Below, piece after piece: positions 1 through 64,000 of a stretch of DNA of 64,000 bases (position 1 is its first letter; every line of letters begins with the position of its first letter). The notes under the pieces were generated by a model that made no database searches, was not told the origin of the DNA, and was given only the letters and a program-made list of their open reading frames with translations. The stretch is taken from IMG/VR virus record IMGVR_UViG_3300037156_000269, positions 32,626-96,625 of that record. The stretch is one strand, 5' to 3'. The position numbers were made by a program, and so were the translations under genes. Source of the DNA: a virus (lineage: Duplodnaviria > Heunggongvirae > Uroviricota > Caudoviricetes).

Positions 1-146
1 AGAAGCACCTCTCTCCCGAAGGCTGATGCCCTCCATCAAGAAGCTTTGCGATTGAATCAAAGGATGATGACTATTTCTTTAAGGCAGTTGGCCCGAGACC
101 TCCACCCATCAAAACCCGCGTGGTCTAAAGAACTGAAGAGGAAGTA

Positions 147-548
147 ATGTTCACTTTGGGTTTCTCAAAAACCGCAGCCTTCGACCACAATAACCAGGGT
201 CTGGAATTTAAAATGTCCGACATGGGTAGTGGTAACGTCGGAGCAGGCGGCATGGCCCCCAGTGGTATTCCCTCCTACCAGCCTTTTGACAATAACAAAG
301 AGGGTGGAGGCCAGAAGCTGAGTCGCAAGGCCCGTGCCCGCATGGCCATCAATGCCATGTACAAGTTCAGCTCCGGGATGTCGGACGCAGGACTTTCAGA
401 TAGTGGCGGATCTGATATTGCGTCAGGTACCGTTGATCAGTTAAAATGGACTTCTCAGAACGGGCCCACTCTCGAGCAAGAAGCCGATGACCGTAAAGAA
501 CAAAAAAACCGCCGCAAGGCCTACCTTAAATCGAGGATACGCGAATGA
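147..548 (+). CDS. Small virion-associated protein with FxxGFxKxA leader
   Basis: Starts MFTLGFSKTA; GAGG SD upstream; first of four genes linked by stop/start overlaps. Confidence 0.7.
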   Translation: MFTLGFSKTAAFDHNNQGLEFKMSDMGSGNVGAGGMAPSGIPSYQPFDNNKEGGGQKLSRKARARMAINAMYKFSSGMSDAGLSDSGGSDIASGTVDQLKWTSQNGPTLEQEADDRKEQKNRRKAYLKSRIRE

Positions 549-877
549 GCTTTACAGATGGATTTTTTAAACTTGCGGCCGAACCGGTTGTCTTCAGTGC
601 TCTCGCCAATGCCGCGAAAAAAGGACTCTCCCACGCAGGCGGATCCACAATCAAGGATGCCCTGAAACTTAAAGGCCTCAGCCACATCGGCGAAGCCGTT
701 AAGAAAAGCGGTGGTCTTGGAAAAAGCTTCACCACTCAGGCCGGCCGCGAAGCCTTAGCTGAGGGCGTCGGTAAAGCAGCTCCATCTCTTGGCGCGGCGG
801 CAGCCTATGGTGTAGGTGCTAAAAAAGTTTACAATAAAGTCTCTGAGAACGATAACCGCGGACAGGGTGGGTACTGA
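545..877 (+). CDS. Small basic Gly/Ala-rich protein with leader
   Basis: Starts MSFTDGFFKLA; C-terminal GAAAAYGVGAKK hydrophobic-then-basic tail; ATGA overlap. Confidence 0.7.
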   Translation: MSFTDGFFKLAAEPVVFSALANAAKKGLSHAGGSTIKDALKLKGLSHIGEAVKKSGGLGKSFTTQAGREALAEGVGKAAPSLGAAAAYGVGAKKVYNKVSENDNRGQGGY

Positions 878-1089
878 TGTTCACTTTAGGGTTTGAGAAA
901 ACAGCTGGCCCCGCTATTGCTGAAAACTTGTTCAACGACCGCCTAAAGCGTGTAGGACACAGCATCGCTCGTAAAACCAAAGATGTTGCCAAGCACGTCG
1001 TCAAAAACCGCAGAGATTATCTGTTTGGCGGCGGGGCTGCCGGCACGATCGGCACAGCCATCGGTGTAAACCGAAAAAAGGATAAATAA
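877..1089 (+). CDS. Small basic protein with leader
   Basis: Starts MFTLGFEKTA; glycine-rich hydrophobic C-terminus; TGATG overlap. Confidence 0.7.
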   Translation: MFTLGFEKTAGPAIAENLFNDRLKRVGHSIARKTKDVAKHVVKNRRDYLFGGGAAGTIGTAIGVNRKKDK

Positions 1090-1274
1090 TGTTCACCAAA
1101 GGCTTCAAAAAACAAGCAGACGCCCCACCGATCATGCCCACCGCGGCTCAAGGTAAAGCTTTCCGCAAAGGCATGAATCAAGACGTCTCCGTCTCCCAAG
1201 GCTGGCAGAACATCAAGAATGAAGTCGGCAGTCTCTTTGGAGGCGCCCCTAACGTCGGAAAAATGGGCGGCTGA
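1089..1274 (+). CDS. Small protein with leader
   Basis: Starts MFTKGFKKQA; TAATG overlap. Confidence 0.7.
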   Translation: MFTKGFKKQADAPPIMPTAAQGKAFRKGMNQDVSVSQGWQNIKNEVGSLFGGAPNVGKMGG

Positions 1275-1275
1275 T

Positions 1276-1303
1276 AGCTAAAAACGAGGGCACACCGCCC
1301 CCG
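1276..1303 (-). terminator. Intrinsic terminator
   Basis: Minus strand CGGGGGC-GGTGT-GCCCTCG then TTTTTAGCT, just after the 1311 stop. Confidence 0.7.
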
Positions 1304-1310
1304 CTGCAAA

Positions 1311-1778
1311 TCACCACGCCGAAGCGCTACTACGGTTCCAGCCGCTATCAAACGGACTGTTGTTGCTGCTACTTCCTTGATTCCACAGAGGCTGCTGAGG
1401 GCTAGATGCTGCCGGTGATGCCGCAGGTCCAACTCCACTCTTGTTGTAGAATACTCCTGGAGTTGAAATGTCCACTCCTCGTCCATGCTTGTTCATTAGC
1501 GCTGCGCTGATGCCAGCAATAATCATCGCGCACAGCTCCACCAAAAACTTAGATATCGCGATCTCAATCGCCTGCTTGGAAAACTCCATAAACTTCCCAA
1601 GAACCCCTGCCATGAGCTCTACGAACTTGTCGGCTATCTTGCTCCCCGCCGATGCCGCTCTGCTCGCCTGCGTCCGATAATTCTTCACAAACTCACTCGG
1701 AACAAACTTCTCTGTTTCAGACTCCTTCACTGTCGCCCCACCCCATTGAAACTCCTCCTTGCCAACTGTAATCTCCAT
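1311..1778 (-). CDS. Hypothetical protein with hydrophobic segment
   Basis: 155-aa ORF with GAGGAG SD, own promoter motif and terminator. Confidence 0.65.
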   Translation of the reverse strand: MEITVGKEEFQWGGATVKESETEKFVPSEFVKNYRTQASRAASAGSKIADKFVELMAGVLGKFMEFSKQAIEIAISKFLVELCAMIIAGISAALMNKHGRGVDISTPGVFYNKSGVGPAASPAASSPQQPLWNQGSSSNNSPFDSGWNRSSASAW

Positions 1779-1826
1779 CCAGTTCTCCTCGTGCTGAAAT
1801 ACGATACAATCATCTGTACCGGTAAA

Positions 1827-1838
1827 CTTATGCCAGAA
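1827..1838 (-). promoter_or_regulatory. Class-E promoter motif TTCTGGCATAAG
   Basis: One of 13 related minus-strand motifs; 49 nt upstream of the 1778 start. Confidence 0.55.
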
Positions 1839-1942
1839 ATTGTTTTGTTTTTGCCTGGGCGAGTTAGAGTCGTTTTTGACTCTAACTGAATTAGTGGCAG
1901 ATCTGTCGCTAATTCAGTTCCTTAGATATATGATTCATGTAT

Positions 1943-2461
1943 CTAAGCCAAACGTAGGTGCCGAATACCCTTCTGAGCCGCGAGTGCCGCGCCAGCAAGA
2001 CTGGCTGTTTTGTTGATGGATGGGATAGCCTCCAAAACCAGGCTCTTAAACTCATGAAATTCAGACCTCAAAGCATCGTGGTCTGCTCTAGGGACAGTAT
2101 TGACACTCCTGTTTTCTTTTACAAATCTGCGCAGCTCTGTGCGGAAAGCTACTGCCTGAGGGCTCCTAATATAAAACGCAAAATTTATCATTGCATCCTC
2201 CGTCCACAAAGTGAGGTCCTCTCTCAGTCTGTCTATGCCAAGCTCAGCCTTATGGGCTGTCAGGAATTCCTTAGGTACACGATTCGTGTACCTAAGCTCG
2301 TCCATTTCCTCGCGGTGCTGATTATAGGCATTCCACAGAGAATTCTGCCCGCACCCCAAACCGATTCCTATCTGCTTGTTCGTGCACACCAGAACAGAGC
2401 CTACGGCAATCATCGGCACACTTAGCCCTCTAAACCCCCAACGAACCAGTTCTACGTTCAT
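1943..2461 (-). CDS. Putative Bro-N/antirepressor-like DNA-binding protein
   Basis: LWTEDAMINFAFYIRSPQAVAFRTEL resembles the Bro-N/AntA C-terminal helix motif; AGGAGATTTATG initiation site. Confidence 0.5.
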   Translation of the reverse strand: MNVELVRWGFRGLSVPMIAVGSVLVCTNKQIGIGLGCGQNSLWNAYNQHREEMDELRYTNRVPKEFLTAHKAELGIDRLREDLTLWTEDAMINFAFYIRSPQAVAFRTELRRFVKENRSVNTVPRADHDALRSEFHEFKSLVLEAIPSINKTASLAGAALAAQKGIRHLRLA

Positions 2462-2579
2462 AAATCTCCTCTTGTCTTACCTAGACTTTTAGAAGCACCT
2501 AATCGTGCTACCAATCTTCTTATGCCCGAAATGCTTTTGTTTTTGCCTAACGCGTCACGGCTGCTATAGAATGGGGTCT

Positions 2580-5500
2580 ATGCGTACATTTTCCGGTTCC
2601 GACCAGTTCCAAGAATTGCAAAAAGTCGTCCTTGATTCCTACTCCAAGCTTTTCCCTGTGGAGAAAAACGGCTTTCGTTTAGAGCTCGGTAAGATGTGGC
2701 TGGACGACGAGGCTGTCGAGCCTGGAGACTTCACGACGCAGAAAAAGGTGAAGCTTGCCGGCAACACGTGGGGCGCGCCGCTTTACGCATCTCTTGTCCT
2801 CAAAGATGCTGACGGAAAAATCGTCGATCACTTAGAGAAAACTAGACTTGCTACCATCCCCAGACTTACCCCCCGCGGCTCCTACATCGTAAAGGGCAAC
2901 GAGTATCAGGTTGCAAACCAAATGATCCGTAAGCCAGGTGCCTACGTGGTGAAGTCGCAAAAGGGCGACCAGTTTAAAGGCATGCTCGCCCTCACCGGCG
3001 ATCGTCAGCAAAACTTCGAAGTTCACTTTGATACGACGACCAACAAGTACAAAGCAAAGCTCGGACAGTCCTTTATCCCCCTATACCCACTCCTGAAATC
3101 CTTGGGCGCGAGTGACAAGGAAATGGTTTCTGCGTGGGGAGAGAAGATCTTCACAGCGAATAAATCCGAGCGACCGACCGATTATTTTAAGCTCTCCGAG
3201 AAACTTGCCAGGGCACCGCGTACCGACAACCAACAGACAGCTATTGAAGCCATCCAGGCTTACGCAAAAACGGCCAAGGTTGATCCTAATATCACCAAGC
3301 TCACAATGGGTCATGCTTACGAGAACCTAAGCCACGGCCTCTTGCTGGACACCTCAAAGAAAATTCTTAGCAGCTATCAGGGCAAAACAGAACCGGACGA
3401 TCTCGAGAACCTTTTGTTCAAAGAGATCCGCTCTGTTGAGGATATGCTTCAAGATAGATTAGGAAGCAAAAAAGAACAAGATGGTCTAAAGCGAATGCTC
3501 ACACGCCACCTTGGGCGCAAGACATCCATCAGATCTCTCATTGATTTTAAGAAGCTCACAAGTCCTGTGGAGTCATTCTTTACGTCTGACAACAGAACAG
3601 CTACCAGTGAACAGTACAACCCCATTCACATGATCGCGGAGCAAAATAAGCTTACCATACACGGCACAGGCGGTATCACGAGTTCGCACGCTGTAAGCCA
3701 ATCTCTTCGCGAGGTGCATCCATCGCACATCGGATTTATCGATCCTGTGCATACACCGGAATGCTATGACGGCATGACTGAAGTTTTTACCAAGTCTGGG
3801 TGGAAAAAGTGGACTGATGTGACGGTCTCTGACAAGTTTGCTTGCCGCATCGAAAACACTTTGGAATTTCACGAAGCCAGTGCTTTCCACAAAAGCCATT
3901 ACAAAGGACTGATGTACGGGTTCAAAAATAACAAAGTAGATTATTTAGTAACACCCAATCACAGAATGTTTGTACAGGCAAATGATCCGAGCTCAGAGTG
4001 GAGAATCGAGACTGCCGAAAAGACGCACCTAAAAAATAGAAGACTTACCTCAGCGCATTTTCCGTTTTCTGGTGACACTTCAGCTACTCACTTCACACTT
4101 GAAAGAGTTGGCGGCTCTTCGTCGACTGTAAATTTCGACCGAATAAATATAGAGGACTGGTGTGAACTGGTTGGATGGGTTTTGTCAGAAGGTTGTGTTG
4201 TAAATAAGAAATACGGATCAAAGTATTCTTATGCGCTTAAAATCGCACAAAATGAAAAAGCCAATCCAGAGAAGTGCGCCAGAATAAAAGCACTGCTATC
4301 TAGACTGCCCTGGAGATGGTGTCAAAATACTGCAAAAACTGACTTCATAATTGGAGTTAAGCAACTTGCCATGCAATTCAAGGAACAAGGTTATTGCTAC
4401 GAAAAGTTCATTCCAGAATATCTCTTCGAGGCTCCTGTGCAGGCGCGAGAGCGCATGCTGGAAGCTCTTTTGTTAGGGGATGGGCGCACATTTAGTCACA
4501 GAGTTACTGGAGTTTCTTACGAGCAAAAAGTCTACACTACCACAAGCAAGGAGTTGGCCATAGGCGTAGAAAGACTTGCCATAGGTCTAGGATATGGGGT
4601 CAAGACAGCCGTCTATCAAGATAACCGTCAAGAGCACTATAGGGACATGTTTGAAATCCGTCTTTTGAGTCACGGTGATAGAACACTTCGTGCAAATTAT
4701 TACTACACTACAGATTTCAATGACACAGTTTATTGTGCTACAGTGCCTGGCAGCCTCCTTCTTGTTAGACGAAACGGCAGCGTTCCGATCTGGCTCGGCA
4801 ATAGTGATAAAACGGGCACGACACTGCATTTAGCGAGCGCTGTTGTAAAAGATGGGCGCAACATTCGCACGTTTGTTCGCAACGTAAAAACAGACAAGAT
4901 GGAGCTTCTAACTCCACAGGAAATCTACTTTAAGAACGTGGCGTTTCCAGATGAGTATGTTGGTGGCAAGTTCAAGAACGCATCTGGCGTTCGTATCCAA
5001 GCGCAGGGTAAAGTGGACATGGTTCCATCCCACAAGGTGGACTACGCCCTTCCGCACCCGACAGCTCTTTTTAGCCACTCAACAAACCTTGTTCCATACC
5101 TGAAAAACGACCAAGGTAATCGCGCCATGATGGCAGCAAAAATGATAGGACAAGCCATTCCGCTTGTCGACCGCGAAGCGCCGCTTGTTCAAACTGCTAT
5201 GCCAGACGGCAAATCATTTCATGAAGAGATTGGCAGACAGTTTTCGATCCAGTCACCCCATGCTGGTAAAATCACAGCCGTGCACTCGGACTACATCATG
5301 GTCGATAAGACCAAGATTCCTGTTTATAATAACTTCCCCCTTAATCAAAAAACTCAAATGCATCACACAGCTCTCGTGAATGTGGGCGACGAAGTTAAAA
5401 AAGGTCAGCTCTTAGCTGATTCGAACTACACGAAAAACGGCACTCTCGCTATTGGCAAGAACCTCACCGTGGCCTACCTGCCGTACCCTGGCTACACCTT

Positions 5501-8500
5501 TGAAGACGGTATCGTCATTACTGAGAGCGCCGCTAAGAAACTCTCGGCCGAGCAAAACTATCGTCATACTTTTAAGCTTGAGCCGAAAAGAAAAGAGACG
5601 GGCCTTCGCCGTTTCTTGAGTTATTACCCAAACACCATGACAAAAGATCAAGCATCGCACTACGAGTTGGATGGTGTGATCAAAAAAGGCACTCGAGTCA
5701 AATCAGGACAGATTCTCATCACAGGCATGAACTACGCCGCACACTCACCAGAGAACATGACACTCAACCGCCTCAACAAGGCTCTTGCTCTCCCGTGGTC
5801 CGACGCCTCTGTGAAGTACACAGGCGAATTCGAAGGTACTGTCACAGACGTAGTGAAGCGTGGAGACCAGATTGACGTGTTCGTGAAGTCTATTGAGCCT
5901 GCGCGCGAAAGTGACAAGCTCTCCGGCGTTCACGGTAACAAGGGAGTCATTACAAAAATCATCCCCGACAGCGATGCTCCGCGAACAAAAGACGGCAAAA
6001 TCCCCGATGTTTTCTTAAACCCGCACGGCATCATTGGGCGTATCAACGTAGGCCAGATCTATGAGTCGGCCGCAGGAAAGATTGCCCAAAAGACTGGGAA
6101 GCCGCGCATTGTTCATAACTTTGATTCTCATGACACTAATAAACAAATCACCGCCGACCTCAAAGCTCATGGAATTTCGGATGTTGAAGAGATGGTCACC
6201 CCTGACGGCAAGTCCTTGGGTAAAGTCCACGTCGGTGTCCCGTACATTCTGCGCCTCGCTAAGACTGGTAAAACAGGCTTCAGCGCGCGCATGCCGGGCC
6301 AAGGCTACGACGTAAACCTTCAGCCTGTAAAGGGCGGTGAAGAGGGAGCAAAGGCGCTCGATCAGTTGACCTTCTTCTCAATGCTCTCGCACGGGGCAAA
6401 GAAAAATCTTCTTGACGCTCACGTGAAGTCTGAAAATAATGACGAGTTCTGGCACGCAATCGAGATGGGTAAGATCCCGCCAACACCACAGCCGAGCTTC
6501 GCCTTTAACAAATTCATCGCTTTACTTAAAGGTGCTGGCATTAACGTCGACAAACAGGGCAGCGAATTCCACCTGGCCCCCATGATGGACAAGGACACAC
6601 TCAAAGTTAGTAAAGGAAAAATCTCTGATGCTAGGTTCCTCTACGGCAAGAACAACGCCGAGATCAAAGGCGGATTCTTTGATACGTCCATCACTGGTGG
6701 GTTGGCGGGAAAGAACTATGGCCATCTGGAGCTTGCCGAGCGCATGGCGAATCCGGTATTTGAGAATGCAATCAAAGCGCTCACAGAAATCAAGGGACCG
6801 CAGTACGAGCATCTCGTCGCCGGAAGACTTCACGTAACCCCAGACGGGAAGCTTACACCAACATCCGATGCGAAAACTAAAACAGGCGGCGAAGGCGTTG
6901 CGGCCCTACTCCGGCACATCGATGTCGACAAGAGCCTCTCGACCTATAAAGCCCAGATCCGGAAAGTTAAAACCGGCGCCGATACTGACAAGCTAAACCG
7001 AAAGATTCGCTACCTCACAGCTCTCAAAGAACTGAATCTCTCACCCGAGGAAGCCTATACGCGTAAGCTTGTTCCCGTTGTACCGCCAATCTACCGACCC
7101 ATTCAGGAGATCCCTGGACGTGGCCGTGTCGTAGCACCACCGAACTTTCTTTACCAGAACCTAGGAATTCTTACAGAAGCTCACCATCACCCCGTCATGA
7201 AATTCTTAGGCGATGAGGAGAAAGCGCAGCTTCGCGAAGAAACTTACAAAGCCACCCGCGCCGTGGCCGGTCTTGAGCCCGTTCTCACTCGCGGAAAAGA
7301 CCAGCCTATCGAGGGGTTCCTGTCGCAGATCACAGGATCTGCCCCTAAACAGGGGTTTTTCCTAAATAAACTCATCACCAAAAAACAAGATCTCGTTGGC
7401 CGCGGTGTCATCACAAACGGCCCCGATCTGCATATGGATGAAATCGGGATTCCAGAGAAAATGGCTAAATCCATCTTCCGCCCATTCACCGTGAGAGAGT
7501 TTACACAGTCTGGGTATAAGCCAGATGTTGCTCGCCGAGAGATCGATGAGAACACACCTCTCGCACGAAAGATGCTTGAGAGTGCTATGAAGAAACGCAC
7601 GGTCCTCATGAATCGCGCGCCCTCGCTTCACAAGTTCTCAATCATGGCATTTAAACCGAAGCTCTCGAGCGGTCTCGCGGTTAAAGTTCCGCCCCTTGTT
7701 TTCAAAGGGTTCAACGCCGACATTGACGGAGATGCCGTCTCTCTCCACGTTCCTGTCTCAGAAGAAGCTCTACGTGAATCCACCAAGATGTTCCCATCGA
7801 ACAATTTGTGGAAGCCTGGAACCGGCGAACTCATGACAGTCCCGACCCAAGAAGCTGCGATCGGTCTTTATTTTCTGTCTAAAACAGACAAAGGTCGTGC
7901 GGAGATTAACAATCTAATCCCCGCAAAATATCATGTGAATACGCAGCTCACATCCAAAGGAGCCGCTGAACTTTATGACCGCATAGCCAAGGATCTTCCT
8001 CATCAGTTCCCAAACATCGTTCACGCCATGAAGCAGCTCGGTGACAAGCATGCCTATGAAGTGGGCTTCACCGCAAGTGTCGCTGACCTAGCTGTGGACA
8101 CCAAAGCGCGCGACGCGATCTTTAAACACGGAGATCAGGATGCAGCAAAGCTTCGCCTAGCCCACAAACCAGGGCTCGAGCGCGATAACAAAATCGCCGC
8201 CATTTATGAAAAAGCCGCTCAGGATTCCTACAAAGGCATCAAGGAGCAGATGAAAAATAGCGGATCAAGCTTCTATCACATGATCGCTTCAGGAGCCCGA
8301 GGCAAAGACAACCAGCTCATGCAGATGGTCTCGGCCCCAGGTATCGTCATGGACGCGAAAGACCGAAAGGTCCCAGTTCCATTAAACAAATCTTATGCTG
8401 AAGGTATCACCACATCCGATTACTTCATGGCCTCCTACGGAGTTCGTAAAGGCATGATGGACAGATCCCTTCAAACTGAGAAGCCAGGCGCCGCCAACAA

Positions 8501-9710
8501 AGACATCATGGCCGTTGCCGGCGATCACGTGGTTTCAGAAAATGATTGTGGAACAAAACGCGGAGTCGAGCTTCCAATTACTAGCCCGGATGTTTACGAC
8601 CGATTTCTCTCACACGACCAGCACGGCCACAAACGCAACGAACCGGTCACTCCTCAGCTCATCTCCGAGCTCGGGAAAAAACACGTGAAAACCATCAACG
8701 TGCGCACACCTCTTCGGTGCCTAGCGCCCAAAGGGCTTTGCTCACACTGCTTTGGGATAGATGAGCACGGTCACCTGCCTCAAATCGGTGATAACATAGG
8801 AGCCAAAGCAGGACAGACGATGACCGAGCCAATGACGCAGTTCGTCATGAAGACATTTCACACTGGCGGCGTCTCCTCGGGAGCACCGACTTCGAAAGGA
8901 TTTGAGCGTGTCTCTCAGCTCCTTAATATGCCAAAGTACGTCTCTGGCCAGGCTGCACTTTCTGAGGTTTCTGGAAAGGTATCGAAGATATCAAAGACAC
9001 CTGCAGGTGGCTTCGACATTCACGTTGGAGACCAGATCCACACCGCTCGCCCAGGCGTCACACCAAGCGTGTCCGTTGGTGACAGCGTCCACAAAGGCGA
9101 CAAGCTCACCGACGGCGTAATCAAGCCACAGGAGCTTTTACGCCACAAAGGAATGTTGGCCGCGCAGAACTACATCGTGGATGAGCTCAAGGACACCTAC
9201 AGCCAGCAGGGGGTTCCGATGCAACGCAAGATCTTCGAGACCGTTATCCGTGCCGCGACGAACAATACCCGTGTCGTTGAGGCACCAAAACACTCCAACT
9301 TTATAGTCGGCGACGTGATCCCATACACCTCGGCTGTTCACTATAACGAGACCAGAAAAGTCTCCGTACCTGTGAGTCATTCGTCTGGCTACTTCCTGAA
9401 AGAGAATGTCGGCAAACTTCCGCAGTTCCACGAGGTAACAGACAAAGATCACTCTTATCTCCGCGAGATGGGTCACACGCACGATATTGAGGTCCTCAAA
9501 GATCCGCTCATTCACGCACCTATGATAAAGGGCATTACTCATGTTCCAGCTCTCCGCAAAGACTGGATGGCTCAGCTCGGTTACCGCTATATCAAAGAAG
9601 CCCTCACAGAAGGTGCGGCGCAATCTTGGAAATCAAATGTCGAAGGAACACACCCAGTGCCGGCGTTCGCGTTCGGCGCGTCGATGGGGAAAAAAAAGGA
9701 GCATTACTGA
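2580..9710 (+). CDS. Phage multisubunit-type RNA polymerase, beta and beta' fused in one ORF, intein-containing
   Basis: Beta motifs GYTFEDGIV, DKLSGVHGNKGVI, NPHGIIGRINVGQIYE; beta' motifs NRAPSLHK, catalytic FNADIDGD, GARG, Zn site DCGT..CLAPKGLCSHC, trigger loop EPMTQFVMKTFHTGG; start at 2580 or 2571, not 2505. Confidence 0.95.
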   Translation: MRTFSGSDQFQELQKVVLDSYSKLFPVEKNGFRLELGKMWLDDEAVEPGDFTTQKKVKLAGNTWGAPLYASLVLKDADGKIVDHLEKTRLATIPRLTPRGSYIVKGNEYQVANQMIRKPGAYVVKSQKGDQFKGMLALTGDRQQNFEVHFDTTTNKYKAKLGQSFIPLYPLLKSLGASDKEMVSAWGEKIFTANKSERPTDYFKLSEKLARAPRTDNQQTAIEAIQAYAKTAKVDPNITKLTMGHAYENLSHGLLLDTSKKILSSYQGKTEPDDLENLLFKEIRSVEDMLQDRLGSKKEQDGLKRMLTRHLGRKTSIRSLIDFKKLTSPVESFFTSDNRTATSEQYNPIHMIAEQNKLTIHGTGGITSSHAVSQSLREVHPSHIGFIDPVHTPECYDGMTEVFTKSGWKKWTDVTVSDKFACRIENTLEFHEASAFHKSHYKGLMYGFKNNKVDYLVTPNHRMFVQANDPSSEWRIETAEKTHLKNRRLTSAHFPFSGDTSATHFTLERVGGSSSTVNFDRINIEDWCELVGWVLSEGCVVNKKYGSKYSYALKIAQNEKANPEKCARIKALLSRLPWRWCQNTAKTDFIIGVKQLAMQFKEQGYCYEKFIPEYLFEAPVQARERMLEALLLGDGRTFSHRVTGVSYEQKVYTTTSKELAIGVERLAIGLGYGVKTAVYQDNRQEHYRDMFEIRLLSHGDRTLRANYYYTTDFNDTVYCATVPGSLLLVRRNGSVPIWLGNSDKTGTTLHLASAVVKDGRNIRTFVRNVKTDKMELLTPQEIYFKNVAFPDEYVGGKFKNASGVRIQAQGKVDMVPSHKVDYALPHPTALFSHSTNLVPYLKNDQGNRAMMAAKMIGQAIPLVDREAPLVQTAMPDGKSFHEEIGRQFSIQSPHAGKITAVHSDYIMVDKTKIPVYNNFPLNQKTQMHHTALVNVGDEVKKGQLLADSNYTKNGTLAIGKNLTVAYLPYPGYTFEDGIVITESAAKKLSAEQNYRHTFKLEPKRKETGLRRFLSYYPNTMTKDQASHYELDGVIKKGTRVKSGQILITGMNYAAHSPENMTLNRLNKALALPWSDASVKYTGEFEGTVTDVVKRGDQIDVFVKSIEPARESDKLSGVHGNKGVITKIIPDSDAPRTKDGKIPDVFLNPHGIIGRINVGQIYESAAGKIAQKTGKPRIVHNFDSHDTNKQITADLKAHGISDVEEMVTPDGKSLGKVHVGVPYILRLAKTGKTGFSARMPGQGYDVNLQPVKGGEEGAKALDQLTFFSMLSHGAKKNLLDAHVKSENNDEFWHAIEMGKIPPTPQPSFAFNKFIALLKGAGINVDKQGSEFHLAPMMDKDTLKVSKGKISDARFLYGKNNAEIKGGFFDTSITGGLAGKNYGHLELAERMANPVFENAIKALTEIKGPQYEHLVAGRLHVTPDGKLTPTSDAKTKTGGEGVAALLRHIDVDKSLSTYKAQIRKVKTGADTDKLNRKIRYLTALKELNLSPEEAYTRKLVPVVPPIYRPIQEIPGRGRVVAPPNFLYQNLGILTEAHHHPVMKFLGDEEKAQLREETYKATRAVAGLEPVLTRGKDQPIEGFLSQITGSAPKQGFFLNKLITKKQDLVGRGVITNGPDLHMDEIGIPEKMAKSIFRPFTVREFTQSGYKPDVARREIDENTPLARKMLESAMKKRTVLMNRAPSLHKFSIMAFKPKLSSGLAVKVPPLVFKGFNADIDGDAVSLHVPVSEEALRESTKMFPSNNLWKPGTGELMTVPTQEAAIGLYFLSKTDKGRAEINNLIPAKYHVNTQLTSKGAAELYDRIAKDLPHQFPNIVHAMKQLGDKHAYEVGFTASVADLAVDTKARDAIFKHGDQDAAKLRLAHKPGLERDNKIAAIYEKAAQDSYKGIKEQMKNSGSSFYHMIASGARGKDNQLMQMVSAPGIVMDAKDRKVPVPLNKSYAEGITTSDYFMASYGVRKGMMDRSLQTEKPGAANKDIMAVAGDHVVSENDCGTKRGVELPITSPDVYDRFLSHDQHGHKRNEPVTPQLISELGKKHVKTINVRTPLRCLAPKGLCSHCFGIDEHGHLPQIGDNIGAKAGQTMTEPMTQFVMKTFHTGGVSSGAPTSKGFERVSQLLNMPKYVSGQAALSEVSGKVSKISKTPAGGFDIHVGDQIHTARPGVTPSVSVGDSVHKGDKLTDGVIKPQELLRHKGMLAAQNYIVDELKDTYSQQGVPMQRKIFETVIRAATNNTRVVEAPKHSNFIVGDVIPYTSAVHYNETRKVSVPVSHSSGYFLKENVGKLPQFHEVTDKDHSYLREMGHTHDIEVLKDPLIHAPMIKGITHVPALRKDWMAQLGYRYIKEALTEGAAQSWKSNVEGTHPVPAFAFGASMGKKKEHY
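3762..4802 (+). mobile_element. Intein with LAGLIDADG homing endonuclease (347 aa) in RNAP beta
   Basis: Begins CYDGMTEVFTKSGWK after HTPE; ends VRRNGSVPIWLGN before +1 Ser; internal LVGWVLSEG and LEALLLGDG motifs; removal restores HPSH..TPE-SDKTG. Confidence 0.93.
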
Positions 9711-9931
9711 TGAAGCTCAGCGAAGTTTTTGAAAAGTATCCAAAGGGCACCGAGGTCAAGCGAGTCTTGAACTACACAGAACCTGAGAGGTCTTTCACAG
9801 TGTTTCGTGGCAAGGTAGACGAGAAGAAGGATGGTTTATTCTGGCTGATCGACTACGCAGAACCTCCTGTCCCGGGTCTTCTTGGTCTTACTGGCAGACC
9901 GCAAGACTCTGATGGATGGGAGCTACTCTGA
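9710..9931 (+). CDS. Hypothetical protein
   Basis: ATG overlaps the RNAP stop (TGATG); MKLSEVFEKY... Confidence 0.55.
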   Translation: MKLSEVFEKYPKGTEVKRVLNYTEPERSFTVFRGKVDEKKDGLFWLIDYAEPPVPGLLGLTGRPQDSDGWELL

Positions 9932-10179
9932 TGTTTACAAAAGGTTTCACAAAATCAGCAGAAGTCCTCGACACCGCAGAACGCAAAGAACTTCCTTCGA
10001 AAGATTTCGCACTCAAAGGCGCTAAAAAAGGCAAAGCCAACGAAGGTAAGTACCCGATTCCAGACGAAAGTCACGCGAGAAATGCACTTTCTCGCGTGAG
10101 TCAATTTGGGTCTCCTGCAGAAAAAGCAGCTGTCCGCGCCAAGGTCCATGCTAAATACCCGAACATCGGTAAAAAATAA
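9931..10179 (+). CDS. Small basic protein with leader and YPIPDxSHARNAL motif
   Basis: Starts MFTKGFTKSA at 9931 (TGATG overlap); motif recalled from small phage proteins. Confidence 0.7.
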   Translation: MFTKGFTKSAEVLDTAERKELPSKDFALKGAKKGKANEGKYPIPDESHARNALSRVSQFGSPAEKAAVRAKVHAKYPNIGKK

Positions 10180-10197
10180 CTGATAAAATGAGGCACT

Positions 10198-10704
10198 ATG
10201 TTTACACACGGTTTTAAAAAAACAGCCGCAGCTCCCGGAGTCGCGTCCATGGCCAGCAAGGCCAAGGGCCTCCTTCCAAACTTCATGAAGGCAAAAGCCC
10301 CCGTTGCCGCCGTCGCCAGTAAAGTAAAGGGCAACGTGGCCGCCTCTGCAGCCGCACGCGGCGCCTCCAAGATCGGAGACAAAGGGTTCACCTCCGGGTT
10401 TAGCGGTTCAGCCAATATGCACGACAAAATCAAAACCATGCCCAACGCTCAACAAGGCCGCATAGAAAAAAGCTACGCTAAATCCAAAGGCGTCAAAGTC
10501 GAGGATCGCGGTAGCCAGTTTGAAAAAGCACAACGTAAAGCAAAAGCACCTGCTTCAGCACCATCTGCTCCTGCAGCGAAGCCCGCGGACGGTGGAAGTT
10601 TCATGTCGAAGATTAAGCCAGCACATGCAGCTATTGGGGCCGGTGGCGCAGCGGCAGGGTACTTGGCGGCCAGTTCCGGTAACAACAACCAACAGCAAAG
10701 GTAA
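10198..10704 (+). CDS. Basic Ala/Lys-rich protein with leader
   Basis: Starts MFTHGFKKTA; C-terminal AAIGAGGAAAGYLAA segment. Confidence 0.72.
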   Translation: MFTHGFKKTAAAPGVASMASKAKGLLPNFMKAKAPVAAVASKVKGNVAASAAARGASKIGDKGFTSGFSGSANMHDKIKTMPNAQQGRIEKSYAKSKGVKVEDRGSQFEKAQRKAKAPASAPSAPAAKPADGGSFMSKIKPAHAAIGAGGAAAGYLAASSGNNNQQQR

Positions 10705-10710
10705 GTGAAA

Positions 10711-11178
10711 ATGAGCTTCTGCTGTGGGTTTGAAAAAACATCAGCTTCCATCCCAGGCGCGATTGGCGCAGTTCGTGGTACAGCCGCGAAAGTAACTAAA
10801 GGCATCTCAGCCGGTATCAAAAAGTTCGTCGGTGGGCAGAAGGCCAAGGGCATCTCCAGCTACCGATCAGCCTCTGGTGTTGGCAGCAAGATGGCTCCCG
10901 GCGAAGGATTAGCCGCAGGCCGAGCTCGTCGCGCACAAGCCTCTGGCAAAGGTAGCTTCACGCCGAAGGCCAACGATGCTCGCGAAACAAAAGCTCGCTC
11001 AGACGTGTATGCGCGCAAAACGAAAGTAGAAGATGCCAAGTCTGGCAACAAACCGTCATTCGCTCGCAAGCATCCGTTTATAACGGCCGGCGCTCTGTAT
11101 CTTGGAACCAAGTCCGCTCTCAGCGGTGGTGACAAAGAACAGTCCCAGCAACCGCAGTACATCGGCCCTCAGCAATAG
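10711..11178 (+). CDS. Basic Gly/Ala/Lys-rich protein with leader
   Basis: Starts MSFCCGFEKTS at 10711; C-terminal ITAGALYLG segment. Confidence 0.7.
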   Translation: MSFCCGFEKTSASIPGAIGAVRGTAAKVTKGISAGIKKFVGGQKAKGISSYRSASGVGSKMAPGEGLAAGRARRAQASGKGSFTPKANDARETKARSDVYARKTKVEDAKSGNKPSFARKHPFITAGALYLGTKSALSGGDKEQSQQPQYIGPQQ

Positions 11179-11209
11179 CTAAAAAAGACTGAGCACGCGC
11201 TCAGTCTTT
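11177..11209. terminator. Bidirectional intrinsic terminator
   Basis: aaagactgagc-acgc-gctcagtcttt between convergent genes. Confidence 0.8.
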
Positions 11210-11213
11210 AAAG

Positions 11214-11558
11214 TTATCGCGTGAGCGATGTCTTCTTGAGATTGCTTTTATTCTTTGAAATAAAACCGTACATTGAACTCACCGGGCAGTCCAATTCTTT
11301 AGACAAAGTCACAACAGACTTGCCCTCTTTATTCCCGCGCACAATTGCGTTCAGGCGATTGTCTTTGGACATGTTAGCCCACTTTGTCGCGCGCTGAGTC
11401 CGGACTGTCGTAGCCACAGCCGATGCATTGCCGTGCTCGGCTGCCGCCTTCACAGTCATTTCCAGCGTAACGGTTTTCTCAAGTACTCTTACGATCGCTT
11501 CAATAACTAGCTCACGCCCGAAGACTTCTTCGAGTTGTTTGATCACTCTTTGGCTCAT
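11214..11558 (-). CDS. Putative HTH DNA-binding protein
   Basis: C-terminal GKSVVTLSKELDCPVSSMYGFI is HTH-like; ATG at 11558 with AGAGAGG SD. Confidence 0.55.
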   Translation of the reverse strand: MSQRVIKQLEEVFGRELVIEAIVRVLEKTVTLEMTVKAAAEHGNASAVATTVRTQRATKWANMSKDNRLNAIVRGNKEGKSVVTLSKELDCPVSSMYGFISKNKSNLKKTSLTR

Positions 11559-11597
11559 AAAAACCTCTCTGGAGTAGCGGAATGCCACTTCATATTA

Positions 11598-11609
11598 CTT
11601 ATACCCGAA
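11598..11609 (-). promoter_or_regulatory. Class-E promoter motif TTCGGGTATAAG
   Basis: Identical copies at 27943, 43449 and 58863. Confidence 0.6.
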
Positions 11610-11636
11610 TTGAGGCTCTATTTACCTGATTCTAAT

Positions 11637-12080
11637 AGCTAATTTAAAGTCCCTTGCGGGGCTACGCAGGACACCCCCGCAGAGCCTGTTACCAAAAGAT
11701 GCTCATCTTTTGGTATCAAGCCCGAGCAGGGCTGAGTGGAAATGAAGCGAAAATCCTTCATACATGCATACTTCAAAGGCTGCTACGGAGCATTCAACCG
11801 TGGGTCTTCGGTGACCTGGTACGCGCATTCTACGCGAGTAAATTTTCAATGGCACTTTGAAGGACACAAACAGTCGTGCTTCTCGCCTCATTCCCCTCAA
11901 CCCTAAGGTCCCTCGGAATTCAGCTTAAACAATCTTAACGTTATCCCTAACGTAGGGGGCTACGGTTGAAGAGTAGTATACGTTCTTCCAACTGAGCCAC
12001 ACCATTCTCCTTACTAGAGTACCTGTTTGTTTTCGGCGATCATGTCTACAGGACTTATCTTACTGATAAATCCTTACCAT
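11637..12080 (-). ncRNA. Candidate structured non-coding RNA (~440 nt)
   Basis: No convincing ORF; promoter motif upstream, terminator-like end, several hairpins including a perfect 12-bp stem at 11690-11715. Confidence 0.4.
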
Positions 12081-12084
12081 GTAT

Positions 12085-12097
12085 CTTATACCAGGAA
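12085..12097 (-). promoter_or_regulatory. Class-E promoter motif TTCCTGGTATAAG
   Basis: Motif variant upstream of a non-coding region. Confidence 0.5.
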
Positions 12098-12102
12098 AAT
12101 GC

Positions 12103-12504
12103 CTATTTTAGCGGCACAAAAGCGTTGCACGCGAGGTCGGCGGGAGTTGCTCCCATCTGCATGCAGGGAGGTTCTTTCTTGTGAGGGCTCGTGCGAAAGT
12201 GCTGACAGTTGTTGCAGAGCGGGACATCCTCCAACGGAAGCAAAGCCTTCCCGTCTTTCTCCCAGAACTGCTGGAAGCGCATGACGTTTCTGGCCTCCTG
12301 CCACTGAGGTCCTAAATACATAAGCTGACTTTTCATGTTGTACATGAGATCAGATAACACCTTCTCCGTCTCACCCACGAAGGGGATAAGCGTCGGGAAT
12401 GATTCTGCACGGTCCTTGATAAACTCCCGAAATCCTGGGACATCGTGCTCCAGATAAATCTTATGGAGCCGTCTGCGCTCGGCTTTCTTTTCTTCTCTGT
12501 TCAC
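12103..12504 (-). CDS. Hypothetical protein with C-terminal Cys cluster
   Basis: CNNCQHF..PPC..LAC; AAGGAG SD before a GTG start. Confidence 0.6.
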   Translation of the reverse strand: MNREEKKAERRRLHKIYLEHDVPGFREFIKDRAESFPTLIPFVGETEKVLSDLMYNMKSQLMYLGPQWQEARNVMRFQQFWEKDGKALLPLEDVPLCNNCQHFRTSPHKKEPPCMQMGATPADLACNAFVPLK

Positions 12505-12516
12505 TCAAATCTCCTT

Positions 12517-12543
12517 AGCTAAAAAAGAGCCCCGAAGGGCTCT
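12517..12543 (-). terminator. Intrinsic terminator with UUCG loop
   Basis: Minus strand AGAGCCC-TTCG-GGGCTCT then TTTTTAGCT, downstream of ssb. Confidence 0.8.
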
Positions 12544-12556
12544 AAACAAATACTAT

Positions 12557-12961
12557 TTAGAACGGAATTTCTTCGCTCGTGTCAAAGCTCGGCTCTGGGC
12601 CAAATCCAGGAGCCTGATCTTGCTGCCCACCGCCGGCGCCGCCAGCAGGTGACAAGAACTGAACGTTGCTAGCGACGATGTCTGTGGCATAATGCTTCTG
12701 CCCATCTTTGTCATACGAGCGCGTTTGAAGCTTTCCTTCAACGTAAACCTTCTTGCCTTTCGAGAGGAACTTGCCACAGTTCTCCGCTTGTTTCCCCCAA
12801 ACAGTTACGCGCGACCACTCGGTGCGTTCCTGCTTAGTCCCGTCTTTCCCTAACCACTTCTCTGTGGTCGCTACCGACAGATTGCAGACGGCGTTTCCGT
12901 TGATATTCTTAACATCTGGGTCTGCTCCAAGATTTCCGATAAGCATTACTTTATTTAACAC
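12557..12961 (-). CDS. ssb: Single-stranded DNA-binding protein
   Basis: LNKVMLIGNLGADP, ERTEWSRVTVWGKQAE, VYVEGKLQTRSY, acidic C-terminal EEIPF. Confidence 0.97.
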   Translation of the reverse strand: MLNKVMLIGNLGADPDVKNINGNAVCNLSVATTEKWLGKDGTKQERTEWSRVTVWGKQAENCGKFLSKGKKVYVEGKLQTRSYDKDGQKHYATDIVASNVQFLSPAGGAGGGQQDQAPGFGPEPSFDTSEEIPF

Positions 12962-13031
12962 TTTCCTTCTCCTTCCTCACCACCCGGCGAGGCATTAGTT
13001 GTGAGGACATAATCGCCCTTCACTCAATTTC

Positions 13032-13544
13032 TTATTCCATAAACTGTCTTGTTTGTGCCCAGAAGTAACTGTCCATCAAAAACAAAAGCTTTGAGTGGCC
13101 ATACCGCATCCACTCATCATGCGCCACTTGCGGAATCCAGTTATCGTGCTTAACCCTGAAAAGAGCTATAGCAAGCCCTGTGCGATCCGCACCGTGCTCA
13201 CAATGTACGAAGATAGGACGCAGCGAAGGATCTCTTAATGCCGCCTGCACTTTGTCCTCATCAGCAGGCACCGGGCCGACGAATCCTGAGAGAGGAATTG
13301 AGATAACTCGGATCCCATTATCCATTGCATCCTGCATCTCTTGCGCAAGCTCGCCTGGCGCATTGTTGAGATCAAGGATCGTCCTCACCCCGAGCTGCCT
13401 CAGGAACTGCACTCCCTTTGTATTCGGCTGAGCCCCACGGTAAATGCCATCCTGAACCTTGGCTAGGTTTAGAATGGGAATGGTGCTGGTCGGCGCAGAC
13501 GCGCATGCGGATAAAAACAGTAAAAGGAATATGGCTTTAATCAT
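13032..13544 (-). CDS. Lipoprotein dual-specificity/tyrosine-phosphatase-family enzyme
   Basis: CX5R motif VHCEHGADRTG; N-terminal IYRGAQP; lipobox LSAC at Cys14. Confidence 0.88.
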   Translation of the reverse strand: MIKAIFLLLFLSACASAPTSTIPILNLAKVQDGIYRGAQPNTKGVQFLRQLGVRTILDLNNAPGELAQEMQDAMDNGIRVISIPLSGFVGPVPADEDKVQAALRDPSLRPIFVHCEHGADRTGLAIALFRVKHDNWIPQVAHDEWMRYGHSKLLFLMDSYFWAQTRQFME

Positions 13545-13819
13545 TAGTTGTCCTCTCCACTCACGTCTTTAACCCAATCCTCGAGCTGATCTGCCCGCGG
13601 TGGTGTCCAGTTTTTAATGAGGCCGGTTTTCAACTCAATGTCGAGCACCAGGTAATCGCCACCACCGTAGGGAAAGAAACCAGGAACGTAGCCGTCATCC
13701 ATCGCTATCTCGTTCCCATTCTCATCCTGCAAGGTGTAAGCTCCACGGTCAGAAACCTTCGCATGAACTTGAATAACACTAGCCTCTACTTCTTTTTCAA
13801 TCTTGATTTTAAATTTCAT
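13544..13819 (-). CDS. Hypothetical protein
   Basis: ATGA-coupled to the upstream gene; acidic. Confidence 0.6.
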   Translation of the reverse strand: MKFKIKIEKEVEASVIQVHAKVSDRGAYTLQDENGNEIAMDDGYVPGFFPYGGGDYLVLDIELKTGLIKNWTPPRADQLEDWVKDVSGEDN

Positions 13820-14151
13820 AATCTCATCCAATTCTTTTCAATAACTTTAGCGATTTCCTCAAAGGGCATGCCCTCATCGTTGAGATCGGCTAGCGCCTTT
13901 TCTCCCATGAGAGTCCCGTCCGAGCTATTCATACCGGCCCATTCCTGCACCTCACTGGGTAGATAGTTATCTCTCCACACGAGTCCTTTACCATACTGGG
14001 TCATCCCATGTTTTTTAGTGACCCCATGCTTAATAGCAAGCTCGCACAATACGCCTAGACAGCAGTAGAGCTCGCCAGTACAAAGTTGTTTTTTCCCCTG
14101 TTGATAATGCGGTAATGCAGCCACCCACTCATCCGCGATTTCTTTTCTCAT
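13816..14151 (-). CDS. CCLGVLC-family phage protein (paralog 2)
   Basis: Start MRKEIA at 14151; CCLGVLCELA and LADLNDEG shared with the neighbour. Confidence 0.7.
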   Translation of the reverse strand: MRKEIADEWVAALPHYQQGKKQLCTGELYCCLGVLCELAIKHGVTKKHGMTQYGKGLVWRDNYLPSEVQEWAGMNSSDGTLMGEKALADLNDEGMPFEEIAKVIEKNWMRL

Positions 14152-14519
14152 AACTCCTCCCAACGGTCTTTGATGATGCAAGCTAGCTCAGCAAAATCTC
14201 TGCCTTCATCGTTCAGGGCCGCTAAGGAAAAGGTGTGCCCGGTGCTTTGATTACAAAAACCGCCGCCTGCACTCTGCATCCCGGCCCATGCGCGAACTTC
14301 GATTGGCAATATCGCTATCTCTTTTGCACCCCCGTACGCAAACTCACCTTCCCAATCCGGATCGTCTTTCACAGGCGGGGGAATAACTCCAGCCTTGACC
14401 GCCATCTCGCACAATACGCCCAGACAACAAAAACCTTCTTTGAATCCCTTAAGTCGCCCGCGAGCCTGAACGTACTTCGGGAGCTCATCCACCCACTGCA
14501 TTGCAATTTCTTTTTTCAT
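14148..14519 (-). CDS. CCLGVLC-family phage protein (paralog 1)
   Basis: MKKEIA..CCLGVLCEMA..LAALNDEG; AGGAGGAG SD. Confidence 0.72.
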   Translation of the reverse strand: MKKEIAMQWVDELPKYVQARGRLKGFKEGFCCLGVLCEMAVKAGVIPPPVKDDPDWEGEFAYGGAKEIAILPIEVRAWAGMQSAGGGFCNQSTGHTFSLAALNDEGRDFAELACIIKDRWEEL

Positions 14520-14537
14520 AAATCTCCTCCTGTGTTA

Positions 14538-14550
14538 CTCATACCAGGAA
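14538..14550 (-). promoter_or_regulatory. Class-E promoter motif variant TTCCTGGTATGAG
   Basis: 19 nt upstream of the 14519 start, at a divergence point. Confidence 0.45.
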
Positions 14551-14609
14551 TTAGGAAATTGTTGCCCATCAGGTGACTTTAGGTCAACCGCTGTGATAGA
14601 CTTCTGGAC

Positions 14610-15632
14610 ATGGCAAAAGAACAAAGCCCCTATGAAGGACTACTCGATAACCTCGGCGGTAAAGTAAGCCTAGGCCAAGTCATTAGCGTCGACGCAGTCA
14701 ACCGCACCGTGCGCGTCAAAACGCTCGGCAATGCTGAGCACGGGACTGACGATCAGGATCTTCCGAACGTAAAAATTCTCCATATGCAGTGGTCTCCAGA
14801 TGGCACCTACGCTGTCGCGATGCCACAAATCGGCACCTACTACATCGTTGGTTATCTCAACTCCGAACCCGTCCTACTCGGCGCGTACCCACTCAGCAAC
14901 ACCTTCGGCGGCGGAGCCCAAGCGAACCAAACCGACGACCTTGCGCCAGGGGATTATGCTTTTGTCACAGCCGCAGGCTCACGCCTTATCATACGCTCCG
15001 GCGGAACTGTCGAGATTGAGTCCACAAAAAACTGCCGCACCTACTGGCTCCCAATCCAAGACACCATCACGACTGTCTGCCAAAATAAAGAGATGTCTGC
15101 CGGACCCGGATACGAGAACTGGACTGTTGACCCCAACACCGACGCCACCACTGTCACTCAAAAGGTATTCGACAACTTAAGCGTCAGCACCGCTGTTCAA
15201 ACTCAAATCGGTACAACTGTCGCAGGGCCCGTCTTCGATTTTCAAGTAGGTCCCGTCGACGACTCCCTCAACATCGTGGCGCCCACCATGCAAATGCAAG
15301 TGGCGGCCGACGGCACAACAACCGTGAATGTTGCCCAAGGCAAAGTCACCGTCACGATCGCGCCGGACGGGACACTCAAAATAGCTACCGCTTCCGATGC
15401 CACATTTAACGTAGGCGGTAAAGCCACCGTGAATGCCACAGGAGATGTTGACGTAACCGCCGGCGGGGATTGTAATGTGACTGCAAGTGGCAAGATTACA
15501 GAGACCGCACCATTGATTATTTTAAATAAACAGGGATCTGGAGTTACTACGTTTAACTCGCATCTCGGTGTGATCGACGAAATAGTCGGAACGCCGTGTC
15601 AACCAAGCACAACGGTATTCGCCGACATATAA
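14610..15632 (+). CDS. Baseplate central spike (gp5/gpV-like)
   Basis: N-terminal OB-fold pattern (GQVISVD..VRVK..MPQIG..IVGY) followed by Thr/Val/Gly-rich beta-helix repeats. Confidence 0.75.
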   Translation: MAKEQSPYEGLLDNLGGKVSLGQVISVDAVNRTVRVKTLGNAEHGTDDQDLPNVKILHMQWSPDGTYAVAMPQIGTYYIVGYLNSEPVLLGAYPLSNTFGGGAQANQTDDLAPGDYAFVTAAGSRLIIRSGGTVEIESTKNCRTYWLPIQDTITTVCQNKEMSAGPGYENWTVDPNTDATTVTQKVFDNLSVSTAVQTQIGTTVAGPVFDFQVGPVDDSLNIVAPTMQMQVAADGTTTVNVAQGKVTVTIAPDGTLKIATASDATFNVGGKATVNATGDVDVTAGGDCNVTASGKITETAPLIILNKQGSGVTTFNSHLGVIDEIVGTPCQPSTTVFADI

Positions 15633-15645
15633 AGGAGATTTAGTT

Positions 15646-15945
15646 ATGGCACTAAAATGGTTTTGTGATCAGAGCGGAATAGAAGTTTTCATGGCTCCCC
15701 CTTACGTGATTAAAACCGACAAGGACGGCAAGCCTGTTACCAAAAAAATCAAAACCATGAATGCCGAGGGTGAGCTTGTCGTGAGCGAAGTGGCGCACGT
15801 TATTTACTCCAAACCAAAAGCCTACATCATCCGCCTATCGGTCGGGGATGAGGTCATCCAGCGTGTGCTATGCGAAGATGAGCTGAACAAAGTAAAAGCG
15901 AAACTCAAAGATGCCTGGAATGTGCTCGAAGGACTGAAGCCGTGA
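15646..15945 (+). CDS. Hypothetical protein
   Basis: AAGGAG SD; in operon with the spike gene. Confidence 0.6.
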   Translation: MALKWFCDQSGIEVFMAPPYVIKTDKDGKPVTKKIKTMNAEGELVVSEVAHVIYSKPKAYIIRLSVGDEVIQRVLCEDELNKVKAKLKDAWNVLEGLKP

Positions 15946-16538
15946 TTTCTGGGCCAGGATGGTCAACCGATCTTTACGGCCTGCTCACCGGGATAGGCCT
16001 ACTGGGTTCAAAACTCCATGAATTTACTGATGCAGTGGGGCTTGGCTCAGCAAGTCACGTCGTTGGCAAAACTTTCGTCACCGTCGACGTAGGCACAGTT
16101 CCTGGTGCAGGTGTTGGAACTGGGACTGGAATTACAGGCCTTTCTGCGTCCACCATTTCCAGCACCATCTACTCAATGGCCGTCTTGTCCTTTGGCCAGG
16201 CAGGGTCCAGGCTAAAAGACACCTGCGACCAAATCGCCGCAGCGTGCGTGGCTCAAATGGCTCTCGCGACTTTGGCAACTGTCGATAGCCCGGTCTACCT
16301 TGGCGGCGGTACGATCACTCCAGGTACAATCGCGGTAATTCCGGCTGTCTGGGGAGCGACAATACAGTCGCAAGCCCCGAACTTCCTCGGAAGCCAGTGG
16401 CCAAATTTTGCTGCCGCGATCGGCACTGGCATGGGTGAAAACGTACAAAGCTCTGGCACAGGGTCCCTTGTCATCGTCGGTAGCCCATCGGGAGCACCGG
16501 TACCAGGCGGGGGCGCCGGCGGCGGTACAATATCATGA
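15942..16538 (+). CDS. Gly-rich putative virion (baseplate-associated) protein
   Basis: GTGA-coupled; Gly/Thr/Ala-rich; next to the spike gene. Confidence 0.5.
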   Translation: MISGPGWSTDLYGLLTGIGLLGSKLHEFTDAVGLGSASHVVGKTFVTVDVGTVPGAGVGTGTGITGLSASTISSTIYSMAVLSFGQAGSRLKDTCDQIAAACVAQMALATLATVDSPVYLGGGTITPGTIAVIPAVWGATIQSQAPNFLGSQWPNFAAAIGTGMGENVQSSGTGSLVIVGSPSGAPVPGGGAGGGTIS

Positions 16539-17139
16539 CAGAGAAAATTTGTGCTGCGTGCAAAGAACCTAAGTCTTTAGAAGAAGATTTTAGCCCGCGA
16601 AAAAACAGAAAAACTCACCCGTACGCCTCTTGGTGCAGAGCCTGCATGAGACTTTATAGTAAAGAACATTACCAAAGAAACGATAGGGCAAAATACAAAG
16701 AAACAAAAGAAAAGCATATAGCTAGAGCGCTCTCTTGGAAAAAGAGTAATTCTGAAAAGTATAGGGACATAACCAAAAATGGCGGAATAAAAACATAGAA
16801 AGGTTATCCACTTATTTAGCCGAGTGGAGGAAAAGAAATCCAGATTATCGGGCGATTAAGTACGCAGAAAATCCAGGCAAATTTTTAGCCGTGAGTGCAA
16901 AGAGGCGCTGCGCTATCCTAAAAAGAACTCCTTCGTGGGCTGACCTTAGCGAAATAAGAGCTTTCTATGTAGCGTGCCCCAAGGGAATGGTTGTGGATCA
17001 TATAGTACCTCTATGTGGACGAGAAGTTTCAGGACTGCATATACGATCCAACCTCCAATATCTGACGGTCAGTGAAAACTGCCGTAAAAGCAATAAGCTG
17101 ATCCTGGACTATTTGGTTGCCAACTCCATGCAGGACTAG
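16535..17139 (+). pseudogene. Frameshifted HNH homing endonuclease
   Basis: N-terminal CxxC ORF 16535-16798; the -1 frame is open from 16765 and runs into VDHIVPL..SGLH..NLQYL..ENCRKSN; homologous to the intact HNH at 42818. Confidence 0.78.
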
Positions 17140-17235
17140 TTTAAACTACTGCATTGTCAGCCTATTTCCTGTAAAATATGCATGTGTCTTGTTTTTCCTT
17201 ACCAAGACACGTAGTCTTAACGCTAGGAGCTACTG

Positions 17236-19404
17236 ATGTCGGGACTTCAGAATTTATTTTCAATAGAACCAACTCTCCCCAACGTCCAATCGCATAAGAT
17301 GCCGGACAATCCGGAGAAGTGGTCCGAAGTGCTCACGACTTACCTTCGTGAACAGTTCCCCGACGCAGCCAAGCTCCCCGTCGTTGTTGAGTATCGTAAG
17401 CGCGATGACCAATCAGGTACGGCTCTTGGAGCTTTGCAAATCAGCTCCGAAGAAGCTTCGAAAACTCTCTTCATCCCATTCATCATTCGTAAGTTTGAAC
17501 TCTCTCCCCTTGATGTGTGGATGGAGCCAAAAACTCAGATCGTTCACCCCCTCACAAAAGACACGTTCAAAGAAGTGTTCTTTGTTCAGGGCCCTGCCGA
17601 CGGTCTCGATGCGCGCCCAACAGATTCCACAGGTAGTTACTTCAATGATCCTAGTCTTTGGACAACAAACTACCCTCCTCTCCAAGGCCGCTACTCTTAC
17701 GCTTCTGCTGGCTTTCCACTTCTCGACGTGACGTCAGATTCCTACACAAAAGAAGATGGTGAGAGTTTCAAACAATACCTTCGCGACAACCCGTCTCTTG
17801 TGGCCAAGTTCCAAAAACACGGCTATGCAGAAGTCCTTGAAAAACTCGCTAAGAAATCCTACGTCAACAGTGGCGATTACGTAGCAAGCGCTATGAATTT
17901 AATTCCAACAAGTGCCGTGCAGTTAAAAAGAAACGCAACTGCCAACGACTACTCAGTTCTAACCAGTGTCGAGGGTATCTTCGACACTGGTGAAGTGGTT
18001 CGCATGAACACTGATGACTGTCGTAAGTTCCTCTCTAAAATCACAGGCTCCACTGAAGATGTGTTGAGTGAGCTTGACCAAGAAGGTGAGAAGCTCCTCA
18101 TCGTGCGCAAGCCTGCTGACGGTGTTTTCCTCTATGACTCCTCTGAGCCAGGCCCCGAAGAAGCAAAAGAATTCGCCATGTACCGGGTTAAGACTCAAAC
18201 CGGTCTTCAGCTCGACGGTATCGTTGTCCCCAATGTCGTGGACTTTGCCGGCAGAAAAAAGGGCTACAAGCTCTTCCTGTCCAAGTCCGCATCCAGTTTC
18301 CAGAAGTCCATTGCAGGCATCAAGATGGTTGGCGTTGATTCGAAAGCCCCCATCAAGCACTGTCTCGAGCCTCGCGATATCCGTGTCGGCCAAACAGGCA
18401 CCTTCATGTACATTGATGATGGCAAAGCGATCGCGACAGAACCCGTTACCATTAAGGCTATCGAGAATCACGACTGCCTTCACGTTGTTGATGTAAATGG
18501 TAAGCGCTTTAACGTTCGCCGCGGCTACGGTGACTACTTCACCAAAGAAGAAAAAGAAGCTCATAAACCAATAGACGCGAAGTCCTCAGTCCCAGGTCTC
18601 GTAAAAGAACCCAAGCGCGTTTACTTAGATGCTCATGGCATGATCGAAGTTCGTAAAGACATCTTTATCATCCCATCAAAAATGATGTGGATTCCGATGG
18701 AAGATCTTCGCGACGTAAGCGCCACTCCTGCCGAGTGGATCATGAAAGAAGCCGCCAGCAAAATGGAACTGGACCCCATGACAGTTCGCTGGACAGGTAT
18801 CGACTTCGATATCACAGGTGCTGGCTTACCTAAGCTATCGCTCGACAAAGCGCGCACAGAATTGCTCCTCGCGAACTCTGGCGTGAGCATGAATAAGATT
18901 GCCGCTGCTATGAAAAAAGCAAAAGCCACAGGCCGTGTGAAAATCCACGGTGTTGACCGCCTGCGCTCGCGCGCAGAGAAAGTCTCCGAAACCGGCAAAC
19001 TTATCGCCAAGATCTCCTCTGTTGTCGCTTCGCTGAAAACGAACATGCTTAAAGAAGCCGCCGAGATCGATGACAACGCAACTGTCGACGTTCTCTTAGG
19101 ACTGAACTTCCTTAACCCAGACAACCTTGCCAAATTCGTGGCCTACAAACCCGTATTCGACAAGGTCCTCGACTACTTAGCCGAGCTCACCTTGGCCTCG
19201 CGCCTTGGTCTCAAAGACATCCCCGAAGCAGCGGCCGTTTCTGGCATGCATAAACTCATGGAGATCGTTGATGGTCTCGGTAAAATGCAAGCCTCTATGA
19301 AACGTCCTGCAACAAAGACCGCAGCAGCTCAGAAGCCTCTCAGTAAAGGGAAGAAATACCTCCCAGCTAAAGGCGCTAAACTGATCGCTATGGTCGGCGG
19401 CTGA
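17236..19404 (+). CDS. Large protein of unknown function, probably virion/morphogenesis
   Basis: 722 aa; AGGAG SD; KEA/KTA motifs like the head proteins; no catalytic motif recognised. Confidence 0.6.
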   Translation: MSGLQNLFSIEPTLPNVQSHKMPDNPEKWSEVLTTYLREQFPDAAKLPVVVEYRKRDDQSGTALGALQISSEEASKTLFIPFIIRKFELSPLDVWMEPKTQIVHPLTKDTFKEVFFVQGPADGLDARPTDSTGSYFNDPSLWTTNYPPLQGRYSYASAGFPLLDVTSDSYTKEDGESFKQYLRDNPSLVAKFQKHGYAEVLEKLAKKSYVNSGDYVASAMNLIPTSAVQLKRNATANDYSVLTSVEGIFDTGEVVRMNTDDCRKFLSKITGSTEDVLSELDQEGEKLLIVRKPADGVFLYDSSEPGPEEAKEFAMYRVKTQTGLQLDGIVVPNVVDFAGRKKGYKLFLSKSASSFQKSIAGIKMVGVDSKAPIKHCLEPRDIRVGQTGTFMYIDDGKAIATEPVTIKAIENHDCLHVVDVNGKRFNVRRGYGDYFTKEEKEAHKPIDAKSSVPGLVKEPKRVYLDAHGMIEVRKDIFIIPSKMMWIPMEDLRDVSATPAEWIMKEAASKMELDPMTVRWTGIDFDITGAGLPKLSLDKARTELLLANSGVSMNKIAAAMKKAKATGRVKIHGVDRLRSRAEKVSETGKLIAKISSVVASLKTNMLKEAAEIDDNATVDVLLGLNFLNPDNLAKFVAYKPVFDKVLDYLAELTLASRLGLKDIPEAAAVSGMHKLMEIVDGLGKMQASMKRPATKTAAAQKPLSKGKKYLPAKGAKLIAMVGG

Positions 19405-19429
19405 TATGCGGGGGGCGGGCAAGGAGTGA

Positions 19430-20359
19430 ATGCTGGCATACCGTCTCCCGTTTCATAGACATCTCAAATGGCTTTGTATCGAAGGACTGTCTGTCAAAGA
19501 CATACAGTCGTATTACGACAACATACAGATGGCCAAACCCACCGAGACGCAGATCGAAGCTGCCACAGAAGACGTGCGCAAAATGTTCATGTCCCCAGCT
19601 ACACGCCGGCGTCTCGCGAAGAAGATTTTTAGCACAGATGACCAGCTTTTATGGCAAAAATACGGGCTTGAGGAGATCTACCTCCATCAGGTAGGCCAAA
19701 CCCCCTGGGCCGAAATTCCGCAAGTGCTTAACCACCCCGTCATGCGCGTAGCTTTCGAATGCTGCCTCATTGCGGGTCTGGAGCACGAGGAGATATCGCA
19801 GCTATTGCCGTCGGTTTACGCGCTCCCTTTGAGCGCTAAGAACATCGAGACATACGCCAAGTATTTCTTCGATCACAAGGCCATGAAGAAAAGCGATTGG
19901 CAGGGGTACCTGAATCAGATCGCGGACGATCGCTACACGCACACCCGCATCTTCGCGGCACTCACCAGGCCACAAGAAGAAGTCTTACACGCCGTGGGCC
20001 TGCCGAGCAGACTTCAGTACGGGACCATGCTCAAGAACGTCATGAACACAGCCAACTACCGCTTCGAGTACTACTCGCGCCAGCAGAGTCCTGAAGCTCA
20101 GGCCGAGGCGCGCAGTTGGGCTAAAGTCATGATGGATGCCGGCGTACGGCACGAGAAATTCGGATCCACGGACGCCACGGATTTTTCCAAAGTCCTGCAG
20201 ACAGAGTTTGCCTACGCAGACGAGACCATAGAAAGCATCACCCCAGAAATGTTGTCGGATGTTAAACCAGCCGTTGATATGGTCGACAAAAGTCTATCGC
20301 CAGCGGTTCCACCACCGCCCGATGCTGTGAATCAATCACCGGATCGCAACGATCTCTAG
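19430..20359 (+). CDS. Hypothetical protein (terminase small subunit candidate)
   Basis: Helical 309-aa protein upstream of the terminase large subunit; position-based guess only. Confidence 0.35.
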   Translation: MLAYRLPFHRHLKWLCIEGLSVKDIQSYYDNIQMAKPTETQIEAATEDVRKMFMSPATRRRLAKKIFSTDDQLLWQKYGLEEIYLHQVGQTPWAEIPQVLNHPVMRVAFECCLIAGLEHEEISQLLPSVYALPLSAKNIETYAKYFFDHKAMKKSDWQGYLNQIADDRYTHTRIFAALTRPQEEVLHAVGLPSRLQYGTMLKNVMNTANYRFEYYSRQQSPEAQAEARSWAKVMMDAGVRHEKFGSTDATDFSKVLQTEFAYADETIESITPEMLSDVKPAVDMVDKSLSPAVPPPPDAVNQSPDRNDL

Positions 20360-21015
20360 TACCTTTAAAATCACTATGGCGATCATCTGACGCAGCGGAT
20401 AAAGAGGCTGTTTTGGACCGTAACCGGCGTTTTGAGAAGAGTAAAAAATCCTGGTTACAAATCACGATTTTCACCCGACTAGAGCAAAGGCTCTGTACTG
20501 TAATGATACAATATACGGCGCGTCACACCTATAGTGGTAGTTTATCTACTAGTCTAGGTACCAAAATGATACGTTTTTACACTTTGCGTCTACCCGGGTA
20601 CAAAAAGAAATAGGAAAAGTGGGTACAAATGACTCGCGGCGCATTCCTTAATTCTTCAATGAAATCAACGGCAACAAAAATGTAACCGTGTCACCACCGA
20701 CATGTTTAATAAGCTCCTAATAAAAGTTTTTGTGACTACATACCATTTCCTCTCAATTTATTTTATTAGAGCCCCCCTCTTGCGGGGAGGGTGCGACGGT
20801 GGTGACATTTGCTATTTTCTACACAATATTTGTTTTGTTTTTTCTGTACACAGACCCCGTTTAGCTATTATGCATGGCGGCAATACCGGTGATCAGTGAT
20901 AATTTTGTGCGCAGCAATAGGCGTCTAGGCTTTTTAAAACTGGCTTGCCTAATAACCCTCCCAGGGATAATTATGTGAACTGTTTGCAAACAAAACCCCT
21001 TTTAGGAGGAGATCT

Positions 21016-21495
21016 ATGTCTATCCGTTTCAGTGCAGTTCTTGCACTCATCGCTCTTTCAACAGTCGTGGCGTGTACGCCGGCCGCGGTAACACCGCCTG
21101 TGCCTGGCGCCAGCCCGACAGCAACCCCTGCCGCAGCCCCAAGCATTGGCTGTGTCATTGAGCAGTCTGTAGGCGGCGTTGTAGCCCTTGCGATCGCATC
21201 TGAGCTTCAGTGCTCGAATCAGTTGGCAATTCAGGCCACTGTGTCGGCAGCGGCTGTAAAAGTCGGTATTTGCACAGCTCCAGCAGCTCTTGCGATTGGT
21301 CAGCCCAAAGCGAAGGTGTCGGGTAAGCCAGCACTTAAGTCTGTAGGCGGCGATATCTGTACATCGGTCGCGAGCAGTGTGCTCTCAGGACTAGCAAATA
21401 GTGCGATCCCAGCGGCATGGGGCTGTTCGGCCGCAAGCGCTCAAGTCTCTCTTCAGAGCTTGATCGCCGGCGCTTGTGCAAAAGCATTCCCCTAG
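21016..21495 (+). CDS. Cys-rich lipoprotein
   Basis: Signal peptide with VVAC lipobox (Cys20); six further Cys; strong SD; own terminator. Confidence 0.7.
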   Translation: MSIRFSAVLALIALSTVVACTPAAVTPPVPGASPTATPAAAPSIGCVIEQSVGGVVALAIASELQCSNQLAIQATVSAAAVKVGICTAPAALAIGQPKAKVSGKPALKSVGGDICTSVASSVLSGLANSAIPAAWGCSAASAQVSLQSLIAGACAKAFP

Positions 21496-21521
21496 TACTT
21501 AAATAAAAGTTAGAAGACGAG

Positions 21522-21551
21522 AGCCGCGCTGTCATGGTGCGGCTTTTTTTA
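21522..21551 (+). terminator. Intrinsic terminator
   Basis: agccgcgc..gtgcggct followed by a T run. Confidence 0.75.
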
Positions 21552-21587
21552 TTCCAAATATGGGCAAAGTTTACCTATACTGGGTGA

Positions 21588-23294
21588 ATGAGTAATTCAG
21601 AACAAGAAGAGATGTTGGATGAGCTAGGGTCGGCGAATCCATATGAAGCCAATGCTGCGGCTCAAAAAAGAGCCGTCTACGATCAGAAGGCTGCCCGCGG
21701 TTTATCAGAGGCCACGAAAACTTTGATAAAAGCTTTGAAGACAAAGTGGGTTAGCACTCTAATTTATCTTGATGGAAAGCAGTTTAGTTTCGCCGGGCGG
21801 AATTATTTGTATCCAATTTACAACGGGTTCTACCCACGCAAGATTTTAAAGTTCGCGCGTCAGTCAGAGAAGTCTACTTTTCTCGCGAACGACATGATCG
21901 TGAACTGTGCAGTGACCCCTTATACGAAGTCCATCTACATCGCGCCATCGCACTCGCAAGTAAGACAGTACTCAAACGGCAAGTTGAAACCCTGGACCAC
22001 AGACTCTCCCATCTTAAAAAAGTTCTTCCTCTCCACCAGTGTCAGTGATCAGGTTTTTGAAAAAGGTTTCACCAACGGCTCGATGATGTTTTTGAGGTCG
22101 GCTTTTTTGAATGCCGATCGTGTGCGGGGGCTAAGCGGGACTGAACTCTATCTGGATGAGCTACAGAATATTTTATCCTCTAATATCCCTGTTATTTTAG
22201 AAGTCTTGTCCCATGCCGAGAGTCCGCAGGTGACCTACTCTGGTACGCCTCTCACAAATGACAATCCTATTGAGTCGATGTGGGCTAAATCATCGCAGTG
22301 TGAATGGCTGGTCCCGTGTACACGGCACTCACCAACTCACTGGAATTATTTAGACACGCGCAATATCGGTAAGACGGGTCCTATCTGTAACAAATGCGGC
22401 AAGGGAATTAATCCTGCTTTCGGAAAGTGGTTTAAGCTTTCGGCCCAAGACGATATCATGGGGTTCCACATATCTCAGCTCATGGTTCCGTGGATGCAGT
22501 CCCCTACAAAGTGGAAAGAACTTCTGTTTAAGTATGAGACTTACTCCACAGGTCAGTTTGCAAATGAGGTTTTGGGGGTCAGTTATGACTCAGCCTCTAA
22601 GCCGGTCACGCGCACCGATCTTATCGCCTGCTGCTCATCGAAACATCCATTCAGAAAATCACCAGACAACTACACAAATTCACTTACTTTGTTTGCAGGG
22701 GTTGATTGGGGGGAGGGTGTGGATGGCTCTGAAATAGGAGTTAAGGGCAGACTAAAAAATGCCAGTTACACAGTTCTTACCATCGGTGCTTACATCACTC
22801 CAAAAATCTTCCATGTGTTCTACATGAAACGCTACACCGGTGAAGAAGCTATGCCTGGTAATTGTGTTCGTGACATCATCCAGATCTGTAAACAAATGGG
22901 TGTTGCCTGCATGGGCGTAGATTGGGGCCATGGCTGGGGTGTGAACGAGCAGCTCGAGCTTGCTTTTGATAAGCCAGGCCACAAACGAGTGGTTAAGTTT
23001 CAGTATGTTGGGATGCAGAAGGAACGTAAAAAGTATGATGGCATAGGTGTAAAGTACCAGCTCAATCGTACAGAAGTCATGACAGATTTCTTTGAGGATT
23101 TAAAGCGACAGCGGTATCTCTTTCCGGACTGGGAAACCATGAAATCATTTCTTATGGACATCGAGCACATTCATGCGGAATACGCGACAAGCGGCACGCT
23201 CAAGTACGATCACAGAACGTCGGAACCTGACGATGCGGCTCACTCAATTATTTTGTGTCGCGAGGCTGCGGATAACTATTACGGGAAGCAGTAG
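21588..23294 (+). CDS. terL: Terminase large subunit
   Basis: ATPase motifs FARQSEKST and LYLDELQN, SGTP coupling motif; RNase H-like nuclease FAGVDWG..DDAAHS. Confidence 0.9.
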   Translation: MSNSEQEEMLDELGSANPYEANAAAQKRAVYDQKAARGLSEATKTLIKALKTKWVSTLIYLDGKQFSFAGRNYLYPIYNGFYPRKILKFARQSEKSTFLANDMIVNCAVTPYTKSIYIAPSHSQVRQYSNGKLKPWTTDSPILKKFFLSTSVSDQVFEKGFTNGSMMFLRSAFLNADRVRGLSGTELYLDELQNILSSNIPVILEVLSHAESPQVTYSGTPLTNDNPIESMWAKSSQCEWLVPCTRHSPTHWNYLDTRNIGKTGPICNKCGKGINPAFGKWFKLSAQDDIMGFHISQLMVPWMQSPTKWKELLFKYETYSTGQFANEVLGVSYDSASKPVTRTDLIACCSSKHPFRKSPDNYTNSLTLFAGVDWGEGVDGSEIGVKGRLKNASYTVLTIGAYITPKIFHVFYMKRYTGEEAMPGNCVRDIIQICKQMGVACMGVDWGHGWGVNEQLELAFDKPGHKRVVKFQYVGMQKERKKYDGIGVKYQLNRTEVMTDFFEDLKRQRYLFPDWETMKSFLMDIEHIHAEYATSGTLKYDHRTSEPDDAAHSIILCREAADNYYGKQ

Positions 23295-23296
23295 GT

Positions 23297-23330
23297 AAAA
23301 AAAACCCACCCCTTTTTACGGGGGTGGGTT
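23297..23330. terminator. Terminator closing the periodic array (minus strand), possibly bidirectional
   Basis: aacccacccc / ggggtgggtt 10-bp stem; T8 follows on the minus strand. Confidence 0.8.
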
Positions 23331-24260
23331 GCCGCAGAACGTCACTGCGCAACACTATGCCCATGCTTTACAGCACGTCACCCTGCTCTGCAAAAGCCCA
23401 ACAATGCGACACTGCACCGTGACGAAGCTTCACGATAATTCACACTGCCATGCCGCTGCAGAACCATACTTGACCCCACCTCATCATGCCAATGCTTCAC
23501 TCGGATTCAACAAAACTGCGCCTCATTTTACCGTGACGAGGCTTCACTAAGCCGCAGCTCACCTTGCCAACACTTCACGTTGCTGTGCTACACCTTGACA
23601 TCACTTCACCGTAGCTCACCTTGCCAAAACAAAACAGGACCCAACGGCGCCTTACCAACGCGAACCTAGACCAAGCTTTACGATACCGCCGCACAACACT
23701 ACTCCACTTTACTGCTGCTATTCTAGACCGTACATTGCCAACGCTAAACCGCACGCCACCTCATCATGCCCATGCCATGCTAGACGCTGCTTCACCTTAC
23801 CCATGCACTACCTGACCTAACTAAACTATGCTGGTACGAGGCCATACTCCACCTCACTCCACAACAACAGCACAATACTCGGCCGTACTAAAACAATGCT
23901 GAACTGAACCTTACCACTGCTTTACAGCACCTATGCATTACCTAACGTCACCTCACCCTACCAATACCGATCTGGACTATGCAGAACTCTGCTATGCCGA
24001 TGCCTTGCGAAACCATGCCACACCTCGCTATTGCATGAGACCGCCACACAGAACCACTGCTCAGCATCACCTCGCCTCACCATACCAACGCGTTACCGGG
24101 CTTAACCACGCAGACACTTTGCAGAGCCTTACAACACCGATGCCTGACTTTACATCACCAATGTGATACTCTAGACTACTTTACCATTACAGACCTGTAC
24201 GACACTCCGCCTCGCCTCGCCACGACCGTACATTGCTTCACATCACCATTACTTTACAAG
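23331..24260 (-). repeat. Non-coding 5-nt-periodic (NN-NGY)n array, candidate guide-RNA array
   Basis: Minus strand parses as CT TGT AA AGT AAT GGT GA TGT GA AGC AA TGT AC GGT CGT GGC GA GGC GA GGC GG AGT; register persists for ~930 nt. Confidence 0.85.
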
Positions 24261-24266
24261 TTTGGT

Positions 24267-25142
24267 TTATTGGACGGTCGGTTGCTGTTCGGCAGTTGCT
24301 GTCTTTTTACGGAGTGGAATATCGACTTCAGCGTTGATGCACTTAATCTCGCTGGAAAACATACCTCTACCACTATTGCGCCATTGTCCTAACCCATTGA
24401 AATATTGGCCATATTCGAAAATATCGAGAAGGAAATCCTCTGTCAGTTTCGAGTTCTTTAAGACACGCAAATCAAACTCAAACTCTGTTCCGGGTTCAAT
24501 GACTTCAGACTTGGCCAGCGTCACGCGGGGGCCTTGAGCTGTGATCACGCGGAGTGAGCGCTCAAGGAAATAAGGCGTTCCGTCGGCGTTGCGCTTTAGA
24601 TCCTTGTTGGCCACGATGAACGGGTTTACACATCGCACTTGAGTGTTGATGATCTCATGAGTGTAGGTAGCCGATTGGAGGATTGTGCCATTCTTCTTTT
24701 CTCGGACTTGGCACAATGTCTTCGCTGCGGCCTTCATGTATCCGTAGATCATGTGATCTCCGATGCACGGACGGTTTGTTTCTTTATCCCAGAAGAAGAT
24801 TGTCGCACCTTTTAGATCTAGACTCTGGAAGGTTTCTTTCAGCGCTTCGAGTTTACCGGTCAAAGCCATATCGCGCTGCTCAGGAGTGAATGTGTAGCCA
24901 ACGACGGTCTCTAGGCTGTCCACGAGGCGAGACAATTCCTCATCGCCCTTTTCAGCAGAGATTTTCATCTGTCCGAGGTATTTATTGACCGCTGTGTTCA
25001 CGTCACTCTTGTCGAGAATGAGCTCGCGCTGCTTCGAGAGGATGTGAGTGTTGTGGATGTGCGGATCGGACGGGTTGGTTGCAAGCATCTCTCTTAGAAG
25101 AGTGAGCTTGATGTGATACAGATCAAAAATAGTTGCACGCAT
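24267..25142 (-). CDS. Solitary Cas7/RAMP-superfamily protein
   Basis: RAMP-type pattern: N-terminal strand IKLTLL..LAT, helix IGDHMIYGYMKAA, SEVIEPGTEFEFDL, C-terminal Gly-rich loop GLGQWRNSGRGMF. Confidence 0.8.
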   Translation of the reverse strand: MRATIFDLYHIKLTLLREMLATNPSDPHIHNTHILSKQRELILDKSDVNTAVNKYLGQMKISAEKGDEELSRLVDSLETVVGYTFTPEQRDMALTGKLEALKETFQSLDLKGATIFFWDKETNRPCIGDHMIYGYMKAAAKTLCQVREKKNGTILQSATYTHEIINTQVRCVNPFIVANKDLKRNADGTPYFLERSLRVITAQGPRVTLAKSEVIEPGTEFEFDLRVLKNSKLTEDFLLDIFEYGQYFNGLGQWRNSGRGMFSSEIKCINAEVDIPLRKKTATAEQQPTVQ

Positions 25143-25198
25143 GGAAGACTCCTAGCCTTAAAGGCTGTTAAAAGTTGTAACACGATCGTTACAAAACA

Positions 25199-25211
25199 CT
25201 TATAACGGGAA
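25199..25211 (-). promoter_or_regulatory. Class-E promoter motif variant TTCCCGTTATAAG
   Basis: 57 nt upstream of the RAMP gene and downstream of a terminator. Confidence 0.45.
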
Positions 25212-25227
25212 TTGTTTATTTTGTGAC

Positions 25228-25254
25228 AGCTAAAAAGAAGCCCCGAAGGGCTCC
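25228..25254 (-). terminator. Intrinsic terminator with UUCG loop
   Basis: Minus strand GAGCCC-TTCG-GGGCTT then CTTTTTAGCT. Confidence 0.75.
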
Positions 25255-25260
25255 TAAAAA

Positions 25261-25500
25261 TCACAGAACATTTTTTGTTTCTAGTGCCAACTCTATCTGT
25301 TCGCTTAAGCTCTTTAGACACGCTTCCCTATCTATCTTCACATGTGCTCCCATGCCTTCTGCCTCCATAAATTCGATGAGCTCATCGAGCGCCTTCTTTG
25401 CCTGCTCGTAGTTCTTATCTTTGTAGTCTGGGTTGAGCACTGTCTGTGTCGCAAAGTTGTTGACGAAGGACATGAAAAAATCTGTCTGGTGAAGTTGCAT
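25261..25500 (-). CDS. Hypothetical protein
   Basis: Start MQLHQ at 25500 with AGGAGATTTATG. Confidence 0.6.
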   Translation of the reverse strand: MQLHQTDFFMSFVNNFATQTVLNPDYKDKNYEQAKKALDELIEFMEAEGMGAHVKIDREACLKSLSEQIELALETKNVL

Positions 25501-25507
25501 AAATCTC

Positions 25508-25792
25508 CTATGGTTTGTGTGGAATCTTCTCAAAACAAAGATCAGCCTCATCAAGTAGAACATTCAGTATCTTGAAAAGCTCCGGCGTCAGTTCCTCTAT
25601 ACTGAACGCACAGACAACGCTTGTGATCTTGTTTAGAAGCTCGGCGCTTTCGTTAATCATTATAATCTCGCTGTGACTCAGACTGAGTTTGCCTCCGTGT
25701 GCTTGCGCACGAAGACTATCTCTTAAGAAGTGCATTTTCTGTGTGAAGTGGTCTACCCTCTCCAGTAACTCGGCTAGATCTTCATTTGGCAT
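25508..25792 (-). CDS. Hypothetical protein
   Basis: AAGGAG SD; 94 aa. Confidence 0.6.
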   Translation of the reverse strand: MPNEDLAELLERVDHFTQKMHFLRDSLRAQAHGGKLSLSHSEIIMINESAELLNKITSVVCAFSIEELTPELFKILNVLLDEADLCFEKIPHKP

Positions 25793-25804
25793 AATAGCTC
25801 CTTT

Positions 25805-25915
25805 CTAGTTGTGTAAAAGCATCCAAGCAACAGCTCCAATAAGCACGGTCAGCCATGCGAGCGTCCTGGCAAGAAAAACGTTTCTGGCGGCTTGTTTGTT
25901 TTTAGCGAATTCCAT
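25805..25915 (-). CDS. Small membrane protein (36 aa, not in the ORF track)
   Basis: MEFAKNKQAARNVFLARTLAWLTVLIGAVAWMLLHN; AAAGGAG SD. Confidence 0.55.
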   Translation of the reverse strand: MEFAKNKQAARNVFLARTLAWLTVLIGAVAWMLLHN

Positions 25916-25941
25916 TAAATCTCCTTTAGTTTAATTAGAAA

Positions 25942-25967
25942 AGAGGACCTCTTGCGAGAGGTCCTCT
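25942..25967 (-). terminator. Intrinsic terminator
   Basis: Perfect 11-bp stem agaggacctct-tgcg-agaggtcctct after the collagen gene. Confidence 0.7.
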
Positions 25968-25979
25968 GGCCTGAACTGA

Positions 25980-26846
25980 TTATAACGTCGATACACGGAT
26001 CGGGCCTGAGACAGTGGTGACATCGGATCCAGAAAGGCTGGCGTTACTGAACAGCATCATACCTGTCGCCGAGGCGCCGCTGGCGTGGCAGCTTGAATCG
26101 AAGTACGAGAGGTAGTTTGTACCACCTGCCACATAAGCGTGGGCCTGGAGATAGCCTCCGTTGTAGACCACAATCTCACCCTCCATATAGGACGTGGAGC
26201 CTGCTCCGGCTGGGGCCATGACGTTACCCGTGCAACCTGCGCCGTCGTAGTACATTGTTCCGACGACTCTGATACCGCCAGCAGCCGTGTTGCTATAACT
26301 GATGAGGTGGCCAGATACGGTGTTCAGGAACAAGTTATAGTACTGGGTACCCATGATGAACTGGAGGTTGGGCTGAGCGCTTCCAGTGGAGTCGTGGACG
26401 ACGAGAGCGCTTCCAGCGGCACCGGCTGCTCCAGTCGCTCCTGTTGCGCCGGCGGGGCCTGTTGCTCCTGTGACTCCGGTCGCACCCGTAGCACCGGCTG
26501 CTCCAGTAGGACCAGCGGCGCCGGCTGCTCCGGCCGGGCCGGTAGCGCCTGCGGCACCAGCGGCGCCTGTGGCTCCGGTCGCACCTGTGCTACCGGTTGC
26601 TCCAGCTGCGCCAGCGGGACCTACGAGGCTCATGACGGTAGCGGTTGTTCCATTGCAGGTCATGTCGACGTTGTTGCCGTTTTGAGCGAGGGTACAGCCA
26701 GCATCAGCGAGAACCTGTTGCAGTTTAGAAGGGGCAGTAAGCGCTGGAGTCGCGGCAGTTGAGGAACCACCAGCTCCGCCTCCGGGACAAGCAGTGAGAG
26801 TAAGAGTCGATGAAAGAGCAAGTACAACTGTGTATAATGTTTTCAT
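25980..26846 (-). CDS. Collagen-like lipoprotein
   Basis: Start MKTLY at 26846 with AAGGAG SD; lipobox LTAC (Cys20); 24 consecutive Gly-X-Y triplets; C-terminal beta-rich domain. Confidence 0.8.
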
Positions 26847-26856
26847 ATAAATCTCC

Positions 26857-27060
26857 TTAGTTTGTTTTATTACAAAGATCGTGGAACGCGTAAAACCCGT
26901 TGACCGGGAGTCCGAGAATTGCGACGAGAGTGTTTTCAATACACACTCTTGCCACGTCTGTTTTTTCTATGTAGCTCTGCTCGAATGTCTTATCAGTGGT
27001 TGTGCCGAGGGTGGCACATCCAGAGAGAAAGACGAACGAGCATAAAATAACTTTATTCAT
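26857..27060 (-). CDS. Small lipoprotein
   Basis: [15 protein letters not shown] lipobox; start at 27060. Confidence 0.6.
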
Positions 27061-27451
27061 TTTCTTCCTCTCCTTCTGTTTCTGCGGGTTCACTTGCCGC
27101 TGGGTTAGGGATGAACAATCTTGAGTAGGCCTCTGCATTCTTCTCTATAACGTTCTCGAGCATTTTCTGTATGAGCAGATCGTGTATCTCTGTGGCTTTC
27201 TTGCCCCAGACTTTTTCTTGTTCTTCTGCGATTTCTTCGAGTTCTCCCCAGACGATGAGGAAGTCATCTATGTGTCCTTTAAGACCTTCTGTGATGAGAT
27301 ACTTTGGTGCAGGGACGTCGTCTACGTCTTTACCTTTTTTTGCGTACTCGATAACTCTTGCGTGATATTTCTTATATTCGGCGTGTAATTGTTTGATCAT
27401 TTGAGCGACGGCTTGTTCAGAAAAAACTGATTTCATTTTGCTAGATTTCAT
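27053..27451 (-). CDS. Hypothetical protein
   Basis: GGAGG SD; acidic C-terminus. Confidence 0.6.
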   Translation of the reverse strand: MKSSKMKSVFSEQAVAQMIKQLHAEYKKYHARVIEYAKKGKDVDDVPAPKYLITEGLKGHIDDFLIVWGELEEIAEEQEKVWGKKATEIHDLLIQKMLENVIEKNAEAYSRLFIPNPAASEPAETEGEEENE

Positions 27452-27825
27452 AAATCCTCCACAATTTGTTTAAATTCTTTAATAGCTTGCCAGTGATTCC
27501 ACATAACGAGTTTAGCGATCTTCACCAAGAGCCAGTGTGTTCTTTGACAGTACCTGTTGTGTTCGTGCTCGATGTGTTTTAGTTGATAGCGTAGTTCTGC
27601 GATTGCGATTTCTTTTGCTGCCTCTGTGATGTCTTCGTCTGGGTCACTAATACGCTGCCCTGCCTTTAGGATGTCTTCTGCGGCAAGCTTCCCTATTTGG
27701 TAGGCAAGCGAGGTCGATCTCCTGCTGGCATGTCTGGACCTGAATATCATAACGACTTGGAATTGGACTAGAGTAGCTCCAAGCTCCACATCGTGTTTTC
27801 CTGGTAAAAACGTTTGTTGGTTCAT
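27448..27825 (-). CDS. Hypothetical protein
   Basis: AAAGGAG SD; ATGA coupling. Confidence 0.6.
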   Translation of the reverse strand: MNQQTFLPGKHDVELGATLVQFQVVMIFRSRHASRRSTSLAYQIGKLAAEDILKAGQRISDPDEDITEAAKEIAIAELRYQLKHIEHEHNRYCQRTHWLLVKIAKLVMWNHWQAIKEFKQIVEDL

Positions 27826-27918
27826 AAAGCTCCTTTAATAATTAAGTTTTGTTTCGTTGTTTAAACAGAAAAGCCCCAATCTATGGACACAAGACGTGTT
27901 CATAGCTTGGGGCTAAAT

Positions 27919-27959
27919 AGATACTATTTTATCTACACTATACTTATACCCGAAAAAGG
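27919..27959 (-). promoter_or_regulatory. 41-bp duplicated promoter module, copy 1
   Basis: 38/41 identical to 29045-29085; contains TTCGGGTATAAG. Confidence 0.7.
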
Positions 27960-27970
27960 TCGTTTTGTGC

Positions 27971-28954
27971 CTATGGTTTGGGCGCCTTATTTGCTACGTA
28001 TTTGTAATGCCTTTCATGCTCTTCAATGATGATGAGCTTCGTCTGACTTAGACCAGGCCCGCACGGTTGCCATCTCAAATGTGTGCTCACGGTTGTGGAG
28101 TCTACCGAGTACTGCCTGTCTTTGCCGAAGCTCCAGTTGAGGAGAGACACGGTATAAACAGAACTTCTTAACCCAACGTTTGTTTTGTTAGCCTCTTTCT
28201 TCTCTCTGCTACTCAGCTCCCTTATGGGCTTGAGATCAGATACGTCTGGATTCAACGAGTGAACGTACATGGATAGGTTTAGAAAAGTTCTGAAAATATT
28301 GTCTTGCACATCTGATCTCGGATTGCCTAAGTGAGCGTTCTCATTTCCATGCAGGTTGTCTAAAGAAGTTTCGAACTTATCCCCCGCCTTGACTTCCAGA
28401 CACACCCAGCCAGCGTTCCCGAACGTTCCTGAGATCGGACCGGTCGTATCTGATTTTGTGGTGTAGCCTACCTTGAGAAGCAGCCTATCTTCCGCCCACG
28501 GGCTCTTTATGAACGACACGTAAGCCCCGACAAGATTGTCGCCGTCGTGGTCATACATAACTCCAGGCTCGAAGGAGAAATAGGCCATGAAGCCGGGTTT
28601 TGGCAAAAGCTCTTCGCGAAGCTCTACGTCCATCCTTTGCATGGCTTTAAGAAAATCTGGATTCACTTTATAGATTTTAGAGTTCTCAGCTTGCCGGAAG
28701 GACTCAAACATACCGCAGAGGGCAACATCAAATTCAACTGAGACTATTGCTGTTACAACTTTTGCGTGCTGGGCGCCGGCCTTCTTAACCTCTTCCCAGT
28801 TTATGTCCCTCTCGGCACTGAAGTCTTTTCCCTTGATATAACTTAAAGAAGTGGCTTTACCAACAGTGCGCAGAGCTTTGAATGAGAACTTGTCCAGGTC
28901 GGTCCCCAGGTTCCCGGCGTAGAAGTAATAATCTGGATGCATCAATGACTTCAT
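27971..28954 (-). CDS. Phage protein with C-terminal HLRWQPCGPG motif
   Basis: 327 aa; AAGGAGG SD; motif recalled from phage hypothetical proteins. Confidence 0.65.
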   Translation of the reverse strand: MKSLMHPDYYFYAGNLGTDLDKFSFKALRTVGKATSLSYIKGKDFSAERDINWEEVKKAGAQHAKVVTAIVSVEFDVALCGMFESFRQAENSKIYKVNPDFLKAMQRMDVELREELLPKPGFMAYFSFEPGVMYDHDGDNLVGAYVSFIKSPWAEDRLLLKVGYTTKSDTTGPISGTFGNAGWVCLEVKAGDKFETSLDNLHGNENAHLGNPRSDVQDNIFRTFLNLSMYVHSLNPDVSDLKPIRELSSREKKEANKTNVGLRSSVYTVSLLNWSFGKDRQYSVDSTTVSTHLRWQPCGPGLSQTKLIIIEEHERHYKYVANKAPKP

Positions 28955-29044
28955 GAATCCTCCTTATAAATAAGTTTTGTTTTAAGTAGAAAATAAGAAA
29001 CCCCGAACGCATAGCCGATTGGCTAAAGCTCAGGGCTTTTAAAA

Positions 29045-29085
29045 AGATACTATTTTATCTTCACTAAACTTATACCAGAAAAAGG
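29045..29085 (-). promoter_or_regulatory. 41-bp duplicated promoter module, copy 2
   Basis: Contains TTCTGGTATAAG; 3 mismatches to copy 1. Confidence 0.7.
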
Positions 29086-29113
29086 GCACTTTTTGCCCTT
29101 CTGTAAACAGGCC

Positions 29114-29290
29114 TTATTTTGCTGATTTTGGCAGGAAGCCAGAAGAGTTGAAGGCTTTGTTTGGGTTACCGATGTCGATGTACTTAGCACCGGCATTAAG
29201 TGCTGCGCGATCGGCCAGGCGTTGGGATGCCTGGCGGGCGGCTGAGGATGCTCCGGGAGCTACTTTGCGGAAACCTTTTAAGAAGTTCAT
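29114..29290 (-). CDS. 58-aa protein with leader (not in the ORF track)
   Basis: MNFLKGFRKVAPGASSAARQ...LPKSAK, translated by hand. Confidence 0.65.
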   Translation of the reverse strand: MNFLKGFRKVAPGASSAARQASQRLADRAALNAGAKYIDIGNPNKAFNSSGFLPKSAK

Positions 29291-29329
29291 GGGGGTGATT
29301 ATCTCAAAGATTTCCGCAGAAGAAAAGCC

Positions 29330-29566
29330 CTAAGCGTTTCCGATGGCTGGTGCTTTGCTTCCGACGATCGGGGCCTGGGGCTGGAACTTGGTATTGTCTG
29401 GGACATAGCGTAATTTGACCATGCTGTGGATGTCCAGAGAGATCTCTTGTCCTGGAAGGGTTGTCGACTTTTTTAGCTGCAACAGATTTTGCCAGGCCGA
29501 CAGCATTTCTGGCGTCACGTCCAGAACATAGTGACTGTTGATCCTCGGTTCTTTATCTAGTTCCAA
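29330..29566 (-). CDS. Hypothetical protein
   Basis: ORF within the minus-strand block. Confidence 0.5.
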   Translation of the reverse strand: MELDKEPRINSHYVLDVTPEMLSAWQNLLQLKKSTTLPGQEISLDIHSMVKLRYVPDNTKFQPQAPIVGSKAPAIGNA

Positions 29567-29936
29567 CGGGGGCTCCTTTGTAAATTTGTTCTTTGGTGGC
29601 TTTCGTCATTTTGTATCTTCTTGGGCGAATTCTGGCGAGCTCGCTTAAGGCTGCGAAATAGGAGAGGCCGAAGGGGCACCCTCCGGAATGGATCGCAACG
29701 TCTCCGCTTACAACGATCTCATCTGGCACGCCGCGCTCTGGCACTACGACCTGCTGATCTACGTCCTCCACTGACCACTTGTCCGTAAGCTCTATCGGGA
29801 AGGCCAGACGCACACACGCCAGGTCAAGTCCGATCGGGTCGTCGAGGATCCCGACCAGGATGGTTTTATCTAACTCCACCACCCCAAGAAAGAAATCTGA
29901 GGGTGGCTTATTCATTGTTTCTTGAAGTGATATCAT
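29553..29936 (-). CDS. Hypothetical protein
   Basis: ORF within the minus-strand block; AAGG SD. Confidence 0.55.
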   Translation of the reverse strand: MISLQETMNKPPSDFFLGVVELDKTILVGILDDPIGLDLACVRLAFPIELTDKWSVEDVDQQVVVPERGVPDEIVVSGDVAIHSGGCPFGLSYFAALSELARIRPRRYKMTKATKEQIYKGAPVGTR

Positions 29937-29954
29937 TGGGATTACCTTTTTTGT

Positions 29955-30365
29955 TTAGTTCTGGGATCCATCGCATTTTTCGCAGATGTGGCCATCTACG
30001 TCGGGGCATTTGTCCGGTCTACAGTCTGGGCAGTTTCCGACAGTATCGCAGGTTGGGCAGGGCTCGACACCTTTTACAATATCTTCGAGCTCTGCAATCT
30101 CACGTTGTCGTATCTTCCATACACCGACCACATCCGTATAAGGATCACCGCCGCGAGTGTAGACTTCAGACCAGCGGACGGTCTGCATAAACGAGAGCCT
30201 CGGCATTGTCACTAGTTTGTCAAAGGACGCGCGATCAACAAAACAGTCGTATTGATGCGCGTACTTACCAGGGTGAGTGCTCATTACGACTGCTGGCAGG
30301 TGAGCTTCTTCGTAAATCCACTTTACTTTAGGCTTAAGCTCCGCGATTAGTTCTTCTATTGTCAT
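29955..30365 (-). CDS. Hypothetical protein with C-terminal Cys-rich Zn-finger
   Basis: CPTC..CPDC..CP..CEKC; ATG at 30365 coupled to the upstream stop. Confidence 0.6.
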   Translation of the reverse strand: MTIEELIAELKPKVKWIYEEAHLPAVVMSTHPGKYAHQYDCFVDRASFDKLVTMPRLSFMQTVRWSEVYTRGGDPYTDVVGVWKIRQREIAELEDIVKGVEPCPTCDTVGNCPDCRPDKCPDVDGHICEKCDGSQN

Positions 30366-30478
30366 TCGCAATCCCCCTCAGCCCAGGCCGCAACGTTAGC
30401 CCAGATATAAAAACCTATCGTCGCAACGATTACCGCCGCGACAATGCCTGACAAAAATACTTGTGCTAGGATCGTCAT
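30362..30478 (-). CDS. Small membrane protein (38 aa, not in the ORF track)
   Basis: MTILAQVFLSGIVAAVIVATIGFYIWANVAAWAEGDCE; AAAGGA SD. Confidence 0.55.
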   Translation of the reverse strand: MTILAQVFLSGIVAAVIVATIGFYIWANVAAWAEGDCE

Positions 30479-30513
30479 TTATCGTCCTTTCTTTTATAAA
30501 ACGCTTCACAACA

Positions 30514-30525
30514 CTTATACCATAA
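30514..30525 (-). promoter_or_regulatory. Class-E promoter motif TTATGGTATAAG
   Basis: Immediately after the DNA polymerase stop, upstream of the next block. Confidence 0.5.
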
Positions 30526-30532
30526 ATAGCTA

Positions 30533-32452
30533 TTATTTAGTCCATACGGGCAGCAAATTTCCTTCGACTTTCATAGTGACTTTTTTGAGCATCTTGTTGG
30601 CCTCTTCGATCATGATCTTCTTTTGAAGTTCGTGACCTTCCTGGGCACAGGATTTATGAAAATCGACCACGGTTTCATCGTAAACAGAGTTGTAGAAACG
30701 GGCATCGTAGCCGAGGCGTTTAAATTCCTTTCTCATTACCGCCATAGCATTTTTGGTCATGTCCGCGTTCACTGTCTGGATTTGACAGTTGGCGCCTTCT
30801 CGTTGGATGGCTGCTAGATGACCCTTGTGCTTCTGCTTGATCATCTCAGGCAGATCGCGGCAGCGCATGTCATCTGTCAGTGCAATCTTGCCGTTTCTGG
30901 TTAGCTCTTTTATCGCTTCAGCTTCGATCTTCTTGATGTTCGGCTTGAACCAATGTCGAGTCCGGCCGTTGACGTTATGCATGATGAACTGCGAAGACGC
31001 CAAGCGTTGCTGAGATTTAAGCCAGCCTATTGCCTGGTGGAATGTGTTGTTGTATTTTTTAAATAGCTGCTCGCACTCTTCCAGAGTAATCTTGTGACCT
31101 ATCTCATAAACAAGCTTTTCGTATAAACTAAATGGGCTCATTCCGTATGCTATACCGAAGGATAAAGTTTTTGCAGGCGTGCGGTAATGGGCGTTCTCGT
31201 TGGTCTTTGTAACCTCAACGCCCAATAGCATCGACGCCACGTAACAGTGGAAATCCACGCCCGAGTTAAAGCCTTCAATCATCAGCTCATCACCACTCAG
31301 CTCGGCTAGAATTACTAGCTCTGCTCCGCTATAATCCACAGTTGAAATAAGCCGATCGTCATCTGTACAAAAAGCGTTTCGATATCTCTTATCTCGTGGA
31401 ATATTTAGACAGTTGAGCCCTCTGCATGTCGGTCTTCCTGTTTCAGTTCCATATTGGTTCATCCTGAAATGCACGCGGCCGGTTTCTGAATTAATTCCGT
31501 CGAGATAAGTCTGCCCATACGTACCAGTGAGCTTTGCAGCCGATCGGTAAGCCATCAGCGCGCGAATAGGCTCCAGATCCTTGATCTTGTTTTGAGTCTT
31601 TTTATTCGTATTGCTGATTGTTTTACCACCGACCTTTACGCCCATCATCTGAAGTGCACGAAGAACTTCTGGGGTTGAGTCGTAATTGATATCAACCACA
31701 AGCTCTCCTTCGCGGCCAGGCTCGAGGCTCCACTCTTTGTTGCACACAGGCTCAAACCATCGGTCGAGAATCGCTTTGGCTTCTTTAGCTTTTTGCGCGT
31801 TCTGAAGCATGATCTGCTTCCACGCCTCTACACTGATCTTCTGACCGTAGAACTGAATGTCAGCGAAGGCTTGAATAGCTCCGCACTCGGTATGGAGCCA
31901 GGTGTCAAGGACACCTGCTTCAATAGCTGCTTCTTTGATCTTGCCAGCGAGAGGGATCATGACGTGCGCATCGAATGCCGCGTACTCGAGCTGTTCTTGC
32001 GAAAACTCTCCTTCATAGTCAATGAAGGATGTTTGTAGATCCTTGTCCATTTCAAGACCGAGGTATTTCTTAGCCACGGTTGCGAGGTCAAGGCCGCCGA
32101 ACTGAGACCCTGCGGTGAGGCACCGCTCACCTAAGCGTGTGCAGACAAGGTTCTCTGTCTCAACCCCACAAGTCCCTTTCGTCATCATGTATTCAAAGGG
32201 TGCGTTGTGTGCGAGCTTAATGATTTTGTCGTTGTCGAGAAGCGGCTTAAAGATCAGTAGGTTATTTTTATTTCTGGTGTCTACAACCCAAGTGTTGTCT
32301 TTATCTGCGAAAGTGGACAGGGTCGCTTTGTTTTTATGCGGGTCGAGGCCGGTAGTTTCTAAATCCCATCCAACGACTTTTTGAGTGAGTAAATGCTGAC
32401 AAAGTTTATGTGCTTCAGCAGCGCTTTTGATATAGGTGAACGGTATCGCCAT
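30533..32452 (-). CDS. polA: DNA polymerase, family A, with 3'-5' exonuclease
   Basis: ExoI WDLETTGLD, ExoIII YAAFDA, GTETGRPTC, motif A VDYSGAEL, motif B RTPAKTLSFGIAYG, motif C VYDE; no 5'-3' exonuclease domain. Confidence 0.95.
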   Translation of the reverse strand: MAIPFTYIKSAAEAHKLCQHLLTQKVVGWDLETTGLDPHKNKATLSTFADKDNTWVVDTRNKNNLLIFKPLLDNDKIIKLAHNAPFEYMMTKGTCGVETENLVCTRLGERCLTAGSQFGGLDLATVAKKYLGLEMDKDLQTSFIDYEGEFSQEQLEYAAFDAHVMIPLAGKIKEAAIEAGVLDTWLHTECGAIQAFADIQFYGQKISVEAWKQIMLQNAQKAKEAKAILDRWFEPVCNKEWSLEPGREGELVVDINYDSTPEVLRALQMMGVKVGGKTISNTNKKTQNKIKDLEPIRALMAYRSAAKLTGTYGQTYLDGINSETGRVHFRMNQYGTETGRPTCRGLNCLNIPRDKRYRNAFCTDDDRLISTVDYSGAELVILAELSGDELMIEGFNSGVDFHCYVASMLLGVEVTKTNENAHYRTPAKTLSFGIAYGMSPFSLYEKLVYEIGHKITLEECEQLFKKYNNTFHQAIGWLKSQQRLASSQFIMHNVNGRTRHWFKPNIKKIEAEAIKELTRNGKIALTDDMRCRDLPEMIKQKHKGHLAAIQREGANCQIQTVNADMTKNAMAVMRKEFKRLGYDARFYNSVYDETVVDFHKSCAQEGHELQKKIMIEEANKMLKKVTMKVEGNLLPVWTK

Positions 32453-32490
32453 GGATTCCTCCCTGAACGCGTAATTGGTTCATCAAATAT

Positions 32491-32502
32491 CTTATGCCAG
32501 AA
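32491..32502 (-). promoter_or_regulatory. Class-E promoter motif TTCTGGCATAAG
   Basis: 39 nt upstream of polA; identical to the 1827 copy. Confidence 0.55.
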
Positions 32503-32931
32503 TTAACTGCGAAAGTGCTTGGCGGTGTCTTTTCGCATGAGGCCTACGCAGTAGGACCAACAGGACTGGAGTCCGGGCACAAAGATTTCAAGACCGTACC
32601 CGGCGGGGTCGACTTCTTCGCCTTCGACAATGCCATATTTCATTTCTGCTAGCACAAACACCGTGGAGCCTTCTTTAGCTACACGCCAAAGTTCTTTGAG
32701 CGCCTCATCAGTCTTAAAGGCTTTTTCTGTTATGACGAACAGGTATCCTGAGTCCGAGTCTAAGCTTGGAAGATAGGACGCTTCTATGCAGAGTGTCGGA
32801 GTGCTATAATTTCTATAAAGCTCATCTAGTATCTTGTCAGAAGGATTACCGCCGACAAAAATGATGCGAGGTCCGCCGTTGGTAGATTTTCTCAACCCCA
32901 GAATCGCGGCATAGTTTTCAGAGCTTAGCAT
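32503..32931 (-). CDS. Hypothetical protein, possibly degenerate methyltransferase-like fold
   Basis: ALKELWRVAKEGSTVFV resembles class I MTase motif; SAM-binding loop not clear. Confidence 0.4.
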   Translation of the reverse strand: MLSSENYAAILGLRKSTNGGPRIIFVGGNPSDKILDELYRNYSTPTLCIEASYLPSLDSDSGYLFVITEKAFKTDEALKELWRVAKEGSTVFVLAEMKYGIVEGEEVDPAGYGLEIFVPGLQSCWSYCVGLMRKDTAKHFRS

Positions 32932-33886
32932 AAATGTCCTTAAAGTATTTCACAAAGGTGTCCGGGTTCCAGTGGAGCTCCATCCAAGATCTCGCGCGTC
33001 GGCCGCGCGCATAGATCTCTTCCGGATTCCTGAGCAGGTTCATCATCTGTCCTTCTACTGTTTCCGGGACCACTTGTAAAGAAGGCAGCGCATTGACGGC
33101 ATCTTGACCGACGACGCGCGCCATTGCGTTCTGAGTGTGTGAGTCCATGCTACAGAATGTGGCCACGCCAAAGGCCATGTACTCTAAAAATGACAGATGG
33201 TAGCTCCCTGTTACAATCTCCTCGAGCCCAATGTCGGCCCACTTCTTTCGAATGAGAGTTTCTTCATACGGAGTGTTGGTGATGATATCGGACTGAATAA
33301 TGCCGGCGCGCTCAAACTTCATAAGAAAGGCGCGCATCGCCTCGTAGCCTTTGTTATCCCAGCCGCGGAGGTTCACATTGCTTGGGGCAAAGGAGACTCG
33401 GGGCGGGTGGTTTTTTGGGGGATTTGCGAGGGGTCTGTAGTTCGCGTCAAAAATGGGGAGGACGTTTGGTACAGCAAATTCGGCTTCGGGGTATTGCCTC
33501 ACTTGGTACTGGGCTACGACAGCCTTTCTGCCATTGAAGAAGGGATCAGAGATTGTGGCTTCAAAACTCTCAGTCGAGTTCCTGGGAGAGTGGTACTGGA
33601 TAAGGCACGGCTTTTTCTTGCAGATCTCGATCAGGTGCGGGTGGTGACGGAAGATCTCCTGTTCAAAAGCAAAGTTGTGAAAATGGATAATGTCGAACGA
33701 TTTCAAAGACTCGGAAAGAGCTTCCGAACCCATCCCAGTCCAGAGCTGTCCGCCGACGAATACTTTGTTGGTGTTCGTTTGTCGGTGAAGCAGGACGGTC
33801 GCCTCATGCCCCGCATTGCGCTGAATTTGGGCTAGGTTGGCCGGAGAGTTCGAAAGCGGTGTGTTGCTCAGGTGTAGGATTCTCAT
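32918..33886 (-). CDS. Glycosyltransferase (GT-B, GT4-like)
   Basis: MRILHLS start; DIIHFHN; VPNVLP; KGYE; ADIG..GSYHLSFLEYMAFG matches the GT-B C-terminal E-x7-E region. Confidence 0.8.
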   Translation of the reverse strand: MRILHLSNTPLSNSPANLAQIQRNAGHEATVLLHRQTNTNKVFVGGQLWTGMGSEALSESLKSFDIIHFHNFAFEQEIFRHHPHLIEICKKKPCLIQYHSPRNSTESFEATISDPFFNGRKAVVAQYQVRQYPEAEFAVPNVLPIFDANYRPLANPPKNHPPRVSFAPSNVNLRGWDNKGYEAMRAFLMKFERAGIIQSDIITNTPYEETLIRKKWADIGLEEIVTGSYHLSFLEYMAFGVATFCSMDSHTQNAMARVVGQDAVNALPSLQVVPETVEGQMMNLLRNPEEIYARGRRARSWMELHWNPDTFVKYFKDIYAKL

Positions 33887-34323
33887 GTCAGTATCAGCCT
33901 GCTTTCTTTGATCAGGAGGTCCGTGAATTTTTTGGTGTAGCGGATCCAAACAGGTTTTTTAGGATCGAAGTTGAATTCAGCGATCGCCACCCGTCCTTCG
34001 TCGGTGTAGAGGAGATAGCCCTTTTTGCGAAGCTCTGTTAGACCCGCCGCGACATGGCGAGGGTCATACCCGCACTGCTCAAACCCCCAGAGGACATTGG
34101 CGAGCATTCCTTCTGCCACTTGATTTGCTTTTTTGAAGCATTTGTTGAGTTCAACGAACATCATGAGGTCAGGCCCGTTGCCGATCGCGAGATCTGTCGG
34201 CACGTGCGTAATGCCAAAATATGGGGCCTGCACGATCGTAAGTGGTTCTTTTGTTGGATCTAGGAGCAAACTAGATGGTAGAATGACGGACTGAGGCGGC
34301 TTCGGCAACTTCGGTACAGACAT
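33883..34323 (-). CDS. Hypothetical protein (possible winged helix)
   Basis: GGAGATTT SD before the ATG at 34323; VAAGLTELRKKGYLLY. Confidence 0.55.
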   Translation of the reverse strand: MSVPKLPKPPQSVILPSSLLLDPTKEPLTIVQAPYFGITHVPTDLAIGNGPDLMMFVELNKCFKKANQVAEGMLANVLWGFEQCGYDPRHVAAGLTELRKKGYLLYTDEGRVAIAEFNFDPKKPVWIRYTKKFTDLLIKESRLILT

Positions 34324-34435
34324 TAAGTAAATCTCCAAAATAGGAACAATGGTTCTAATTGGATGGTAGCAAGGTTTGGTCTTCTCAGACAAGTCGGTTG
34401 TAGCACTTCGTCAAAGCTGATAAACTTGGGGCATT

Positions 34436-34756
34436 ATGTTTTTAATTGGATTTAGTAAGGTGGCGGCTAGTTACGCTAATTTGACCCCCGAGGACATCGC
34501 CGAACGCGTTTCCGAGAAGTATCCTTATCAGGGTGCGGTCTACGGTGCGGCGGCTGGTGCGGCGGCTGGTGGAGCAAAAAAGCACACCGCGAAAGCAGCT
34601 CTTGTCGGCGCCGGTCTTGGCGCTGCGGCTGGAGCCGGTGTAGGTCACGGGCGTAAGGCTTGGTCGAAGTATAAATCTCGCAGGCTTGGTCGTGAGATCA
34701 GCGAATACAATCTCCGGGCAACCCCGCGCCGCTACAGTTATCACGAGGAGGATTAA
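34436..34756 (+). CDS. Leader protein with glycine-zipper segment
   Basis: MFLIGFSKVA; GAVYGAAAGAAAGG..GAGLGAAAGAGVG. Confidence 0.72.
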   Translation: MFLIGFSKVAASYANLTPEDIAERVSEKYPYQGAVYGAAAGAAAGGAKKHTAKAALVGAGLGAAAGAGVGHGRKAWSKYKSRRLGREISEYNLRATPRRYSYHEED

Positions 34757-34759
34757 TCA

Positions 34760-35608
34760 GTGCATCGTTCAAAAGAAGTCCTAAACAATCTCGCCAAACT
34801 CGCTGCAGAAGCGTATTTATCTAAAAAAACTCCTCTCAACACTTCACTGACGAAAACGGCTAAAGAAGAGGGCCTCGAGCCCCACCAGATTGAGTATGTG
34901 GCGGCACAAGCCAATCACACCGTTTGGGAACGCCTTTACGGAATGGATAAAAAAGCGAGCTATGATTTCCCAGTCGCCGATCCCAATGCGGTCATCAAAG
35001 AGCTTCAGGTAAAGCCAAAAGGTGTTATCAAAGAAGCCGGTCTCGACTATCTTTCAGGACCTGGCGGCTACACCGAGAAAACAGCTTCGTTCGAGCTGAG
35101 CAGCATCGACAAGACTTCCGCAGAAAAGCGCGAGCTCAAAAAGACTCTTCAACAGCGTTTTGATAAGATGGCCTCTGCCAAAGAAGACCTCGAAGGCCAG
35201 ATGTTCATGCTGAAGTTAAAATTTGGCGAGGTTGAGAAGACTTTTATGAAAGAAGCGCGGGCTCTCATTATGGAGCAGCCGTTTACTGATCGTGGCGCGG
35301 CTATGATGAAGATAGCTGAATTTGTGCGCTCGGCTTCGGAAGACAACGAAGCTCTAGCTCGTGCTCTTATGCTGAAGCTTTCGGCGGTTATCGTTGGTCA
35401 GGGGCTCATCAAGAAGGCTGATCTTAAGGCTCCAGAAGAGTATATCGACATGAAGATGCCGGCGAAGATCGTCAACGGTCGCCACGCTCTCTATATCACA
35501 ATTAAAACTTTAAAAGACATCCGTCAGGAGTACGATCCTTTGCACCGTGGTGCCGAGATCGTCGACAGCTCTTTACCAGAACTAAGGGAGAAGATCCGTG
35601 CACTCTAA
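34760..35608 (+). CDS. Head morphogenesis/internal protein
   Basis: In the head operon; several KxA motifs (TKTA, EKTA, IKEA). Confidence 0.55.
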   Translation: MHRSKEVLNNLAKLAAEAYLSKKTPLNTSLTKTAKEEGLEPHQIEYVAAQANHTVWERLYGMDKKASYDFPVADPNAVIKELQVKPKGVIKEAGLDYLSGPGGYTEKTASFELSSIDKTSAEKRELKKTLQQRFDKMASAKEDLEGQMFMLKLKFGEVEKTFMKEARALIMEQPFTDRGAAMMKIAEFVRSASEDNEALARALMLKLSAVIVGQGLIKKADLKAPEEYIDMKMPAKIVNGRHALYITIKTLKDIRQEYDPLHRGAEIVDSSLPELREKIRAL

Positions 35609-35795
35609 AGGATTTATTGGCGGGTTTGAAAAGACGGCCGGAGTTCTCAGCACGTTAGCGGCCCCCGTTAAGGCAGCTGGCAAGTTCGCGGTCAAAGCTC
35701 TGGGCGGCGGCGCGAACATTGCGATGACTGCTTTGGGTGCTGGTGTTGAGGGTGCTCAGGGTTACAAAAAGCTGACAGACGCTGCGGCGAGGTAA
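35598..35795 (+). CDS. Small leader protein
   Basis: GFIGGFEKTA near the N-terminus. Confidence 0.65.
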   Translation: MHSKGFIGGFEKTAGVLSTLAAPVKAAGKFAVKALGGGANIAMTALGAGVEGAQGYKKLTDAAAR

Positions 35796-35798
35796 TAG

Positions 35799-37046
35799 AT
35801 GAGTAAACTGCGCAAGCAAGCAAGACATGACTTAGACTGTATTCTGAAGCTTGCGAATATCCCGCCTGCGCAGGCGGCTCTTAATATTGAATACATAAAG
35901 GGCATTGCAAAGCCTCTGTTGGCGGCACTGGCCACCGCGGGCGCGGCTGGCCTCACGTCTTACTACTACTCTAAAAAAGACAAAGAACGACACAGTCAGG
36001 CGCTCCTAGACAGCATGAAATCTCTGGCTGTAAAAAGCCCCGAGTTTGGCAAAAGCCCTGAGCAGTTTTTCGAACGATTCGGAGAGCTCTCTGTCATCTC
36101 CCCAACGATTGCAAAAAACCCAACGCTGGCATCAAAAATTCTTGCAAAGAAATTGAACACGGGATTCAGCGTTGATGACATCCATAAACTAACTTCCATC
36201 GAGAACAATGCGTCAGGGCACAAATCGTATAGCCCTGGAGCTGCGGGACGCGCGAGTGCGTCACATGCGCTCACAACTTTAACGACAGCACTTGGTCACG
36301 ATTTTCTAGCGCACAAAATCAAACTGGATGCCGACTACACCGATCGGACGTCTAAAATCAAGAAGGCTCAAGAGACCTTGGCAAGAATGATGCGAATACA
36401 AGACGAGGCGGCGATCCACGAGGCCGCAAGCCACGAAAAAGAGGGGCATGTGAAAGAGCAAAGCGGGCAACGAGTCAGTGACGAATGTTTGGGTACAATG
36501 CTTGCTGAACGGTATGTTCTTGTTAAACAAGCAGGGAAACAAACCGGGCTCTTGGGCGAGGGATTCAAAACCATGGGAAAAGGACTTCAGTTCTTTGCCC
36601 CAGCTCTTGCTTTGGGTGGCGGTATCGAATTGATTCGCCACGTGGTAGAGTCGCGCAGAAACTCCGTTTTGCAGGCACAAGCTGACAAAAACTTCAAAAG
36701 CATGATGGCTACAAACGATAACCTGAAAAGTCCTGAGAACCGATACCTGGCTCAGGAGGCTTTCGATACGCTAAAAGCTGTCGCTCCATCTCTTGCTGCG
36801 CGGCCACTGGTAGCAAAAACTTTCATTGAATACACAGTCGGGCAGGGACAACTTGCTCCACAGACCGTTCAGCAGTTGGCTGAGGCTGAAGACAAAGTTC
36901 GTGGCGTTGGCGGTAAGGGTGGGTTCTTTGACGAGCTCAAGGCCACCGTGGGCGGCAAGTCAGCGCGCGATCTGATGAACCCCAAAACTATCATGGACGC
37001 CGAGACTCATGGACGGCGCCACAGTTATGGTCGGGGTAATAAGTAG
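35799..37046 (+). CDS. Internal head protein with duplicated domain
   Basis: Two similar modules (FGELSVISPTIAKNPTLA / FDTLKAVAPSLAARPLVA), each preceded by KxA and a hydrophobic helix. Confidence 0.55.
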   Translation: MSKLRKQARHDLDCILKLANIPPAQAALNIEYIKGIAKPLLAALATAGAAGLTSYYYSKKDKERHSQALLDSMKSLAVKSPEFGKSPEQFFERFGELSVISPTIAKNPTLASKILAKKLNTGFSVDDIHKLTSIENNASGHKSYSPGAAGRASASHALTTLTTALGHDFLAHKIKLDADYTDRTSKIKKAQETLARMMRIQDEAAIHEAASHEKEGHVKEQSGQRVSDECLGTMLAERYVLVKQAGKQTGLLGEGFKTMGKGLQFFAPALALGGGIELIRHVVESRRNSVLQAQADKNFKSMMATNDNLKSPENRYLAQEAFDTLKAVAPSLAARPLVAKTFIEYTVGQGQLAPQTVQQLAEAEDKVRGVGGKGGFFDELKATVGGKSARDLMNPKTIMDAETHGRRHSYGRGNK

Positions 37047-37048
37047 TC

Positions 37049-38902
37049 ATGGACAAACGTCTGCTCTTCCCGAAAAATCACGGGCGTGAGCGCGACATCT
37101 TCTTCGTCAACGAAGATAAGGTGTTTTTGCAAAAACACGCCTCTGGGTACCATCCAAAGATTCAAGATTATGTGAGCAAGGCAAAGCCACTTGAGGGTTT
37201 GATTCAGGTTCTCATTACGGCCTTAGGCGCATACCCATTTTGGCCTCAGAACGTAAACGGAGATCGATTTTTGGAGCCAGCATTGGCCCATGAGGGAGAT
37301 GATTATGGCTACCAGACCTTCGCAACAAACGCGAACTACTTCAACCACCACATCAATAAAGATCCTTCACTGGCCAAAGGGAAGGTACTCGCAGCCGTCT
37401 GGAATGAACGGGCAAGACGTGTCGAGCTCATTCTCGGCATCGATCCACAACTTGATACCGACGCCGCGACGGAAATCTCTAACGGCAACAATCTTGCTTT
37501 TAGCATGGGTGCTAAGCTTCCTTTTGACGTTTGTTCTATTTGCGGAAATTGCGCAAAAACACGTATGGAGTACTGCGACCACCTCAGATACCAAATGAAT
37601 CAGATGGACCCCATCACCGGTATGCTGGTGGGGGCACTGAATCCACGCCCACGATTTTTTGATATTTCCCGGGTGCTTATCCCGGCCGACAAGACTGCCT
37701 ATATGTGGGAGAAGATCGCTTCTCCTGCCAGTGCTTTGCTGTCTAAGTTAAGCTCTGCTGAGCTTGCGGAAACATCGGCAAAGAACTGGTTTGATGATAA
37801 ATACCTCCAAGAAAAAGTTGCAATGAAGACAGAGGCTTGGGAAGAAAAACAATCGGGGAAAAGATCGGCAAAAACGGCTGCAGTAAATAAGAGCGCGACT
37901 ATCACTAAGGAGATCCCTGTGACGGAAGCAAAACCACTGTTTGCGTCCCGGTTAAATAAGATTCTGCCTGTCGCGAAAAAGGCCCTCGATGCCTCGGCCC
38001 CAGATCTTGATATGAGTCTTTTCAAAGGCTACAGCCTTCCTCAGATCCTGAGTACGCTGGTCGGGCTATCGATTATTCCTAAAGCCGGAGAGTCTCACAC
38101 CCTTTATGAGCTCTTTGCTGCACACTCGAATATGGATCCAAAGGCTTTTGGGCCGCACGCTTTTTCGCCGGAGTTGGCAAAAAAGCTTCTTCCACAAGTG
38201 CCGGAGCGCTCGTTCGCGCGTCCAGTTCTGTATCGACGCATTGTCGTTTTAGCCGGAAAACCTGAGTCCGAACTTCGCAAAATGGCAGAAGATGGTGGCA
38301 AAAAAGCTTTCCACGCTGGACTGGCGGCCGGACTTATCGCTGCAGCACTCGCGTACAGCGGGCACAGCACAGCTCTCGGAAACCTGCTAGCAGAGCACCC
38401 TTTCCTGACCGCCGTCTTCGGAGCAACCGCGATCAAGAGCTTAAGAGCGCTTGCCCCGGACCGTCCCGTCGTGACTGGTGAAGTTTCTCTTGCGGAACCT
38501 GGTAACCCTTTATATAATACGAACTGGCAGAGACGTTTTGCCGATGCGCAAGCACGTCCCGTCACAGTTATCAAAACTGGTGCTGATCAAAAATCTACTG
38601 TTTTTGAAGATACTCTTGGTGGGATACCTTTTTTGCTATCTCTCGAGGGGATTACTCAGCAACCAGTCCTTGAATTATTGGAACACAATCCGAACATTTT
38701 ATCTGGCAGCCTGATGACCAAAGAGTCGAGCGTTCTTAGTCAGAACGTAGCAGAAATTCTGACTTCTGCCCGCCGATTCATAAAGTCAGCTTCTCTAGAG
38801 AACTTAGAGTTCTTAGAGATAGTACCGGAGAACAGCAGAAACTCAGTCTGGGACCTGGCAATACTACACGCGGCCGATAGAATAACACGGAAGACAAGCT
38901 AA
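37049..38902 (+). CDS. Prohead (capsid maturation) protease
   Basis: NVNGDRF, NHH, FSMGA, CSICGNC..YCDH Zn motif, FFDISRVLIPADKTA; upstream of scaffold and capsid genes. Confidence 0.72.
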   Translation: MDKRLLFPKNHGRERDIFFVNEDKVFLQKHASGYHPKIQDYVSKAKPLEGLIQVLITALGAYPFWPQNVNGDRFLEPALAHEGDDYGYQTFATNANYFNHHINKDPSLAKGKVLAAVWNERARRVELILGIDPQLDTDAATEISNGNNLAFSMGAKLPFDVCSICGNCAKTRMEYCDHLRYQMNQMDPITGMLVGALNPRPRFFDISRVLIPADKTAYMWEKIASPASALLSKLSSAELAETSAKNWFDDKYLQEKVAMKTEAWEEKQSGKRSAKTAAVNKSATITKEIPVTEAKPLFASRLNKILPVAKKALDASAPDLDMSLFKGYSLPQILSTLVGLSIIPKAGESHTLYELFAAHSNMDPKAFGPHAFSPELAKKLLPQVPERSFARPVLYRRIVVLAGKPESELRKMAEDGGKKAFHAGLAAGLIAAALAYSGHSTALGNLLAEHPFLTAVFGATAIKSLRALAPDRPVVTGEVSLAEPGNPLYNTNWQRRFADAQARPVTVIKTGADQKSTVFEDTLGGIPFLLSLEGITQQPVLELLEHNPNILSGSLMTKESSVLSQNVAEILTSARRFIKSASLENLEFLEIVPENSRNSVWDLAILHAADRITRKTS

Positions 38903-38911
38903 GGAGTACTC

Positions 38912-39559
38912 ATGGCTACATTAGAAGAAATCTTAGCGCAGGTAGGGTTAAGCGAAGCACCGTCACAAACGAAGACTGCTTCTGCCGCCGCACCGAGCTC
39001 TAAGGAAGTTAACAAAGTATTAGAGGATTTGGGACTAAGTGGAGTCGAAGATATCGACAACGCAGGCGTGACCAAAACCGCATCCGAAGGAAGGAACCAC
39101 ATGGGATTTACAGATATCTACGACTCGATGTTCGGTGAGGTAGCTCCGGCTGCTACAGAGGAAACACAAGTGAAAACTGCTGCCGCTGACGCTGTTGCTA
39201 CAGCTGAAGCCGGCGCAGAAGAAGTCACCGAGTCTTCGACAGCAATGGGCGAATTGACAGGCATTTATTTCAACGTGCTTGAAGATTCTTTCTACGAAAA
39301 ACTCGCAGGCGACCTTGAAATGGAAGCCGGCAAAGGACACAAGAGCGTTGACAACGCTGGTGGCGAGTTGTCGCGCATCGTTGGCAAAGAAGGCGATCCA
39401 CGCATCGCTGTAAACCACGACCCCGCTAGCGGCGCTGGTTTGAAAGTTAACCCAGGAAACCAAACTCCGTACTCGCTGAAAGCCAAAGCACAGATCAAAG
39501 CGATCCTGAAAAGGAACATGAAGTCTGAGCCAGGCGACATCGGTGGATACAACGAGTAA
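38912..39559 (+). CDS. Acidic scaffold/internal head protein
   Basis: Repeated TKTA/VKTA/EKLA; between protease and capsid genes. Confidence 0.55.
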   Translation: MATLEEILAQVGLSEAPSQTKTASAAAPSSKEVNKVLEDLGLSGVEDIDNAGVTKTASEGRNHMGFTDIYDSMFGEVAPAATEETQVKTAAADAVATAEAGAEEVTESSTAMGELTGIYFNVLEDSFYEKLAGDLEMEAGKGHKSVDNAGGELSRIVGKEGDPRIAVNHDPASGAGLKVNPGNQTPYSLKAKAQIKAILKRNMKSEPGDIGGYNE

Positions 39560-39586
39560 ACGAAGAAAAAGAAATAGGAGTTAAAT

Positions 39587-40417
39587 ATGGATTTGCAGAA
39601 ATTAAGCACAGCGATGGAAAAGATGTCCGAAGAGGATCTCCAAGCCATTCTGGACACTGAGTTTGATGCTGAACTGGAAAAAGAAGCTTCTGACGAGCTT
39701 GCACAATCCGATCTCGAAAATGCTTTGTACGCTTATGGCGCATACAAAGCTGACCTCGAAATCGAGAGTGAAGAAGCTGGCGAAGATGGCATGAGCAAGG
39801 AAGCCTCTGAAAATTTCGAAGCCGCTGAGACAGAGATCTCTGCAGCTATCGAAGCCGGTATTGTAGAGCTTGGCCTTGACGCCATCGAAGATGACGTTGA
39901 AATGCATAAGACTGCAATGTCTGCCGCTTCTTTGATTTTCGAAGGCTACACTGACCATATGGAAAAGTGTGCGGCGAAAAGCAAAAAAGACGGTAAAGGC
40001 CTCAAAGGCATGTACGGTGCTGCCAAGAAAAAAATTGGCGCTCTTGCAGGCAAAGCTGGAGCACTCGGCAAAAAGCACGGTAAAGCCGGCGCTCTCCTTG
40101 CTGGCGGCGCAGCTCTCGGTTACGGCGGAGCAAAAGCTCACGAGCACATGAAGAAAAGTGCTTCTGAGCTTACCGCTGCTGAACTCGTTGACCTCACTTT
40201 GTCTAAACAGGCAACAGTTGAAGTCGTCGCTGACGGCATCGAGAAACTCGCGGCTCGTGGATCTGCTAAGGCTGGATTGCTTTCGAAAGGTCTGGGCCAT
40301 GTAAAAGCCCTCCACAAGAAGCATCTCGCCGGTCACGGTAAGCACATGGCTGCTGCCGGTGCAGCTGGCGCAGGCGCGGGCTACTTGGCTCATCGCATGC
40401 AGAAGAAGGATAAGTAA
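39587..40417 (+). CDS. Scaffold/internal head protein (acidic N-half, basic C-half)
   Basis: At least seven KxA motifs; glycine-rich hydrophobic segments. Confidence 0.6.
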   Translation: MDLQKLSTAMEKMSEEDLQAILDTEFDAELEKEASDELAQSDLENALYAYGAYKADLEIESEEAGEDGMSKEASENFEAAETEISAAIEAGIVELGLDAIEDDVEMHKTAMSAASLIFEGYTDHMEKCAAKSKKDGKGLKGMYGAAKKKIGALAGKAGALGKKHGKAGALLAGGAALGYGGAKAHEHMKKSASELTAAELVDLTLSKQATVEVVADGIEKLAARGSAKAGLLSKGLGHVKALHKKHLAGHGKHMAAAGAAGAGAGYLAHRMQKKDK

Positions 40418-40418
40418 G

Positions 40419-40886
40419 ATGGCAGTCCGCCCGCTGAAAGACCTATTACGGGACGCTGACAAGTTTAGCACTTCGCTAAATAAGTCGGCATCAGCGGCGC
40501 CTGCCGGACCAGACGAGATTACTGCTTTCGCTGAGAGTTTGATTGACGCTGAGTCAATCACCTCCAGCGATAACGGTTTCGAGAAGATGGCAATGGCTCT
40601 TAACAGAGCCGATGCCCTACTCCAAATCGAGACCCTTCTCAAGATCGCGAAATTTGAAGAGCAGGCTCTAAAGGCAGGCTTCTCAAAAGAGCAGGTCAGT
40701 GAGGCAGTGGAGAAGATCGCGGCTAAAAAAACTCGCGATAATCTGGCCGTTTTAATGGCAGTCGACGGTGGTATTATCCCTGGAATAGATAAAAATACGC
40801 TGGTGAAGAAAAAAGTTCCAGCTAGCGAAATCGGTCAGGCACTTAATGAAAAAGTGGTGACCAAGAGTTTGGGGTACGGCACATGA
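40419..40886 (+). CDS. Internal head protein
   Basis: Start MAVRP at 40419; internal NGFEKMA copy of the leader core. Confidence 0.6.
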   Translation: MAVRPLKDLLRDADKFSTSLNKSASAAPAGPDEITAFAESLIDAESITSSDNGFEKMAMALNRADALLQIETLLKIAKFEEQALKAGFSKEQVSEAVEKIAAKKTRDNLAVLMAVDGGIIPGIDKNTLVKKKVPASEIGQALNEKVVTKSLGYGT

Positions 40887-41227
40887 AAACAGTTTCTACT
40901 GAACAAGTGAAACTCGCCGGTGAACTCCTAAAGCGTGAACACGAGCTTCGTTTAGGTTTGGAAAAAGAAGCTCAGGATCACAAGCTTGAGAAACGGGCGG
41001 CTAAAATCGCTTTTCGTGAGATCGAGCTTGGATTGTCTGAGCCTTATAAAAGCCATGAGGAGTTTCTGAATAAGGTCGCAAACCTTATGAAAGAAGACCT
41101 CGACGTGGTTGAAAAGGCGCTTGAAAGAGGATACGGACCTTCGCGTAGAATTGGCGAACTTGCTGAGGAAACCGGCAAGAGTCTCGACCCATTCACACGT
41201 TGGGTAAAACACGGCGAACTGGAATAA
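40883..41227 (+). CDS. Scaffold-like coiled-coil protein
   Basis: Helical and charged; directly upstream of the capsid genes. Confidence 0.55.
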   Translation: MKTVSTEQVKLAGELLKREHELRLGLEKEAQDHKLEKRAAKIAFREIELGLSEPYKSHEEFLNKVANLMKEDLDVVEKALERGYGPSRRIGELAEETGKSLDPFTRWVKHGELE

Positions 41228-41247
41228 CAAAGAAGGAGTATTAAATT

Positions 41248-41718
41248 ATGGCAACATTACCTGAATTGGTCGCCCCTATTGCGGTCGATCTTCGCGCAGC
41301 AGACGAGTCTTTCGATATCATCAAAGGTATCGAGCATCTTAATTACCAGGATGGTTTGTTGGTCGATCAGACCCTTACCGTTACTCCTGGCGACTGGATG
41401 ACGATTGCATCAAGCGGCTTTGTTGTTCCGGCAACAGGCAACGCGGTGGGAAACGTTTACCCAGTCATCGTTGGCAACAACGAATATGACTCTCTTGCTA
41501 CTGGCGACCTCACAGTCGCTATCGGCGGGGGCTTCATGTACAAGACGACTAAGTATGTCGCTGGTTCATACACAATTGGTCAAAACCTTTGTGTAAAAGA
41601 TCTTGGCGGCGGCGAGCGCGTTCCATCGGCAGCAGGCTCTAACGACGCAATCGTTGGTCGCGTGTTTGCTCTGGACATTGTGAAGAACGTCATGACGATT
41701 CTGGTTCTTAACCGCTAA
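41248..41718 (+). CDS. Capsid decoration/cement protein
   Basis: Beta-rich 156 aa immediately before the MCP; strong SD. Confidence 0.6.
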   Translation: MATLPELVAPIAVDLRAADESFDIIKGIEHLNYQDGLLVDQTLTVTPGDWMTIASSGFVVPATGNAVGNVYPVIVGNNEYDSLATGDLTVAIGGGFMYKTTKYVAGSYTIGQNLCVKDLGGGERVPSAAGSNDAIVGRVFALDIVKNVMTILVLNR

Positions 41719-41833
41719 TCGGCGGGCCCTAGTGGCCGCAACGATAAAAGAGAGTGTGGATTCACACTCTCTGGCAAAATTAGTTTTGTTTTTGTATTTG
41801 AATTCGAAGCCAACCTAAGAAGGAGGAGGCACC

Positions 41834-42757
41834 ATGTTTTCTGATGAGGCAGCAACGTTTAACAACCTGTTCGTCGAGCGTATGGATACGCAAGATGGAC
41901 AAGTGAAGACTGCTCAAGCGGGTCAAGCGTATGTACGCTCGTTCCTGCGTGAACACTCTGTAGCGCGCAAGATCCTTCCACCTGAGTCAGTCACTCGCGC
42001 AGACCTGACTCGCAGCACCCGCCACGATACGCTGATCAAAATCGTGGATTTCGAACATCCGTCTACAGCAGCAGCTGTAAACTTCCGTTCGGCTGGTCGC
42101 GAGCGTTACCTTCAAGGTAAACGTTACGCTGTGCCATTCTTCAAAGTAGAGAGCGATCTCTTCACGAAGAACGAAGCGGAACTGTTGGCCTACGAGTATC
42201 CGGTAACTAAAGTTATCGAAGAGAACTCGATCAAGGACATCATGTTCGTAGAAGATTCGACTTTCATCTCCGCTTCAAACGGAGCCGTTTACAACAGCGG
42301 TAAGAAAATCGTATCGGCCGACACAAGCGTAACACGCTCGAACTTGAACAAATTGTTCAAGATGATCGACGTAGACAAGCTTCAGTCGATGGTGTGCTTG
42401 ATGACCAACGTCGATTTCGATGACTGGCAGACACAGCAAGCAACAGACGTCGGTTCGCCGATGGCTTCTGCTATGACTGTTGACGGTTACAAGCATGACC
42501 ACATCATGCGCCGCCGCCTCATCGTCACAAACAAAGTTGATCTGCTCCCACCGGGCACAATCAATGCCTATACTGATCCTCAGTTCTTAGGGAATTTTTT
42601 CATATTGAATGATGTGAAATTTTGGATCAAGAAAGAAGCAGACAAGGTGTTTTGGAAGACCTGGGAGTACGTCGGCCTCGGAATTGCAAACCTTCGTTCG
42701 GTTTCGCAAATCACTCTCGCAGTCCCACAAATTATCCCTGGCGGCGGAAGCTTCTAA
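41834..42757 (+). CDS. Major capsid protein (HK97 fold)
   Basis: 307 aa; AAGGAGGAGG SD; follows protease-scaffold-decoration genes; own terminator; VKTA near the N-terminus. Confidence 0.8.
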   Translation: MFSDEAATFNNLFVERMDTQDGQVKTAQAGQAYVRSFLREHSVARKILPPESVTRADLTRSTRHDTLIKIVDFEHPSTAAAVNFRSAGRERYLQGKRYAVPFFKVESDLFTKNEAELLAYEYPVTKVIEENSIKDIMFVEDSTFISASNGAVYNSGKKIVSADTSVTRSNLNKLFKMIDVDKLQSMVCLMTNVDFDDWQTQQATDVGSPMASAMTVDGYKHDHIMRRRLIVTNKVDLLPPGTINAYTDPQFLGNFFILNDVKFWIKKEADKVFWKTWEYVGLGIANLRSVSQITLAVPQIIPGGGSF

Positions 42758-42788
42758 GGATAGCTAAACAAGCTTTTGCTTGTAGGCC

Positions 42789-42820
42789 AAAGAAGGCGGT
42801 ATCACTGCCGCCTTCTTTTA
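42789..42820 (+). terminator. Terminator after the MCP gene
   Basis: aaagaaggcggta-tcac-tgccgccttcttt followed by T-rich sequence. Confidence 0.8.
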
Positions 42821-43432
42821 TTTTAAGGTGATAAGCTTATTACTTTTTCTACTGTTTGCAGGCTGAGTTAGATACTGAAGATTCCACGGGACGTGCAATC
42901 CAGAGGCCTCTATCAAATAAGAACTTCCGTCATTAAGAATTATTTTAGTCCTGGCTTTTAAAGCCACTATGTGGTCGACGTGCAGACTTGCAGGGCACCC
43001 GTCAAAAACTTCCCTAAGCTTATTCAGATCTGACCACACAGGAGTTCTTTGGATTATCATGGCCCTTCTGTTAGCCGACCATGACTTATACTTCCCTGGA
43101 TTTTTCTTATAATCGTCTTTCATCCACTGATTTACGTAAGACCTCCAGATTTTTTTGTTCTTCAGGAGCCATCTTTTTTGCAGAAATGAAGTCTGCTCCT
43201 TATTTTTAAGAGCCCAAGCCCTACTCAGCTTATAAGCCAACTCTCTGTTGTTACCAGCCCACTTCCTATTTCGTTCATTGATTTCTTTTTTGTTTTTCGA
43301 ATAATAGTCAGCTTTGGCTTTCTTCTGGCAACCCTTACATCTCCAATCAAAGCCATCTTTTGCCATTTTATTTTTGTAAAAGTCACTGAGAGGTTTTGGT
43401 TTACCTTTGCACGTGCAACAAACTTTGGTCAT
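42818..43432 (-). CDS. HNH homing endonuclease
   Basis: N-terminal CxxC..CxxC; HVDHIVAL..SGLHVPWNLQYL..NSRKSN. Confidence 0.88.
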   Translation of the reverse strand: MTKVCCTCKGKPKPLSDFYKNKMAKDGFDWRCKGCQKKAKADYYSKNKKEINERNRKWAGNNRELAYKLSRAWALKNKEQTSFLQKRWLLKNKKIWRSYVNQWMKDDYKKNPGKYKSWSANRRAMIIQRTPVWSDLNKLREVFDGCPASLHVDHIVALKARTKIILNDGSSYLIEASGLHVPWNLQYLTQPANSRKSNKLITLK

Positions 43433-43448
43433 AAATCCTCCTATTCTA

Positions 43449-43460
43449 CTTATACCCGAA
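43449..43460 (-). promoter_or_regulatory. Class-E promoter motif TTCGGGTATAAG
   Basis: 17 nt upstream of the HNH start. Confidence 0.6.
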
Positions 43461-43560
43461 ACTCGGAAACTATTGCCTACCCGCCAAAGAGTGCGCTATG
43501 CTCTATTACACAGGTTCCGTTTTATTTACGGAACCCCCATATATAAACAGGAGACACACT

Positions 43561-44175
43561 GTGCCTAACGCGAATGCGCAATCCCATAAAGTTCCTACTA
43601 AAATCGTTGTCACAAACATCACACAGAAGGCTGGCGGCGCTGGCTACTTTCTCGATCCAGGTGAGGGGTATGGCAATAAAATCATCGGCCCCGGCCGTTC
43701 GATGACGTTTGATTGCCCGGGTGGTCATATGCCAGACATTCTCCAAGTTTGGGGCAATGCAGTAACTGTTCATGACGCGTCAAACGGTGTGGAGATCTTA
43801 GGATCTGGCGGCGGCGAGCTGTCTCCTGGTCTGGTATCTCCTGTACGGGAAATGGCTGGTGAGCGTGATCTCGACCCGGACAATGAGGACTTTCTTAATG
43901 ATGAGGAGCCCAGCCTTGATGAGGCGATCGATGCGAACATGCCCAATCGCTTGGCTGGCCACAGCCCGAATGAGCGCGGCGGCCCTATTGCCGGCGACCT
44001 CCGTCAGCAAAGCTCGCGCACGAAGGTGTCACTAGGAACGCGCACAGACGAAGTCGTTGGCGGGGAGCTATCTCCAATCCCAGGCGACCGGCCGCGGGAT
44101 CTGGACAATTCGCAGCAATACACGATCAAAGCCCCGCGCGCGAATCATGTGGGCGGGATTGTCGGGAAGAAGTAG
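43561..44175 (+). CDS. Hypothetical virion protein
   Basis: GTG start with AGGAG SD; in the head-neck region. Confidence 0.55.
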   Translation: MPNANAQSHKVPTKIVVTNITQKAGGAGYFLDPGEGYGNKIIGPGRSMTFDCPGGHMPDILQVWGNAVTVHDASNGVEILGSGGGELSPGLVSPVREMAGERDLDPDNEDFLNDEEPSLDEAIDANMPNRLAGHSPNERGGPIAGDLRQQSSRTKVSLGTRTDEVVGGELSPIPGDRPRDLDNSQQYTIKAPRANHVGGIVGKK

Positions 44176-44209
44176 TCGAGAGGGCCTGGCCTATGGTATT
44201 CTGTAGGCT

Positions 44210-44689
44210 ATGGCTTTATTCGATATGCCCGAGTTGGAACAGCAACGTCTGAAGAAGGCGCGCAAATATCTGCGCCTTTTCACCATGGATACTCCAGAAC
44301 TAAACCGCCTTGTGCAGGGGTATGAAATCGATGAAGACCGCCTTGAGTTTGCTATTATGCTTACTATCTCTGACTGGAACTCGACCACTCCGCTTATTGG
44401 GAAAGTCACTCTGGGGAATTTTCCTTCACTCTATCTTTTGATTCACGGGGCCGCGATCCAGTGTTTGAAGATGGCAGGGATGTACCAGTCGAGGAACGAA
44501 CTGACGTACTCGTCGGGCGGTAGCTCATTTGTGCGCGCGAATAAAACTCCCTATTATCAGAGCTGGATACAAAATTTCGCTTCGGAATACGAGGCAAAAA
44601 AGCTCAACATGAAGATCCAGCAAAACATTGAAAAGAGCTACGGTAAGGGCTTCGGCTCTGAGTACGAGTTAATTGGCTGGGATTTCTAA
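44210..44689 (+). CDS. Head-tail adaptor/neck protein
   Basis: Helical 159 aa between capsid and tail genes; position-based. Confidence 0.55.
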   Translation: MALFDMPELEQQRLKKARKYLRLFTMDTPELNRLVQGYEIDEDRLEFAIMLTISDWNSTTPLIGKVTLGNFPSLYLLIHGAAIQCLKMAGMYQSRNELTYSSGGSSFVRANKTPYYQSWIQNFASEYEAKKLNMKIQQNIEKSYGKGFGSEYELIGWDF

Positions 44690-44702
44690 ATAGAGGGTAT
44701 TT

Positions 44703-45620
44703 ATGGCTCTCACCATCAACTTCAAAAAAGTAGAAGTCATCCCCCTCTCCAGGAACCCTGCGAAGATTTTAGTGCGATGGCAGACTAACCTGATTGGTGC
44801 TGACCTAGCTGATTTCGAGTTTTACGTGGAGCGCGGAAACACTCAGGATAATAATCCTGGGTTTCAGCATATTACTGAGTATGGTACGCCGGTGCTGCCA
44901 CCTATTGCCTCGGCGCCCACACAAAACTTTCAGGTTATGAGTCGCGCGATCGATGGACTGGCAGATAGCTGGCATGTGGATTACACGCCCGAGATGCTGA
45001 ACTTAGATAAACAGCTTATCTATCGCGTACGGGCACGGAAGAAATCAACGCAAGAAGAGATTACGTCTTTGCCTATTTCTCTTGGCGGCGCGCTTGATTT
45101 GGTTGGTCTTTATATCGCAGAAGAGATCAACTTTGAGTTGTCTGATGCGACGGGTGCTCCAAGCCTGATTTACAATCGCCGCAGGGGTGGCATTCAGTGT
45201 TCGTGCTTTGACCCGATTCAGAAGAAGAGGACCACGTCGAGCTGCCAGATTTGTTTCGGAACGAACTGGGTGGGCGGGTTTTACGACCCGATCGACGCGT
45301 ATGTGGACTTTAATCCCAACCCGAAAAATGCTCTGATTACGCAATGGGGGGAAAGTCAGGAGAACGCGACGAGAGTCATGCTAGCCAACTTCCCGATAGT
45401 TTTGCCTGGTGATGTGATTCGCGAGCTTAATACGAATAGGCTTTGGAGGATCGGGCAGCGCGTGAATACGACAGAGAAACGTCGCGTAACACTTCTCCAG
45501 TTTCCCGAGGTCCAGGAAATTAAGCCTGGGGATATTGAGTACAAGCTTCCGATTGATGAGCAGTTTATGCTGGCGAAGATTGAAGAGTTTGCGGCTGTGC
45601 GCCGGCGGAGGGAATTTTGA
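44703..45620 (+). CDS. Neck/head-closure protein
   Basis: CSC..CQICFGTNWVGGF and PGDVIRE..LWRI, a head-closure-like beta domain. Confidence 0.55.
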   Translation: MALTINFKKVEVIPLSRNPAKILVRWQTNLIGADLADFEFYVERGNTQDNNPGFQHITEYGTPVLPPIASAPTQNFQVMSRAIDGLADSWHVDYTPEMLNLDKQLIYRVRARKKSTQEEITSLPISLGGALDLVGLYIAEEINFELSDATGAPSLIYNRRRGGIQCSCFDPIQKKRTTSSCQICFGTNWVGGFYDPIDAYVDFNPNPKNALITQWGESQENATRVMLANFPIVLPGDVIRELNTNRLWRIGQRVNTTEKRRVTLLQFPEVQEIKPGDIEYKLPIDEQFMLAKIEEFAAVRRRREF

Positions 45621-46147
45621 GTTTCACAAAAGGTTTTCTCAGCAAAAAGCGCAAGCCCGGCAAAGGCTCGGATGATTCTGAGCCGCCAGTCACCAATCAG
45701 ATGTCGACCTTCAATTCCGAGAACCAGCGGCTCGACCCTGGTGCCTACACTGAGTTAAAAACAGCGAGTGCTAAAAAGAAGGCAGACCCCTACGGAAGGG
45801 GGTTTGTTAAGGCTTTAAAGGATATGGGCCCTACAGATAGTAATCCGCTGCGCCTTTATCCGGGCCCTGAACAGCCGTGGAACGTTTCAGGTTCAGACAA
45901 AGTGGCGGGTGTGACGGCTCCGCTTAAAGCTCCTACATCCCCGGGAGCCGGAGCTGCGCAGGCCTTTAAACCAATGAGCGCACCGAAACGCGTGACACCG
46001 AATATGGGGGCTTACGGAGCGCCAAAGGGTGCGAGTGGTGTTTTCGGTAAATCAGTAACGGCTCCGTTCGCGCAGTCCTACGGAAAATTCGGGCGCAGAC
46101 CTAGACAGGCTATAAAATCTATTACCCGCCTCCACAGGGGCATGTAG
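45617..46147 (+). CDS. Basic protein with degenerate leader
   Basis: TTG start; MSFTKGFLSKK; internal LKTAS. Confidence 0.55.
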   Translation: MSFTKGFLSKKRKPGKGSDDSEPPVTNQMSTFNSENQRLDPGAYTELKTASAKKKADPYGRGFVKALKDMGPTDSNPLRLYPGPEQPWNVSGSDKVAGVTAPLKAPTSPGAGAAQAFKPMSAPKRVTPNMGAYGAPKGASGVFGKSVTAPFAQSYGKFGRRPRQAIKSITRLHRGM

Positions 46148-46458
46148 TGGTTACGCTTCAATCTGTGCAGCCTCTGTTCGAGGATCAGTCCCCGGTACCA
46201 GAGGGGACTTTACAGCAGGCCGTCATAGACGACTTCAAGCTCAATAACTTGGCCGGTGTCCCTGAGCAAAAGATTCAGATTTCCTTTAATACGGAAGAGG
46301 GCGGTGATATACTCATCAAAGTGATAGACCCGCACGCGGCATCGGGATATCTCGTCTTCCAAGACGAAAGCGCCTACAAGCATTGGCTGAACGTTCAGCT
46401 CTATGAGCCGTCTCAAGATGAAATTCAGGAGGCAGCTCGTAATGGCACAGGGGCCTAG
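46147..46458 (+). CDS. Hypothetical virion protein
   Basis: Coupled to neighbours in the neck-tail operon. Confidence 0.5.
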   Translation: MVTLQSVQPLFEDQSPVPEGTLQQAVIDDFKLNNLAGVPEQKIQISFNTEEGGDILIKVIDPHAASGYLVFQDESAYKHWLNVQLYEPSQDEIQEAARNGTGA

Positions 46459-47086
46459 GGATTATATTGACCCGAATAAGTTCTACTCAAATACGCTACG
46501 GTTCATGGAGAACTCGTTTCTGGTGTTTTTGCAGTCCTTGTTCAACAATTTTCCACCAGGCGCCAACTGTCTTCACTACGACGACTCTCCCGAAGCTTCG
46601 GAGATTGCGATTGAAGGTCAGAATACCGACAATCTCACAAACGTCGACACTAGACCAAAGATCGTGGTGGCACGTGGTCCGGTTCGAATGAATAAGACTG
46701 GTATCAACAACTTTGTTGGTTCCAAAAACCTGACGCTCCAGCAGAGGCAGTCGGTGGTGATCAAAAGCGGTACGGTCGGCATTAGCTGCTACAGCCGCGA
46801 AGATCTTGAGGCAGATAGGATTGCCGAGATCGTAGCATCTGCGATAGAATCCATGACTGATGTAATACGTCAGTTTGGGTTCCTGGAAGTTCGGGCGACG
46901 GACATAGGCTCTAAAGCCATGATCAAGTCGGACTCGAGACCGGATTTATTTGTGGTACCCGTTTTAATTAGCGCGAAAGTCACTGAGAACTACAACAGGA
47001 AGATTGTGGATCCAGTTTTGCTCAGAAAAATTATCTTCCAGTACGTGATCCAGCCCGTAAATTTGAGAATACCGCCCACTGTTTAA
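46442..47086 (+). CDS. Tail completion/terminator protein
   Basis: RPKIVVARG and ISCYSREDLEADRIAEIV; directly before the sheath gene. Confidence 0.6.
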   Translation: MAQGPRDYIDPNKFYSNTLRFMENSFLVFLQSLFNNFPPGANCLHYDDSPEASEIAIEGQNTDNLTNVDTRPKIVVARGPVRMNKTGINNFVGSKNLTLQQRQSVVIKSGTVGISCYSREDLEADRIAEIVASAIESMTDVIRQFGFLEVRATDIGSKAMIKSDSRPDLFVVPVLISAKVTENYNRKIVDPVLLRKIIFQYVIQPVNLRIPPTV

Positions 47087-47109
47087 GTGGGGTGTAAAAG
47101 GAGTTCGTA

Positions 47110-49044
47110 ATGGCATATCGTCAACCCAGTGTAACCGTGTACCAGAATTTTACTGGAGTGACACCGGCACTCGCTCTGTTCAGCTTATCCAATATCAATA
47201 TTGGCCCTGCTTTTCAGGTTGTGAACTCTGCCTCGGCTGGAAGCTATGTGGGTTCGGCTGGAGTTTATAGCTACCCCGGACAAATCGCGGGCTCTTACGT
47301 TGACACTCGCCCGCTTGATCCTACTGACCTCATCAGTTTCCCTGTGTCCATCAATCTCCAGAACACAGTCGTTTCTTATCTGACTGGAACTGTTGGCGCG
47401 ATTCTGATTGCGAACTTAAATCAGTTTACTGACGCGACATCCAATGAATTCGCAAACGTAGCTGTGGGTGATGTTATCGTCGTGACAGGTTCTGTTCACG
47501 GGAACAGCGGATCTTACACAGTTCGTCAGGTTATCAGCCCGAACGTTCTTCAGACCAACGAGACATTTGTGGCGGCGGAGACGGGTCTTGCGTACACTAT
47601 TCGAAGAAATCTGCAGTCGACTGTCGGTCTTATCAACATTCCGACATCTACTGCCGGTGTGGTTGTTAGCTCCACTGAAGTAGATCTTCCTGTCGGTCTG
47701 ACAGCAACTGCTCCAGTCATCGGCGCTCAGCCAATCGTTTCGGCGACGGTCCTTCTGTCTTACCGTGCACAGCGGATCGAGCTTTCTGCTGAGGCGGCAA
47801 ACTTCACAACTACACTTGGTCTTCAGGCATCGTTTGGTGTGGATCAGATTGTCCCTGAAAACCCGCTCGCTTTTGCGGCTTTCTTGGCTCTGCAGAACGG
47901 GACTCCGTCGACAGATGTTCTGGCGCTCGACTCTCAATATCTCTCAAACGAGTTGCTCTCTTATGCAGACGCATTCGCGGTTCTTGAGAATGAAGATGAG
48001 TACGCACTCAACGTCCTTACACAGAGCACAGCGGTGCATAGTGCCTTGAATGCGCACGTTCTCGCAATGAGTGATCCTTCTATGAAGCTCGAGCGTGTCG
48101 GTATCACAAACCGTCAGCTCATCACAACAGCGGTTGTGGTTCCTATTGGTCTTAGTGATGGTGTTTTCAGCGGTTCGGGTCAAACCACTTTCACAAGTGC
48201 TTCGAGCACTTTCCTGACGAGCGGCGTTGTTCCTGGCATGTTTATCAACGTATCAGCTCCATCAGGCGCTGTTGGCCGATACTTGATCGCGGCAATTGGC
48301 AGCCAGACTCAAGTGACGCTTGCAGCCGGTCCTGCGACCGTCTACAGCGGCGCTACTTTCTTGGTTGACGAGAACTTAAGCTTAGACGACCAGGCCAACT
48401 ACCTCTCGGCTTATGCGTCGAGCTTGGGCTCGCGTCGCCTTGTTGTGACTTGGCCCGATGTTGTGAATATCCCGGTCGGATCGACAATCCGCCCACTTCC
48501 AGGGTATTTCCTGGGTGCAGGTCTCGGAGCGCTCACTACAGCGCTTCCGACTCAGCAAGGTTTCACGAACCAGAACTTGGCTGTTTATTCAGGTGTCGTC
48601 CACTCGACCAAGTATTTCACGAACACACAGCTCAACACGATCGCAAACGGCGGCGTGATGATCTTCGCTCAGAATATTCTGAACGTTACGGCTGTCTATA
48701 TCCGTCATCAGCTGACAACGGATCGCTCGGCCATCAAGTTCCAGGAATACTCGATCACCAAAAACGTGGATTTTATTGCGAAATTTATTCGCACTAACCA
48801 CTCCAAGTTCCCTGGTAAGTACAACATTGTCGACAATGCTTTTGATGACTTAAAAACAAGCGCTGTTGGTATCATCGGTTTCTTGAAAGATTCAACTAAG
48901 AAGCCGAAAATTGGTGGCGTGATCAAGAGCGGTAGCCTTACAAGCGCCATTCAGGATCCAGTAAACATCGACGGTATTATCGAGCAGTGGGCTTTGGACA
49001 TTCCAATCCCGCTCAACAACCTCGATATTACGATTAACGTTTAA
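47110..49044 (+). CDS. Contractile tail sheath protein
   Basis: 644 aa; C-terminal sheath pattern (NGGVMIFAQ, IRHQLTTD, QEYSITKNVDFIAK, IPIPLNNLDITINV). Confidence 0.85.
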   Translation: MAYRQPSVTVYQNFTGVTPALALFSLSNINIGPAFQVVNSASAGSYVGSAGVYSYPGQIAGSYVDTRPLDPTDLISFPVSINLQNTVVSYLTGTVGAILIANLNQFTDATSNEFANVAVGDVIVVTGSVHGNSGSYTVRQVISPNVLQTNETFVAAETGLAYTIRRNLQSTVGLINIPTSTAGVVVSSTEVDLPVGLTATAPVIGAQPIVSATVLLSYRAQRIELSAEAANFTTTLGLQASFGVDQIVPENPLAFAAFLALQNGTPSTDVLALDSQYLSNELLSYADAFAVLENEDEYALNVLTQSTAVHSALNAHVLAMSDPSMKLERVGITNRQLITTAVVVPIGLSDGVFSGSGQTTFTSASSTFLTSGVVPGMFINVSAPSGAVGRYLIAAIGSQTQVTLAAGPATVYSGATFLVDENLSLDDQANYLSAYASSLGSRRLVVTWPDVVNIPVGSTIRPLPGYFLGAGLGALTTALPTQQGFTNQNLAVYSGVVHSTKYFTNTQLNTIANGGVMIFAQNILNVTAVYIRHQLTTDRSAIKFQEYSITKNVDFIAKFIRTNHSKFPGKYNIVDNAFDDLKTSAVGIIGFLKDSTKKPKIGGVIKSGSLTSAIQDPVNIDGIIEQWALDIPIPLNNLDITINV

Positions 49045-49062
49045 AAGTAAGGACGAAAAAAC

Positions 49063-49785
49063 ATGGCGGCAATTACTGATTTTTCAAACTGGGATTTTAG
49101 CAACTACCACGTGCAACAAGAGTTGCAAGGTGGGCAGTTTGTGTCGGCAGAAACCAGCCTTATCGCTTCGGGTGCTCCGACCTTGAGCGGTACAGGTCCT
49201 TACTCAGACGTTCCAGTAGGTCAGGTAGGGACAGTGTTCCCGATCGGTCTTATCGAGAACGCGGGCATCAGCCAAAGTAAGCAGCTTCAGAAGATTTTTG
49301 AAATCGGCTCAAGCCGCTCTTACTTCATCCCCGGCCGCGTAATCGGCTCTGTGAGCATGGGGCGTATTTTTTACTACGGCCCCTCGATCCTCAGAGTTCT
49401 GTACGCGTACTACTACAACAACACGAACGGTATCAACATCGGTACGGTGGATGCGTCGACCAACATCACACTTGCTGATGGAAGTCTCGCGCAGTCGCCA
49501 CTTGCACGGTTGCTCGATACCGGTTCGCAACAGTATCACCAACTTCGTCAGTCGCCCGGTGATGACTACTTCTTCGTGAACTTGGCGTCGGATTTGTTCC
49601 ACCAGGCGTTTGGTTTAGCGTTCTACTTTAAAGACGCAAACTACAACTCTGTAGGTGCGTTCTACCTGGAGAACACTTATATCCAGGGGCATCAATTCAG
49701 CGTAAGCTCGGGCTCGGTGTTAATCATGGAAGGCGTTTCCGCGCAGTACGATCGTATCGTGCCGATCAAGTTGTTGAACGCATAA
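49063..49785 (+). CDS. Tail tube protein
   Basis: Follows the sheath; IFEIGSSRSYFIPG, GSVSMGRI, YLENTYIQGHQFS..MEGVSAQYD. Confidence 0.78.
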   Translation: MAAITDFSNWDFSNYHVQQELQGGQFVSAETSLIASGAPTLSGTGPYSDVPVGQVGTVFPIGLIENAGISQSKQLQKIFEIGSSRSYFIPGRVIGSVSMGRIFYYGPSILRVLYAYYYNNTNGINIGTVDASTNITLADGSLAQSPLARLLDTGSQQYHQLRQSPGDDYFFVNLASDLFHQAFGLAFYFKDANYNSVGAFYLENTYIQGHQFSVSSGSVLIMEGVSAQYDRIVPIKLLNA

Positions 49786-49794
49786 GGCGGCCAG

Positions 49795-50679
49795 ATGTTC
49801 TTAGGCGGCTTCAAGAAGCAATCCGGGTCCCTTGATAAGGGGGACCGGAAAGATGTGCGCAATTCTGCGATAGCCGGTACGGCCGGCGGAGCTGCTCTTT
49901 ATGCCGGCCACGATTACATGCTGGACCGCAGAGAGAAAAAACTACCAAACCGAAGAACTTTTTCTGAGTTCAAAAAACACCTCAATCCAGGCGATATTTT
50001 AATTTCTGGAGGAACGCCGGCAAAGTCAGATGCTCTTTGGCTCAGCTCAAAGATCCCGCAAAAGCTGTGGGAGATGACTCCGGAAATTATTAAGGATAGG
50101 AAAATCACAACGATCAGCAGCATGCTGAGCGGAGCTGGTGCCGGGTCGAAATATCACGCCGGCATTTATTTAGGTAAAAACCGTGTCGGGCACATGTCCG
50201 GCGGGGCCTATAACGAAAGTCTGAAAGCTGCATTCAAGAACCAGAACGTAGCAGCTTATCGGTTTGGTGACTCCACTAAAAAAGAGCGCGAGTCGGCTGT
50301 TAAATATGTTCGCAAGGTCATTAAAGACAAAACTCCGTACAGTCTAGCAAAGGCTGCGCCGCAAGTACTTACGAACTTGGTAAGTCCTATTGGGCGCAAA
50401 GCGAACCGCAAAGCGAAAGGCAGTCAGGTTTGCAACACGCTTCCCTCGCGTGCGTACAATAAGCGACGTTTCACGTGGCAGGGGGAGCACACTTATTCAG
50501 GGGATTTAAGGAAAGCGAAAAACTTAGCTCCCGTTGCGCGTAAGGATGCGTTTAAGCTACCTATTGCTTACACGGCAAGAGGCCGCCTAGGACAGGCGGC
50601 TAAGGGCATTAAGTTCGGACTTGGGGCAGCCGCAGCGACCTACGGCTACAAGAAGTACAAAGAGCACCAAGGCAAGTAG
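49795..50679 (+). CDS. Leader-tagged permuted papain-like (NlpC/P60, YiiX-like) enzyme
   Basis: MFLGGFKKQS leader; LNPGDILI, HAGIYLG (His), TPYS..QVCNTL (Cys after His). Confidence 0.72.
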   Translation: MFLGGFKKQSGSLDKGDRKDVRNSAIAGTAGGAALYAGHDYMLDRREKKLPNRRTFSEFKKHLNPGDILISGGTPAKSDALWLSSKIPQKLWEMTPEIIKDRKITTISSMLSGAGAGSKYHAGIYLGKNRVGHMSGGAYNESLKAAFKNQNVAAYRFGDSTKKERESAVKYVRKVIKDKTPYSLAKAAPQVLTNLVSPIGRKANRKAKGSQVCNTLPSRAYNKRRFTWQGEHTYSGDLRKAKNLAPVARKDAFKLPIAYTARGRLGQAAKGIKFGLGAAAATYGYKKYKEHQGK

Positions 50680-50683
50680 TGAT

Positions 50684-51157
50684 CTACTGAACCAGAAAAG
50701 CCATCTCGATAAACCACAGTGCGTACATCAGGTTTAAGAAGCCTTCGCTCCACCAGAAAAGTTTATTACTTTCTGATCGGAGCTGGGCGGCTTTAACGAC
50801 AGCGGGGTTTTTGCTTTGGTAATCGAGAGACATTTGAGCAAGGTCCTCAGCGGAAGCTACTTGGAAACGGCCGAAGAATTCCTTCGAGACTCGAGCGCGA
50901 TCGAGCGCGAAGTGCGAGAGGAAGTCGATAGCCATAACTCCCAGGAGTAGCGGGATAGCCACTTCTTTACCCATTTTTATCCAATAGCCGAGAACGAGCA
51001 CTAGTGTGAGGACGCTGTGCACGGAGGCGCGGGCGCACATTGGCAGGATCCAGTTTGTCTGTGCAAGACCTTTTACGGTGTAACGACATTGTAGGGGGTC
51101 GTTAGCTAAAAAATGTTTCAGTGCAAAAAGGGCAACTAAAATGAATGCGACTGGCAT
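50684..51157 (-). CDS. DUF3307-like membrane protein
   Basis: KHFLANDPLQ, HSVLT, SHFALD His motifs within hydrophobic helices. Confidence 0.65.
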   Translation of the reverse strand: MPVAFILVALFALKHFLANDPLQCRYTVKGLAQTNWILPMCARASVHSVLTLVLVLGYWIKMGKEVAIPLLLGVMAIDFLSHFALDRARVSKEFFGRFQVASAEDLAQMSLDYQSKNPAVVKAAQLRSESNKLFWWSEGFLNLMYALWFIEMAFLVQ

Positions 51158-51172
51158 GAGTAACCTCCATGT

Positions 51173-51895
51173 TTATTTAACTGCTTCGTTTCCTAAAACT
51201 CTTTTGGAATTTTCCCTGATAAAGCGATTTTTAGCCATGATTTTATCGCGCCGATCTGAATCAAAAATCCATGATGATTGTGGCATAAAAAGCATGGGTA
51301 GCGGGTCGGCACCATCCGTTGGTTTATCGTAGCCGTAAATCCAGATCTTGTCCTGAAGGTATACGGGCAGCTCAAGGAGCTCCTGGCGATCTTCGTGGAG
51401 TAGGATCTCACAGTCGAAATTTTGGTGCAACCAGTCCTCATTTACTTCGGCAGAGCCTGAGCAGAACACTTTGGCCTCTTCGAGACGAAAGCCATAGGAG
51501 CCGGAGAAGTTGTCGAGGAAAGTCAGCGTCTCGGTGAGGTGCTCTTCTTTGAATCCAACTTTGGAGACGGACTTAATCTGAAACCCGTCGGCAGAGTCGA
51601 TTCTGGAAACGATCTTTGGGATAAGCTTGGCCGGGGCGACGAGATACGGCTTTGTGGTGCTCTTTAAAGCAAGCTCTCCAAACTCGTCTAAGCCTCCGAT
51701 CTGGGCAATGGATGAGCCCAAGGCGATAATCATGCCTACCTTATCTAGCGGCACGCCGATGAGCTCTAGGCGCGCGCCGGCCGATGGCGGGCAGTTGACC
51801 AGCACAAAGCTCGTGTGCGTCTGGATGAGCCAGCAGGGGGGTATGAGCGGCCACCTGGAATGCGCACGGCCAGTACCGAGTGCGCGGAGTTTCAT
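51173..51895 (-). CDS. Degenerate metallo-beta-lactamase-fold protein
   Basis: MKLRALGTG..LVNC..QIGGLDE; HxHxDH motif replaced by SSIAQ. Confidence 0.55.
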   Translation of the reverse strand: MKLRALGTGRAHSRWPLIPPCWLIQTHTSFVLVNCPPSAGARLELIGVPLDKVGMIIALGSSIAQIGGLDEFGELALKSTTKPYLVAPAKLIPKIVSRIDSADGFQIKSVSKVGFKEEHLTETLTFLDNFSGSYGFRLEEAKVFCSGSAEVNEDWLHQNFDCEILLHEDRQELLELPVYLQDKIWIYGYDKPTDGADPLPMLFMPQSSWIFDSDRRDKIMAKNRFIRENSKRVLGNEAVK

Positions 51896-52404
51896 GACAT
51901 CATGCAGATCTTGCCGACCTGCTCCAGAATAGTGGGAATGATTTCTTCAATGGGTTTTGCGTCAAAGTTCCATGCCTCGACGGCATCGCGGATGATGTAG
52001 CTTGTGGCCTTGATTTCGTAATCGGGACGGGGAAGGAAGATCTCCACTCTCAGTGTTGTGGGCACGATTTTATTCAGGAGTTGGACTGTGGTCTTTATTG
52101 CCAGATTGAGAAGCTCTACGGCTTTAAGGTTCTTATTTGGATGGATGGGTATGACGTGAAGAACGTAGTCGGCTTTGATAGTGCCGTACTCGATTTCGAC
52201 GAGCGACGTTCTCAGCTTCTTGGTGTTTATTTCGGACACGTTCGTGAGCTGTTTATCGAATTCTGATAGCGGAGTGCGGTCTTGAATAATGCCGCTGTCT
52301 TCTAGCAGCGACAGAAAAGTATTAGCGTGCTCTTCTGGCGTTAGCTCAGTTCCTGGCACTGCCTCTGGATCTTCTTCGAAGAAAAATGTGTCATCCTTGC
52401 TCAC
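51892..52404 (-). CDS. Hypothetical protein
   Basis: Likely GTG start at 52404 with GAGG SD (ORF track start 52455). Confidence 0.55.
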   Translation of the reverse strand: MSKDDTFFFEEDPEAVPGTELTPEEHANTFLSLLEDSGIIQDRTPLSEFDKQLTNVSEINTKKLRTSLVEIEYGTIKADYVLHVIPIHPNKNLKAVELLNLAIKTTVQLLNKIVPTTLRVEIFLPRPDYEIKATSYIIRDAVEAWNFDAKPIEEIIPTILEQVGKICMMS

Positions 52405-52822
52405 GGGTTCCTCTTGCGTCGGTGAAGAACTGATTAAGATCCCAGTTTTTACCACTTCGATTGATTCTAGGCGCTTCTAGCACTTCCCTCAAAGTATAAT
52501 TTTCTTTGAGGTCTAGCATGTAAACAGCCACATCCTGAAGTCCGATGATGACACAGCTATGTTGGCCGTTTTCTCTCACTTTTTTTAAGAACTCGAGCTG
52601 AACTGTGCTCACTTCATGCGTGAGACATTTCGAGTCTGGACGCTTGGGAAGTTTCCGAATGAACTTGAGCTCCATGGCATAAAAATAAGTATTGTAGACT
52701 GCGCTAACGTCTGGAAGTCCGCCGCGGAACATGTCGGTATTTGTCCAGACAAGTGCTCCGGGGTAAGCGCTGATGAGATCTTTTTTAAATCCTGCTTTAA
52801 AGCCCGCCTCATCAACCGCCAT
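52391..52822 (-). CDS. VRR-NUC/Holliday-junction-resolvase-like PD-(D/E)XK nuclease
   Basis: GGLPDV..AMELKF..VSTVQLEFLKKV. Confidence 0.75.
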   Translation of the reverse strand: MAVDEAGFKAGFKKDLISAYPGALVWTNTDMFRGGLPDVSAVYNTYFYAMELKFIRKLPKRPDSKCLTHEVSTVQLEFLKKVRENGQHSCVIIGLQDVAVYMLDLKENYTLREVLEAPRINRSGKNWDLNQFFTDARGTREQG

Positions 52823-53147
52823 TTACTACATCCGTCAAAATGGTGAAGGCGCGCACACGAACACGGTCGACACCGTTAAGGTTGTCGGCTCTGAGATAAC
52901 CCTTTACCTGATATCTGACTCCTACAATGAGTTCTCTGTAGTAGGTTTCAGCCTGACGGCCCAGGGCTTCGATCGTGAAGTAGTTTTCATGGCGACCGGG
53001 AGCTCCGGAACCGGTGGTAAAATGCTCAGTAACTAAAAAAGTAAATGAAAGTAATTTCTGACCGTTGCGAAGAGTTATCATCTTGGGTTCGTCTATAATG
53101 ACGCCCGAGCCCTTCCAGTCGTTTGAGTCGCGCTGCACAAGTTGCAT
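52812..53147 (-). CDS. Second SSB/PriB-like OB-fold protein
   Basis: GVIIDEP..FTIEALGRQAE..YQVKGYLR; no acidic tail. Confidence 0.6.
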   Translation of the reverse strand: MQLVQRDSNDWKGSGVIIDEPKMITLRNGQKLLSFTFLVTEHFTTGSGAPGRHENYFTIEALGRQAETYYRELIVGVRYQVKGYLRADNLNGVDRVRVRAFTILTDVVNGG

Positions 53148-53199
53148 AAAAATGAGTCTCCCCTATCTGACCAGAACTGGCTAGATAGGGGAGATGGTA

Positions 53200-54465
53200 T
53201 CAGCGATTTTGCGGTGCGGTCAATTGCTTGGTTCGCTGTTGAGTGAGTGCGTGGATCCGGGCGCCGGCCCCCATGTGATGAGGGCAGGTGACGGCTGGGC
53301 AGAGCGTGCGGCCGCATTTGGCCTGATTATCCATTTGATTAACGGTCATGAAAATACAGCGCTGACAGGCGAACCCTGTGCGGGGCGGGTGGACCTGCCG
53401 GTACGTCTGGCAGTTCCTTCCGATATGATCCGAATAGGTATCCGTGTCCGTCGGGTCCAGCATGCCTCCGCAAGAGCACACGGGGTGCAGCAAAGCGGTT
53501 ATATTTATATCCTTCGTGCAGTGGACGAGGGCACCGCAGCAGGAGCATGTATCAGGTGCTCTGTTTGGAATGCACTCCAGATGCTCTAGGGTGTAGACAT
53601 CAACGCCATCGACAACAACTCTGCCACCACCCCTATCCAACGGAGACACGGTTCCGTTGTCGTTCAGGCACAGGAGTCTGTCGTAGATGAGGTGATATTC
53701 AGTTATGAACGGGAGCGCCGCAGGTCCCTTAAGCCATGTGATCACGCCAAGAGCTGCGGCCATCCAGAAGGTGCGATCGTCGTGTGCTGCATGAGAAGCG
53801 TCGTAGCAGTCTTGTTGTTTTTCACTATAGATCACACCCTCGATATGGTTTTCAAGAGCCTGCTCGACGGTCTCCTCAAACCAGCGAATGTCTCCCCAAA
53901 CAATGCTGGAGATTCTGGCAAAAAGAGATTCAAGAGCTTCTTCTCGGCTGCTGAATTGTGGGGGAATGTAGCTGCCATTTAGGAATTCCAGCACCTCTCG
54001 GCTGTTTAGTATTTTGCGCACCTCATGAAAGGGTCTGAAGTCCCAGGTGGGGTCGAGTTCATAAATTTCGATCTTCCCAGGGTTCAGTACGTCTCCTGTC
54101 TTTTTGTGGCGATAGGTGTGCGTAAACTCGTCATGTGTGATTCTGACCAACGTATCTACCAGGAAGAAATAGGGCTCCGCGTAGTCTACGCTGCGAAGAA
54201 TGGACGAGCAGACGTCCTCGATAGAGGAATACTTCGACGGTATAATGCCAAGACCGGTGGTGAGCTTTTCTACGAACGAGAGCATTTCTGCTGGAAGCCT
54301 GCGAACGTTGTCGAACTGATAACATCCCCATTGCTCAACTGTCATTTCGATGAGCGGAGAGTGTTCCTTGTGAAACTTTTCATGCGGGTGGTCGATAAAC
54401 GTGTCATCAACCTTCCACAGGTTTTGGTTGTTTAAAAGATTGTGCCTTGCATTCTGTTGGTTCAT
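53200..54465 (-). CDS. Hypothetical protein with Cys-rich C-terminus
   Basis: 421 aa; CSCCG, CSCG, CQRC, C..LCPAVTCPHH; AGGGAG SD. Confidence 0.65.
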   Translation of the reverse strand: MNQQNARHNLLNNQNLWKVDDTFIDHPHEKFHKEHSPLIEMTVEQWGCYQFDNVRRLPAEMLSFVEKLTTGLGIIPSKYSSIEDVCSSILRSVDYAEPYFFLVDTLVRITHDEFTHTYRHKKTGDVLNPGKIEIYELDPTWDFRPFHEVRKILNSREVLEFLNGSYIPPQFSSREEALESLFARISSIVWGDIRWFEETVEQALENHIEGVIYSEKQQDCYDASHAAHDDRTFWMAAALGVITWLKGPAALPFITEYHLIYDRLLCLNDNGTVSPLDRGGGRVVVDGVDVYTLEHLECIPNRAPDTCSCCGALVHCTKDINITALLHPVCSCGGMLDPTDTDTYSDHIGRNCQTYRQVHPPRTGFACQRCIFMTVNQMDNQAKCGRTLCPAVTCPHHMGAGARIHALTQQRTKQLTAPQNR

Positions 54466-54500
54466 AAATACTCCCTTGTTCAGAGTACTTATGACATAAA

Positions 54501-54995
54501 TTAGGGCTTTTGTTCCTGCGCGGCTTTCTGTTTTGCGTCTGGCGCCACGGCGGGTTTTTTACCTTTTGGGCCTTCTTGCACTAGAGCAAGTCCAACGGGA
54601 TCTGCTGGGATGGGACCGGCCATTTTAGAGGGATCACGCTCGATGGGGGTTAGCTCCGGAACACCTACGATTGCGATGTCGGGAATGCCCCACTCGTCTT
54701 TGGCGAGCTTGTAGTGAAGCTTAAATGTGTGCGGGACGGGTTTGTGAAAGAGGTCGGTGGCGCCGATGGTTTTGCCAACGTTTACAGTTCCCTCAGCCCA
54801 TGCTTCCCACACGCCGTTCACATCAACCATTGATTTTATACCTGCGGGCCCTATGACAACTGTTCGCGCGTCGGCCCAGTAAATAACTTCGTGTGTGTTG
54901 AGGGCTTTGCAGGCTCGGTTGAGGGCTGGTTTAATCGCCAACTCGGGGGACATTGGGATTGCGTTCCCCTTGCGGGTTATTCCTTGGATGAGCAT
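54501..54995 (-). CDS. Hypothetical protein
   Basis: Coupled to the upstream gene. Confidence 0.55.
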   Translation of the reverse strand: MLIQGITRKGNAIPMSPELAIKPALNRACKALNTHEVIYWADARTVVIGPAGIKSMVDVNGVWEAWAEGTVNVGKTIGATDLFHKPVPHTFKLHYKLAKDEWGIPDIAIVGVPELTPIERDPSKMAGPIPADPVGLALVQEGPKGKKPAVAPDAKQKAAQEQKP

Positions 54996-55396
54996 TATAA
55001 GCCACCTTTCTTTGCTTGTACTTTTTTGAAAGTTTCTTTGTAACCTTTGGACGTGATGCTGGGAGCCATGCGAGAGATGTGGCCACGCTGCTTCAACTCT
55101 TTAACTCTGTCGCCGCCGGTATTTCCGACGTTGTGTTCGTAATTCTCACGAGTGGCAGATACAACGCGCGGCTTGCCACTACCTGTGTCATATTTGTATC
55201 CTATGGTACCGTTGCGTTCAAACTGGACTTTGAAGGTGAGATTTGTCTTGAAGGGTAGCATCTCGATTTTTCGATAGACCTTGCCTTCGAATTCGTAAGT
55301 ATCTGGAGCGTCCACGTTTGACGGCAGCTCAACGACCAGGTCCTTTTTGTATGAACGATATAAATACTGGATAACTCTATCATTTAACCAACTCAT
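54995..55396 (-). CDS. Hypothetical protein
   Basis: AGGAGATTTATG initiation site. Confidence 0.6.
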   Translation of the reverse strand: MSWLNDRVIQYLYRSYKKDLVVELPSNVDAPDTYEFEGKVYRKIEMLPFKTNLTFKVQFERNGTIGYKYDTGSGKPRVVSATRENYEHNVGNTGGDRVKELKQRGHISRMAPSITSKGYKETFKKVQAKKGGL

Positions 55397-55471
55397 AAAT
55401 CTCCTATGTCGACAACGTCGATGCTCCCATAACTGGACTGCGTAGGCAAGTCCCGTATGCTAAAATGGGCT

Positions 55472-55717
55472 ATGTCACTTCCTTGGTGGAAAATTCCTCG
55501 AAAAACAAAACACGCATGTGCCAACAAGGACACGTCCGTAACTCTAACGGACGGCAAAATGGCCTATCTAAAGAAAAACGCTTTTGTGAGTCCGGTCAGA
55601 AAGTCCTACCTGCCTTGGGGCCATCCGCTGCTCGAGTATTATGACGAGACTCTCTACATGGTGGCCGACACCCCTGTTGGGTTTTGCAAGATCAAGCTTG
55701 AAGACATCGATTGGTAA
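55472..55717 (+). CDS. Small hypothetical protein, isolated on the plus strand
   Basis: Extended -10-like TGCTAAAAT just before the ATG; followed by a terminator hairpin. Confidence 0.5.
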   Translation: MSLPWWKIPRKTKHACANKDTSVTLTDGKMAYLKKNAFVSPVRKSYLPWGHPLLEYYDETLYMVADTPVGFCKIKLEDIDW

Positions 55718-55744
55718 AAAACCGCGCTCTAGGCGCGCGGTTTA
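55716..55744. terminator. Bidirectional terminator
   Basis: aaaccgcgc..gcgcggttt between convergent genes. Confidence 0.7.
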
Positions 55745-55752
55745 GAAGATAA

Positions 55753-56070
55753 TTAGTCCACTACTTTCTTGGACTCCTCACTAACGTGATCGTAGAACGT
55801 CTGAATCTCTACCCAGTAGTCGCCAATCGGCAATGGCTTAGACGCGTGAGAAGACGACCCACCAACGTGCGAAACTGTCGCGGCTTTCACAACGCGAAGA
55901 TACTTCTTCCCGTCAGACTCGCCGATTAGTGCTTTACCTTTGCTAATCACATGAGCGTTATTTGACCCCTGATGGATCGTGGCCGCAGCTTTCATCTTCG
56001 CTTCTTTCGGGATTTTGAACCCCTCTTGCGTAAGCAGGAGCACATCACCATGGCGTCTTTCTTGAATCAT
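55753..56070 (-). CDS. Partner of the DUF6745-like protein
   Basis: RHGDV..NAHV..H..LPIGDYWVEIQTFYD; conserved phage gene-pair pattern (recalled). Confidence 0.65.
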   Translation of the reverse strand: MIQERRHGDVLLLTQEGFKIPKEAKMKAAATIHQGSNNAHVISKGKALIGESDGKKYLRVVKAATVSHVGGSSSHASKPLPIGDYWVEIQTFYDHVSEESKKVVD

Positions 56071-56072
56071 AC

Positions 56073-57446
56073 TCAGGCTTCCCATAAGGTCTCAACCTCT
56101 TCTCTTTTACGTCCGTTGTTTAAATATTCCAGAGCTTCCTTAGCTGTCTTCGTTCCAGGCTTCGACCCGAGGATGTAGACTTCCTTCGAACTTGCACATT
56201 TCATTTTCAGATAAGGCCTGGGGCCGGTTTTGTCGTAGTCGATCGTGAGAAGCTCATACTTTCCACCAGTCTTAGTTTTGTAGGTGTCGATGGTTTTCGC
56301 GCCCAGTATCTTTATCGTTCTCTCAAGTCCAATCTTTCGAATGATCTCTCTGCGGACATCTGCATTTGTTTCTTTCATCACCATTTCTTTGGTGATTTTC
56401 TTTGCCGGCGTCTCGGCAATTTCTTTCGGAACAGCCACCCCATTCAGTCGGTACATCGGGTATGTGTCACGATAGAGAAGTGAGGGTCCGCCATCTTTGT
56501 GCAGGCGGCCTTCTATTTCTGTCACGTGAATTTCTTTTGGGAAATCAGAGACGAAGCAGATGTCTTTGAACGGATAGAAGAGGTGCAGCTCTTGGAAATG
56601 AGAAAGAAAGCGTCTGAAGAGACCGAAATCTTTTTCTTTGCCGGGCAAGAGCTCGGTCAGAATGAAATCATAATAGCCGTAATAATTGCCCCAGTGCCAA
56701 ACAGCCGCCGCGTAAGCTGGCGCAAAACATTCTAGCTGCTGGCTGTCGAGCTGGCTGCGGAGCTGGCTGTCGAGCTGGCTGTAGAGCTGGCTGTCGAGCT
56801 GGCTGTCGAGCTGGCTGCGGAGCTGGCTGTAGAGCTGGCTGCGGAGCTGGCTGTCGAGCTGGCTGTAGAGCTGGCTGTCGAGCTGGCTGTCGAGCTGGCT
56901 GCGGAGCTGGCTGTAGAGCTGGCTGTAGAGCTGGCTGTCGAGCTGGCTGTCGAGCTGGCTGTCGAGCTGGCTGCGGAGCTGGCTGTAGAGCTGGCTGTAG
57001 AGCTGGCTGTCGAGCTGGCTGCGGAGCTGGATGCGGAGCTGGCTGTCGAGCTGGCTGTAGAGCTGGCTGTCGAGCTGGCTGTCGAGCTGGCTGTCGAGCT
57101 GGCTGTCGAGCTGGCTGTCGAGCTGGCTGCGGAGCTGGCTGTCGAGCTGGCTGCGGAGCTGGCTGTCGAGCTGGCTGCGGAGCTGGCTGTCGAGCTGGCT
57201 GCGGCTTATTCTCTCATCAAAATTGGAACCTTTAATCAGATTACACGCGAGTTGGCACGCCATTGGGGAGTCGAGAAAAATTATATACTTCGGCTTCTCC
57301 ATTTTTAAAATATCTGTGTACATGAAATCAACCGCTAGTCTGGCCTTTTTCACGTTAATCGTTTTTGTTCTACGCCCAATGTCTAACCATTTCTTGAGAT
57401 AAACTGTAACTTTCTTTTCTTGTTGCGCGGTCATTTTTTCAATCAT
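56073..57446 (-). CDS. DUF6745-like protein with tetrapeptide repeat
   Basis: LDSPMACQLA before the repeat; PFKDICFVSDFP..GRLHKDGGPS..LNGVAVP after it. Confidence 0.72.
   Translation of the reverse strand: MIEKMTAQQEKKVTVYLKKWLDIGRRTKTINVKKARLAVDFMYTDILKMEKPKYIIFLDSPMACQLACNLIKGSNFDERISRSQLDSQLRSQLDSQLRSQLDSQLRSQLDSQLDSQLDSQLDSQLDSQLYSQLDSQLRIQLRSQLDSQLYSQLYSQLRSQLDSQLDSQLDSQLYSQLYSQLRSQLDSQLDSQLYSQLDSQLRSQLYSQLRSQLDSQLDSQLYSQLDSQLRSQLDSQQLECFAPAYAAAVWHWGNYYGYYDFILTELLPGKEKDFGLFRRFLSHFQELHLFYPFKDICFVSDFPKEIHVTEIEGRLHKDGGPSLLYRDTYPMYRLNGVAVPKEIAETPAKKITKEMVMKETNADVRREIIRKIGLERTIKILGAKTIDTYKTKTGGKYELLTIDYDKTGPRPYLKMKCASSKEVYILGSKPGTKTAKEALEYLNNGRKREEVETLWEA
56745..57200 (-). repeat. 38 x 12-bp tandem coding repeat (SQL-D/R/Y)
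   Basis: Unit AGCCAGCTC + GAC/CGC/TAC; one unit has ATC (Ile); counted from the translation. Confidence 0.95.
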
Positions 57447-57470
57447 TTGTGTCTCCTGCTTATTACGGTT

Positions 57471-58820
57471 TCAGTTCTTATAGTTCCCATACCGTGTTGA
57501 GCGGTCTTTCACGATAAAGTCTTTTAGATTGTTAATCAGTGGTTGGTTGTCTGTTTTAAGAATATTCTTTAATTTAGCAGCTTCCCATTTCTTAAAGACG
57601 TCGGGGTCTATGTTGTAGTGTTTCATGAAAGCGTTGAGATCTGGAATCTTGGCCATGAGCTCATATTTAGCCTTCAGAGCACCGTCTTCAACCGGGTCGA
57701 GCAGAAGCCTTTTCGCGCGCTGAGACTCCTCTCTGATTTTCATGTCCGTTGCAATCCAGTCTATTGTCTCCTCGCTCACTTTCCACCCGTACCACATGCC
57801 ATCGATATCCACTCGCCTTGTTGGCGAGAGCGTTTCGATACCATCCTTAAGAACCTTATTGAGCTCGTCGTATAGGGCACCTATGGTTCTAAGGTTAGAT
57901 GCCAGTCGTTTCAGATCCTCGAAGTTTCTAACGTTTAGGTCAACTTCACCGCGGGCCTTTTGCTCGCAAAGCTTCAGGTTCTCTGGACACTCTTGAACCA
58001 TGTGGCAGTAGTCGCAGGCACTACCTGGTATAGCAGGAAACTCTTCGAAGTGCTCGATCGCCCCAACACATGCGTGAATGTAGCTTTCAATATTCTTGAG
58101 CTCAATATCTGACCAGTAGACCGGAGCTTGGTAAAAGTTCAGACCTGGGTGACAGAAATGGATCACTGTTTTTATTTGGTATCCTGGGTAGAACATGCTC
58201 ACAAGCCACGCGTAGGCGCCAAGCTGAAAATTGACGTCCTCATTCTGTGCCGCATTTGGAGTGCTCTTATGATCAAGAATCACCACAGTTTTTGTGATGT
58301 GGTCGACGTTGATTTGATCAAGTCTTCCGGCAAAGAATGCAGCCGGGTTTGGCAGACCGTTCTCTTCAACGTACGGGACCGGCACATAGGCTGTTCGCGG
58401 GGCTACGTCATCGAGGAGAGTGTCTTCCTCGTAGAAGGCTACGCCAAAAGCCATCTCACAGTTCGTGTCTTTGTTCAGGTACGGGCTTGGGTTTCCGATG
58501 TAGGCCGCAGCCGCATCTTTAATCAAGTCCACCTGAGCGTACGACGCAGGCCAGAGAGCCACGGACTCGCTTACCCAGTTTGAGAGCTGAGTGGGACTGA
58601 TCTTCTCTCCTGCAATCAGAGCCTTTGTAATGAGCGACAGGACGTGGTGGATCGCACTTCCGCGCGCGCTCGCGAGACTTGCACCTGTGGAACGATCTTT
58701 GCGGATGTACTGGCCAAAGAATCTTTGAGGACACCTGGCTACGATAAGACGTGACGGTGAGTAAGGACCGTGTTTAACCGCGCGGACAGAAAATCCGCGT
58801 GGCGGTTCTTGGTAAAGCAT
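57471..58820 (-). CDS. Cas4-like/RecB-family PD-(D/E)XK exonuclease
   Basis: YSPSRL..CP, GSAIHH, GRLDQI, LDHKS, QLGAY, C-terminal CDYC..C Fe-S cysteines. Confidence 0.85.
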   Translation of the reverse strand: MLYQEPPRGFSVRAVKHGPYSPSRLIVARCPQRFFGQYIRKDRSTGASLASARGSAIHHVLSLITKALIAGEKISPTQLSNWVSESVALWPASYAQVDLIKDAAAAYIGNPSPYLNKDTNCEMAFGVAFYEEDTLLDDVAPRTAYVPVPYVEENGLPNPAAFFAGRLDQINVDHITKTVVILDHKSTPNAAQNEDVNFQLGAYAWLVSMFYPGYQIKTVIHFCHPGLNFYQAPVYWSDIELKNIESYIHACVGAIEHFEEFPAIPGSACDYCHMVQECPENLKLCEQKARGEVDLNVRNFEDLKRLASNLRTIGALYDELNKVLKDGIETLSPTRRVDIDGMWYGWKVSEETIDWIATDMKIREESQRAKRLLLDPVEDGALKAKYELMAKIPDLNAFMKHYNIDPDVFKKWEAAKLKNILKTDNQPLINNLKDFIVKDRSTRYGNYKN

Positions 58821-58862
58821 TTTAAATCTCCTTGAAAATATTGCAAAGATGGATCTGTGAAT

Positions 58863-58874
58863 CTTATACCCGAA
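58863..58874 (-). promoter_or_regulatory. Class-E promoter motif TTCGGGTATAAG
   Basis: 43 nt upstream of the exonuclease start. Confidence 0.6.
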
Positions 58875-58879
58875 GCCTC

Positions 58880-59131
58880 TTAGTCTTGGTCTTCGGGTGG
58901 AAGGTCTTCTCCATGGAACGAGGACTCGCCTGGCTCAAGATCAAGCTCTTCCGGCGCCCCGTCATCATCGAATTCGTTGTCAGAGTCCGCATCGTCATCT
59001 GATTCGTCATATTGTTCGGTGTCAGCGGCTAAGTCGTCATTAGGATCTTCGATAAGATCCTCAATCGACTCACCGCTTTCATTTATGATGTCTTCCGCTG
59101 CCTGCGAGTTCTCTTCGTTCCGTGGCGGCAT
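58880..59131 (-). CDS. Highly acidic small protein
   Basis: 35 of 83 residues are Asp/Glu, no Lys; AAGGAG SD. Confidence 0.65.
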   Translation of the reverse strand: MPPRNEENSQAAEDIINESGESIEDLIEDPNDDLAADTEQYDESDDDADSDNEFDDDGAPEELDLEPGESSFHGEDLPPEDQD

Positions 59132-59142
59132 TCCGTATCTCC

Positions 59143-59361
59143 TTAAGGTTGGTTTAGAAGTAGCTTGATCTCACTTAAGAAAATCTGCAAAAGCTTTTCT
59201 TCTGCGTCAACACCTATTGCGGACAGAATGACCATGTGATGCGAACCTAGACATTCGGCGGTAAGACGAAAAAGCTCCAGCCTGACTTTGTTTCTCAGGT
59301 CTTGGAGAATCTGTTCCTCTGTTTTTTTTAGTTCAGCTTCCGACAGGTCCAGGTGCAGCAT
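59143..59361 (-). CDS. Hypothetical protein
   Basis: Likely start MLHLD at 59361. Confidence 0.5.
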   Translation of the reverse strand: MLHLDLSEAELKKTEEQILQDLRNKVRLELFRLTAECLGSHHMVILSAIGVDAEEKLLQIFLSEIKLLLNQP

Positions 59362-59656
59362 TTGGCGCGATCTCCACCGGTTTACCAACCAATTCCTCAG
59401 CCTGCTCCATAATACCCGGAACCTCGGACTGTGCCTTGGCAACGGTATCGGCTGACGGAGTGAGGGCCTCAGACACATCGGTGACCACAAGCTCTTTGCG
59501 GCCATCGTGGTTGTAGGTCCACTTGAAGTTAGCGCGAAAATTCGTCTGTTCCTCTAGGTTCCTTAAAAGGACGTTAAAGAGCTCCGCTGCTTGGGTAAAC
59601 AGAGCTGCTGGCGATACGTTTGCCGTGTCTATGGGCAGACCAACTTCATCTTGCAT
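59333..59656 (-). CDS. Hypothetical protein
   Basis: AAGGAG SD. Confidence 0.6.
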   Translation of the reverse strand: MQDEVGLPIDTANVSPAALFTQAAELFNVLLRNLEEQTNFRANFKWTYNHDGRKELVVTDVSEALTPSADTVAKAQSEVPGIMEQAEELVGKPVEIAPNAAPGPVGS

Positions 59657-59704
59657 AAACCAAATCTCCTTAAAAAGAAGGGCCTTGCGTGAGGCCCTTA
59701 AAGT

Positions 59705-60871
59705 TTAGAACAATGGGTGCTCGGCTGGTGCTGTAGCCACAGCAGGTGCCGCTGGTGGGGCTTGAGGAGCTGCCGCGGCCACATCTTTTACTGAAGTGGG
59801 CTTCACGTCCTTTTTGGCCTTCTTGCTGTCCTTGATGCGGTTCTTGAGATACGTCACAAGACTTTGTACGTCTGGGAAAGCTTTCGCTGTCGCCATGCGG
59901 AGCTCTTCTGAGTTCTCTTTTCCAACGATTTGAGCGATCTCGGCAAAAGCCGGGGCTGCTGCCGCATCATTGGCCCGTCTGCGAACCGCGTCATCATCTG
60001 TCTGAGCTGCCGCATTGGTCAGGCTTGTCTCAAGCTGAGGAGCCTGTTGTGCCGCCTCTAACAGCTCATCCTGACCCTCAGAGCCAATGATGGGTGTTGG
60101 GTTAGCTGGGCGATAGAGTTCGCGACTGCGGATGTACATAAGAGCGTCCCAGTCCTCCGGTGCGATCGCACTGCGGAATTGAGTCTCGTACTCAGCGAAG
60201 CTGACGTTCTCAATGTGCACAACGTCCGTCGGGCGTTTCGACATTGATCCGTCTTTGTTCGGAAAGTTAATCGTGTCTTTCTTTTTGAACATCCTGTAAA
60301 TCTGTCCCGAGATCTTCCCTTGGTAACGAAGAGCCGCTTTCTGGAAACAGCTCAAAGTGTTTTTGACCGCGTTGATCGACGTATTATCGAGCGTGAACAG
60401 CGATCCCATTGAGTACTGCGGAACCATGATGTTCAAAAACATGTGCTCAGTGCAGTTTGCGTTGATGTAGTCTGGGCACGACTTGTAGGAGCACTGACGG
60501 ACGCGCGAGCGCGCGACACCTGGGAACTGCTCTTGCGAAAGCCCGGACACTTCCTGGCCTACTTTAAAGAATGCGGCAACCGAACCCATGGGGGTCTGGG
60601 TTTTGGGATTCACATAGTCATGCATGCTTTTGCAGATGAGTTCTGTTTTCGAGTACCAGCGAAGATCGGGCTGGAACGCATGCCTTAAATCGTCCGAGTA
60701 GATGGTGAAGAAAATCTCTGTTGGGGTTTCAGTGAGAATAGGAATCAGTTGTGGGGCGTCGTGAAGAAGAAAATGCGGGTAGTTTTTTGGATAGCCCTTT
60801 TCGTCTTTACCGCCAGCTCTGATTTTACCGTCGCGGCGAAGCGCAAGCGTGTCCGTTAGTCCTTTGATCAT
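59705..60871 (-). CDS. Gp3-like / recombination-directionality-factor-like protein
   Basis: N-terminal RRDGKIRAGGK..GYPKNYPHF; C..H Zn-like residues; near the exonuclease. Confidence 0.6.
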   Translation of the reverse strand: MIKGLTDTLALRRDGKIRAGGKDEKGYPKNYPHFLLHDAPQLIPILTETPTEIFFTIYSDDLRHAFQPDLRWYSKTELICKSMHDYVNPKTQTPMGSVAAFFKVGQEVSGLSQEQFPGVARSRVRQCSYKSCPDYINANCTEHMFLNIMVPQYSMGSLFTLDNTSINAVKNTLSCFQKAALRYQGKISGQIYRMFKKKDTINFPNKDGSMSKRPTDVVHIENVSFAEYETQFRSAIAPEDWDALMYIRSRELYRPANPTPIIGSEGQDELLEAAQQAPQLETSLTNAAAQTDDDAVRRRANDAAAAPAFAEIAQIVGKENSEELRMATAKAFPDVQSLVTYLKNRIKDSKKAKKDVKPTSVKDVAAAAPQAPPAAPAVATAPAEHPLF

Positions 60872-61088
60872 AATAAATCTCCTTTGTGTATTATCTTGTA
60901 TAAAATAGAAGTCCTACACGCAACTTATATCTGGAAAGTGATGGTTTGTGCCACGCAGAAAATGATCAGTATAATGACCACTTCGGGCCTTAATGTCCAA
61001 TATACTGATCATTCTGCGCCGCGCGTGTCAGTTAAATGGTTGTTTAGGCCCGTAAGATGGAACTTTAACTATTTTACTGCCAAGTGGC

Positions 61089-61271
61089 CTATGGCTTTTT
61101 CAACTCATCCAGCTTCAGCTTGATCTCCATGACTTCATTCGTCGCTTGTGCGCGCTGCGGAGCCGGTGCTCCGGTCTTCTGAAGCTCGTGTTCCTGAAGC
61201 TTTTTGCGGCTGTATTCGCTTTGCAGCTCGTCGATAAGCTCTTGTTTGTCGACACCTAGTTTTTCCATCAT
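61089..61271 (-). CDS. Small coiled-coil protein
   Basis: GAGGA SD. Confidence 0.55.
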   Translation of the reverse strand: MMEKLGVDKQELIDELQSEYSRKKLQEHELQKTGAPAPQRAQATNEVMEIKLKLDELKKP

Positions 61272-61273
61272 AA

Positions 61274-61519
61274 CTAATTCCTCTCGGCCTCTGGAGGGGC
61301 GGATACCGTAACTACCAGTTGCTTGTCGATGATGATCTGGAGAGCCGCTCCGATGATCAGGACCGCTTCCGACAGCCGTTCTTGGTTGTCCAGCATAGCA
61401 TAAAGGAGGTCGTCGTGGCTCTTGGAAAAGCGCGCTGCCTCGGCCCTTTCTCGGACTTTTTCTAGGATTGTCTGGAGAATCTTATAGGTCTCCATATTGG
61501 GGCTTATTTTTTTCATCAA
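61274..61519 (-). CDS. Hypothetical protein
   Basis: ORF within the minus-strand block. Confidence 0.55.
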   Translation of the reverse strand: MMKKISPNMETYKILQTILEKVRERAEAARFSKSHDDLLYAMLDNQERLSEAVLIIGAALQIIIDKQLVVTVSAPPEAERN

Positions 61520-61593
61520 AGCTGCCCCTATTGGTTAAGCAGACAGCCTTGATTGTAACACGCAGTGCTCTAAACTAAATCCTGACCCTAGGC

Positions 61594-62250
61594 CTAGTCC
61601 TCTTCTCCTGTGTGGGCGGAGATCTTGGCTCGGTGGCCTTTCATGATTCGAGACTCAAAGGATTTGGACGCTTTTACCGGCCGTTCGCCGTAATGTCCTT
61701 GTCCTGCATATCCACGGGTCACTGACGGCATCGCATCCCCGTCGTCTTCATCAGGGTCGCCCATAACGTTGTCTAAAAATGCCTCGGCATTGTTGCCTGC
61801 ATTTTTTACTTTAGGGGCCGCGAACGCGCGTTGAAATTCAGCCACTTCGGCCGGGTCCAGAGCGTCATCTTCCGCGACCTGCTCCTCTAGAGACTTGTTG
61901 TTTTGCGTGTCCTCGTCGTTTGATAACTCGTGTTGCGGAGTATTGCCTTCAACATGCCCGAAGGCCTCTTCCACTGCAGATTCGATCGTAGGTGGGGCTG
62001 CGGCTTCTTTGTGTGCGTCCGCAAAAGACCTTCTTTTCGCTTCAACTTTGACTGCTTGAACGGGCGCTTGGTAGGCGACCTCTCCGCCCAGAAGCTCAAT
62101 ACACTTCTGCTTAAGCATGTCGTTGAGCAGACCCTCGAGCTGACCGACGACGGCGTCTATATTTTGACGGCTCAAAACCGCATATGCTGCGATTTTGCTG
62201 CGCGTGTCTTCGGATGGCTGAATGGTGATCCCATCGAAACTAATCGCCAT
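61594..62250 (-). CDS. Acidic hypothetical protein
   Basis: ATG at 62250 with GAGG SD. Confidence 0.6.
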   Translation of the reverse strand: MAISFDGITIQPSEDTRSKIAAYAVLSRQNIDAVVGQLEGLLNDMLKQKCIELLGGEVAYQAPVQAVKVEAKRRSFADAHKEAAAPPTIESAVEEAFGHVEGNTPQHELSNDEDTQNNKSLEEQVAEDDALDPAEVAEFQRAFAAPKVKNAGNNAEAFLDNVMGDPDEDDGDAMPSVTRGYAGQGHYGERPVKASKSFESRIMKGHRAKISAHTGEED

Positions 62251-62251
62251 C

Positions 62252-62653
62252 TTATACCTCAACTCTTCGTTTTGTTTTGGGGTCCTTGCCGTTATAGGCT
62301 TCTTTCATCAGTGCGTGTGTCGTGTCGTCGACATCGTGGGCTTCGTAGTGCTCCCCGCGGGGAGAAAGCTTTTGCTTCTGCATATTCCCACCGTTGCGCG
62401 GGCGCGAGAGCCTAGACTGCACGCTCTCGTACTGTTCAGTGAGACGCGCACATTCTTTCTGCGCGGCAGCGAGCTCAGCATCGTTTGCGAGAAGAGCTCT
62501 TTTTAGGTCTGAAATTTCTTTTTCAAATTCTTTGGCGACCCCATCAACCAAAGCCACGATGGCCATGGACTGAAGCGCCTCTGCCGATTCCAGATATTTT
62601 GAAGCCGTTGGTGAAAAATCTGCAAGGGCTTTGCCGTCAACTTGAACCTTCAT
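62252..62653 (-). CDS. Coiled-coil hypothetical protein
   Basis: GGGAGATTT SD. Confidence 0.6.
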   Translation of the reverse strand: MKVQVDGKALADFSPTASKYLESAEALQSMAIVALVDGVAKEFEKEISDLKRALLANDAELAAAQKECARLTEQYESVQSRLSRPRNGGNMQKQKLSPRGEHYEAHDVDDTTHALMKEAYNGKDPKTKRRVEV

Positions 62654-62707
62654 AATAAATCTCCCAAATAGGAATGTATTTCCTATCTGGAAGGTATCAG
62701 GGGAGGT

Positions 62708-63442
62708 TTATTTAATCAACGGTTTGTTGTCATTTCCGGGGAACGGCAAGAATCTTGGGCCCTCATCATCCTTCCAGCCACAACCCAACGTCCACCCCGT
62801 GCGTCTGGTCATCGTGTAGCGAAGAGGAACCTGACTCTCGTCAGATGCGAACCCGCAATCGAGTTCAAAAATAATACCCCTTTTTGTGCGCATGAAGAAA
62901 ACCCCGCCGCGGTGCGTATGCCCGTGGGCTACTGATTGTTGATAGTGCTTGCAGTGTGCCCCGTTGGTTTGTGTAAAGGTTCCGTGTGTATAAACTACAT
63001 TATCAATTTCTAGCTCTTCTTGAGTATCCATAATAGTTGTGACACCAGGGAACTCAAATATAGGGCGCATCTCGATAAGAGACTCAACTTCTGGACACTC
63101 TTCTAGAATGCGTCTCTCTGGACGCACATCGTGATTGCCGCGGATCTGGTAGCACTTTGCTTTAGGTGCGGCCAGTCTTAAATTCTTCCACATCGCAGCG
63201 GCACCCATCCTGCCTTCGGCAAGTTCTTGTTTAGGTGTCATAAGATCATTAGTTTTTGCGAAGCGGGAAAAACTATAGGCGTCATACAAATCCCCTAGCT
63301 GGATGATTATGTCAGGTTGTTTAGCCTTTGCGGCTTGGTAGATCCAGGCTAATGTCTCATTTGACTGCCATGGGAAATGCGTATCAGGTACGCAAAGGAC
63401 TTTCTTCAAACAGACCCCCCAATATTTTAAGTTATTGCCCAA
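62708..63442 (-). CDS. Calcineurin-like metallophosphoesterase
   Basis: PDTH, LGDLYD, RGNHD, YTHG, HGHTH; start may be the TTG at 63412. Confidence 0.88.
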   Translation of the reverse strand: MGNNLKYWGVCLKKVLCVPDTHFPWQSNETLAWIYQAAKAKQPDIIIQLGDLYDAYSFSRFAKTNDLMTPKQELAEGRMGAAAMWKNLRLAAPKAKCYQIRGNHDVRPERRILEECPEVESLIEMRPIFEFPGVTTIMDTQEELEIDNVVYTHGTFTQTNGAHCKHYQQSVAHGHTHRGGVFFMRTKRGIIFELDCGFASDESQVPLRYTMTRRTGWTLGCGWKDDEGPRFLPFPGNDNKPLIK

Positions 63443-63485
63443 TGTTACGGCAGTTCCTTAAAAGCGATAGGAGGCGCAAATAAAT

Positions 63486-63701
63486 CTATCCCTTAGTCTC
63501 GCCCTTGGGCTGCAGATAGGTAAAAAGATTGACGATCGCTTCTTCTTCGGTAGTCCCCACAAGTTTAGTTGCGGGTGCTCCGTAGCTCATGTAATCGACC
63601 AAGAAGCCCTCGTTGCCGGACACTCTTACCTTGCTTATGGTGACCTCCCGGCCCAACTTCTCGTTGAGCCAGGCTTTCATTTCTTCAAGTGGTGGGTTCA
63701 T
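63486..63701 (-). CDS. Hypothetical protein
   Basis: ORF within the minus-strand block. Confidence 0.55.
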   Translation of the reverse strand: MNPPLEEMKAWLNEKLGREVTISKVRVSGNEGFLVDYMSYGAPATKLVGTTEEEAIVNLFTYLQPKGETKG

Positions 63702-63993
63702 CTAATTTTCCTACAATGCCTACCGTCATCGCAGCACCGGCTCCCGCTGCGTCATCGGCTAGCTCAGCCTCGGGTGTGGCCGCATTTTCTGCTGTCAGAT
63801 CCAGCTGCTCCTCGAAGATTCCATCAGGGAGTGCATTACCGGTCTGAAGCTGTCCTGCCGGAGCTGCTTCAGCCCCATTGGCTCTCAAGTGAGCTCGGTA
63901 CTTTTTGGTCGCGTTTCCGACACTAGCAAAGTCGCTAGCCAAAAGATCTTTAAGCTTAAGGACGGAGAGGGCGCTCTCTTCTGTGTCTTTCAC
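63685..63993 (-). CDS. Hypothetical protein, possibly truncated by the window edge
   Basis: Frame stays open to the window end. Confidence 0.5.
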   Translation of the reverse strand: MKDTEESALSVLKLKDLLASDFASVGNATKKYRAHLRANGAEAAPAGQLQTGNALPDGIFEEQLDLTAENAATPEAELADDAAGAGAAMTVGIVGKLDEPTT

Positions 63994-64000
63994 AAGCTCT

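What the first reader, a model, noticed from the sequence alone, without database searches (positions are those of the whole stretch)
23297..25211. Candidate minimal RNA-guided system: solitary Cas7/RAMP gene plus 5-nt-periodic non-coding array in one transcription unit
SEEN: on the minus strand, a promoter motif (25199-25211), a 291-aa gene (24267-25142), a ~930-nt array starting within ~10 nt of its stop, then a strong terminator (23297-23330). An upstream terminator (25228-25254) insulates the unit. The array reads as alternating variable dinucleotides and conserved NGY, mostly GGY, triplets (e.g. AA TGT AC GGT CGT GGC GA GGC GA GGC GG AGT). KNOWN: the protein has RAMP features, including the C-terminal Gly-rich loop GLGQWRNSGRGMF; Cas7-type RAMPs polymerise along crRNA with a fixed nucleotide step per subunit. 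INFERENCE: the RAMP filament binds each NGY as a scaffold and presents the NN pairs as a gapped, non-contiguous recognition code for nucleic-acid targets such as competing phages or host genes. This is not a repeat-spacer CRISPR array. I recall a very recent description of phage systems with this architecture (named VIPR) but cannot verify it here, so novelty must be checked.
Basis: partly seen in the sequence, partly recalled or inferred. Interest (0 to 1): 0.96.

Follow-up and report, generated by a model that had tools for sequence, protein, structure and literature searches.

The report
Phage VIPR guide-RNA system
An uncultured 175-kb peat phage carries a complete VIPR system, the CRISPR-related RNA-guided DNA silencer first described in 2026 preprints: one Cas7-like protein gene followed by about 33 short guide-RNA modules built from 5-base repeats, so it is a well-supported new example of a known kind.

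Summary
On the minus strand lie a promoter-like element, a 291-aa gene (24267-25142), a 927-nt non-coding array (23333-24259) and a strong terminator. An upstream terminator insulates the unit.

The protein model has a Cas7/Csm3 RAMP fold. Its five best AlphaFold-DB cluster matches are exactly the five founding Vipr proteins named in the VIPR preprint (bioRxiv 10.64898/2026.04.26.720920).

The array is made of NN-DGY pentamers (G 91%, Y 97%; only about a third are GGY). It is punctuated 32 times by a one-base register shift, giving 33 blocks of mostly 5-7 units. This fits the preprint's "staggered" vrRNA arrays.

The same architecture sits beside homologues in 21 of 24 viral loci and 50 of 80 MAG or genome loci, on the gene's strand. 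Related arrays keep G and Y and change NN block by block.

There is no vap gene, no cas gene and no second array in the genome. I found no targets: own genome, relatives and one IMG/VR scan all gave chance-level hits. Transcription of the array is not shown.

This scan has already noted VIPR-like loci in at least 50 other genomes.

The parts
25236..25255 (-). Upstream intrinsic terminator that insulates the unit from the preceding small genes
   Evidence: 8-bp stem with 5 GC pairs and a T run. A hairpin plus T run sits at the same place in L024 and L001.
25199..25228 (-). Promoter-like element: TGTCAC, 18 nt, TATAAG (inferred)
   Evidence: Read from the sequence. The TxTCAx ... GTTATrAGT arrangement is kept in WIN, L024 and L001. 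It is not called by the sigma-70 consensus scan. The 13-mer recurs weakly at 12085 and 60924.
24267..25142 (-). vipr gene: 291-aa Vipr-family RAMP (P0001). It has an RRM core, an alpha-helical bundle (about 29-108), a thumb hairpin (about 192-215) and a G-loop 250-260 (GLGQWRNSGRG).
   Evidence: AF2 model pLDDT 79.8. Foldseek PDB top 50 are all chains of CRISPR effector complexes (types III and VII), mostly Csm3-size subunits, best E 1e-6. VIA Z 12.5 to Cas7/Csm3. AFDB top 5 are the founding Vipr entries. hhalign to SUSP1 Vipr gives E 6.7e-5 over the G-loop. One copy in the genome.
23333..24259 (-). vrRNA array: 165 GY anchors in NN-DGY pentamers, 33 blocks of mostly 5-7 units. Each block is set off from the next by a one-base register shift (Y NNN G G Y).
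   Evidence: No ORF. No excess RNA structure, z = -0.09. No Rfam family and no hammerhead.
23295..23330 (-). Intrinsic terminator that ends the unit directly after the last block
   Evidence: 10-bp stem with 7 GC pairs, then a T run. A similar hairpin ends the array in L024.

Best explanation
This is a vap-less VIPR system with a 'staggered' guide array.

Shown here:
- One transcription-unit-like stretch holds a Vipr-family RAMP gene and, from about 8 nt after its stop, a 927-nt array of NN-DGY pentamers.
- The array is broken into 33 blocks by a one-base shift, where one G can be read as the last fixed G of one block and the first fixed base of the next.

Inferred by homology with the SUSP1 and P. 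fulva systems studied in the preprints:
- The array is transcribed with the gene.
- Vipr protomers bind one per pentamer. They hold G and Y in protein pockets and expose the two N bases.
- Each block acts as a short guide of 5-7 NN pairs (10-14 specified bases) that pairs with double-stranded DNA reading NNx NNx, one skipped base per unit.
- The bound filament blocks transcription of genes of competing mobile elements or of the host.

My own inference:
- The register shift breaks the 5-nt spacing that the filament needs, and so marks where one guide particle ends and the next begins. It replaces the 3' tail or ribozyme that other VIPR types use.
- The degenerate first triplet base (G in only 32%) goes with the change of the SUSP1 G1-reading Asp177 to Gln253, which holds through nearly this whole clade. 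The G2 and Y contacts (W254, R255, M131) are kept.
For: Protein:
- RAMP fold with thumb and G-loop.
- The five best AFDB clusters are A0A1F4YLN4 (E 1e-16, 26% identity), A0A2D6XG06, X1U2U4, A0A661D0E2 and A0A0F9A1L0. These are the five proteins the preprint names as the founding Vipr hits.
- The G-loop aligns Q253/W254/R255 to SUSP1 D177/W178/R179, and M131 to M72. The cryo-EM preprint assigns these residues to G1, G2 and Y.

Array:
- G slot 91%, Y slot 97%, other slots variable.
- GY spacings are 120 of 5 nt, 30 of 6 nt, 12 of 10 nt and 2 of 11 nt.
- As a control, the same detector finds four uninterrupted vrRNAs of 12-15 units at the SUSP1 locus, as published.

Co-occurrence:
- Same-strand arrays with the same +1 shift lie beside homologues in 21 of 24 viral loci.
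- They also lie beside 50 of 80 prokaryote or MAG loci, against 1 of 80 on the other strand. 634 of 701 shifts are +1.
- Block size pooled over loci: 5 units x103, 6 x138, 7 x52.

Evolution:
- In the closest relative (82% aa, 74% nt in the gene) an array sits at the same place but does not align.
- L014 against L015: G slot 1 of 144 changed, Y slot 18 of 145 (14 are C/T swaps), N slots 62 of 518. The N changes are clustered by block (0 of 2000 permutations reach the observed variance), with single blocks replaced.
- L010 against L013 differ by one 31-nt block.

Context:
- No Cas1, no Pfam RAMP hit, one vipr and one array in a genome that CheckV rates 100% complete.

Literature:
- Staggered arrays, degenerate triplets and a type without vap are described or implied.
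Against: - No target was found, so the key functional step (NNx recognition of DNA) is untested for this clade.
- Guides of 10-14 specified bases are much shorter than the studied ones (12-15 units). Each would have chance sites in a bacterial genome.
- No RNA evidence covers the array. The only RNA-library contig lies inside the gene, and such libraries can hold DNA.
- The figure for staggered arrays could not be seen. I equate 'one-base overlap' with the +1 shift from the legend alone.
- The N-terminal and thumb residues could not be aligned to SUSP1 with confidence.
Confidence: 0.88

Rival explanations
1. The array is not cut into 33 short guides. It works as one or a few long Vipr-coated RNAs, the extra base at each shift is bulged out, and neighbouring blocks read neighbouring parts of one long target.
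For: There are no tails, ribozymes or hairpins between blocks. Single blocks carry little information (10-14 bases). The published binary filament has six protomers per turn, and six is also the commonest block size, so the shift could be a structural feature rather than a boundary.
Against: Blocks behave as independent modules in evolution: there is a single-block indel of 31 nt, and single blocks are replaced between otherwise identical neighbours. The preprint's legend speaks of individually processed vrRNAs in staggered arrays. Block sizes vary from 3 to 9 units, which does not fit a fixed structural ruler.
Confidence: 0.1
2. The system is a VIPR relative that regulates the phage's own genes or targets RNA, rather than silencing DNA of competitors.
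For: The locus sits between the terminase gene and a tail-fibre operon of a large phage that has its own RNA polymerase. Published Vipr filaments can also pair with RNA in vitro.
Against: No block matches the phage's own genome better than shuffled guides under any skip rule from 0 to 3. The preprint found no self-targeting. It also reports that RNA targets gave incomplete filaments without the triplex.
Confidence: 0.07
3. The gene is an orphan CRISPR Cas7 remnant, and the periodic tract is a simple-sequence repeat with no guide function.
For: The fold is that of Cas7. PADLOC gives only faint type IV Cas7 matches (E 0.016).
Against: The gene and array travel together across phyla, on the same strand, down to 25% protein identity. 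G and Y are held while N changes. The nearest relatives are Vipr proteins, not Cas7 of any CRISPR type. The genome has no cas gene.
Confidence: 0.02

Closest known systems
VIPR systems with staggered vrRNA arrays, probably the vap-less type (bioRxiv 10.64898/2026.04.26.720920, fig. S18 legend and type classification)
   Same: A Vipr RAMP gene with a same-strand array of 5-nt units. Neighbouring guides share one base, so the end of one marks the start of the next. There are no cas genes, and the element is phage-borne. The text lists vap genes for types II-VII only, so a type without vap is implied.
   Different: I could not see the figure or the tables. The match to 'staggered', and to a given type number, is therefore inferred. 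The numbers given here are not in the text I could read: blocks of mostly 5-7 units, 33 blocks, +1 shift in 90% of cases, block-wise replacement.
Type II VIPR of Escherichia phage SUSP1 (KT454805.2; Vipr 28474-29061, vap1, four vrRNAs)
   Same: The RAMP fold. The G-loop GxG(D/Q)WR with the Trp and Arg that hold G2 and Y. The helix-1 Met. A 5-nt unit with fixed G and Y.
   Different: SUSP1 Vipr is 195 aa, against 291 aa here (this protein has a larger helical bundle). SUSP1 has vap1; this locus has none. SUSP1 vrRNAs are 12-15 uninterrupted GGY-NN units with a structured 3' tail. Here the blocks are 5-7 units with no tail. The first triplet base is fixed G in SUSP1 and degenerate here. Asp177 is Gln here.
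VIPR arrays with non-canonical units, such as WGT/NN or TGH/NN (bioRxiv 10.64898/2026.10.21.760802)
   Same: A pentamer with one degenerate position inside the fixed triplet, found next to a Vipr-like fold.
   Different: [quoted passage not shown] Nothing in the passages I read mentions register shifts.
Class 1 CRISPR backbone subunits (Csm3, Cmr4, type VII Cas7)
   Same: RRM core, thumb hairpin and glycine-rich loop (Z up to 12.5). These proteins polymerise on a guide RNA with a fixed step.
   Different: The step is 5 nt, not 6. There is no repeat-spacer array, no Cas6, Cas5, large subunit or Cas1-Cas2. Three bases per unit are hidden on the guide, against one skipped base on the target. No Pfam or NCBIfam Cas model matches.

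Membership tests
VIPR (Vipr + vrRNA) | Vipr-type minimal RAMP: RRM core, thumb, glycine-rich loop | tested here: met
   AF2 model. Foldseek PDB top 50 are all chains of CRISPR effector complexes, types III and VII. VIA Z 12.5. G-loop GLGQWRNSGRG lies between the last helix and the last strand.
VIPR (Vipr + vrRNA) | Closer to described Vipr proteins than to CRISPR RAMPs | tested here: met
   AFDB cluster ranks 1-5 are the five founding Vipr accessions of the preprint. CRISPR RAMPs follow from rank 6. hhalign to SUSP1 Vipr gives E 6.7e-5.
VIPR (Vipr + vrRNA) | Adjacent same-strand array of 5-nt units with a fixed trinucleotide (GGY or a related consensus) and variable NN | tested here: met
   NN-DGY with G 91% and Y 97%. 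It is the only such array in 175 kb. The preprints allow YNNNG and degenerate triplets.
VIPR (Vipr + vrRNA) | Fixed bases conserved and NN hypervariable among related arrays | tested here: met
   L014 against L015: G 1 of 144, Y 18 of 145 (mostly C/T), N 62 of 518 changed. The array of the 82%-identical relative does not align.
VIPR (Vipr + vrRNA) | No CRISPR array and no cas genes in the locus | tested here: met
   No Cas1 and no Pfam RAMP hit in the genome. Neighbours are terminase, small hypothetical genes and a collagen-like tail fibre.
VIPR (Vipr + vrRNA) | vrRNAs are expressed and co-purify with Vipr | not testable with these tools
   Only a 195-nt RNA-library contig inside the gene. Nothing can be said for the array.
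VIPR (Vipr + vrRNA) | Natural DNA targets that follow the one-base-skip rule (NNx) | tested here: inconclusive
   Hits are at chance level in the phage's own genome, in relatives' loci and in one IMG/VR scan. Guides of 10-14 bases are too short for database-wide searches.
VIPR (Vipr + vrRNA) | Accessory vap gene (typical, not universal) | tested here: not met
   No conserved neighbour across 24 loci, and no DNA-binding or nuclease gene beside the unit. The preprint lists vap genes for six of its seven types.
Type II VIPR (SUSP1 / P. fulva clade) | Guides of 9-16 uninterrupted units, each capped by a conserved structured 3' tail; vap1 | tested here: not met
   Blocks have 3-7 units (one of 2 at the array's start), there is no tail and no excess structure, and there is no vap.
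Class 1 CRISPR-Cas | Repeat-spacer array with Cas6/Cas5/large subunit and adaptation genes | tested here: not met
   Period 5 only. No Cas1. No Cas family model matches the protein. PADLOC gives only faint hits.

The most novel reading that the evidence does not exclude
In this large Vipr clade (G-loop QWR), guide length may be set by the array itself. A single shared G every 5-7 pentamers stops the filament, so that each particle is about one helical turn (six protomers) and needs no tail, ribozyme or processing enzyme. A phage then carries a library of 30-45 very short guides that act together. Guides turn over one block at a time, through an exchange or acquisition route that is not yet described.
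Probability: 0.25. Interest if true: 0.55.

Novelty: new member of a known kind. Interest (0 to 1): 0.3.

Why it matters
The class matters. VIPR is a newly described RNA-guided DNA recognition system with a gapped code and a proposed link to the origin of CRISPR. This locus adds little to that.

What it does add is a clean, complete example of the less studied architecture: no accessory gene, no guide tails and very short guides, in a large environmental phage. It also comes with several numbers:
- Block size is mostly 5-7 units.
- The register shift is +1 in 90% of cases.
- The Asp-to-Gln change in the G-loop goes with loss of the first fixed G.
- Related arrays differ by replacement of single blocks.

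These points could guide experiments on how such arrays are divided into guides and how new guides arise.

Tried and rejected
1. Family libraries (Pfam, PHROGs, NCBIfam) gave no hit for the protein. PADLOC gave only faint type IV Cas7 hits. The PDB sequence search found nothing relevant. Vipr structures were not in the PDB copy searched.

2. The phage collection held no near DNA match and only four distant protein matches.

3. Self-targeting: each block was scored against the 175-kb genome under skip rules 0-3. Mean best mismatch was 1.9 for real guides against 2.0 for shuffled ones, so there is no signal.

4. Cross-targeting: 230 guides of 6 or more units from all the arrays were scored against the phage's own genome and 24 relatives' loci. 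There were 11 perfect hits, against 2-13 in shuffles.

In the 80 loci returned, the other guides gave 19 extra perfect hits, against 22-26 for shuffled guides. These are chance hits. I made no further scans, because 14 specified bases cannot beat chance in that collection.

6. NN composition fits sense codon positions 1-2 slightly better than other models (-3.81 against -3.95 bits per NN). But the non-pairing D slot has a similar A-rich, C-poor make-up, so I do not count this as evidence about targets.

7. The RNA fold of the array shows no excess structure, z = -0.09. Rfam shows no hammerhead or other family.

8. RNA runs: only one contig in a metatranscriptome, inside the gene. The array has no cover, which says nothing either way.

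10. I did not try to match decoded guides to protein motifs.

Full report
**What is there**

On the minus strand the sequence reads as follows:
- a terminator hairpin (25255-25236);
- TGTCAC, 18 nt, TATAAG (25228-25199);
- AGGAG, then 6 nt later the ATG of a 291-aa ORF (25142-24267);
- about 8 nt after its TAA, a G-rich tract down to 23333;
- a 10-bp GC-rich hairpin with a T run (23330-23295).

The tract has no ORF of 60 aa or more on its own strand, nor of 84 aa or more on either strand, even if TAG is read as a sense codon. That check was needed because this phage carries an amber suppressor tRNA, according to earlier notes.

**The periodicity is real and has a second level**

- Same-base autocorrelation is 0.40 at lag 5 and 0.39 at lag 10. 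The peaks then move to 16, 21, 26, 31 and 36. The G spectrum peaks at 5.17 nt, which is 31/6.
- A phase-tracking model shows why. The unit is a pentamer with G in slot 4 (91%) and C or T in slot 5 (97%). After every few units the register moves on by one base, always in the same direction, 32 times.
- Measured between successive GY pairs, the spacings are 5 nt (120 times), 6 nt (30), 10 nt (12, one degenerate unit) and 11 nt (2).
- This gives 33 blocks of 2 to 7 units, mostly 5, 6 or 7.
- At a shift the sequence reads Y NNN G G Y. The base before the new GY is G in 23 of 30 cases. That G can therefore be read both as the last fixed G of one block and as the first triplet base of the next.
- Elsewhere the first triplet base is G in only 38 of 120 units. 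The unit is DGY-NN, not mostly GGY-NN.
- The detector finds this array and nothing else of 50 nt or more in 350 kb of both strands of the genome.
- The array has no more RNA structure than shuffled copies, z = -0.09. It matches no Rfam family.

**The protein**

- No Pfam, PHROGs or NCBIfam model matches it.
- It has a large family in metagenomes: 241 hits in the word-indexed search and 1,112 clusters at 50% identity with E up to 0.001.
- An AlphaFold2 model built on 52 homologues has mean pLDDT 79.8.
- Foldseek against the PDB gives 97 matches at E up to 0.001. The top 50 are all chains of CRISPR effector complexes (types III and VII), mostly Csm3-size subunits.
- The Foldseek-independent search gives Z 12.5 to type VII Cas7 and to Csm3, followed by Cmr4, Cas7-11 domains and type IV and I Cas7.
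- Against AlphaFold-DB clusters the five best matches are A0A1F4YLN4 (E 1e-16, 26% identity), A0A2D6XG06, X1U2U4, A0A661D0E2 and A0A0F9A1L0. These are exactly the five entries that the VIPR preprint lists as its founding non-CRISPR RAMP hits.

**The literature**

VIPR is described in bioRxiv 10.64898/2026.04.26.720920:
- A Vipr protein with vrRNAs of alternating GGY and NN.
- Targets in double-stranded DNA that read NNx.
- Silencing of competing mobile elements.
- Seven types, with 'staggered arrays with overlapping vrRNAs', ribozyme arrays and alternative units such as YNNNG.

The companion cryo-EM preprint shows one protomer per repeat. G1 is read by H17 and D177, G2 by R138 and W178, and Y by M72, E71 and R179 of the next protomer. 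The guide-only filament has six protomers per turn.

Two later preprints extend the class. One of them reports triplets degenerate at one position.

**Comparison with the studied system**

- I located the SUSP1 locus in KT454805.2. The 195-aa gene at 28474-29061 has H17, E71-M72, R138 and D177-W178-R179 at the published numbers.
- My detector finds four uninterrupted arrays of 12-15 units there, as published, each followed by a hairpin tail. This serves as a positive control.
- Profile alignment of this family to SUSP1 Vipr gives E 6.7e-5 over the last strand, helix and G-loop. It places Q253, W254 and R255 on D177, W178 and R179.
- A multiple alignment through intermediate homologues agrees and places M131 on M72.
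- The G2 and Y contacts are therefore kept. The Asp that reads G1 is Gln in nearly the whole clade, and the RNA has lost the fixed G1. This correlation is my inference.
- The N-terminal and thumb contacts could not be aligned with confidence.

**The gene and the array travel together**

- Of 23 IMG/VR loci and one Logan contig that encode homologues (82% down to 25% identity), 21 have a same-strand array of 87 to 1,221 nt next to the gene (L017 is cut by the contig end), with the same +1 shifts.
- The other three show a period-5 signal in a cruder scan.
- Of the 80 best loci from 185,579 species genomes, 50 have such an array of 100 nt or more on the gene's strand, and one has it on the other strand. 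634 of 701 shifts are +1.
- Pooled block sizes peak at six units: 5 x103, 6 x138, 7 x52.
- The hosts of these contigs span many phyla.

**How the arrays evolve**

- The closest relative has 82% protein identity and 74% DNA identity in the gene. Its array, of about 0.9 kb at the same place, does not align apart from the first 25 nt or so.
- Two near-identical arrays, L014 and L015, differ at 1 of 144 G slots, 18 of 145 Y slots (14 are C/T swaps) and 62 of 518 N slots.
- The N differences are clustered. 13 of 29 blocks are unchanged, and two blocks differ at 12-13 positions while their neighbours are identical. None of 2,000 permutations reaches the observed variance.
- L010 and L013 differ by a 31-nt indel, which is one block of six units plus one base.
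- Blocks therefore behave as modules. This favours reading each block as one guide.

**Context**

- The genome is a 175,117-bp virus record from peat that CheckV rates 100% complete.
- It has one vipr, one array, no Cas1 and no Pfam RAMP hit.
- The gene downstream, on the other strand, is the terminase large subunit. Upstream lie two small genes of unknown function and a collagen-like tail-fibre gene.
- No neighbour is conserved across the 24 loci, so I see no vap gene.
- The preprint lists vap genes for types II to VII, which implies that one type has none. Assigning this locus to that type is an inference.

**What is not shown**

- I found no target in the phage's own genome, in relatives' loci or in IMG/VR. 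With 10-14 specified bases per guide, database-wide searches cannot beat chance.
- The array has no RNA evidence. The only RNA-library contig (195 nt, identical) lies in the gene at 24726-24918.
- I could not see the figure for staggered arrays. [quoted passage not shown]

**Verdict**

The system is a member of a class already in print. This scan has also noted VIPR-like loci in at least 50 other genomes, including a look-alike of this protein. I rate it as a new member of a known kind, with modest interest.

Noticed in passing
L014:3660-4519 against L015:3660-4478: Two near-identical arrays differ by replacement of single blocks of the same length (12-13 of about 18 variable bases changed) between unchanged neighbours. 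This points to guide turnover one block at a time, by a route that is not described.
   Followed up: partly
L010:3738-4204 against L013:3738-4173: The two arrays differ by a 31-nt indel, exactly one block of six pentamers plus one base.
   Followed up: partly
L016:2148-2817 and 3645-3853; also L030, L069, L087: Some homologues have arrays on both sides of the vipr gene, or two arrays, unlike the single downstream array here.
   Followed up: no
P0017 and P0047: Two different homologues (56% and 51% identical to the window's protein) are listed from a contig of the same length, 152,471 bp. One phage may therefore carry two vipr genes.
   Followed up: no
L080 (Promethearchaeota MAG), L029 and L037 (Saccharibacteria MAGs): Homologues of this Vipr clade lie on contigs binned with an Asgard archaeon and with CPR bacteria. 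The Saccharibacteria loci have arrays, while L080 showed none with my detector.
   Followed up: no
window 12085-12097 and 60924-60936 (minus strand): Variants of the TTCCnGnTATAAG motif found upstream of vipr recur at these two places. The enrichment is weak (4 matches against 1.3 expected).
   Followed up: partly
window 21588-23294 (+): The terminase large subunit gene (PHROG 675, E 7e-57) converges on the array's terminator. The same gene lies beside the array in L001, L004 and L005, which probably reflects shared phage synteny.
   Followed up: partly
window 24726-24918: A peat metatranscriptome run from another study holds a 195-nt contig identical to this part of vipr (word depth 13.9). 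This hints that the phage, or its transcript, was present there.
   Followed up: partly

What the first reader, a model, noticed from the sequence alone, without database searches (positions are those of the whole stretch)
23331..24260. Higher-order punctuation of the periodic array into ~26-31-nt units
SEEN: the 5-nt register shifts by one base at regular intervals. On the plus strand, 6-nt units start at 23768 (gcccat), 23799 (acccat), 23830 (gctggt), 23861 (acaaca) and 23887 (actaaa), giving 31, 31, 31 and 26 nt blocks. Most other blocks are one hexamer plus 4-6 pentamers. INFERENCE: the hexamers mark boundaries or processing sites of individual guides, each with about 5-6 variable dinucleotides.
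Basis: partly seen in the sequence, partly recalled or inferred. Interest (0 to 1): 0.78.

Follow-up and report, generated by a model that had tools for sequence, protein, structure and literature searches.

The report
Phage array of short RNA guides
The one-base shifts cut a phage VIPR guide-RNA array into about 32 short guides; in a related gut prophage such guides match a rival prophage three bases per repeat, without the skipped base of the published code, and the match stops exactly at the shifts.

Summary
Observation confirmed. On the minus strand the tract has 147 pentamers and 32 hexamers, spaced 26-36 nt in 28 of 31 cases, far more evenly than random. It lies directly behind a Cas7-like gene (24267-25142), so this is a VIPR system. 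Each block is one extra base (mostly G) plus 5-7 GY-NNN units. The same layout occurs at 163 homologous loci.

In Megasphaera prophages, blocks decoded as contiguous NNN match one competing prophage family at 8 sites, all on the coding strand (6 strict hits against 0.11 in shuffles). Identity is about 90% inside a block and 27-29% across the hexamer. So the shifts are guide boundaries, and each unit carries three target bases, not two. Decoded blocks are also enriched in Shine-Dalgarno and start motifs.

Not shown: RNA cleavage at the shifts, pairing of the third base, and any target of this window's own guides. Staggered arrays and a YNNNG consensus are mentioned in the VIPR preprint, without decoding or targets in its text. 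This scan noted such modules before (e1-5420121), without targets. Verdict: new variant of a known kind.

The parts
23331..24260 (-). Staggered VIPR guide array, about 179 units in about 32 blocks of the form x(GYNNN)n, n mostly 5-7
23361..24247 (-). The 32 extra bases (block boundaries): 24247, 24221, 24185, 24159, 24138, 24112, 24086, 24055, 24029, 23998, 23962, 23931, 23915, 23889, 23863, 23832, 23801, 23770, 23739, 23713, 23687, 23656, 23625, 23594, 23568, 23532, 23506, 23490, 23454, 23418, 23392, 23361; 24 G, 5 A, 3 T
24267..25142 (-). vipr gene, 291 aa, RAMP/Cas7-like fold with G-loop motif GxGQWRN
23293..23330 (-). Intrinsic terminator-like hairpin plus T run, directly after the last block
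25143..25255 (-). Leader: terminator-like site at 25255-25236 closing the upstream genes, then about 90 nt likely to hold the vipr/array promoter (inferred)
   Evidence: sequence

Best explanation
The tract is the guide array of a phage VIPR system of the staggered kind. SHOWN: it follows a Cas7-like vipr gene; it is cut by one extra base into blocks of 5-7 GY-NNN units; in homologues each block corresponds to one separate 15-21-nt target site, read as contiguous NNN triplets identical to the coding strand of a competing prophage. INFERRED: vipr and the array are one minus-strand transcript ending at the 23330 hairpin. Vipr binds one protomer per 5-nt unit, as in SUSP1. The extra base breaks the register, so filaments stop at each shift and the precursor is cut there (nuclease unknown) into 26-36-nt RNPs of 5-7 protomers, about one helical turn. 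Each RNP pairs with the template strand of double-stranded DNA near promoters, ribosome-binding sites or inside early genes and blocks transcription of rival mobile elements. The third base of each triplet sits where type II has its fixed first G; it either pairs or is kept matched by templated copying.
For: RAMP fold: top hits are Cas7/Csm3, Foldseek E 3e-7, VIA Z 11; C-terminal match to SUSP1 Vipr, hhalign E 1.6e-4. Same architecture in 163 loci, 2376 distinct blocks, mode 5-7 units, extra base G in 85-94%. The last base of one unit and the first variable base of the next show the signature of adjacent DNA bases (chi2 51; TA 0.83, AA 1.14, TT 1.17) while neighbouring pairs do not (chi2 4-5). 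Decoded NNN strings carry sense Shine-Dalgarno motifs 139 vs 92.6+-7.6, SD+start 45 vs 29.8+-4.9, antisense none; window's clade 44 vs 23.9+-3.9 and 19 vs 7.1+-2.5. Megasphaera prophage blocks against 0.5 Mb of one rival prophage family: 6 strict hits vs mean 0.11 (max 3) and 11 relaxed vs 1.49 (max 6) in 551 shuffles, none strict on the other strand; blocks of other loci gave 0, more distant relatives of the target gave 0. Identity by position 92, 91, 88% inside blocks; flanks 27% and 29%. Third-base variants of two guides follow variants of the target. SUSP1 residues that read the first G (H17, D177; 10.64898/2026.04.26.720927) align with T22 and Q253.
Against: The target test rests on one family whose Vipr is only about 30% identical to the window's. 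No target was found for the window's own guides. No RNA ends or strand were observed, and terminator orientation across homologues did not settle the strand. One 22/23-nt match in an Atopobiaceae genome runs across a boundary, and one Megasphaera match extends 4 nt upstream. Deletions between related arrays are often inside blocks; homology ends fall within one unit of a boundary in only 51-55% vs about 34% expected. Position identities come from non-independent pairs chosen on overall identity. The residue mapping to SUSP1 is at 22% identity, and R138 is not kept either.
Confidence: 0.8

Rival explanations
1. Blocks are separate guides, but the RNA is not cut: one long transcript carries a chain of independent Vipr filaments, and the extra base is only a hinge.
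For: Sequence boundaries are all that was shown; no nuclease gene, ribozyme, tail or Rfam match lies in the unit; folding z-score is only -1.2.
Against: The VIPR preprint draws staggered arrays as processed at 1-nt overlaps (fig. S18 legend), though not listed as confirmed. End triplets of blocks are biased in homologues, as a cleavage signal might be.
Confidence: 0.2
2. The working RNA is the opposite strand, and the guides are antisense to mRNA, blocking translation at ribosome-binding sites.
For: All 8 sites match the coding strand; SD and start motifs are enriched only in one orientation; top fold matches are RNA-targeting Csm3/type VII Cas7.
Against: The array lies directly behind vipr in 92 of 116 loci; in the window the terminator is on the vipr strand; SUSP1 guides are the G-rich strand; several sites are intergenic or in tandem repeats, not at gene starts.
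Confidence: 0.12
3. The published one-base-skip code still holds: only two bases per unit pair, and the third merely records the target because guides are copied from it.
For: The third position has the most mismatches (26 vs 17 and 19 of 214); the geometry of 5 RNA nt per 3 DNA nt is unchanged; in SUSP1 the thumb flips out that target base. Compatible with the best explanation on boundaries.
Against: The third base is not much freer than the second among homologous blocks (76 vs 74 vs 60 changes; the Y position 97) and follows target variants; the residues that read the first G are replaced.
Confidence: 0.4
4. The shifts are neutral slippage scars in a degenerate repeat.
For: Arrays do recombine at short internal homologies.
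Against: Spacing far more even than random, only +1 shifts, G bias; conserved in 163 loci; target matches end at the shifts.
Confidence: 0.01

Closest known systems
VIPR staggered arrays (Yoon et al., bioRxiv 10.64898/2026.04.26.720920, figs S17-S18)
   Same: vipr gene plus pentamer array; guides abutting with a 1-nt offset; the YNNNG variant consensus is named in the methods.
   Different: The text gives no block length, no decoding and no targets for these arrays, and does not list them as confirmed by sequencing. I could read legends only, not the figures. Here: 5-7 units per guide, contiguous three-base decoding, natural targets in a homologue.
Type II VIPR of Escherichia phage SUSP1 (10.64898/2026.04.26.720920, .720927, 2026.10.15.759431)
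   Same: RAMP protein with related G-loop and helix 1; 5-nt units; 3 target nt per unit; targets are competing phage elements.
   Different: SUSP1 has 9-16 GGY-NN units per guide, a structured 3' tail, spacers between guides and vap1. Here the first G is variable and informative, guides have 5-7 units, no tail, about 32 per array, no vap in the unit, and a 291-aa protein with a helical insertion of about 70 aa. Type II targets lie on both strands; these were all coding-strand.
Class 1 CRISPR arrays with Cas7/Csm3
   Same: RAMP fold; one precursor holding many short guides.
   Different: No direct repeats, no cas genes nearby; the scaffold bases are interleaved with the guide bases.

Membership tests
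VIPR | Stand-alone RAMP protein with RRM core, thumb and G-loop, no CRISPR array or cas operon | tested here: met
VIPR | Adjacent non-coding pentamer tandem array (GGY/NN or the related NNNGG, YNNNG, NNNNG) | tested here: met
   YNNNG form; definition
VIPR | Viral or proviral location | tested here: met
   G000 is a 175-kb virus record with terminase next door
VIPR | Guides specify DNA of competing mobile elements, 3 target nt per unit | tested here: inconclusive
   met in Megasphaera homologues; no target for the window's own guides
VIPR | Guide RNA is expressed, binds Vipr and silences transcription | not testable with these tools
   only a 195-nt RNA-library contig on vipr
Type II VIPR (SUSP1) | Fixed GGY with 9-16 units per guide | tested here: not met
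   first position G in 48/147 internal units; 5-7 units per block
Type II VIPR (SUSP1) | Structured 3' tail after each guide and a vap gene in the operon | tested here: not met
   blocks abut directly; terminator at 25255-25236 separates vipr from upstream genes
Staggered-array VIPR (fig. S18) | End of one guide marks the start of the next, with a 1-nt offset | tested here: met
   (sequence level only)
Staggered-array VIPR (fig. S18) | Assignment to a numbered type by Vipr phylogeny | not tested
   reference set not held; absence of vap points to type I (inference)
CRISPR-Cas | Direct repeats with spacers and cas genes | tested here: not met
   no such repeats or genes

The most novel reading that the evidence does not exclude
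A large VIPR clade uses a contiguous code: all three variable bases per unit pair with the template strand, and guides of 15-21 nt (about one filament turn) are released from a long precursor by the register shift alone, with no repeat, tail or ribozyme. That would be a bridge between gapped VIPR guides and CRISPR-like arrays, and would imply that guides are written by inserting GY every three bases of a target copy.
Probability: 0.4. Interest if true: 0.88.

Novelty: new variant of a known kind. Interest (0 to 1): 0.72.

Why it matters
VIPR is described as defined by a non-contiguous code with long guides. These data give a parsing rule (split at the extra base, drop GY, join the triplets) that predicts natural targets for an array type that the preprint's text leaves undecoded. 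It makes three open questions testable: whether the skipped base can be read, how multi-guide VIPR arrays are processed, and how guides are acquired. A 26-36-nt guide with a protein that needs no tail would also be a very compact programmable DNA binder, and one transcript carries 30-60 guides.

Tried and rejected
Targets of the window's guides: none in its own 175-kb genome under six decodings, in 3.2 Mb of homologue flanks, or in loci from a 17-mer IMG/VR scan; the host is unknown. Exact IMG/VR scans with gut guides gave 0 hits or chance-level hits. A leuS start match was rejected because the host's own leuS differs. A gut guide matching another phage family's vipr ribosome-binding site was not above random start regions, my follow-up pattern was circular, and no reciprocal targeting appeared. 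Palindrome (operator) enrichment: none. SD in one block with ATG in the next: 57 vs 48.6+-5.4, not significant. -10 elements not enriched. Terminator orientation across homologues: uninformative. Read laying: contigs only, no ends or strand. Pfam, PDB sequence search and Rfam: no match for protein or array. Bulk fetch of a fragmented MAG was abandoned.

Full report
Observation. A parse of the minus strand gives 147 pentamers and 32 hexamers with unit N-G-Y-N-N. Blocks hold 5 (12 times), 6 (11), 7 (5), 3 (2) or 4 (1) units. This is far more even than random placement (variance 1.02 vs 23.3), and the extra base is G in 24 of 32 cases (p=1.6e-5). The natural reading is one extra base followed by (GY-NNN)n, with three variable bases per unit. 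It is the only such tract in the 175-kb phage genome.

Setting. The array starts just after the stop of a 291-aa gene (24267-25142, minus) and ends at a terminator-like hairpin (23330-23303); another terminator lies upstream of the gene. The protein has no Pfam or PDB sequence match, but its model (pLDDT 83) matches Cas7/Csm3 and its C-terminal part aligns with SUSP1 Vipr. This fits VIPR (10.64898/2026.04.26.720920). That preprint names a YNNNG consensus and 'staggered arrays' with 1-nt overlaps, and lists only ribozyme and single-guide arrays as confirmed by sequencing. I could not see its figures.

Conservation. Homologue searches gave 163 loci with the same layout: 2376 distinct blocks, mode 5-7 units, extra base G in 85-94%. 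The SUSP1 guides are separated by tails and spacers instead. The two SUSP1 residues that read the first G (H17, D177; 10.64898/2026.04.26.720927) align with T22, invariant in the close clade, and with Q253, present in 169 of the 175 loci where the motif was found. The alignment is weak (22%) and R138 also differs, so this is indicative only.

Decoding. If GY is dropped and triplets are joined, the junction bases behave like adjacent DNA bases (chi2 51 vs 4-5 for non-adjacent pairs), and the top junction-spanning 5-mers include GGAGG, AGGAG and GAGGT. Sense SD motifs (139 vs 92.6+-7.6) and SD+start (45 vs 29.8+-4.9) exceed unit shuffles; scrambled base orders give weaker excesses and the antisense shows none. 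The window's own clade shows the same (44 vs 23.9; 19 vs 7.1). Relatedness among loci inflates these figures somewhat.

Natural targets in a homologue. One gut family of arrays belongs to Megasphaera prophages. A query of eight decoded blocks against 36 genomes of that genus fetched two prophage loci through one block. Blocks that were not in the query matched the same loci at 19 of 19 nt. I then collected 0.5 Mb of this DUF2800-SSB-PolA prophage family. Strict hits were 6 against a mean of 0.11 in 551 shuffles, and relaxed hits 11 against 1.49, on the coding strand. Four strict hits remain if the discovery block is left out. Blocks from other loci and more distant relatives of the target gave none. 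Eight sites emerge: two upstream of and one inside a sigma-like gene, one in DUF2800 (first 19 of 27 nt only), one in ssb, one upstream of polA, one at the start of the VRR-NUC gene, and one in tandem repeats. Identity inside blocks is 92, 91 and 88% for the three positions; across the hexamer it is 27% upstream and 29% downstream. With sites chosen on the first two bases only, the third base matched 41 of 84 times overall, and 32 of 42 for the pairs at the three recurring sites (that split is post hoc). So a block is a guide, and the third base carries target information.

Counter-evidence. One 22/23-nt match at a hisI start in an Atopobiaceae genome crosses a boundary; it may be chance. Arrays delete through short internal homologies as well as at boundaries. 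The window's own targets were not found, so the transfer rests on shared architecture, shared G-loop and the SD signal.

Mechanism. Shown: architecture, protein fold, block-to-site correspondence in one homologous family. Inferred from SUSP1 structures: one protomer per unit, 5-6 per turn, so a block is about one turn. Inferred: the extra base breaks the filament register and exposes a cut site; the RNPs pair with the template strand and block transcription of rival elements. Open: whether the RNA is cut, which strand is made, and whether the third base pairs or only records copying.

Verdict. It is a VIPR system of the staggered kind, not type II. The parsing rule, short guides, third-base information and natural targets are not in the texts I read. 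An earlier report of this scan saw the modules in a related phage without targets (e1-5420121). New variant of a known kind; interest 0.72.

Noticed in passing
window 25175-25194: Perfect 7-6-7 inverted repeat in the vipr leader; possible operator controlling the unit.
   Followed up: no
window 24267-25142: The window's clade of Vipr (260-307 aa) has a helical insertion of about 70 aa relative to the roughly 200-aa forms.
   Followed up: partly
window 21588-23294: The terminase gene converges on the array and ends right beside the terminator hairpin.
   Followed up: no
window 56738-57201: 12-bp tandem repeat, 38.7 copies.
   Followed up: no
window 25980-26939: Collagen-like Gly-X-Y protein with a signal-like N terminus; similar genes lie near vipr in L001 and L002.
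   Followed up: no
L166:1769-3636; L169:3183-5290: Very long arrays: 364 units with 48 shifts, all G; 407 units with 67 shifts.
   Followed up: no
L006:6141-6674; L243:12751-13107: Second arrays away from the vipr gene; the L243 contig seems to hold two Vipr homologues (P0017, P0047 share the contig length).
   Followed up: no
L215, L226, L337, L344, L351 arrays: Natural deletion series in one gut phage family: some remove whole blocks, others fuse blocks at short internal homologies.
   Followed up: partly
L281 (G002:C66:11260-11282): Two adjacent decoded blocks of L114 match the hisI-like ribosome-binding site and start in the same genome bin at 22/23 nt, across a boundary.
   Followed up: partly
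L430:1914-2211: Five tandem copies of a 15-nt motif, iteron-like, matched 14/15 by one Megasphaera guide.
   Followed up: no
L404:445-3665: The targeted Megasphaera prophage region carries genes of an ABC-three-component type (CTD6 plus ATPase).
   Followed up: no
L109, L129, L130 arrays: Eggerthellaceae arrays keep a run of homologous blocks that have diverged by point changes, suggesting reprogramming in place.
   Followed up: no
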